Positions 1 to 10,409 of a DNA stretch of 10,409 nt are shown here, piece by piece. The DNA comes from a virus (taxonomy: Duplodnaviria; Heunggongvirae; Uroviricota; Caudoviricetes). The notes beneath the pieces were generated by a model. It made no database searches. It was not told the origin of the DNA and was given only the letters and a program-made list of their open reading frames with translations. The DNA is taken from the IMG/VR virus record IMGVR_UViG_2563366831_000007; one strand, written 5' to 3'. The position numbers and the translations under genes were made by a program. Numbering within the stretch: the first letter of the stretch is position 1; each line of letters begins with the position of its first letter.

Positions 1-26
1 GCGGCAGAAAACAACATTTTTTTCAT
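1..26 (-). CDS. 5' end of a gene continuing beyond the left edge; possible bor-like lipoprotein
   Basis: ATG at 26..24 on the minus strand, preceded by AGGA (rc of 34-37) 7 nt upstream. Reads MKKMLFSA..., which resembles the lambda Bor N-terminus (MKKML...) as I recall it. Only 8 codons are visible. Confidence 0.3.
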
Positions 27-87
27 CTTATTATCCTGCATTGTTAAAAACGGCAGAATCCTATGTGACAACAATTAAACGATAGTT

Positions 88-95
88 AAATGGAT
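88..95. repeat. Target-site duplication, left copy (AAATGGAT)
   Basis: The 8-bp AAATGGAT directly abuts the GTAAGCG terminus at 96 and recurs exactly at 2795-2802, directly after the other IS terminus. 8 bp is the TSD length typical of the IS66 family. Confidence 0.8.
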
Positions 96-121
96 GTAAG
101 CGACTCGTCAGAACCGTATTG
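96..121. repeat. IS66-family terminal inverted repeat (tnpC-proximal end)
   Basis: Begins GTAAGCG, the characteristic IS66-family terminus. About 18/26 match to the reverse complement of 2769-2794. Confidence 0.65.
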
Positions 122-125
122 ATAT

Positions 126-1697
126 TTACTGAGAGCTCAGATCAACTTTCCAGGGCAACAGATCGCGTACCCGGTTTGCCGGCCAGTCCTGGATATGTTC
201 AATGACGTAACGCAGCCACTTTTCTGGCTCCACATTGTTCAGACGGCATGTGCCGATCAGCGAGTACAACACCGCCGCATGTTCACCACCGCTGTCGGAA
301 CCCGCGAACATCCAGTTTTTCCGGCCTACGGCCACTCCCCGTAAGGCGTTCTCTGCGATGTTGTTGTCGATTTCCACCCAGCCATTACTGCAGTACACGT
401 TCAGTGCATCCCACTGTTTCAGCAGGTATGCGAACGCTTTTGCCGTATCTGAGTGACGCGACAGTGTTTTCATCTGTTGCTGTATCCAGTCATACAGTGA
501 CTGCATCAGTGGCGCGGCTCTGGCTTTTCTTGCCGCCAGACGCTGTTCTGCTGAACAGCCCCGGACCTCTGCCTCGATGGCATACAGTTCACCGATACGC
601 TGCAGGGCTTCCGTGGTGATGTAGGTGGGCGCTCTTGCATGCACATCGTGGATTTTTCTCCGGGCATGAGCCATACACGCGGCTTCCGTTATTCTGCCGG
701 ATTCGTATAACGCCCGGTAACCACCGTAAGCATCGGCCTGAAGCACACCGCTGTAACCGGCCAGGTGATTTTGTGGATGGATACCTTTCCGGTCCGGACT
801 GTACGCGAACCAGACCGCCGGGGGCATCTGTGAACCGGCGTTACGGTCATCACGGACGTAGACCCACAGCCGGGCTGTCCGGGTTTTACCGCTGCCCGGC
901 TCCTGGACCGGGACGGGGATATCATCAGCATGGACTTTACCGGGCATCAGCACATACTGGCGCAGGACGTCATACAGCGGCTCCAGCAGTTCAGCAACAG
1001 CACCTGTCCAGCGCCCCAGTGTGGCACGGCTCAGCTCCACTCCCTGACGACGGTATATTTCTGACTGGCGGTATAACGGCAGATGGTCTGCATATTTCCC
1101 GGTGACAACATGGGCCAGAAGCCCCGCTCCGGCATAACTGCGTGCAATGGGTTTTGAAGGTACTGGTGCCTGCACGATATGGTCGCACCGGCAACAGGCC
1201 TGTTTCGGACGTTGTGTTTCGATAACCTTAAAGGCGCTGCTGATAAGCTCCAGTTGCTCTGACACATCACATCCCAGAGAACTGAGTTCACCACCACAGG
1301 CAGGACAGCATTCCTCTTCCGGCCGGATAACCCGGGTTTCACGGGGAAGTGAGGCCGGTAACGGTTTACGGGCTGAAGACTGGCGCAGGGCGGATGGCAG
1401 TACCGGGTCATATTGCTCACCCAGCGTTTCCGCCATTTCTTCCTGAAGTGCGCTGATTCGCTCCTGTGCTTCCTGTATCTGCCGTTCGGTTTTTGCACGA
1501 AGTTTTTCTGAGCTTTTACCGAACTGCATACGTTGCAGTTTCGCAACCAGCGCCTTCAGCCGGTTGATTTCGGAAGCATAAGCCGCCACCCGCTGTGAGA
1601 GCAGGCGGTTGTATTCAGCCATCTGGCGGATGGTGTCCTGTTGCGTCTGCAACAGTGCCCGCAGGCGGGCGTTCTCATGAGCAAGTGAGGTGTCCAT
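126..1697 (-). CDS. tnpC: IS66-family transposase TnpC (523 aa)
   Basis: Full-length ORF with an N-terminal coiled-coil-like region (QLRAL..., [12 protein letters not shown]), a Cys cluster (CPACGG...CCRCDH, zinc-ribbon-like) and a large C-terminal catalytic region. It is the third gene of the tnpA-tnpB-tnpC arrangement. Confidence 0.9.
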
Positions 1698-1716
1698 ATC
1701 CTCACTTTACAACGGG

Positions 1717-2064
1717 TTATATGCGGATTCCAGCGCGTTCCGTTCGTTTCGGGTGCTTCCAGTTGATACCTTCAAGAAGCATGGATAACTGAGCCGGAGT
1801 AAGGTGCACCTTGCCGTCACGGGTGACTGGCCAGACGAAGCGGCCCCGCTCCAGGCGTTTGGTGAAGAGGCACAGTCCGTCACTGTCAGCCCACAACACT
1901 TTTATCTGGTCACCCCGGCGTCCGCGGAAGATGAACAGGTGTCCGGAGAACGGGTCATCCTTCAGGACGTTCTGAACTTTTGATGCCAGGCCGTTAAAGC
2001 CATTTCGCATATCGGTGATACCTGCAACCAGCCAGATACGCGAACCTGCAGGGAGAGATATCAT
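1717..2064 (-). CDS. tnpB: IS66-family accessory protein TnpB (Orf2), 115 aa
   Basis: Contains the conserved IS66 Orf2 motif IWLVAGITDMRNGFNGLA...FIFRGRRGDQIKVLW...DGLCLFTKRLERGRFVWP. Its start codon overlaps the tnpA stop (ATGA at 2062-2066). Confidence 0.9.
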   Translation of the reverse strand: MISLPAGSRIWLVAGITDMRNGFNGLASKVQNVLKDDPFSGHLFIFRGRRGDQIKVLWADSDGLCLFTKRLERGRFVWPVTRDGKVHLTPAQLSMLLEGINWKHPKRTERAGIRI

Positions 2065-2741
2065 CAGTGGCTGCTCCCTTTTATTTCGCGGATAAGTGTC
2101 TGTAATAACGCCGGCGTCAGTTTACCTTTAAGCCTGAGAGTTCCGGCCGGCAGAACCAGCTCACAACACAGACTGTCGGACGGTGTATTTATCTGCTCTG
2201 GTTCCTGTGCGGGGGCCGGGATTTTATTATCCGGCTCCGGCGTTAACGTCACGGGAAGCAGTGCCGGCATATTTTTTCCGGAAGGCAGCAGGCCACCTTT
2301 CCGGTATTGATGGCGCCAGTTGAAGAGCAGGTTATCGTTGATTCCGTTTTCCCGGGCGATCTGCGCCACACAGGCTCCGGGCTGCAGTGACTGCTCCACT
2401 AAGGCGATTTTAAACTCATAAGGGAAGTTGGGCCGCCGGGGACGTTTTTTTACCACGGGGGCTTCGGATATAACGGTGCTTTCAGGACGTACGACTGGTA
2501 CCGTGGAAAATTGTCCGTAAAGGCAGGCATCAAGTTCCTGCTCCGACATGCCTGCGGGCAAAGGCCACGAAAGGCCAGCTCTCCGAAAGCGCACGAACAT
2601 ACTACAAACTGTTGATTTTGGTACACCCAGGCGACGCCCGGCCACAACCCGGGGTAAATGTTCTTCAAAGTGAAGACGTAAAGCTTCAGTGATCCAGGTC
2701 CGGTGTTTCATACGATAGTGTCCATTAAAAATGATGGACAT
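2064..2741 (-). CDS. tnpA: IS66-family TnpA (Orf1), 225 aa as drawn; true start uncertain
   Basis: The C-terminal half (PNFPYEFKIALVEQSLQPGACVAQIARENGINDNLLFNWRHQYRKG) is the HTH-like IS66 Orf1 signature. In-frame ATGs at 2741 and 2711 both lack an obvious SD. The product is longer than the ~130 aa I recall for typical IS66 Orf1. Confidence 0.7.
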   Translation of the reverse strand: MSIIFNGHYRMKHRTWITEALRLHFEEHLPRVVAGRRLGVPKSTVCSMFVRFRRAGLSWPLPAGMSEQELDACLYGQFSTVPVVRPESTVISEAPVVKKRPRRPNFPYEFKIALVEQSLQPGACVAQIARENGINDNLLFNWRHQYRKGGLLPSGKNMPALLPVTLTPEPDNKIPAPAQEPEQINTPSDSLCCELVLPAGTLRLKGKLTPALLQTLIREIKGSSH

Positions 2742-2768
2742 TATTTTTGTAGAGCCGGAGGAAACAGA

Positions 2769-2794
2769 CCAGACGGTTTAAATGAGCCGGTTAC
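2769..2794. repeat. IS66-family terminal inverted repeat (tnpA-proximal end)
   Basis: The reverse complement begins GTAACCGG and matches the 96-121 terminus at about 18/26 positions. It is followed immediately by the TSD copy. Confidence 0.65.
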
Positions 2795-2802
2795 AAATGG
2801 AT
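2795..2802. repeat. Target-site duplication, right copy (AAATGGAT)
   Basis: Exact copy of 88-95, abutting the IS terminus. Confidence 0.8.
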
Positions 2803-2931
2803 TGATGAAAATTAAAACTACACAGGTGAGCTCAGACGATTGGAGGGAGTTGGGGACACTCAGAATCCTGTAGAATGAAATAAACCGGTCTATCCGTCCA
2901 TTACCCTTTTAGCTGCGCTGTATCGTCGCCG

Positions 2932-2996
2932 TATTCCCGCATTAACCATGACCGTAGCCCGACGGGGAATTCCTTCTGCGTGAGTGTGCGGGAATA
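2932..2996. repeat. Perfect 10-bp inverted repeat pair (TATTCCCGCA ... TGCGGGAATA) with a 45-bp spacer
   Basis: 2932-2941 is the exact reverse complement of 2987-2996. It lies in the non-coding region upstream of the lipoprotein gene. Confidence 0.6.
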
Positions 2997-3046
2997 ATTA
3001 AAAACGATGCACACCGGGTTTTTACCGCGTTAATGATTCGCGGATT

Positions 3047-3121
3047 TATCCCGGTGCGATGGTGGAAGAAACCGGAAGCTGTATTACAGAAAGTGCTACT
3101 ACTGTATCCCGATGCGATGTA
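3047..3121. repeat. Direct repeat of a TATCCCG-containing 16-mer (TATCCCGGTGCGATGG / TATCCCGATGCGATGT)
   Basis: Two copies at 3047-3062 and 3106-3121 match at 14/16 positions. They share the TAT(T)CCCG core with the inverted repeat at 2932/2987. Confidence 0.55.
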
Positions 3122-3213
3122 TGTAATGTGAGTCAGATAATGGCACAGGATGTGGTGATGTGGCAGTCTGGAACACAGGATATATTGTCAGAATAAGACC
3201 CGTAGGAATAAAA

Positions 3214-3540
3214 ATGAAAAGACGCCTTTTACTACTTTTTCTGTTATCTGTCCTAGCAGTGGGATGCTCGCAGCAAAAAGCTGATGAGCCCCGGCAATTA
3301 GTGACGGTGTATCCACGATATCCGGAATATGCTGCAGCAAATTATATCAAGGGGCTGGTTGAGGTTAAGTTCGATATTGGTGCTGATGGGACTGTGACAC
3401 GGATCGTTTTTCTCCGCTCAGAGCCTCATAATTTGTTTCGTGATGAAGTGGTGAAGGCCATGGCGAAATGGCGATTTGAAAAGAATCGTCCCTGTCAGGG
3501 AGTGAAGAGACAATTTATCTTTACGCCGTCACGTCCCTGA
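3214..3540 (+). CDS. Small lipoprotein consisting of a TonB C-terminal-like domain (about 108 aa precursor)
   Basis: ATG at 3214 with AGGA 6 nt upstream; the track ORF begins at an upstream GTG (3160), which I consider less likely. The N-terminus MKRRLLLLFLLSVLAVG-C is a lipoprotein signal peptide with a lipobox, and Ser at +2 suggests outer-membrane sorting. The mature part aligns with E. coli TonB residues ~150-225 as recalled (YPxxAxxxxIxGxVxVKFDxxxDGxVxxxxxLxSxPxNxFxxEVxxAMxxWRxE), roughly 40% identity over ~70 aa. There is no TM anchor or Pro-rich spacer. Confidence 0.8.
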   Translation: MKRRLLLLFLLSVLAVGCSQQKADEPRQLVTVYPRYPEYAAANYIKGLVEVKFDIGADGTVTRIVFLRSEPHNLFRDEVVKAMAKWRFEKNRPCQGVKRQFIFTPSRP

Positions 3541-3569
3541 TGCTTCCAGGTAGAGAGGGGCTGGAAGCA
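3541..3569 (+). other. Stem-loop (9-bp stem TGCTTCCAG/CTGGAAGCA, 11-nt loop) directly after the lipoprotein stop codon
   Basis: Perfect inverted repeat starting at the first base after the TGA. No T-tract follows, so it is not a canonical intrinsic terminator. Confidence 0.5.
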
Positions 3570-3632
3570 GGAGAAAAATGAAAGAGCCAGCGGTTATATT
3601 TTTGTCATGGCTGACGAGGAATGATGGAAGAA

Positions 3633-3680
3633 GGCGTTGTATGCCACACAACGCCTCACTGTTCATTTCTTCTTTTTCTC
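3633..3680 (+). terminator. Candidate rho-independent terminator for the lipoprotein transcript
   Basis: 8-bp perfect stem GGCGTTGT/ACAACGCC (3633-3640, 3648-3655) with a 7-nt loop, followed by the T-rich run TCACTGTTCATTTCTTCTTTTTCTC. Confidence 0.5.
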
Positions 3681-3842
3681 TAGTGGAACCCGATGAATAA
3701 GAGTTGCACTGGTTTCCGATGAGATGGCGATATACTCGGGCAAAGTATGCTGGCAGTTTTCCAACTGGTCAAAAATACCTGCTCTCGTCTGTTGCAATGC
3801 CTGCAGCATGCGGCGGCAATGCGCCTTGCTTTTGCTAACCAT
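3663..3842 (-). CDS. Hypothetical small protein (59 aa), low confidence
   Basis: ATG at 3842..3840 preceded by a strong SD-like GAGGAAGGAAAG. Predicted sequence MVSKSKAHCRRMLQALQQTRAGIFDQLENCQHTLPEYIAISSETSATLIHRVPLEKKKK. The poly-Lys tail coincides with the plus-strand terminator T-tract, which weakens the call. The longer 117-aa version from 4016 has no SD. Confidence 0.35.
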   Translation of the reverse strand: MVSKSKAHCRRMLQALQQTRAGIFDQLENCQHTLPEYIAISSETSATLIHRVPLEKKKK

Positions 3843-3903
3843 CTTTCCTTCCTCTATCAGTCGCTGCGTGAACTCATCATGGAATACCAGGTAAATGCGG
3901 ATG

Positions 3904-4155
3904 TTATCGGTTTTGGCTACGCAGCATAGTACAAAACGGACAGGTGCATCCCGGGACGGGGGAGGCGTCACATGTCCCTGTGATGGTTGTTCCGGGTAAT
4001 GCACTGTGTGGGGCATAAAAATGTCCGATAATTTTACTTTCTACCGCAGTTAGTTGATTCGTTGGTCCTGGTAGCACATTGGGCGAGGATTTAAATGCCA
4101 GGCAACTGAAGGATGATGTTGCAAGGGAGATAGCGAGAATATTTCTGATTTTCAT
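3904..4155 (-). CDS. Hypothetical small secreted Cys-rich protein (83 aa precursor), low confidence
   Basis: ATG at 4155..4153 with GAGG 9 nt upstream. The N-terminus MKIRNILAISLATSSFSCLA looks like a signal peptide, and the C-terminus carries a Cys cluster (TGTCDASPVPGCTCPFC). No family recognised. The ORF-track version (106 aa from 4224) has an unlikely N-terminal extension. Confidence 0.35.
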   Translation of the reverse strand: MKIRNILAISLATSSFSCLAFKSSPNVLPGPTNQLTAVESKIIGHFYAPHSALPGTTITGTCDASPVPGCTCPFCTMLRSQNR

Positions 4156-4269
4156 TTGATGATGCCTCTGTGTGAAATGACGGTAAACGACGCACTTGTG
4201 CCGGCACATAATAGCAAGCACCATAATAGATCAGATTCGATTCTTGCTGTAAGTGATAATTATTCTCGT

Positions 4270-4304
4270 TTTTCGGGTCCTTTCCGGCGATCCAACAGGC
4301 TACG
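4270..4304 (+). promoter_or_regulatory. cosQ-containing region immediately upstream of cosN (approximate)
   Basis: The sequence ...GGTCCTTTCCGGCGATCCAACAGGCTACG directly precedes the cohesive-end sequence and resembles the lambda right-end sequence as I recall it. Exact cosQ limits are not determinable here. Confidence 0.5.
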
Positions 4305-4316
4305 GGGCGGCGACCT
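4305..4316 (+). promoter_or_regulatory. cosN cohesive-end sequence GGGCGGCGACCT (terminase nicking site)
   Basis: Exact match to the 12-nt lambda cohesive end. The following CGCGGGTTTTCGCTATTTATGAAAATTTTCCGG (4317-4349) matches the lambda left end as recalled. It sits 188 nt upstream of the nu1 start, against 190 in lambda. Confidence 0.9.
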
Positions 4317-4349
4317 CGCGGGTTTTCGCTATTTATGAAAATTTTCCGG

Positions 4350-4470
4350 GGAAAATCATGTCGGTACTTCTCGAACATAACTATTTGTTTTTTCTAATAT
4401 CGAATCCGTAAAAGGTCCGACATGAAAACGCCTAAAAAAGTCATTTTCGGGCACTTTCATGTCGGCCCCT
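4350..4470 (+). promoter_or_regulatory. cosB with three non-lambda R elements (R3 4352-4364 direct, R2 4417-4429 inverted, R1 4453-4465 direct) and a candidate IHF site near 4378-4390
   Basis: Three copies of (T)TTCATGTCGG are arranged direct-inverted-direct like lambda R3-R2-R1, but the repeat sequence differs from the lambda R consensus (CGTTTCC-type). The AT-rich spacer contains rc AAACAAATAGTTA, one mismatch from the IHF consensus WATCAANNNNTTR. Confidence 0.65.
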
Positions 4471-4492
4471 GTATTTATTGTGAGACTGTTTC

Positions 4493-5012
4493 ATGAAGGT
4501 TAATAAAAAGAAACTTGCCGAAATTTTCAACGTGGATCCGCGAACGATTGAACGCTGGCAGTCTCAGGGACTCCCTTGCGTCTCCGGAGGTGGTAAGGGC
4601 GTTGAATCTGTATTTGATACCGCCATGGCAATTCAGTGGTATGCGCAGAGGGAAGCTGATATCGAAAATGAAAAACTCCGTAAAGAGGTTGTGGATTACA
4701 GGGCTGCCAGTGAGGCAGATCTCCAGCCTGGGACTATTGAGTACGAACGCCATCGACTTACGCGTGCGCAGGCCGACGCACAGGAGCTGAAGAATGCCAG
4801 AGACTCCGCAGAGGTGGTGGAAACCGCATTCTGTACTTTCGTGCTGTCACGGATCGCAGGTGAAATTGCCAGTATTCTTGACGGGATCCCTCTCTCGGTA
4901 CAGCGGCGTTTTCCGGAACTGGAAAACCGACATGTTGATTTCCTGAAACGGGATATCATCAAAGCCATGAACAAAGCAGCCGCGCTGGATGAACTGATAC
5001 CGGGGTTGCTGA

Positions 5013-5038
<26 letters not shown>
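4493..5038 (+). CDS. nu1: Terminase small subunit (gpNu1-like), 181 aa, with a non-lambda N-terminal DNA-binding domain
   Basis: Same length as lambda Nu1. From about residue 66 onward ([60 protein letters not shown]...) it is near-identical to lambda Nu1 as recalled. The first ~65 aa ([36 protein letters not shown]...) diverge. It overlaps A by 26 nt, as in lambda. Confidence 0.9.
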
Positions 5039-8719
<3,681 letters not shown>

Positions 8720-8739
<20 letters not shown>

Positions 8740-10039
8740 TCTCCCGCATATTGCCAGCATGGCCTTTAATGAGCCGCTGATGCTTGAACCCGCCTATGCG
8801 CGGGTTTTCTTTTGTGCGCTTGCAGGCCAGCTTGGGATCAGTCGCCTGACGGATGCAGTATCCGGCGACAGCCTGACTGCCGGAGAGGCACCCGCGGCGC
8901 TGGCGTTATCCGGTGATGATGACGGACCACGACAGGCCCGCAGTTATCAGGTCATGAACGGCATCGCCGTGCTGCCGGTGTCCGGCACGCTGGTCAGCCG
9001 GACGCGAGCGCTGCAGCCGTATTCGGGGATGACCGGTTACAACGGCATTATCGCCCGTCTGCAACAGGCTGCCAGCGACCCGATGGTGGACGGCATTCTG
9101 CTCGATATGGATACGCCAGGCGGGATGGTGGCAGGGGCATTTGACTGCGCTGACATCATCGCCCGTGTGCGTGACATAAAGCCGGTATGGGCGCTGGCCA
9201 ACGACATGAACTGCAGTGCAGGTCAGTTGCTTGCCAGCGCCGCCTCCCGACGTCTGGTCACGCAGACCGCCCGGACAGGCTCCATCGGCGTCATGATGGC
9301 TCACAGTAATTACGGTGCTGCGCTGGAGAAACAGGGCGTGGAAATCACGCTGATTTACAGCGGCAGCCATAAGGTGGATGGCAACCCCTACAGCCATCTA
9401 CCGGGTGATGTCCGGGAGACACTGCAGTCCCGGATGGATGCAACCCGCCGGATGTTTGCGCAGAAGGTGTCGGCATATACCGGCCTGTCCGTGCAGGCTG
9501 TGCTGGATACCGAGGCTGCAGTGTACAGCGGTCAGGAGGCCATTGATGCCGGACTGGCTGATGAACTTGTCAACAGCACCGATGCGATCACTGTTATGCG
9601 TGATGCACTGGATGCACGTAAATCCCGTCTCTCAGGAGGGCGAATGACCAAAGAGACTCAATCAACAACTGTTTCAGCCACTGCTTCGCAGGCTGACGTT
9701 ACTGACGTGGTGCAAGCGACGGAGGGCGAAAACGCCAGCGCGGCGCAGCCGGACGTGAACGCGCAGATCACCGCTGCGGTTGCGGCAGAAAACAGCCGCA
9801 TTATGGGGATCCTCAACTGTGAGGAAGCTCACGGACGCGAAGAACAGGCACGTGTGCTGGCCGAACCCCCCGGTATGACCGTGGAAACGGCCCGCCGCAT
9901 TCTGGCAGCTGCACCACAGAGTGCACAGGCGCGCAGTGACACTGCGCTGGATCGTCTGATGCAGGGGGCACCGGCACCACTGGCTGCAGGTAACCCGGCA
10001 TCTGATGCCGTTAACGATTTGCTGAACACACCAGTGTAA
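8720..10039 (+). CDS. C: Head maturation protease / minor capsid protein gpC, 439 aa, GTG start
   Basis: GTG at 8720 preceded by GAGGAGGA. Translation VTAELRNLPHIASMAFNEPLMLEP... gives 439 aa, the lambda gpC length. The ORF-track start at 8585 is an upstream extension inside B. Confidence 0.92.
9434..10039 (+). CDS. nu3: Scaffolding protein gpNu3, in-frame internal start within C (201 aa)
   Basis: An in-frame ATG lies 714 nt into C, the same offset as lambda nu3 relative to C. It shares the C reading frame and stop. Confidence 0.75.
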   Translation: MDATRRMFAQKVSAYTGLSVQAVLDTEAAVYSGQEAIDAGLADELVNSTDAITVMRDALDARKSRLSGGRMTKETQSTTVSATASQADVTDVVQATEGENASAAQPDVNAQITAAVAAENSRIMGILNCEEAHGREEQARVLAEPPGMTVETARRILAAAPQSAQARSDTALDRLMQGAPAPLAAGNPASDAVNDLLNTPV

Positions 10040-10048
10040 GGGATGTTT

Positions 10049-10381
10049 ATGACGAGCAAAGAAACCTTTACCCATTACCAGCCGCTGGGCAACAGTGACC
10101 CGGCACATACGGCAACCGCGCCCGGCGGATTGAGTGCGAAAGCGCCTGCAATGACCCCGCTGATGCTGGACACCTCCACCCGTAAGCTGGTTGCGTGGGA
10201 TGGCACCACCGACGGTACTGCCGTTGGCATTCTGGCGGTTGATGCTGACCAGACCAGCACCACGCTGACGTTCTACAAGTCCGGCACGTTCCGTTATGAG
10301 GATGTGCTCTGGCCGGAGGCTGCCAGCGACGAGACGAAAAAACGGACCGCGTTTGCCGGAACGGCAATCAGCATCGTTTAA
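10049..10381 (+). CDS. D: Head decoration protein gpD, 110 aa
   Basis: ATG at 10049, 10 nt after the C stop as in lambda. [43 protein letters not shown]... matches lambda gpD as recalled. The track ORF starts 2 codons upstream at 10043. Confidence 0.93.
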
Positions 10382-10409
10382 CCTTACCCTTCATCACTAA
10401 AGGCCGCCT

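Follow-up and report, generated by a model that had tools for sequence, protein, structure and literature searches.

A complete ISCro1 copy between iss and a TonB_C-domain gene of a phage-21-like prophage of Escherichia coli

What has entered the intergenic region beside a serum-survival gene of a lambdoid prophage, what did the site look like before, and which neighbor, if either, would be affected? The 10,409-bp stretch of DNA analyzed here (the window) carries the late region of a lambdoid E. coli prophage that resembles phage 21, and outside the IS it matches IHE3034 at 99.94% identity over 1,642 bp. The target is the 480-bp intergenic region between iss, so annotated in genomes with an empty site and annotated Bor in phage 21, and a TonB_C-domain gene, whose counterpart in IHE3034 encodes the TonB family protein WP_000830178.1 and is likewise 327 nt long. 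We consider it very likely that a full-length ISCro1, private to this genome and recent, occupies this region, with near-neutrality as its most likely consequence. The features on which the argument draws are as follows.

1-26, minus strand: first 26 nt of iss (bor homologue; serum-survival lipoprotein gene), cut by the window edge and named from annotation in relatives
88-95, no strand: left copy of the target-site duplication (TSD), 8 bp, AAATGGAT, single copy in the empty allele
96-2794, minus strand: complete ISCro1 isoform (IS66 family), 2,699 bp, recognized by end-to-end identity to copies elsewhere
96-118, no strand: terminal inverted repeat at the tnpC end, GTAAGCGACTCGTCAGAACCGTA, matching the other end at 17/23 positions
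126-1697, minus strand: tnpC, DDE transposase, 523 aa (Pfam DDE_Tnp_IS66, 2.5e-103)
1717-2064, minus strand: tnpB, IS66-type accessory protein, 115 aa (Pfam TnpB_IS66, 4.7e-40)
2064-2741, minus strand: tnpA, accessory protein with a helix-turn-helix domain, 225 aa (Pfam HTH_Tnp_1, 8.6e-15)
2772-2794, no strand: terminal inverted repeat at the tnpA end, reverse complement GTAACCGGCTCATTTAAACCGTC, 17/23
2795-2802, no strand: right copy of the TSD, 8 bp, AAATGGAT, a perfect match to the left copy
3214-3540, plus strand: intact TonB_C-domain gene (the "moron" of the initial annotation), 108 aa (Pfam TonB_C, 7.3e-13)

Window positions 96-2794 form a discrete 2,699-bp unit. Copies in other genomes match it at 99.9-100% and diverge immediately outside these positions, so the ends of the element are fixed without the help of the TSD. 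Identity is 100% end to end with copies L003, L009 and L011 at other E. coli loci, and 99.93-99.96% with copies L001, L004, L008 and L010. Both AAATGGAT repeats directly abut these ends, giving the 8-bp TSD of the IS66 family, and this octamer is present just twice in the window, at 88-95 and 2795-2802 (mean of 0.42 matches in shuffled windows, with 12/200 shuffles reaching two). Six other E. coli copies of ISCro1 each have their own 8-bp TSD (GGTACTTC, GCCTGAAC, CAAAAAGC, GAAGGCCA, GTTTTTAC and AATGGGAT), as do 13 of the 19 full-length copies on IMG/VR contigs, where the duplication is perfect. A target consensus was considered and set aside: preferences in the IMG/VR flanks are weak, with a maximum of 0.44 bits per position, and AAATGGAT fits them partly. 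Elements of the IS66 family have imperfect terminal inverted repeats starting 5'-GTAA, and here the 23-nt repeats (GTAAGCGACTC... and GTAACCGGCTC...) start with GTAA and are complementary at 17/23 positions. A repeat search gave the pair as 95-117 and 2773-2795, a one-base shift that arises because T95 pairs with A2795. Inverted repeats of equal quality occur by chance within the 3 kb, and it is therefore their position that counts, not their score.

The initial annotation proposed that the pre-insertion sequence could be rebuilt, and the rebuilt junction (...CGATAGTTAAATGGATTGATGAAAATT...) is indeed found verbatim in IHE3034 and many other genomes. Among complete E. coli genomes, the empty site is exact over 200/200 nt in the 30 records listed; at 99% identity or more it is found in 107 records, its exact 34-mer occurs in at least 120 IMG/VR viral contigs, and phage 21 has the uninterrupted stretch at 99%. 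With the empty allele common and copies elsewhere sharing the same ends, the earlier description of a discrete unit stands. So does its placement inside the prophage, between iss and the TonB_C-domain accessory gene, and the statement that no recognizable ORF is interrupted: in the empty allele just a 23-codon ORF crosses the point of insertion, and the phage 21 record has no annotated feature there. An Rfam scan of 1-4600 (E-value up to 1) found nothing within or beside the IS, its two hits being chance microRNA-type matches near 4408-4472.

The element encodes the three-gene IS66 layout, tnpA-tnpB-tnpC, and all three products score above curated Pfam and NCBIfam cut-offs: 295.8 bits for TnpA against IS66_access_TnpA (cut-off 150), 128.9 bits for TnpB against IS66_TnpB (cut-off 50), and 477.9 bits for TnpC against transpos_IS66 (cut-off 180). 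TnpC has all the modules of an IS66-type DDE transposase, namely the leucine zipper (LZ_Tnp_IS66), the zinc finger (zf-IS66), the DDE domain (DDE_Tnp_IS66, model positions 1-283 of 284) and the C-terminal domain (DDE_Tnp_IS66_C). The proposals of an IS66-family insertion with an exact TSD and of intact ORFs thus hold, the latter as three complete minus-strand frames. The ATGA overlap described between tnpA and tnpB does not: the junction reads CAC-TGA-TG-ATA, a 1-nt TGATG overlap in place of a 4-nt stop/start. From the tnpB stop to the tnpC start there are 19 nt, with a GAGGA Shine-Dalgarno sequence 4 nt 5' of tnpC. The IS66_access_TnpA model starts at residue 13 of TnpA, and Met11 may be the true start. 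The tnpB gene of IS66 elements has no relation to the RNA-guided TnpB of IS200/IS605.

By the ISfinder convention, more than 90% nucleotide or 95% amino acid identity denotes the same IS or an isoform. Compared with a copy on plasmid pCROD1 of Citrobacter rodentium ICC168, which is a PGAP-labeled genomic copy distinct from the ISfinder reference entry, the window element is 98.07% identical in nucleotide sequence without gaps, and TnpA, TnpB and TnpC are 98.2, 99.1 and 98.3% identical. On these figures the element is an isoform of ISCro1, an already known IS, the name resting on this likeness to one C. rodentium copy and on the PGAP label of identical E. coli copies ("IS66-like element ISCro1 family"). 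The pCROD1 copy sits in the last 4.4 kb of the plasmid; ISCro1 is absent from pCROD2 and from the first 50 kb of pCROD1. The name ISCro1 was first given in C. rodentium ICC168, which has a count of 24 copies (PMC3072379). The C. rodentium element shares the length of 2,699 bp and the gene layout of ours, but 52 substitutions separate the window element from the pCROD1 copy, some of them in the terminal repeats, where the tnpA end reads GTAACCGG in the window element and GTAAGCGT in the C. rodentium copy. The window element thus represents the E. coli/Shigella/Salmonella/Klebsiella isoform. An "ISCro1" of EC958 is given as 2,824 bp (PMC8764528), compared with 2,699 bp here.

More distant relatives share the architecture. 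ISEc8, found in EHEC and Stx phages, also belongs to the IS66 family and also resides in lambdoid prophages, but it is about 71% identical in nucleotide sequence, over part of tnpC only, and is not the same element. IS679 and IS66 are the characterized type members of the family, and all three genes of IS679 were reportedly shown to be required. Both resemble the window element in that tnpB begins at the stop of tnpA, with tnpC following after about 20 bp, and in their GTAA termini, 8-bp TSD and length of about 2.7 kb; the window element is a different IS species, with its own TGATG stop/start junction.

These features suggest a simple history. TnpC, aided by the accessory proteins TnpA and TnpB, would have acted by the usual DDE transposition route, a chemistry drawn from knowledge of the family, and a staggered 8-bp cut at AAATGGAT followed by gap repair would have produced the duplication. 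ISCro1 would so have entered the iss/TonB_C intergenic region, breaking no gene. A search of 5,426 complete E. coli genomes found neither occupied junction, and the left one has no match in the genome_contigs, viral_contigs and metagenome_contigs collections, a result to be read knowing that short-read assemblies usually break at IS copies, which would hide an occupied junction. Given this absence, the insertion is probably private to its genome, in the sense of absent from the collections searched, and probably recent in evolutionary terms.

What would such an insertion do to its neighbors? The iss ATG is 69 bp downstream of the IS end, the three IS genes run in the direction of iss (minus strand) and not of the TonB-like gene, and a consensus scan found no terminator-like site from the tnpC stop to iss. 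Any regulatory effect would therefore more likely concern iss than the TonB-like gene. The closeness of the IS end to the iss start codon was overlooked in the initial annotation. Homology to bor of phage λ and borD of K-12 predicts the location of the iss promoter, with two elements.

76-92, minus strand: predicted PhoP box of the iss promoter, CATTTA-ACTAT-CGTTTA, aligned with the λ bor/K-12 borD box
58-63, minus strand: predicted -10 hexamer of iss, TAGGAT, 12 nt downstream of the box, read from the sequence

λ bor and K-12 borD have the perfect box TGTTTA-GGGTT-TGTTTA at the aligned position and TACGAT at the same spacing as the iss TAGGAT. PhoP boxes are described as (T/G)GTTTA-N5-(T/G)GTTTA, or with a (T/C)ATTTA submotif as first repeat, 12 nt upstream of the -10 element (PMC3335776), and borD (vboR) of K-12 is a member of the PhoP regulon with PhoP-dependent transcription (PMC5740661, PMC2789325). 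The iss box scores 11/12 under a relaxed consensus, where 10/12 or better is reached by chance in about 12% of shuffled 300-nt sequences, and the predicted elements have the geometry of PhoP promoter architecture I/II: a (T/C)ATTTA-type box, 12 nt and a -10. A strict consensus scan found no sigma-70 promoter at this predicted promoter, as expected for an activator-dependent promoter, yet no confirmation of one. The predicted box lies 3 bp from the IS end, still attached to iss. A study of prophage genes in serum survival (PMC7724020) concerns other genes.

The predicted PhoP box and -10 element would thus stay with iss, and a near-neutral insertion appears the most likely outcome. The alternative that survives best, although we regard it as unlikely, is that the insertion changes the level of iss expression or its dependence on Mg2+/PhoP, because the DNA upstream has been replaced or because transcription reads through from tnpABC. 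The adjacency of the IS end to the box, the short distance to the iss ATG, the shared direction of transcription and the lack of a terminator-like site in between all speak in its favor. Some PhoP promoters, moreover, have upstream elements that stimulate transcription or act against silencing by H-NS (PMC3335776). A precedent comes from the afa/dr locus of E. coli ST131, where ISCro1 sits between divergent genes, 440 bp upstream of afaA, and lowers transcription of afaA by 2.5 log2-fold (PMC8764528). The two cases have in common the IS, an intergenic control region and a virulence-associated neighbor; the effect at afa was measured with the IS 440 bp from the gene, whereas the one suggested for iss, with the IS 69 bp away, is read from sequence. 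Against a change in iss, the predicted promoter elements are intact, the empty allele has no second PhoP box of 10/12 or better within 250 bp upstream, and scans found no hybrid or outward promoter at the tnpC end. IS transposase operons are also generally weakly expressed. More doubtful still is the stronger version in which this ISCro1 copy rewires iss, through an uncoupled context or PhoP-independent read-through, and thereby alters serum resistance. If iss expression were changed, this would add to the cases in which an IS drives regulatory variation of a virulence-associated gene, comparable to ISCro1 at afa.

Near-neutrality for iss leaves the activity of the element itself to consider. 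ISCro1 occupies 14,208 places in 3,018 E. coli genomes, with up to 34 per genome; more than half of all complete E. coli genomes have it, its best place is at least 99% identical to the window element in 1,793 records, and plasmids of Salmonella, Klebsiella and Shigella carry copies that are 100% identical. Polymorphic sites and identical copies elsewhere suggest that the element is probably active, and the earlier suggestion of a recent and possibly still active element gains likelihood from the copies 100% identical at other sites and from the intact ORFs. We find it improbable that the copy, intact-looking as it is, is transpositionally silent, for example through host regulation, and persists as a neutral scar that adds homology for IS-mediated prophage decay. 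Intact ORFs and a TSD are no proof of activity; in Nord58, a copy 16 bp away within this region has no TSD and is bordered on one side by foreign DNA, which shows that copies of this kind seed rearrangements, and matching TSDs are missing from 6/19 full-length IMG/VR copies. Against silence stand the 100% identity that the window copy shares with copies located elsewhere in several strains and the number of places per genome, a pattern that an active master sequence produces.

It is very unlikely that the IS alters expression of the moron (3214-3540), whether by cutting it off from signals further upstream or by transcription running outward from the tnpA end: that end does face the moron, as the initial annotation held, and elements left of window position 95 that acted on the moron across the shared intergenic region would now be 2.7 kb off, but all IS genes run away from it, toward iss, its ATG lies 411 bp from the IS, and weak candidate promoters (3008-3188) and a λ-conserved block (2911-3021) remain on its side. 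The idea of outward transcription finds no support at the tnpA end, where no sigma-70-like outward promoter was detected. In both the occupied and the empty allele, consensus scans for promoters and terminators gave nothing at either IS end, with counts below chance expectation, and a laxer promoter scan returned 8/12 matches only. On the plus strand at 2700-2802 the one promoter-like site is an 8/12 match inside tnpA.

Beyond annotation the significance is small, as this is a known and extremely common IS that also occurs on plasmids from several genera of enterobacteria. The record nevertheless provides a clean, fully documented pair of occupied and empty alleles. It also corrects the neighbor exposed to the IS, which is iss, a virulence-associated serum-survival gene, and not the TonB-like gene, and it points to a bor/iss promoter with predicted PhoP-box geometry that the insertion just spared.

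In complete genomes, at least six other ISCro1 insertion points lie between iss and the terminase genes. There is insufficient evidence for the weaker variant reading of the lysis-to-terminase stretch of lambdoid prophages as a regional ISCro1 hot spot: these are at least six of 14,208 places, and 0 of the 70 unique IMG/VR ISCro1 flanks fall between iss and Nu1. Host range could not be drawn from a scan of genome_contigs with the IS end, which returned only two mis-binned "Clostridiales" MAG contigs and was uninformative. The nearby insertions retrieved from complete genomes all face one way with respect to the terminase genes, but they were discounted as evidence for an orientation bias, as the search joins same-strand pieces only and opposite-orientation cases rank low. 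An insertion in the opposite orientation exists in the homologous head-gene region (L179, IMG/VR flanks).

The insertion in this E. coli prophage is real, correctly delimited and ordinary: the element itself is already known, and this is one more copy of a very abundant IS at a new private site. The sequence of 88-2802 is as the initial annotation gave it, with AAATGGAT at both edges and IS66-family ORFs inside. The window has just two copies of this 8-bp duplication, 88-95 and 2795-2802, and they enclose an element of 2,699 bp (96-2794). Its first bases are GTAAGCGACTC, its last the reverse complement of GTAACCGGCTC, and 17 of 23 positions of these termini pair. The element encodes:

2064-2741, minus strand: tnpA, 225 aa; Pfam HTH_Tnp_1
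1717-2064, minus strand: tnpB, 115 aa; Pfam TnpB_IS66
126-1697, minus strand: tnpC, 523 aa; Pfam LZ_Tnp_IS66, zf-IS66, DDE_Tnp_IS66, DDE_Tnp_IS66_C

All three products score far above the curated cut-offs of the NCBIfam equivalog models for IS66 TnpA, TnpB and transposase, and the DDE_Tnp_IS66 match in tnpC covers 283/284 positions of the Pfam model (E = 2.5e-103). Where tnpA stops and tnpB starts, the sequence is CAC-TGA-TG-ATA, a TGATG junction with one base common to both genes, not the four-base ATGA overlap originally described; tnpC starts 19 nt past the tnpB stop, with GAGGA in front of it. No Shine-Dalgarno sequence precedes the annotated tnpA ATG at 2741, and residue 13 is where the match to the NCBIfam TnpA model starts; Met11 (ATG at 2711) may be the true start.

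The comparisons establish IS66-family anatomy, the 8-bp duplication, a site that is occupied here and empty in other genomes, and numerous identical copies at other loci. From what is known of the family, TnpC would act as a DDE transposase making cuts staggered by 8 bp, and two accessory proteins, the helix-turn-helix protein TnpA and TnpB, would be needed as well, a requirement reportedly demonstrated for IS679 (Han et al. 2001). The TnpB of IS66 elements has no relation to the RNA-guided protein of that name in IS200/IS605, a point also made in a PGAP note. How IS66 elements move is still poorly characterised in its details (PMC12898284).

Identical copies are labelled "IS66-like element ISCro1 family transposase" by PGAP, and a copy with the ISCro1 label is found on the Citrobacter rodentium ICC168 plasmid pCROD1. 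The window element is 98.07% identical to the pCROD1 copy over all 2,699 bp with zero gaps (TnpA 98.2%, TnpB 99.1%, TnpC 98.3%). Under the usual ISfinder convention, identity at this level denotes an isoform of the same IS; judged by the PGAP labels and its similarity to the pCROD1 copy, the element is thus an ISCro1 isoform. ISCro1 was named in C. rodentium, where 24 copies were counted (PMC3072379), and a 100%-identical isoform is present on Salmonella, Klebsiella and Shigella plasmids. In contrast, ISEc8, an IS66-family member more familiar from EHEC, shares just ~71% identity with a portion of tnpC. The copies examined here, including that of C. rodentium, measure 2,696-2,700 bp, versus the 2,824 bp given for ISCro1 in EC958 (PMC8764528). 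The exact enterobacterial IS end also appears in two contigs binned as "Clostridiales bacterium" MAGs (L006, SFEB01000082.1; L007, SFGJ01000083.1), one of them exactly 2,699 bp long and consisting of the IS alone, which probably reflects mis-binning or contamination.

Searched by megablast with 96-2794, a set of 5,426 complete E. coli genomes gave 14,208 ISCro1 places, spread over 3,018 of them with a maximum of 34 in one genome; in 1,793 records the best place was at least 99% identical to the element. At all loci fetched, the match spans bases 1 to 2,699 and ends exactly there, while flanks and duplications vary:

ISCro1 copies at other loci (strain, locus, duplication, remark)
IMT5155, L003: GGTACTTC; IS 100% identical
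TB354, L009: GCCTGAAC; IS 100% identical
EC130, L011: CAAAAAGC; IS 100% identical
98206, L001: GAAGGCCA; IS within the TonB-like gene
NMBU_W05E18, L010: GTTTTTAC; at window 3018-3025
Res13-Lact-PEB08-01, L004: AATGGGAT; P2-like tail region

Perfect 8-bp duplications, no two alike, also flank 13 of 19 full-length copies on IMG/VR viral contigs. The element at 96-2794 is a discrete unit, and its duplication is not coincidental, because two given 8-mers match with a probability of 1.5e-5 and the copy comparisons set the ends independently of the duplication. Target preference is weak: a logo built from 70 unique IMG/VR flanks, reaching at most 0.44 bits at any position, shows A/T at duplication positions 3, 4 and 6, and G and C 3 and 2 bases outside.

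The empty site, rebuilt as a 200-nt query by removing 96-2802, is matched at 200/200 positions in each of the 30 complete genomes listed, among them IHE3034, APEC O78, APEC O18 and PMV-1, and at ≥99% in a total of 107 complete-genome records. IHE3034, which is 99.94% identical to the non-IS part of the window over 1,642 bp, contains verbatim the pre-insertion junction that the initial annotation had predicted, so the empty site is real in related genomes. Phage 21 has the same arrangement, uninterrupted, at 99%, and an exact 34-mer across the empty site occurs in at least 120 IMG/VR contigs. Occupied junctions, on either side, were found in none of the complete E. coli genomes at ≥80% query coverage, and the left-junction 30-mer in no species-representative genome, IMG/VR contig or JGI metagenome. 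As occupied junctions are absent from the collections searched, the insertion is private to its source genome; it is probably recent, since this copy is 100% identical to copies elsewhere.

The only point beyond annotation is a possible perturbation of a neighbour, iss rather than the TonB-like gene. The following features flank the element:

ATG at 26, minus strand: iss (bor homologue), cut by the left window edge
58-63, minus strand: TAGGAT, 12 nt past the iss box, by homology to TACGAT of lambda bor/borD
76-92, minus strand: predicted PhoP box of iss, CATTTA-ACTAT-CGTTTA, by homology to lambda bor/borD
3214-3540: intact TonB_C-domain gene, 108 aa, right of the IS

Further right lies a small hypothetical gene, followed by the genes for a Nu1/A-type terminase, the portal and the head. 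In the empty allele no annotated or plausible ORF crosses the insertion point, in agreement with the earlier view that none was interrupted. It is indeed the tnpA end that faces the TonB-like gene, as had been proposed, but the suggested outward transcription into that gene finds no support: tnpA, tnpB and tnpC are co-directional with iss and transcribed toward it, away from the TonB-like gene, and the scans of both IS ends found no outward promoter resembling the consensus. The distance from the IS to the ATG is 69 bp for iss and 411 bp for the TonB-like gene, with no terminator-like site between the tnpC stop (126) and iss.

When the region upstream of iss is aligned with lambda bor and K-12 borD, both of these show a perfect PhoP box, TGTTTA-GGGTT-TGTTTA, with TACGAT exactly 12 nt downstream. 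Phage 21 carries the same version as iss, CATTTA-ACTAT-CGTTTA 12 nt upstream of TAGGAT. Work on Salmonella promoters describes the PhoP-box consensus, a version with (T/C)ATTTA as the first repeat, and the 12-nt spacing of "architecture I/II" (PMC3335776); in E. coli, borD/vboR is counted among the genes of the PhoP regulon (PMC5740661; PMC2789325). A box of this quality (≥10/12) arises in ~12% of 300-nt shuffles, and no second PhoP box was found near the predicted one. The PhoP-box geometry of the bor/iss promoter region (27-95, minus strand, in the window) suggests that prophage bor/iss genes may be wired into the host PhoPQ regulon. The IS ends 3 bp upstream of the predicted box, and the duplication ATCCATTT includes its first five bases, the iss-proximal copy leaving the box whole. 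By homology, the core iss promoter is predicted to survive the insertion, which would change the DNA immediately upstream of the box and could allow read-through from tnpC. ST131 offers a direct precedent for an effect of ISCro1 on an adjacent gene: inserted in the control region of afa, the element reduces both afaA transcription and promoter activity (PMC8764528).

The TonB-like product starts MKRRLLLLFLLSVLAVGC, which by eye looks like the signal peptide of a lipoprotein, lipobox included; the gene is widespread beside bor/iss, phage 21 included. Upstream of it, a 112-bp non-coding block (2911-3021) without an Rfam match is 83% identical to lambda 46866-46975, which sits between bor and lambdap78 with no TonB-like gene there. 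Just upstream of the small terminase gene, 4408-4472 gives two weak, chance Rfam matches to microRNA precursors on opposite strands, suggesting hairpin-forming sequence; it lies close to the position expected for cos, given that phage 21 has cosQ close to the end of its genome.

Nearly identical ISCro1 copies occupy at least five other positions of the iss-to-terminase stretch (2803-4500 equivalents) in other E. coli strains (L001, L003, L008, L010 and L011); the stretch may be a regional hot spot. The EC130 copy lies within the small terminase gene beside a deletion, and the TB354 copy, in a prophage with a different organisation, disrupts a gene for a Rha-family regulator. Nearby insertions retrieved from complete genomes share one orientation relative to the terminase genes, an apparent bias that we reject as an artefact of the search joining same-strand pieces, an opposite-orientation case being present in IMG/VR. 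In Nord58 (L008), the right junction is 16 bp from the window's site, there is no duplication, and the left side carries foreign DNA with a truncated lipocalin gene. This layout is evidence of IS-mediated deletion or recombination in that prophage, and it shows ISCro1 copies giving rise to rearrangements in prophages.

Follow-up and report, generated by a model that had tools for sequence, protein, structure and literature searches.

A candidate structured RNA module after the lysis cassette of lambda and related phages

The RNase III hairpins of T7 mRNA (R1.1 and others), of the lambda N leader and of sib are intercistronic and act in cis on the processing or stability of the transcript, while the put sites of HK022 and the nut sites of lambda (boxA/boxB) are cis-acting RNA elements of antitermination. 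Conserved linker or boundary sequences have also, reportedly, been proposed to serve the exchange of modules between lambdoid phages. As for the small RNAs of prophages, AgvB and AsxR (51-60 nt) are encoded at the moron site just after pR' (PMC4104026), and svsR at the 3' end of cI (PMC12803456).

The window analysed here is a stretch of 10,409 nt of DNA from a tailed phage (IMG/VR record IMGVR_UViG_2563366831_000007). A sequence-only reading had singled out a cluster of repeats at 2930-3125, which it took for an array of operators bound by one DNA-binding protein, or for a structured leader, upstream of a lipoprotein gene. From the comparison of related phages, we propose that most of these repeats are probably the helices of a discrete structured RNA module, which would be carried by the Q-dependent late transcript.

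Repeats and neighbours in the window

The repeats are genuine. The 10-nt inverted repeat is perfect (TATTCCCGCA at 2932-2941, TGCGGGAATA at 2987-2996, with a 45-nt spacer), and among 1000 dinucleotide-shuffled versions of 2930-3125, 14 contained a perfect inverted repeat of this length (10 nt) or longer. The direct repeat, given at first as 14/16 identical with a second copy at 3106, is better described as a 15-mer with 14/15 identical positions and a second copy from 3105, an identity that none of 1000 shuffles of the same stretch reached. The nested imperfect hairpin was recovered with arms of 18 nt each (3012-3029 and 3039-3056; 72% complementary), and the count of at least four core motifs proved correct, with four copies, above chance, within 2930-3125. 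Over the whole window, TATCCCG occurs 5 times vs 0.88 expected, and TATTCCCG twice vs 0.28 expected. The statement that no long ORF is present is essentially right; a 45-codon ORF at 3059-3196, annotated in phage 21, is not conserved. The features of the region and of its surroundings are as follows.

1-26, minus strand: 5' end of the bor/iss lipoprotein gene (start codon 26-24), aligned to phage 21 bor
88-95 and 2795-2802: 8-bp target duplication of the IS, AAATGGAT
96-2794, minus strand: IS66-family element, ISCro1-like (tnpA, tnpB, transposase), between bor/iss and the post-lysis element
2914-3076, plus strand: whole post-lysis element, from 5' TGCGC to 3' ACCGGA, with sharp homology ends
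3012-3056, plus strand: outer hairpin CACCGGG...CCCGGTG, lineage-specific and outside the conserved fold
3047-3061, plus strand: direct repeat copy 1, TATCCCGGTGCGATG, comprising the junction of a 17-nt deletion, the P6 5' arm and the start of the P6 loop
3059-3196, plus strand: 45-codon ORF (CPT_21_72 of phage 21), with its AUG inside the P6 loop
3105-3119, plus strand: direct repeat copy 2, TATCCCGATGCGATG, outside the conserved element
3214-3540, plus strand: lipoprotein gene with a TonB C-terminal domain, one of several alternative downstream neighbours

The IS had been placed about 130 bp upstream, in agreement with the IS66-family element that ends at 2794 (about 120-135 bp). As to the suggestion that it may have perturbed native regulation, the element is intact, and the gene that this 2.7-kb insertion cuts off is bor/iss (iss in RefSeq), not the lipoprotein gene; the IS separates the element of the window from both Rz and bor/iss.

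The post-lysis element and its predicted fold

The sole match of our covariance model R1 in the window is 2914-3076 on the plus strand (173.8 bits, E 1.5e-43). The flanks of the element are unrelated on both sides in the alignments A2, A3 and A4, so that both boundaries are sharp, and its length ranges from 163 to 182 nt across copies; the window copy is intact and carries a 17-nt deletion characteristic of the phage-21 lineage. Over about 1.3 Mb, R1 finds one copy per locus, none in the decoy loci and a second copy in two loci. The element occurs in 432 phage records, including lambda (46868-47032), 21, 434, HK629, Stx1 and Stx2 phages and Salmonella ES18. Of 5426 complete E. coli genomes, 3080 (57%) have it, with up to 6 copies per genome; in K-12 it lies in the prophage DLP12 (579009-579174). 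The known range is narrow: genome contigs were scanned for distant relatives by exact-pattern retrieval, which would overlook copies that had diverged further, and the matches were limited to Escherichia species, Intestinirhabdus, Raoultella and tiny contaminant-like contigs.

The position of the element is constant with respect to the lysis genes: every one of 119 copies has Rz/Rz1 upstream of it on the same strand, at a distance of 2 nt to 1.7 kb. By contrast with this side, the first downstream gene belongs to at least five unrelated families and stands on either strand, and it is TonB-like in only 23 of 142 copies, which speaks against a link between the repeats and the lipoprotein gene. 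In lambda and K-12, the neighbours (bor and lambdap78/ybcV) are on the opposite strand.

Genome records label this stretch as nothing, as a small ORF (CPT_21_72 in phage 21) or, in HK629, as a predicted promoter; an RNA is annotated there in none of the 40 E. coli matches listed. Rfam 15 (4227 models, E up to 10) gave no match over the window copy (2600-4600 scanned) or the K-12 copy, and only two sub-threshold miRNA matches (E 2.3 and 7.5), at the 3' end, on the 1720a-02 copy. Literature searches by sequence, by borD plus ybcV and by neighbour genes found no description of the element, and the lambda CRISPRi essentiality map, in which bor and lambdap78 are non-essential, leaves the intergenic block unaddressed. 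The riboswitch candidate reported near ybcW (PMC4448311) is a different site, located between ybcV and ybcW some 450 bp beyond the element. Even the best reading frame is open in just 32 of the 82 aligned sequences, the length differences are not multiples of 3, and the variable columns (10/15/13 by phase) have no 3-base periodicity. The ORF that begins within the loop of P6 is unlikely to be a gene: it has 17 codons in the undeleted relative L065, and its counterparts, of 6-53 aa, are unrelated between families.

The predicted fold consists of the following parts.

2920-2926, plus strand: P1 5' arm, GTATCGT, pairing with 3004-3010 (RNAalifold)
3004-3010, plus strand: P1 3' arm, ACGATGC, partner of 2920-2926
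2932-2942, plus strand: P2 5' arm, TATTCCCGCAT, the first inverted-repeat arm plus one G·U pair
2986-2996, plus strand: P2 3' arm, GTGCGGGAATA, the second inverted-repeat arm
2950-2951 and 2982-2983, plus strand: invariant GA dinucleotides flanking P3 on both strands of the stem
2953-2957 (CGTAG) with 2976-2980 (CTGCG), plus strand: P3, enclosing P3a
2958-2960 (CCC) with 2965-2967 (GGG), plus strand: P3a terminal hairpin, loop GACG
3025-3029 (CCGCG) with 3039-3043 (CGCGG), plus strand: P5 hairpin, the inner part of the nested hairpin
3051-3055 (CCGGT) with 3071-3075 (ACCGG), plus strand: P6 hairpin, conserved loop GCGATGGTGGAAGAA

In this model, the 5' domain is a long irregular hairpin (P1-P2-P3-P3a, window 2920-3010) with nearly invariant internal loops, including the tandem GA dinucleotides that flank P3, and the 3' domain is made of the variable hairpin P5 and the conserved hairpin P6, whose loop is GCGAUGGUGGAAGAA. 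The very high conservation of the loop sequences is also compatible with a role at the DNA level. By eye, a long-range pairing of the 5'-end UGCGC with GUGCG of the P6 loop has mixed support, since ES18 compensates and lambda and L135 do not.

The case for pairing rests on the following lines of evidence. First, in the A4 alignment of 82 distinct sequences, which was not fitted to any structure, 95.0% of the cells pair, and changes on both sides occur in 13/41 pairs vs 5.3±1.4 in shuffles (0/500 shuffles reach 13), these being counts from a shallow family (effective sequence number 1.59, most copies 75-99% identical), whose cells are therefore not independent events, and from the same sequences that yielded the structure. 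Partners slid along the alignment gave 3-8 pairs with two-sided changes in A4, and 3-11 over both alignments; the model-fitted alignment has such changes in 19/41 pairs. Second, the individual helices vary while remaining paired. One pair of P1 is U-G in 42 sequences, U-A in 31 and C-G in 3, and another is C-G in 68 and U-G in 13. The arms of P2 form 24 distinct haplotypes, with pairing kept in nearly all and compensatory changes that include U-A to C-G, G-C to A-U, and C-G to G-C or U-A; one P2 pair is unpaired in 12/82 sequences (U·C in 10 1720a-02-type copies plus two singletons). In P3, one pair is C-G in 42 sequences and U-G in 40, and the outermost pair is unpaired in 76/82. The loop of P3a is variable (GACG, GACA, UGAC, UUAAU and others) over a retained stem, and two variants have a clean 10-nt deletion of its third C, its loop, its GGG arm and the two next bases. 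P5 and P6 undergo replacements of whole arms in the haplotype table: P5 becomes CUGUG/CGCAG, CAGC/GCUG or UCGCA/UGCGA in other families, and the P6 arms are UCCGGU/ACCGGA in 19 cases, UCCUGU/ACAGGA in 17, CUCGAU/AUCGAG in 2 and AUGAA/UUCAU in 1, besides G·U variants. Third, the pairings are retained in divergent copies from E. ruysiae, Intestinirhabdus and Raoultella. Fourth, the wobbles are strand-specific, the plus strand having 316 G·U cells vs 32 A·C cells, the latter corresponding to G·U in a minus-strand RNA; this asymmetry favours the sense strand of the late operon and disfavours a minus-strand RNA. The folding energy of single sequences is only modestly below that of shuffles (z = -2.0, -1.3 and -1.1), and the reverse strand of the window copy has z = -1.6.

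Judged on the aligned copies, then, the element is a predicted structured RNA in the generic sense, having compensatory and wobble changes beyond controls together with strand-specific wobbles. The earlier idea of a structured leader is supported as regards structure, the inverted repeat and the inner hairpin being covarying helices, but the element is not a leader of the lipoprotein gene; it is an independent post-lysis module.

Alternative readings of the conserved block

We place the element in the late operon, which would run from pR'/Q through S-R-Rz/Rz1 and the element to cos and the terminase genes, with the fold on the sense strand. The element most likely belongs to the Q-antiterminated late transcript of lytic growth, because it has no conserved promoter or terminator of its own and its neighbours vary on both sides. 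It would then be transcribed and fold in vivo as part of that message, and may act at the RNA level, our best guess being an intercistronic determinant of processing or stability. As such, it would allow the lysis-gene segment and the long stretch toward the packaging genes, in part untranslated, to meet different fates; alternatively, it might be excised as a stable non-coding RNA or a protein-binding RNA.

An unlikely alternative, though one with several facts on its side, is that the block is a recombination linker without RNA function, a shared DNA anchor for module exchange whose structure is incidental. The mosaic, unrelated flanks on both sides agree with it, as do the two loci in which duplicate copies bracket an inserted gene (the second copy being decayed in one of them, L042) and the hybrid arm combinations such as P6 of phage 21, where CCGGT faces ACAGG. 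An anchor requires identity, however, and not complementarity, so that this reading leaves unexplained why four helices show compensatory changes, why the wobbles favour one strand 10:1 and why deletions respect helix boundaries; conservation by itself may be enough to make the block a recombination hot spot.

We regard it as rather improbable that the element is an independent trans-acting small RNA, with its own promoter, possibly active in lysogens, or excised, and with host or phage targets. It is indeed an autonomous, sharp-ended module, which more than half (57%) of complete E. coli genomes carry, and many small RNAs occur at conserved positions of lambdoid prophages (PMC4104026). Nevertheless, the homology begins exactly at P1, which implies that there is no common promoter, and in 28 copies the stop codon of Rz is only 2-11 nt from the element. 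The scan of the window found no promoter-like site on the plus strand between 2700 and 3700 and none that overlaps the element, and the scans of L008 and K-12 gave plus-strand matches only at or past the 3' end of the element, with none upstream. No intrinsic terminator was found by the scan on the plus strand of the window, L008 or K-12; the bases after P6 are AAGCUG, CGUUAU or the like, not a U tract, and a weak minus-strand terminator site is limited to the lambda/K-12 variant. In addition, the mapped EcOnc08/21/42 and, according to the text of PMC4104026, AgvB and AsxR lie elsewhere, at the moron site after pR'.

It is very unlikely that the block is a minus-strand regulatory region of bor/iss (promoter, operator or 5' UTR). 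The element does adjoin bor in lambda, 21, 434, Stx2-II and K-12, and the HK629 record has a predicted minus-strand sigma-70 promoter within the block (TGGACA-N15-TACAAT). Yet bor stands between Rz/Rz1 and the element in only 31/119 copies, the other 88/119 having no adjoining bor. The HK629 hexamers are specific to the lambda-type variant and absent from the majority families; the window, where the scan finds none, reads CGGTCA...TACGGC, and conserved -35 and -10 hexamers spaced by 16-18 bp, as required of a sigma-70 promoter, were not found. Moreover, in K-12 a PhoP-box-like TGTTTAgggttTGTTTA lies between borD and the block, and the wobble pairs fit the opposite strand.

The model put forward from the window sequence, in which a single DNA-binding protein would control the TonB-like lipoprotein gene from an array of TAT(T)CCCG operators, now seems barely tenable. 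Four cores within 200 bp are above chance, and the direct-repeat pair is unusual (0/1000 shuffles). When the repeats were compared with homologous loci, the P2 arms turned out to be conserved, whereas the direct repeat and the outer hairpin were lineage-specific; outside the phage-21 lineage only these two of the four cores remain. Core copy 3 was born of the 17-nt deletion, which is apparent on comparison with L065 and the majority of other copies, removes a single-stranded linker and is straddled by the first 15-mer; copy 4, with the second 15-mer, lies in a segment exclusive to phage-21-type (TonB-like) loci. In the undeleted L065 the direct-repeat pair reads TGTCCGGTGCGATG vs TATCCTGATGCGATG. 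The GGG of the outer hairpin (3016-3018) has as its partner, in most relatives, the CCC of a CCCTCAT segment missing from the window copy. We also considered the outer hairpin as a switch with P6 and rejected it, the pairing being broken wherever P6 covaries (CCTGT and TCGAT variants). The repeat arms tolerate frequent one-sided T/C and A/G changes, which keep G·U pairing on one strand and lose the identity of the half-sites, and the downstream gene is variable; the plus strand of 2700-3700 is without a promoter-like site.

A structure in single-stranded DNA, such as a priming or replication signal on a strand displaced in late replication, would accommodate strand-specific pairing including G·T, but it is scarcely credible, the orientation being fixed relative to late-operon transcription in every copy, and we know of no single-stranded DNA stage at this position in lambdoid phages.

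Returning to the structured RNA module, we hold it quite possible, if short of probable, that it represents an unrecognised functional RNA located after the lysis cassette of lambda, its relatives, Stx-converting phages and the K-12 prophage DLP12. If so, its near-invariant internal loops, with tandem G·A motifs and the GGAAGAA loop, would point to a particular ligand, a protein or a tertiary fold, and not to a plain hairpin, and the element could be a cis-acting regulator of late mRNA fate of a new class, or a processed RNA involved in the phage-host interaction. The element lies in lambda itself, the reference system of phage gene regulation: were the RNA real, it would be a missing post-transcriptional layer on the 26-kb late transcript, and could explain the uncoupling of the lysis and morphogenesis messages. 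The R1 covariance model marks the boundary between lysis and packaging genes in lambdoid prophages.

Comparison with known phage elements

Like the linkers of lambdoid phages, the element is a short, conserved, non-coding block between unrelated flanking modules, with duplicates that bracket inserted genes; linkers are defined by identity alone, whereas the element adds strand-specific compensatory base-pair changes. It shares with the small RNAs of prophages (AgvB/AsxR (EcOnc), StxS, DicF, IsrK, svsR and Pas) a non-coding nature and a conserved position in lambdoid genomes, although the Pas RNAs, unlike the element, are found near capsid and tail genes.

Similarly to the put and nut sites, it appears as a structured module conserved across mosaic lambdoid genomes. 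These sites, however, are located just downstream of early promoters, whereas the element is over 1.5 kb from the start of the late operon and has no boxA/boxB-like arrangement, its only boxB-like hairpin being P3a, whose loop is variable and which is deleted in some copies. A nut-like resemblance of the 5' end plus P3a to boxA/boxB was considered and judged weak, as the P3a loop varies freely.

The hairpins processed by RNase III in T7 and lambda offer a further parallel, both they and the predicted 5' domain of the element being irregular hairpins with internal loops and without a promoter or terminator of their own, and P1 (7 bp), the 5x7-nt loop and P2 (11 bp) have dimensions comparable to those of an RNase III site. 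Such sites, nevertheless, span about 50-60 nt and have poorly conserved loops, whereas the element comprises about 170 nt in two domains with near-invariant internal loops. Standing between Rz and the packaging genes, the predicted unit formed by P1, the 5x7-nt loop and P2 has a geometry compatible with such a site, for which some two turns of interrupted double-stranded RNA are expected, but its loops are larger and more conserved than an RNase III site needs.

Layout of the window and position of the IS

The window corresponds to the late region of a lambdoid E. coli prophage that resembles phage 21; outside its insertion sequence (IS), it is 98.7% identical to phage 21. The features are as follows:

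1-26, minus strand, 5' end of bor/iss (start codon, 26-24)
96-2794, IS66-family IS (ISCro1-like in RefSeq), flanked by the 8-bp target duplication AAATGGAT (88-95 and 2795-2802)
2914-3076, plus strand, the non-coding element analyzed here
3214-3540, TonB-C-terminal-domain lipoprotein gene, to the right of the non-coding stretch
4493-5038, small terminase gene, after the cos region
5013-6938, large terminase gene
7138-8739, portal gene

The IS lies 119 nt upstream of the element, which is intact in the window, and, on the side away from the element, some 62-70 bp upstream of the start codon of bor/iss, so placed that it has probably severed iss from its upstream control region. If the IS has any effect, it would fall on bor/iss expression and on the continuity of the late transcript, and not, as previously supposed, on how the lipoprotein gene is natively regulated. 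The 4356-4495 region, immediately upstream of the small terminase gene, carries three copies of a CATGTCGG/CCGACATG motif in alternating orientation, together with an imperfect palindrome of 30 nt (4409-4438 with 4444-4473), which explain the palindromic miRNA-like Rfam matches found on both strands. Their position makes it probable that these motifs are the cosB sites (R sites) to which terminase binds in a cos of the phage-21 type.

Spread and genomic context of the element

Using similarity searches, we found the 2914-3076 block in 432 phage records, including lambda, HK629, 434, 21, many Stx1 and Stx2 phages, and the Salmonella phages ES18 and SPN3UB. Among complete E. coli genomes, 3080 of 5426 carry it, with at most six copies each; none of the 40 E. 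coli matches listed bears an RNA annotation at the block. The covariance model built in this analysis placed the lambda copy at 46868-47032, between bor and lambdap78, and the K-12 MG1655 copy at 579009-579174, in DLP12, between borD and ybcV. In a species-level genome scan the block occurred only in Escherichia species, Intestinirhabdus alba, one Raoultella and a few tiny contigs. Near-identical copies in the species-representative genome set, all on tiny contigs and from unrelated taxa (Pseudomonas yangonensis, L134, 351 bp; Thiomicrorhabdus, L139, 468 bp; a Nanosynbacter MAG, L132; a Proteobacteria MAG, L143), are most likely E. coli or lambdoid DNA contamination. The edges of homology are abrupt, starting at TGCGC and stopping after ACCGGA, and the flanking DNA belongs to several unrelated families on both sides.

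We surveyed the context of 142 copies, 119 of which had enough upstream DNA to be judged. In all 119, the spanin genes Rz/Rz1 lie upstream and share the strand of the element, at a distance from Rz ranging from 2 nt to 1.7 kb (2-11 nt past the Rz stop codon in 28 copies), and only 31 copies have bor between Rz and the element. The downstream side is varied.

First recognizable gene downstream of the element
164-aa small terminase, 29 copies
YbcV-like, other strand, 29 copies
DUF3950, other strand, 24 copies
TonB-like, 23 copies
Nu1-like small terminase, 14 copies

From this constancy upstream and this variety of bor and downstream genes, it follows that the element is a free-standing module. 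Its constants are its orientation and its position, with the lysis cassette before it and the packaging genes after it, and it is tied neither to the lipoprotein gene nor to bor. Two loci carry two copies around an inserted gene, namely L015 (5057-5234 and 6007-6184) and L042 (12462-12639 and 10704-10854, the latter decayed in its 3' half and scoring 50 bits), which looks like module insertion through recombination at the element. Hence the element seems to double as a recombination anchor, a role that probably follows from its being conserved.

Predicted fold, covariation and strand

The RNAalifold prediction, made from 86 distinct versions, comprised a small terminal hairpin, a 3' hairpin and a pair of long-range helices; inspection of more divergent copies completed the model.

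Predicted helices of the element (window coordinates)
P1, 2920-2926 with 3004-3010
P2, 2932-2942 with 2986-2996, corresponding to the 10-nt inverted repeat
P3, 2953-2957 with 2976-2980
P3a, 2958-2960 with 2965-2967
P5, 3025-3029 with 3039-3043, the inner part of the imperfect nested hairpin
P6, 3051-3055 with 3071-3075; the first 15-mer of the direct repeat forms its 5' arm and the start of its loop

In a MAFFT alignment of 82 distinct sequences, fitted to no structure, 95.0% of the cells hold standard pairs, and 13 of the 41 pairs show changes on both sides, as compared to 5.3±1.4 in shuffles (none of 500 attained 13) and 3-8 in controls whose helix partners were slid by 1-3 columns, the structure being derived from the same sequences as those counted. 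In the alignment fitted to the model, which is biased in the model's favor, double changes occur in 19 of 41 pairs. P2 occurs as 24 arm haplotypes, nearly all of them pairing (CCCGCA/UGCGGG, CCCGGA/UCCGGG, CCCGUA/UACGGG and UAUC.../...GAUA among them); P5 as CCGCG/CGCGG, CUGUG/CGCAG, CAGC/GCUG and UCGCA/UGCGA; and P6 as UCCGGU/ACCGGA, UCCUGU/ACAGGA, CUCGAU/AUCGAG and AUGAA/UUCAU. The P3a loop varies freely, and two variants with a 10-nt deletion have lost most of P3a (the third C, the loop and the GGG arm) and the next two bases. The internal loops are near-invariant (UUAAC...GA facing GAGUGU; AUCAAAA), as is the P6 loop GGAAGAA. Some common variants contain fixed mismatches, and the folding energies of single sequences beat shuffles only modestly (z = −2.0, −1.3 and −1.1, against −1.6 when the copy in the window is folded as its reverse strand). 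The family is shallow (effective sequence number 1.59), so that counting cells overestimates how many independent events there were.

Among the one-sided changes, 316 cells retain G·U pairing when read on the plus strand, versus 32 A·C cells, the kind that would give G·U on the minus strand. Such asymmetry indicates that selection on the pairing acts in a single-stranded molecule of late-operon polarity, and it disfavors both symmetric DNA binding sites and a minus-strand RNA of bor or ybcV. The sequence-only reading had regarded the repeats at 2930-3125 as an array of operators for one DNA-binding protein, or as a structured leader, near the lipoprotein gene. The strand-specific pairing and the independence from that gene leave the operators without support, whereas the structured alternative is borne out in a wider sense than was proposed, and without its link to the lipoprotein gene.

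The repeats themselves are real. First, the inverted repeat (2932-2941 and 2987-2996, 45-nt spacer) is perfect over 10 nt, and a perfect one of at least 10 nt arose in 14 of 1000 dinucleotide-preserving shuffles of 2930-3125. Second, the imperfect nested hairpin is present (3012-3029 and 3039-3056), and its outer part, CACCGGG/CCCGGTG, is unconserved, its pairing being lost where P6 covaries (CCTGT and TCGAT variants). Third, the direct repeat is a 15-mer (3047-3061 and 3105-3119) with 14/15 identity, attained in none of 1000 such shuffles. Fourth, over the whole window, the TATCCCG core occurs five times (0.88 expected) and the TATTCCCG core twice (0.28 expected). In the phage-21 lineage, window included, 17 nt of the otherwise well-conserved P5-P6 linker (CCCTCATAGTCGCCTGT in relatives) are deleted (window 3049-3052 versus L065:2515-2693), and the first 15-mer, TATCCCGGTGCGATG, straddles the deletion junction. 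Since the second 15-mer lies outside the block, within a segment confined to the upstream of the TonB-like gene, and since the two copies are far less similar, with an indel between them, in the undeleted relative L065, the direct repeat is lineage-specific. It may be a short old duplication, and we saw no sign of a function, the statistical oddity being nonetheless real.

Alternative readings and proposed role

The block does not look protein-coding, as its best frame is open in at most 32 of 82 copies, the length differences between copies are not divisible by three and the variation is aperiodic. A 45-codon ORF (3059-3196), whose AUG lies within the P6 loop, is recorded in phage 21 as the hypothetical protein CPT_21_72; it is unconserved (17 codons in the close relative L065), the peptides starting from this AUG elsewhere are 6-53 aa long and unrelated between families, and CPT_21_72 is probably an annotation artefact.

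Consensus scans turned up neither a promoter-like site on the window's copy of the element nor, in three variants, a plus-strand terminator. The promoter annotation in HK629 depends on hexamers that only the lambda-type variant has. In K-12, a PhoP-box-like direct repeat, TGTTTAgggttTGTTTA, lies on the minus strand between borD and the element (L145 3447-3463, K-12 NC_000913.3 ~578946-578962), which fits with borD being a gene of the Mg2+/PhoP stimulon, and suggests that the bor promoter is separate from, and outside, the element.

With E allowed up to 10, no Rfam 15 model overlaps the copy of the element in the window or the one in K-12, and the copy of phage 1720a-02 (L008) gave only two sub-threshold miRNA matches, at its 3' end. 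None of the prophage sRNAs described in the literature examined maps to the element's position, and a literature text search with sequence strings and neighbouring gene names returned nothing on this site. Directly 3' of the element, L008 1379-1475 (also the KH16-043 type) holds a promoter-like ATTACA-16-TATCAT overlapping a Fur-box-like palindrome, AATGATAACCATTATCATT, a terminator-like hairpin with a T run, GGCGCGGAAAAAGGCGCATTTTTT, about 45 nt beyond it, and a weak Rfam match to the Fur-regulated sRNA PrrF (E 1.9). Going by these motifs, this region may be an iron-regulated small RNA gene, standing where phage 21 has its TonB-like gene.

We showed that the element is a discrete, conserved, strand-specific, covarying fold with a fixed place in the late operon, and we regard it as a candidate for a new family of structured RNAs in lambdoid phages. 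Since it is without a promoter of its own and starts 2-11 nt past the Rz stop in 28 copies, we infer that it would be made within the Q-antiterminated late transcript, and we expect it to act as RNA. The role we favor is that of a cis-acting module for processing or stability, placed where the lysis genes meet the stretch that leads across cos to the packaging genes; this stretch is frequently long and in part untranslated or antisense. Among known elements, the proposed module would most resemble the RNase III hairpins that lie between cistrons in T7 and lambda, from which the element differs in that its internal loops are more invariant than such a site needs. This near-invariance hints at a specific protein, ligand or tertiary contact; therefore, a processed stable RNA or a protein-binding RNA stays a live option beside a module of the T7 and lambda type.

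Follow-up and report, generated by a model that had tools for sequence, protein, structure and literature searches.

A phage-encoded lipoprotein with a stand-alone TonB C-terminal domain is a possible decoy in TonB-dependent transport

Small lipoproteins that exclude superinfecting phages have been described in several bacteriophages. Llp of phage T5 and Cor of phages phi80, HK022, N15 and mEp167 act on the transporter FhuA from its periplasmic side and inactivate it, so that all of its ligands are stopped, be they phages, colicin M or ferrichrome. They show that a small lipoprotein at the periplasmic face of a TonB-dependent transporter can be an effective exclusion device. Inhibitors of TonB-dependent processes have also been engineered from TonB itself. 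When periplasmic fragments of TonB are over-produced, TonB-dependent transport and iron import are inhibited (Howard et al. 2001, J Bacteriol 183:5885, cited in PMC9841981). The dominant-negative effect that the first-pass annotation of the locus studied here had mentioned for such fragments thus has a real precedent. Infection by phi80 and killing by colicin M were reportedly inhibited as well, and the smallest inhibitory fragment is reported to comprise 118 amino acids (residues 122–239).

The DNA analysed here, referred to as the window, is a stretch of 10,409 nt from the viral record IMGVR_UViG_2563366831_000007. The ATG of the ORF 3214–3540 on the plus strand is the start codon of a gene which encodes a lipoprotein consisting of little more than a TonB C-terminal (TonB_C) domain. 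The protein is 100% identical to CPT_21_73 of phage 21, annotated as "TonB C-terminal domain protein", and to RefSeq WP_000830178.1, "TonB family protein". The older annotation of EDL933 words it as "partial tonB-like membrane protein", one phage record labels it "TonB fragment", and the gene is annotated in the CP-933N record too. The carriers of the gene include textbook phage 21 and Shiga-toxin phages. The earlier statement that this is not a named phage gene holds in so far as no gene name has been given, but the gene had been recognised before, as is evident from the curated annotation of phage 21 and from the CP-933N and RefSeq entries. No functional study of the gene was found in full-text literature searches.

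About 90 residues of the protein had been read as a TonB C-terminal domain, and the profile searches and the structural comparison bear this out. The protein scores 49.2 bits against Pfam PF03544 TonB_C (cut-off 24.6, E=7e-13) and 47.4 bits against NCBIfam TIGR01352 tonB_Cterm (cut-off 27.1). The top hits of a phmmer search against PDB sequences are the E. coli TonB C-terminal domain chains 1u07, 2gsk_B and 2grx_C (E ~1e-14). Residues ~23–103 align without gaps to residues 150–230 of E. coli TonB, and the identity to TonB is approximately 40%. These chains include TonB co-crystallised with BtuB and with FhuA. The AlphaFold2 model shows pLDDT values of 95–98 across residues 30–105. In the Foldseek comparison with the PDB, the model superimposes on 1u07_A with 0.8 Å over 81 columns and reaches TM scores of 0.91–0.92 with 2gsk_B and 2grx_C (rmsd range 0.8–1.3 Å with 1u07 included), values which are to be read with the presence of TonB structures in the AlphaFold training set in mind. 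The model shows the alpha/beta fold of the TonB C-terminal domain, in which a sheet of three strands packs on two helices; it consists of a strand (28–30), a helix (38–42), two strands (47–55 and 61–70), a second helix (76–83) and a last strand (94–103), the equivalent of TonB beta3, which pairs with the Ton box. The BFVD library of viral folds contained no significant structural match for the protein.

Residue numbers of the phage protein are converted into those of TonB by an offset of +127. P34, Y36 and P37 correspond to TonB P161, Y163 and P164, the YP motif being kept as Y36–P37, and the five aromatic residues F53, F75, W86, F88 and F103 correspond to F180, F202, W213, Y215 and F230. The YP motif and the aromatic core are invariant or nearly invariant across the family. 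Together with beta3 they belong to the docking apparatus of TonB, which is retained in this respect. TonB Q160 and R166, both implicated in contacts with the Ton box or the plug, are replaced by Tyr33 and Tyr39, respectively. The C-terminus (...RQFIFTPSRP) is a Pro-rich tail that stops 5 residues past F103, so that TonB residues 236–239, which are disordered in transporter complexes, have no counterpart. This may leave the edge of beta3 free. The pairing of the Ton box with TonB beta3 is described in PMC6699858 as relying mostly on backbone hydrogen bonds. Because binding of this kind is backbone-mediated, side-chain divergence need not abolish it.

The remaining parts of full-length TonB are absent, as had been observed in the first reading of this 108-residue protein. 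Neither the uncleaved N-terminal transmembrane anchor, through which TonB is coupled to ExbB/ExbD, nor the Pro-rich spacer that spans the periplasm is present. The anchor has given way to a lipobox signal peptide, and only about ten residues separate Cys18 from the domain. Against the full-length TonB equivalogs (NCBIfam PRK10819) the protein stays far below every cut-off: its best score of 69.2 bits, where 315 would be required, comes from a match to the C-terminal third of the profile alone. The N-terminus, MKRRLLLLFLLSVLAVG followed by C18–S19, ends in the lipobox LAVG-C18; this lipobox and the Ser at +2 had been reported earlier and can be read directly from the sequence. We judged the signal by reading the sequence against the PROSITE rule PS51257. 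It has a basic start (K2, R3, R4), an uncharged hydrophobic core (L5–V16) and the stretch A15-V16-G17-C18, with the Cys within the first 15–35 residues. Alleles and relatives at 38–85% identity all keep the lipobox Cys, whereas the remaining signal peptide diverges. Since position +2 is occupied by Ser19, no Asp retention signal is present, which predicts sorting to the outer membrane under the Lol rule of E. coli. The AlphaFold2 pLDDT drops below 50 at residues 16–21, and the first strand begins at residue 28.

The gene is common in E. coli and occurs as two alleles. Type 1 is found in 1225 of 5426 complete genomes, about a quarter, and type 2, which is 72% identical, in a further 415 of the 5426. 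The dN/dS ratio of ~0.12 between the two alleles indicates strong purifying selection. Relatives are present in 177 viral contigs of IMG/VR. As had been suggested, related prophages were surveyed for the gene: phage 21, the Stx-type phage JLK-2012, a Klebsiella phage and a Rahnella prophage carry relatives at 32–72% identity in the equivalent slot, the Rahnella copy being the one at 32%. In all four phage backbones the order along the late-gene strand is lysis cassette, this gene, small terminase gene. The scan of genome contigs for such loci used one narrow pattern and yielded 3 loci, so that the distribution outside E. coli is under-sampled.

The position of the gene between bor and cos, proposed earlier, is correct by homology to phage 21, although bor itself is absent from the window. 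The segment 2795–4304 matches the right end of phage 21 at 98.9% identity; the order there is bor, an orf, the TonB_C gene, two small orfs, cosQ and cos. The cos boundary divides this cargo module from the head genes Nu1 (4493–5038) and A (5013–6938). Relative to phage 21, the insertion point of an IS66-family element lies 62 bp 5′ of the bor start codon, and the element thereby parts bor and the lysis genes from the TonB_C module. The element is flanked by an 8-bp target duplication, AAATGGAT, at 88–95 and 2795–2802 (Table 1). None of the complete E. coli genomes in the collection searched carries this insertion.

The region around the gene shows part of the architecture of a moron. It is AT-richer than the head genes, as had been claimed, with a GC content of 0.45–0.47 across 3000–3600 against 0.52–0.65, and it thus represents cargo of deviating base composition between conserved phage genes. 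The cargo unit recurs together with ~300 bp of upstream DNA amid unrelated flanks. A non-coding block upstream travels with the gene in phage-21-type and Stx-phage-type loci, and the DNA further 5′ of it is unrelated between the two. It is a possible regulatory region; by eye it contains −10-like elements (AATAAT/GATAAT) with a poor −35. No sigma-70 promoter matching at least 9 of 12 positions was detected on the plus strand within 2700–4550, a scan which weak or activator-dependent promoters could escape, and no canonical intrinsic terminator was found on this strand in the same interval. The description of the gene as a classic moron with its own stem-loops is therefore only partly upheld: a strong hairpin follows the stop codon, but it lacks a U-tract, and neither promoter nor canonical terminator was found. 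With 11 matching positions out of 19, the best upstream candidate for a Fur box did not exceed shuffled sequence and was discarded. In the type 2 locus the small ORF in front of the gene, CPT_21_72 of phage 21, has diverged and is cut down to ~21 codons. Its status as a genuine gene is doubtful, and since it is not kept there it was rejected as a partner of the TonB_C gene.

Table 1. Features of the window around the TonB_C lipoprotein gene
Feature	Coordinates	Strand	Basis or remark
IS66-family element, 2699 bp; tnpA 2064–2741, tnpB 1717–2064, tnpC 126–1697	96–2794	−	target duplication, comparison with phage 21
Upstream non-coding block travelling with the gene	2916–3075	+	common to phage-21-type and Stx-phage-type loci
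45-codon ORF, CPT_21_72 of phage 21	3059–3196	+	no family match
Shine-Dalgarno sequence AGGA, 6 nt 5′ of the ATG	3204–3207	+	kept in the 72%-identity allele
Stand-alone TonB_C lipoprotein CDS, stop codon included, 108 aa	3214–3540	+	ORF call, profiles, database identity
Predicted lipoprotein signal peptide, aa 1–17 (MKRRLLLLFLLSVLAVG), and Cys18 to be lipidated	3214–3267	+	read from sequence
Short tether from lipid anchor to folded domain, aa 19–28 (SQQKADEPRQ)	3268–3297	+	low model confidence
TonB C-terminal-domain fold, aa 26–105, ungapped against E. coli TonB 153–232	3289–3528	+	profile, alignment, model
9-bp G+C-rich hairpin directly behind the stop codon, −16.7 kcal/mol	3541–3569	+	no U-tract; not kept in the type 2 locus
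cos region, approximate; phage 21 right end maps to 4304, left end to 4305	4293–4316	.	phage 21 mapping

We propose that the protein is an outer-membrane-tethered TonB docking domain, which would mimic TonB and block TonB-dependent uptake. The idea is plausible, and we give it a probability of about 40%. The tether would hold the lone folded domain close to the outer membrane, on its periplasmic side. With no inner-membrane anchor and no Pro-rich rod, the protein would not couple to ExbB–ExbD and would transmit no force. The domain would fill the Ton boxes of ligand-loaded FhuA, BtuB, FepA, Cir and other transporters by beta-strand augmentation along its beta3 edge, and the Ton boxes of group B colicins might perhaps be occupied too. 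Alternatively, the scarce host TonB could be trapped by heterodimerisation with its C-terminal domain. Either route would uncouple outer-membrane transport from the proton-motive force. Phages of the T1/phi80 type would then be expected to be excluded, and the cell to be protected from those colicins and microcins that depend on TonB; the price would be poorer uptake of siderophores and B12. Given its place behind the lysis genes on the strand of the late operon and the lack of any recognisable promoter of its own, the gene is probably expressed at least during lytic growth. Exclusion mediated by a prophage would require expression in lysogens.

Some points count against the decoy proposal. 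Tyr stands in place of TonB Q160 and R166, and neither a promoter nor a Fur box nor a canonical terminator belonging to the gene was detected. The mature phage protein has ~90 amino acids and is shorter than the 118-residue fragment reported as the smallest inhibitor. Members of the family at chromosomal loci are also difficult to accommodate, as it would make little sense for a cell to inhibit its own TonB system constitutively. TonB-dependent transporters far outnumber TonB, and a decoy directed at Ton boxes must therefore be abundant. A general block of TonB would be costly to the lysogen, siderophore-dependent pathogenic carriers included. The sitABCD genes of phage 21, which encode a TonB-independent Fe/Mn importer, could have offset this cost. 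A functional link to these genes was rejected, as another prophage with an identical module has no sit genes. The protein matched none of the PADLOC defence models.

Two other explanations concern the origin and the role of the family. Several database records word the gene as a fragment of tonB, which would make it a non-functional remnant of a captured gene. This explanation is effectively refuted by the selection and the synteny: the protein shares only ~40% identity with E. coli TonB, it has a dedicated lipoprotein signal that TonB lacks, it evolves at a dN/dS of ~0.12, it keeps its slot at 32–72% identity, and it belongs to a distinct clade. In a distance tree the small lipoproteins stand apart from genuine TonB C-terminal domains, and the phage and chromosomal members are interleaved. 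A chromosomal copy in Raoultella (45–50% identity) is surrounded by housekeeping genes, with lacZ/lacI and a DUF1440 gene as its neighbours; it shares 56% identity with the copy in the Klebsiella phage. Further copies (36–38% identity) are located between cellulose-synthesis operons; two of these relatives adjoin Tle1-like or PLD-like lipase genes within the bcs locus. Erwinia carries chromosomal relatives that are secreted but are not lipoproteins. The lipoprotein relatives at 36–50% identity outside phages show that the family was not created by phages through truncation of tonB, and the family may have a different native role. The phage copy would then be cargo from a family of ~110-aa TonB_C lipoproteins, a periplasm-facing module unrelated to a TonB block. 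It could, for example, bind peptidoglycan, some other ligand that offers a beta strand or, in the manner of an immunity protein, a toxin entering the periplasm. The occurrence of the TonB_C fold in FusB (ferredoxin) and in domain III of TolA (phage g3p and colicins), both among the lower fold matches, is consistent with such a role. The nearest solved proteins are nevertheless those of E. coli TonB, the signature residues of TonB are kept, and none of the results points to an alternative ligand. The pairing of a toxin with its immunity protein is further weakened by the finding of two different lipase-like neighbours beside near-orthologous TonB_C genes. On balance we regard this different envelope role as somewhat unlikely.

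Two further explanations start from the position and the topology of the protein. The PHROG family it matches over its full length, phrog_1267 (E=5e-43), is labelled "Rz-like spanin" in the category lysis. In four phage types the gene directly follows those for holin, endolysin and spanin in the same orientation, and the predicted outer-membrane lipoprotein resembles o-spanins in this respect, so that an accessory function in lysis would fit the location. The label, however, is an inherited annotation. The protein has no C-terminal transmembrane segment and hence cannot be a unimolecular spanin (u-spanin), and its globular TonB_C domain differs from the short Pro-rich o-spanins. In addition, phage 21 has a separate annotated i-spanin and o-spanin upstream, and homologues are found on chromosomes outside any lysis context. 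A function as spanin or lysis accessory is thus very improbable. A lock on one single transporter, of the kind known from Llp and Cor, would be much cheaper for the lysogen than a global block; the target could be the receptor of a competitor or of the phage itself. The predicted topology and the size class are those of Llp and Cor, and contacts beyond the Ton box, which according to PMC6699858 differ between transporters, could provide specificity. Against this, the fold is wholly unlike that of Llp and Cor, and no link to their families was found: the family matches were restricted to TonB_C and phrog_1267, and the fold matches to the TonB C-terminal domain. The gene cor adjoins tail-fibre genes, and no cor is annotated at the junction of the lysis genes and cos in phage 21. 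The J protein of phage 21 is 83% identical to lambda J, but its C-terminal receptor-binding part has diverged. We consider a lock on a single receptor improbable, though less so than the lysis function.

Somewhat more tentative than the decoy proposal itself is its extension, according to which a natural TonB mimic, uncoupling all TonB-dependent transporters, may represent a new mechanistic class of phage envelope defence. If so, a single protein would make the infected or lysogenic cell refractory to group B colicins, to sideromycins and to phages and microcins that depend on TonB. Temperate phages would shut the TonB gateway from inside, with a broad spectrum and by a logic unlike that of the receptor-specific Llp and Cor. 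Since about a quarter of the sequenced E. coli genomes carry the gene, a decoy would be a hidden variable in the host range of therapeutic phages, in bacteriocin ecology and in the susceptibility to siderophore-conjugated antibiotics. It could affect which phages, colicins and microcins work on clinical and gut strains, the iron economy during infection, the efficacy of sideromycin ("Trojan horse") drugs and the reading of the neighbouring virulence marker iss/bor. Researchers of TonB would gain an evolved natural competitive inhibitor of the interaction between TonB and the Ton box. Should the decoy proposal be wrong, the family would still be that of a widespread, conserved and uncharacterised envelope lipoprotein with a well-defined fold.

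Of the described systems, the C-terminal domain of E. coli TonB (1U07, 1XX3, 2GSK chain B and 2GRX chain C) shares the fold, the YP motif, the aromatic residues and beta3 with the phage protein. The latter differs in being tied by its lipobox, as predicted, to the opposite, outer membrane and in having no link to ExbB–ExbD. The TonB fragments engineered by Howard, Herrmann, Stratilo and Braun in 2001 likewise combine an anchor-less TonB domain with a foreign signal sequence. They were over-expressed as soluble proteins of 118 aa or more, whereas the phage protein is natural, phage-borne, ~90 aa in its mature form, predicted to be lipid-anchored and 40% identical to TonB. Other stand-alone TonB_C proteins of Enterobacterales (RefSeq "TonB family protein", ~110 aa) have the same architecture and fall into the same clade. 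Some of them are chromosomal, and since they have no described function, no mechanism can be taken from this comparison. Llp and Cor correspond to the phage protein in predicted topology and size class but are unrelated to it in fold and sequence. They act specifically on FhuA, by remodelling its plug and its loops; from a TonB mimic one would expect an effect on many transporters. The gene positions differ too: llp is an early gene and cor a neighbour of tail-fibre genes, whereas the TonB_C gene is found between the lysis cassette and cos. Bor/Iss of lambda occupies the same variable slot between Rz and cos in lambdoid phages and is cargo encoding an outer-membrane lipoprotein, as predicted for the TonB_C protein; phage 21 and many prophages of E. 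coli have the two genes side by side. The folds of their products are unrelated, and bor is located on the opposite strand and transcribed in lysogens from its own promoter, whereas the TonB_C gene is situated on the late strand with no promoter found.

The N-terminus of the TonB_C lipoprotein encoded in the window reads MKRRLLLLFLLSVLAVG-C18-S19, with a basic n-region, an uncharged hydrophobic core and a lipobox closing at Cys18. The residue at position +2 is Ser, not Asp, and the whole is the pattern expected of an outer-membrane-sorted lipoprotein. About 90 amino acids of the protein match the TonB C-terminal domain models of Pfam (PF03544, E=7e-13, 49.2 bits, cut-off 24.6) and NCBIfam (tonB_Cterm, 47.4 bits, cut-off 27.1). 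The full-length TonB equivalog models of NCBIfam are matched through the C-terminal third only (69 bits against a cut-off of 315). Every top match among the PDB sequences is E. coli TonB (E ~1e-14), including the chains from the BtuB (2GSK_B) and FhuA (2GRX_C) co-crystals, and TonB 150-230 aligns without gaps to residues 23-103 of the window protein. The AlphaFold2 model, for which 19 family sequences were used as input, has a pLDDT of 95-98 across residues 30-105. It fits 1U07, 2GSK_B and 2GRX_C at 0.8-1.3 Å, with TM values of at most 0.92 and an identity of ~40%; TolA domain III and HasB rank far lower among the fold matches. No predicted viral structure in the BFVD library matches the model at E <=1e-3. 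BFVD therefore has essentially no representative of the TonB C-terminal-domain fold, though the prophage gene is common. The first-pass annotation had claimed a lipobox lipoprotein with Ser at +2, carrying the TonB C-terminal domain and lacking the N-terminal anchor and Pro-rich spacer of TonB, and had named the TonB_C profile and a comparison of an AlphaFold model with TonB structures as checks. Both checks bear it out, and the product is confirmed as a TonB docking domain that stands alone, is predicted to be exported and lacks the membrane anchor and proline-rich rod of TonB.

In the alignment of the PDB sequence search, TonB numbering equals that of the window protein plus 127. P34-R35-Y36-P37 correspond to TonB P161-Q162-Y163-P164, the residues F53, F75, W86, F88 and F103 to the TonB aromatics F180, F202, W213, Y215 and F230, and the strand 94-103 to TonB beta3. 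In transporter complexes the Ton box pairs in parallel with beta3, predominantly by backbone hydrogen bonds, and this pairing is said to apply equally to the FhuA and BtuB complexes (Josts et al. 2019, PMC6699858). The window protein has both the fold and the exposed-edge strand that beta-augmentation requires. It differs from TonB in having Tyr33 in place of Q160, the residue at which Ton-box suppressor mutations map, and Tyr39 in place of R166, which contacts the FhuA plug. It also stops five residues past F103 (TPSRP), so that the final TonB residues are missing. Ton-box binding is neither established nor excluded by any of these three differences.

Window 2795-4304 is 98.9% identical to the right end of the lambdoid phage 21 (OL657228), and window 1-95 matches the 95 bp of phage 21 immediately before the equivalent segment. 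The order in phage 21 is S, R, Rz/Rz1, bor (opposite strand), a 45-codon orf, CPT_21_73, two small orfs, cosQ and cos. The product of CPT_21_73, annotated as "TonB C-terminal domain protein", is 100% identical to the window protein. In the window, an IS66-family element separates the bor side and the lysis genes from the TonB_C module; together with its 8-bp target duplications (AAATGGAT) it spans 88-2802. The insertion point lies 62 bp upstream of the expected position of the bor start codon, and the element probably sits in the bor promoter region. Its junction is absent from all 5426 complete E. coli genomes searched. The interval between the TonB_C gene and cos (3578-4378) contains only small ORFs, none with a Pfam match. 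Beyond cos the window carries Nu1, A, W, portal, an S49 protease/scaffold gene and D. The cos/Nu1 region (4305-4798) is only ~84% identical to phage 21, and the comparison reported no similarity beyond 4798; the fall from 98.9% identity on the left of cos to ~84% on the right marks a mosaic joint at cos. The predicted bor-to-cos position thus holds, with the IS66 element intervening here, as does the AT-richness of the module relative to the head genes (GC 0.45-0.47 vs 0.52-0.65). Phage 21 also carries sitABCD (21967-25416), a minus-strand cargo located past the genes for the side tail fibre. This TonB-independent Fe2+/Mn2+ ABC importer, in the same genome as the lipoprotein, would fit a logic of blocking TonB uptake and compensating with Sit; sit genes are absent from a second prophage, that of strain elppa6, with an identical TonB_C+iss module.

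Features of the TonB_C module and its surroundings in the window
Feature	Position	Strand	Basis or remark
IS66-family element, 2699 bp	96-2794	minus (tnpA, tnpB, tnpC)	Pfam DDE_Tnp_IS66, TnpB_IS66
AGGA ahead of ATG	3204-3207	+	read from sequence
TonB_C lipoprotein ORF	3214-3540	+	ATG start, 108 codons
Hairpin, -16.7 kcal/mol, without U-tract	3541-3569		directly 3′ of stop codon
Overlapping ORFs	3663-4016, 3904-4224, 4091-4378	minus	no family support
60-codon ORF	3747-3929	+	phrog_3744 (unknown function); annotated by PGAP and in phage 21
cos	~4304/4305		phage 21 comparison

The gene had also been described as a moron with its own signals, and this is borne out only in part. The strong hairpin and the mobility of the gene as a unit agree with this, but scans of window 2700-4550 found neither a + strand sigma-70 promoter nor a canonical terminator. 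No Fur box match exceeded the shuffled expectation, and the post-stop hairpin is not kept at the locus of the second allele. The gene is considered to travel as a unit because ~300 bp upstream of it (window ~2916-3213 vs 4674-5000 of the second-allele locus L011) are kept between the phage-21-type and Stx-type (phage JLK-2012) loci, and the DNA beyond this block is unrelated. A 45-codon ORF within the block (3059-3196, CPT_21_72 in phage 21) is not conserved as a protein, and the conserved block looks more like a regulatory element, RNA or DNA, than a gene. The top promoter-like match of the region lies antisense inside the TonB_C gene (3368-3341, minus strand; TTAACC, 16 nt, TATAAT, upstream TG; 10/12 positions); such matches are no more numerous than in shuffled sequence. 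In lambdoid late operons, Q-modified polymerase reads any + strand gene between Rz and cos, so the window protein is very probably produced late in lytic growth.

A 601-bp region is found at no less than 95% identity in 1225 of 5426 complete E. coli genomes; the rows listed annotate it as "TonB family protein". The second allele (72% protein identity) occurs in 415 of the 5426 genomes and in Stx1a-converting phages, and 177 IMG/VR viral contigs encode relatives. Comparison of the two alleles gives dN=0.18, dS=1.5 and omega ~0.12. The TonB_C domain is the most constrained part, and the signal peptide diverges with its Cys and lipobox kept. Relatives in Klebsiella phage ST13-OXA48phi12.4 (41% identity) and in a Rahnella inusitata prophage (32%, lipobox LSAC) occupy the same slot: both copies are flanked by holin/endolysin/spanin genes on one side and the small terminase gene on the other, in that order and all on one strand, and the head modules differ. 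The low omega, the wide distribution and the conserved slot indicate a selected gene, not debris. Annotations as "partial tonB" or "TonB fragment" are ruled out by this omega and the slot kept in relatives.

The family extends beyond phages. An exhaustive HMMER search gave 2795 matches at E <=1e-3, and many of the best are single-domain proteins of ~110 aa that match from residue 1; ~15 of these have lipoboxes and others have ordinary signal peptides. The lipoprotein gene of Raoultella ornithinolytica lies in surroundings free of phage genes, among lacZ, lacI and genes for a glycine-zipper protein and a DUF1440 protein. Its product shares 45-50% identity with the E. coli phage proteins and 56% with the Klebsiella phage copy. 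The adjoining gene (L098, the Raoultella locus, 8738-9301) encodes a DUF1440 membrane protein, and the TonB_C-bearing Klebsiella phage also has a DUF1440 gene, ~3 kb upstream of its lipoprotein gene (L004 2232-2858); the pairing may be coincidence or a co-transferred pair. Two chromosomal relatives (36-38% identity) lie between cellulose-synthesis operons (bcs-linked loci L014 7001-9034 and L016 1697-4214). The next gene downstream is Tle1-like (T6SS lipase-like) in one genome and PLD-like in the other, and the association may be immunity-like. A secreted Erwinia relative is chromosomal as well. A distance tree separates the small lipoproteins from genuine enterobacterial TonB C-terminal domains and interleaves phage and chromosomal members. 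The phage gene thus belongs to an uncharacterised envelope-protein family whose members are stand-alone TonB_C domains, and is not a recent truncation of host tonB.

The gene is already catalogued, as CPT_21_73 of phage 21, RefSeq WP_000830178.1, in CP-933N and as phrog_1267, and its sighting is therefore not new. The earlier remark that it is not a named phage gene is correct as to a gene name or known function, but not as to these four records. The new element is the architecture, viewed as a functional proposition: the docking domain of TonB, with a predicted new anchor in the outer membrane, occupies one fixed cargo position in diverse temperate phages, experiences strong purifying selection and is very common among E. 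coli. Literature searches found no functional data for the gene.

According to the account given in PMC9841981, TonB-dependent iron import is inhibited by anchor-less periplasmic TonB (Howard et al. 2001). We propose TonB mimicry, a refined form of the reading in the first-pass annotation, as the best-supported one, with a probability of roughly 40%. The protein would be a TonB tip that cannot be energised, tethered by ~10 residues to the periplasmic side of the outer membrane, and would be a competitor of real TonB, either at the transporter by capping Ton boxes or by trapping TonB in non-functional mixed dimers. Howard and colleagues reportedly weighed both routes, and phi80 infection and colicin M killing are said to have been inhibited as well. 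TonB is reportedly (Higgs and colleagues, 2002) far scarcer than its transporters, so far less protein would suffice to trap it than to cap every Ton box, and the trapping route deserves weight. The decoy interpretation of the first-pass annotation thus has precedent in principle, but the failure to find an own promoter and the existence of chromosomal homologues, where self-inhibition of TonB is hard to rationalise, argue against over-confidence. So does the cost of a global TonB block to siderophore-dependent pathogenic carriers.

An unrelated envelope-binding role, common to the chromosomal relatives, is a possible if less likely explanation, and a receptor-specific lock is doubtful. PHROGs labels phrog_1267 as lysis, "Rz-like spanin"; an accessory role in lysis is nevertheless improbable, since the protein lacks a C-terminal transmembrane segment, its TonB_C domain is globular, and phage 21 already encodes Rz/Rz1. 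With the lipobox as the sole spanin feature, the label appears to be a misannotation that may be passed on. That the gene is a non-functional fragment of a captured tonB is the least credible reading, given the selection on it and the slot conserved among relatives.

TonB mimicry is easy to test and, should it hold, would bring a real pay-off. The phage lipoproteins Llp and Cor, lipid-anchored in the outer membrane, provide a proven case of exclusion by action on a TonB-dependent transporter at its periplasmic face; their fold is unrelated to that of the window protein, and they are specific for FhuA.

Follow-up and report, generated by a model that had tools for sequence, protein, structure and literature searches.

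A lambda-like Escherichia coli prophage with probable phage 21 packaging specificity

The window, by which is meant the whole stretch of 10,409 nt that was analysed, contains a cos site followed by nu1, the gene of the terminase small subunit (TerS), and by the head genes up to D. Upstream of the cos cut, positions 2795-4304 (plus strand) form a phage-21-like right end that is 98.9% identical to OL657228 41423-42931 and includes an ORF at 3160-3540 with a Pfam TonB_C match, corresponding to a TonB C-terminal domain. A complete ISCro1-like element of the IS66 family occupies 96-2794 on the minus strand (tnpA 2064-2741, tnpB 1717-2064, transposase 126-1697) and is bordered by an 8-bp target duplication, AAATGGAT, at 88-95 and 2795-2802. 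The element separates bor from the TonB-C-like ORF and lies about 70 bp upstream of the start of the bor/iss-like gene. The insertion is clean relative to phage 21, as window positions 1-95 directly adjoin those from 2795 onward in OL657228. Late transcription of the head genes could be affected, since the element lies within the late operon of this prophage, 1.5 kb before cos. Two minus-strand ORFs, one at 4091-4378 with no Pfam match and the other at 4475-4753, antisense inside nu1, were regarded as spurious, while an Rfam search and a promoter/terminator scan of the region returned nothing above expectation.

The cosQ (R4) box is located at 4274-4285 on the plus strand and is homologous to the R4 feature of M81255 (136-147) and to the cosQ feature of OL657228. 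It includes the cosQ heptamer GGGTCCT (4275-4281) and is unvarying across lambda, phage 21, the phage IdasGreatGrand and a PICI-like island described below. The 12-nt cohesive end of cosN, GGGCGGCGACCT, lies at 4305-4316 (plus strand), is equivalent to lambda bases 1-12 and is the same in lambda and phage 21. It is followed by the spacer between cosN and R3 (4317-4349, plus strand), which equals lambda bases 13-45 and has four differences from phage 21. The spacer encompasses the conserved I2 region (4334-4348, placed by homology to the phage 21 annotation) as well as TATGAA, the counterpart of lambda bases 30-35, the replacement of which is lethal in lambda (PMC4856287). In an alignment with lambda, phage 21 and IdasGreatGrand, positions 4305-4349 (12 + 33 bp) match lambda bases 1-45 with no difference. 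Past 4349, identity to lambda drops to 45-60% per 40-bp window until approximately 4700 and then returns to 93-100%, so that the initial annotation was correct in describing a lambda-like cohesive end and about 33 bp of lambda-like sequence followed by divergence. The 12-nt cohesive end and the kept spacer, bases 30-35 included, are those of a lambda-like cos. Both cosN and cosQ have been treated as common to lambda and phage 21 (PMC4669245). Because just four of the 45 'lambda' bases differ from phage 21, the description of this element as a lambda cosN holds for its sequence but not as a diagnosis of lambda.

Exact matches to TCATGTCGG occur three times in the 10.4-kb window, at 4356-4364 (plus), 4417-4425 (minus) and 4457-4465 (plus). 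All three copies are confined to 110 bp of cosB and none is found elsewhere in the window, the chance expectation for an exact 9-mer on both strands being about 0.08 by our own arithmetic. The R cores are positioned at -136, -76 and -35 from the nu1 ATG, and the lambda cores GTTTCC, GGAAAC and GTTTCC have identical offsets and orientations, with R2 inverted. The three repeats had indeed been placed at the positions and in the orientations of lambda R3, R2 and R1 from the outset. The annotated protein-binding sites of phage 21 (R4, I2, R3, I1, R2 and R1 in M81255) were transferred to the window by alignment. The R3 box, AATCATGTCGGTACTT (4354-4369, plus strand), is homologous to M81255 216-231 with a single difference, CATGTCGG in the window versus CGTGTCGG in phage 21, a change that brings R3 into agreement with the R1 and R2 cores of phage 21. 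The inverted R2 box (4412-4427, minus strand; AAGGTCCGACATGAAA on the plus strand) is identical to M81255 273-288, and the R1 box, TTTCATGTCGGCCCCT (4455-4470, plus strand), is homologous to M81255 316-331, with an identical core and two differences in the 3' flank. Between R3 and R2, a putative IHF site, I1 (4376-4390, minus strand), is homologous to M81255 238-252 with two differences from phage 21. A one-mismatch match to the IHF consensus WATCAANNNNTTR is present at 4378-4390 on the minus strand. As a scan of the window returned such matches at chance frequency, the assignment of I1 rests on positional homology. The direct R3 and R1 boxes, the inverted R2 box and the IHF site between R3 and R2 reproduce the layout of a lambda-like cos.

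Over its whole length, cosB (4350-4492) is 79.9% identical in nucleotide sequence to phage 21 versus 52.1% to lambda. The mismatches to phage 21 are unevenly distributed, affecting 5 of 64 positions inside R3, I1, R2 and R1 versus 24 of 81 in the spacers (Fisher p=0.0014), a pattern that would be expected for constrained elements. In a BLAST search against phage records, positions 4350-4700 matched phage 21 (M81255, X02501 and OL657228) at 87.6%.

The first 64 codons of nu1 (4493-4684, plus strand) encode a winged helix-turn-helix DNA-binding domain of the phage 21 type, with 92.7% nucleotide identity to phage 21 versus 60.9% to lambda. At the protein level, 58 of the 64 residues are identical to phage 21 gp1 and just 38 to lambda, which agrees with the divergence from lambda initially noticed in the N-terminal ~65 residues. 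The domain is also identical at 50 of 54 positions to PDB 7LWR, the sequence of which is that of phage 21 gp1 residues 1-54. The ten-residue recognition helix is the same as in phage 21 gp1 and 7LWR and carries E20 and S24, as in phage 21, versus Q20 and E24 in lambda. Discrimination between lambda and phage 21 has been reported to be carried by TerS residues 20 and 24 together with R3 base pairs 56 and 59 (PMC4669245). In the window these R3 positions, given in lambda coordinates, are G and G (4360 and 4363), the phage 21 type, where lambda has T and C. At the sequence level, E20/S24 in the helix and G56/G59 in R3 are both those of phage 21 specificity. Six substitutions separate the domain from that of phage 21, four of which (V30, G32, G34 and V37) lie in the wing loop, which reads GGGKG, as in lambda/N15-like domains, versus KGSKG in phage 21.

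The remainder of the protein is of a different type. Codons 73-181 (4709-5038, plus strand) encode the lambda-type self-association and TerL (gpA)-binding part, in which 107 of 109 residues are identical to lambda and 54 of 109 to phage 21; the two changes from lambda are L132I and G181D. The 181-residue product matches Pfam Phage_Nu1 (PF07471) over profile positions 1-164 of 164 with 299.5 bits, compared with a 30-bit cut-off. A 21-type domain fused to a lambda-type C-terminus and adjoining a lambda-type TerL is the composition of the chimeric TerS of the laboratory hybrid hy51.

Gene A (5013-6938, plus strand), which encodes TerL with GpA_ATPase and GpA_nuclease domains, is lambda-type, its product having 98.8% amino acid identity to lambda and 64% to phage 21 gp2. 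Protein identity to lambda is 98.8% for A, 100% for W, 99.1% for B, 97.7% for C and 94.6% for D, while the same five proteins are 47-64% identical to those of phage 21, and every ORF from nu1 to D is intact. The near-identity to lambda that had been stated initially for nu1 after about codon 66 and for A-W-B-C-D is confirmed by these values. According to the literature, the TerS-binding part of gpA sits within its first 60 residues, which are lambda-type here apart from five substitutions. These substitutions (V8I, H13R, F14D, S21A and N37S) fall in gpA residues 8-37 (window 5034-5123), and at least the first four are common to IdasGreatGrand in a nucleotide alignment, residue 37 being beyond its range.

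The transition between the two types within nu1 occupies codons 65-72 (EVVDYRAA-S; 4685-4708, plus strand), where 21-type, lambda-type and private bases alternate. The final run of 21-type informative sites stops at 4684 and lambda-type sites start at 4687, while positions 4709-4830 are 68% identical to phage 21 and 95% identical to lambda. A joint inside nu1 had been predicted at about 4690-4720, which these sites refine to 4685-4708. Identity to lambda steps sharply at both boundaries of the divergent block, from 100% to 52% at the left and from 61% to 95% at the right. The nucleotide alignment that the initial annotation had proposed as a check, now carried out, places the breakpoint at 4685-4708 and indicates that lambda cosB and the lambda Nu1 domain do not have this sequence (52% and 61% identity, respectively). 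The solved construct of the lambda domain (1J9I, 68 residues) ends no more than a few codons away from the joint. In a protein search, the EDYRAAS/VDYRAAS patch was present only in proteins with the DNA-binding domain of the window, including frameshifted and truncated versions, and was never paired with another recognition helix. This restriction to one domain suggests that the joint arose in a single ancestral event.

At the left side, divergence from phage 21 increases from approximately 1% to approximately 12% from about 4287 onward, and the block at 4305-4684 is 88% identical to phage 21. The donor, which the first reading of the sequence had left unnamed, is therefore best described as a diverged allele of phage 21 specificity rather than phage 21 itself. 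With an identity of only 88%, at least three lineages meet at this locus: a phage 21 right end, a diverged 21-type block of cos, cosB and DNA-binding domain, and a lambda-type left arm. The lambda backbone assumed initially is confirmed for A-D but does not extend upstream of cos, where 2795-4304 is a 99% phage 21 right end. The derived mosaic could as well be lambda or phage 21, exchange being possible in either direction. PhiR47_2 (PV340567.1) has a phage-21 right end like that of the window (99.0% over 2795-4320), yet lambda-type cosB and Nu1, a mosaic that marks the cosQ/cosN region as a recurrent boundary in both directions.

The hybrid was found in 540 of 5,426 complete E. coli genomes, including O157:H7 strains, at 98-100% identity. 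The count is of genomes that cover at least 80% of a 641-bp query (4400-5040), which cannot be covered by a lambda-type or a 21-type gene. A shorter query of 201 bp across the junction (4600-4800) was unsuited, as megablast extended lambda-type matches to 82% coverage. In a whole-window search, O26:H11 11368 reached 85% coverage, and the 90%-identity protein cluster comprises 837 member sequences. Block and joint are also carried by the isolated E. coli phage IdasGreatGrand (PP925829) at 98.8-99.5% identity, so that, together with the genomes, the presumed natural occurrence of the arrangement is well founded. PhiR57_1 was considered as a second natural hybrid and rejected, as it appears 21-type through TerS and TerL, judged from annotated gene lengths alone (549 and 1929 nt, as in phage 21).

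Among natural relatives, the recognition helix and the R boxes change together on a fixed geometry, as seen in the DNA upstream of three natural TerS genes and in lambda, phage 21 and the window. The helix RTIERWQSQ occurs with TGTCGG cores (window, phage 21, L007 and L010), RTITTWQSQ with CAGATCC cores (L012) and RTIQNWQEQ with GTTTCC cores (lambda). These pairings directly support the co-variation of site and binding domain that had been proposed from the window. The chain nearest to the L012 helix is PDB 7LXS (RTVTAWQSQ), which we take to be an N15-type domain. The L012 locus, from Enterobacter, combines an N15/Monarch-like helix and three CAGATCC boxes with a lambda-type C-domain, and no TerL gene follows it.

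Protein relatives were collected with the full-length query, since a 73-residue N-terminal query returned almost only truncated or partial proteins and was silent on C-terminal partners. In P0036, a different helix is combined with a 21-type linker and a lambda-type C-domain; P0144 tracks the window to about residue 102 and continues into a third C-domain; and P0152 joins the domain of the window to a 21-type linker and a third C-domain. Judging from these proteins together with P0043, P0051, L010 and L012, lambda-like TerS seems to consist of three independently assorting modules, namely the DNA-binding domain (1-64), a linker (65-102) and a C-domain (103-181), with switches at two conserved patches of ten and eleven residues. 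Many database proteins of 234-244 aa (P0072, P0078, P0084 and others) combine Ail/Lom (PF06316) with Phage_Nu1 (PF07471), and in others Nu1 is joined to tail-terminator, gpW-like or capsid domains. Such fusions could be products of inter-prophage rearrangement or artefacts of gene calling or assembly.

P0152 is the 194-aa Nu1-like TerS of a PICI-like island of approximately 10 kb (L013 1588-11127; GCA_024125605.1 JAMXWO010000006.1) situated between cspD and clpS. The island encodes an integrase, AlpA, a D5_N/Pox_D5 primase-helicase, SSB, a lambda-E-like capsid protein and an HDPD decoration protein, followed by cos, cosB and the TerS gene, without a TerL or portal gene. Its cos block (~9810-10190) is 95.8% identical to window 4305-4684, and its TerS combines phage 21-type residues 65-100 with a C-domain of a third type, ~40% identical to lambda. 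The island suggests that the specificity block is common to phage and satellite; Gram-negative PICIs that encode TerS have already been reported (PMC6092414).

These observations make it very probable that a lambda-like E. coli prophage with phage 21 packaging specificity has its cos site and terminase small-subunit gene here. A block of approximately 380 bp (4305-4684) comprises cosN, a 21-type cosB (R3, I1, inverted R2 and R1) and a 21-type winged helix-turn-helix domain. It is flanked on the right by the lambda-type TerS C-part and the TerL, portal, protease/scaffold and decoration genes, and on the left by a right end that is 99% phage 21. The idea that packaging specificity was swapped while the gpA-binding part was kept is supported by the 21-type helix, the R-box positions and the lambda-type C-part. 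By analogy with the lambda/21 literature, the chimeric TerS dimer would bind three CATGTCGG boxes (R3, R2 and R1) via the phage 21 recognition helix, and IHF would bend the DNA at I1. The lambda-type C-terminus of TerS would then recruit the lambda-type TerL, which is predicted to nick the common cosN at unchanged spacing and to package the DNA into lambda-type proheads. As the site adjoins the domain that reads it, both would be inherited as one unit, and homologous recombination may swap this unit at conserved flanks, namely cosQ/cosN on the left and a ten-residue coding patch on the right. The precedent of hy51 and the existence of IdasGreatGrand indicate that the chimeric packaging module is likely to be functional, whereas with a cosB identity of 80% and six domain substitutions, full cross-compatibility with phage 21 is an assumption.

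The divergence from phage 21 might alternatively mean that the packaging specificity encoded by the block is a new one, neither that of phage 21 nor that of lambda. In keeping with this, cosB is 20% diverged, R3 reads CATGTCGG rather than CGTGTCGG, and four of the six amino acid differences in the domain alter the wing loop (GGGKG versus KGSKG). However, the recognition helix, the R2 box and the R1 core all equal those of phage 21, positions 56 and 59 are 21-type, the divergence is concentrated in the spacers (p=0.0014), and the altered R3 agrees with the R1 and R2 cores of phage 21, which together make a new specificity improbable. Even less probable is that illegitimate or decaying recombination left a mismatched cos and terminase as a non-functional relic in a defective prophage. 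Although the late region harbours an IS66-family element, and PMC2669165 describes many E. coli lambdoid prophages as defective, no packaging or head ORF is disrupted and all are 95-100% identical to lambda. Moreover, the same joint is found in IdasGreatGrand, a phage isolated from a plaque, 10% of complete E. coli genomes carry the block at 98-100% identity, and a laboratory hybrid of equal design, hy51, is viable. The small size of the motif is all that would favour repeats arising by chance or composition, combined with ordinary drift of the lambda Nu1 N-terminus. This possibility, which is negligible, is excluded by the alignment, the informative sites and the motif count, given that three exact 9-mers lie within 110 bp and nowhere else, that they are positionally homologous to the annotated R boxes of phage 21, and that identity changes abruptly at both boundaries.

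Beyond the preferred reading of a 21-type block in a lambda-like prophage, it may tentatively be asked whether the ~380-bp segment of cos, cosB and domain is a discrete, repeatedly exchanged 'packaging-specificity cassette' with boundaries in the conserved cosQ/cosN and ten-residue patches, a generalization that is possible but rather doubtful. On its right side the block allele has at least three partners, namely the lambda-type C-part (540 genomes and IdasGreatGrand), the C-part of P0144, and the 21-type linker with third C-domain of the island, and on its left side it also has at least three. If satellites take up the cassette to match resident helper prophages, this would constitute a helper-matching route unlike Rpp redirection, which has reportedly been described for EcCICFT073.

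A literature search of partial coverage for natural lambda/21 chimeric TerS returned laboratory hybrids only. The Feiss-type domain swap that has been used to map TerS function, in which a phage 21 DNA-binding domain is placed on a lambda TerL-binding body, also occurs naturally and commonly, including in O157:H7 and O26:H11 prophages. In annotation, the packaging specificity given to such 'lambda-like' prophages should be that of phage 21 and not that of lambda, a choice that affects predictions of cross-packaging for prophages, cosmids and satellites. No new mechanism is added, and public genomes have long contained the sequence under generic names; found in about one tenth of complete E. 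coli genomes, the hybrid is real but ordinary.

Among known systems, lambda (PDB 1J9I and 6HN7) shares with the window bases 1-45, the spacing and orientation of the R boxes, Nu1 residues 73-181 and the proteins from A through D (95-100%), but has R boxes of the CGTTTCC type and the recognition helix IRTIQNWQEQ. Phage 21 (M81255 and OL657228; PDB 7LWR) has the same layout of cosQ, cosN, I2, R3, I1, R2 and R1, an identical helix and R2 box, and a right end that is 99% identical. It differs in the C-terminal half of gp1, in gp2 (TerL) and in the head genes, which are 47-64% identical to those of the window, as well as in the cosB spacers, which are 30% diverged. Lambda and phage 21 each package their own DNA more than 1000-fold better than that of the other (PMC4669245). 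IdasGreatGrand shares the block and joint (99.5% over 4305-4684) and the lambda-type head genes (97.8% over 4274-10409), although its homology starts at about 4274, and an anti-repressor region rather than a phage 21 right end lies upstream of cosQ. The closest parallel in design is lambda-21 hy51, a viable 21-specific phage used as a helper by the Feiss laboratory, with cosB-21, a chimeric gene 1/Nu1 and lambda TerL (PMC4669245, PMC9026076). In both, cosB-21 and a 5' gene 1 domain from phage 21 are joined to the 3' TerL-binding part of lambda Nu1 and paired with lambda TerL and lambda heads, which bears out the resemblance to lambda/21 hybrid terminases noted at the start. In hy51, which was selected from a laboratory cross, approximately 600 bp of the left end were replaced, with a crossover near mid-gene, whereas in the window the crossover lies approximately 380-400 bp from the end (codons 65-72), the 21-type allele is diverged (88% identity), and the arrangement is natural and widespread. 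By sequence, the window thus carries a natural equivalent of hy51 that differs from it by its earlier crossover and its diverged 21-type allele.
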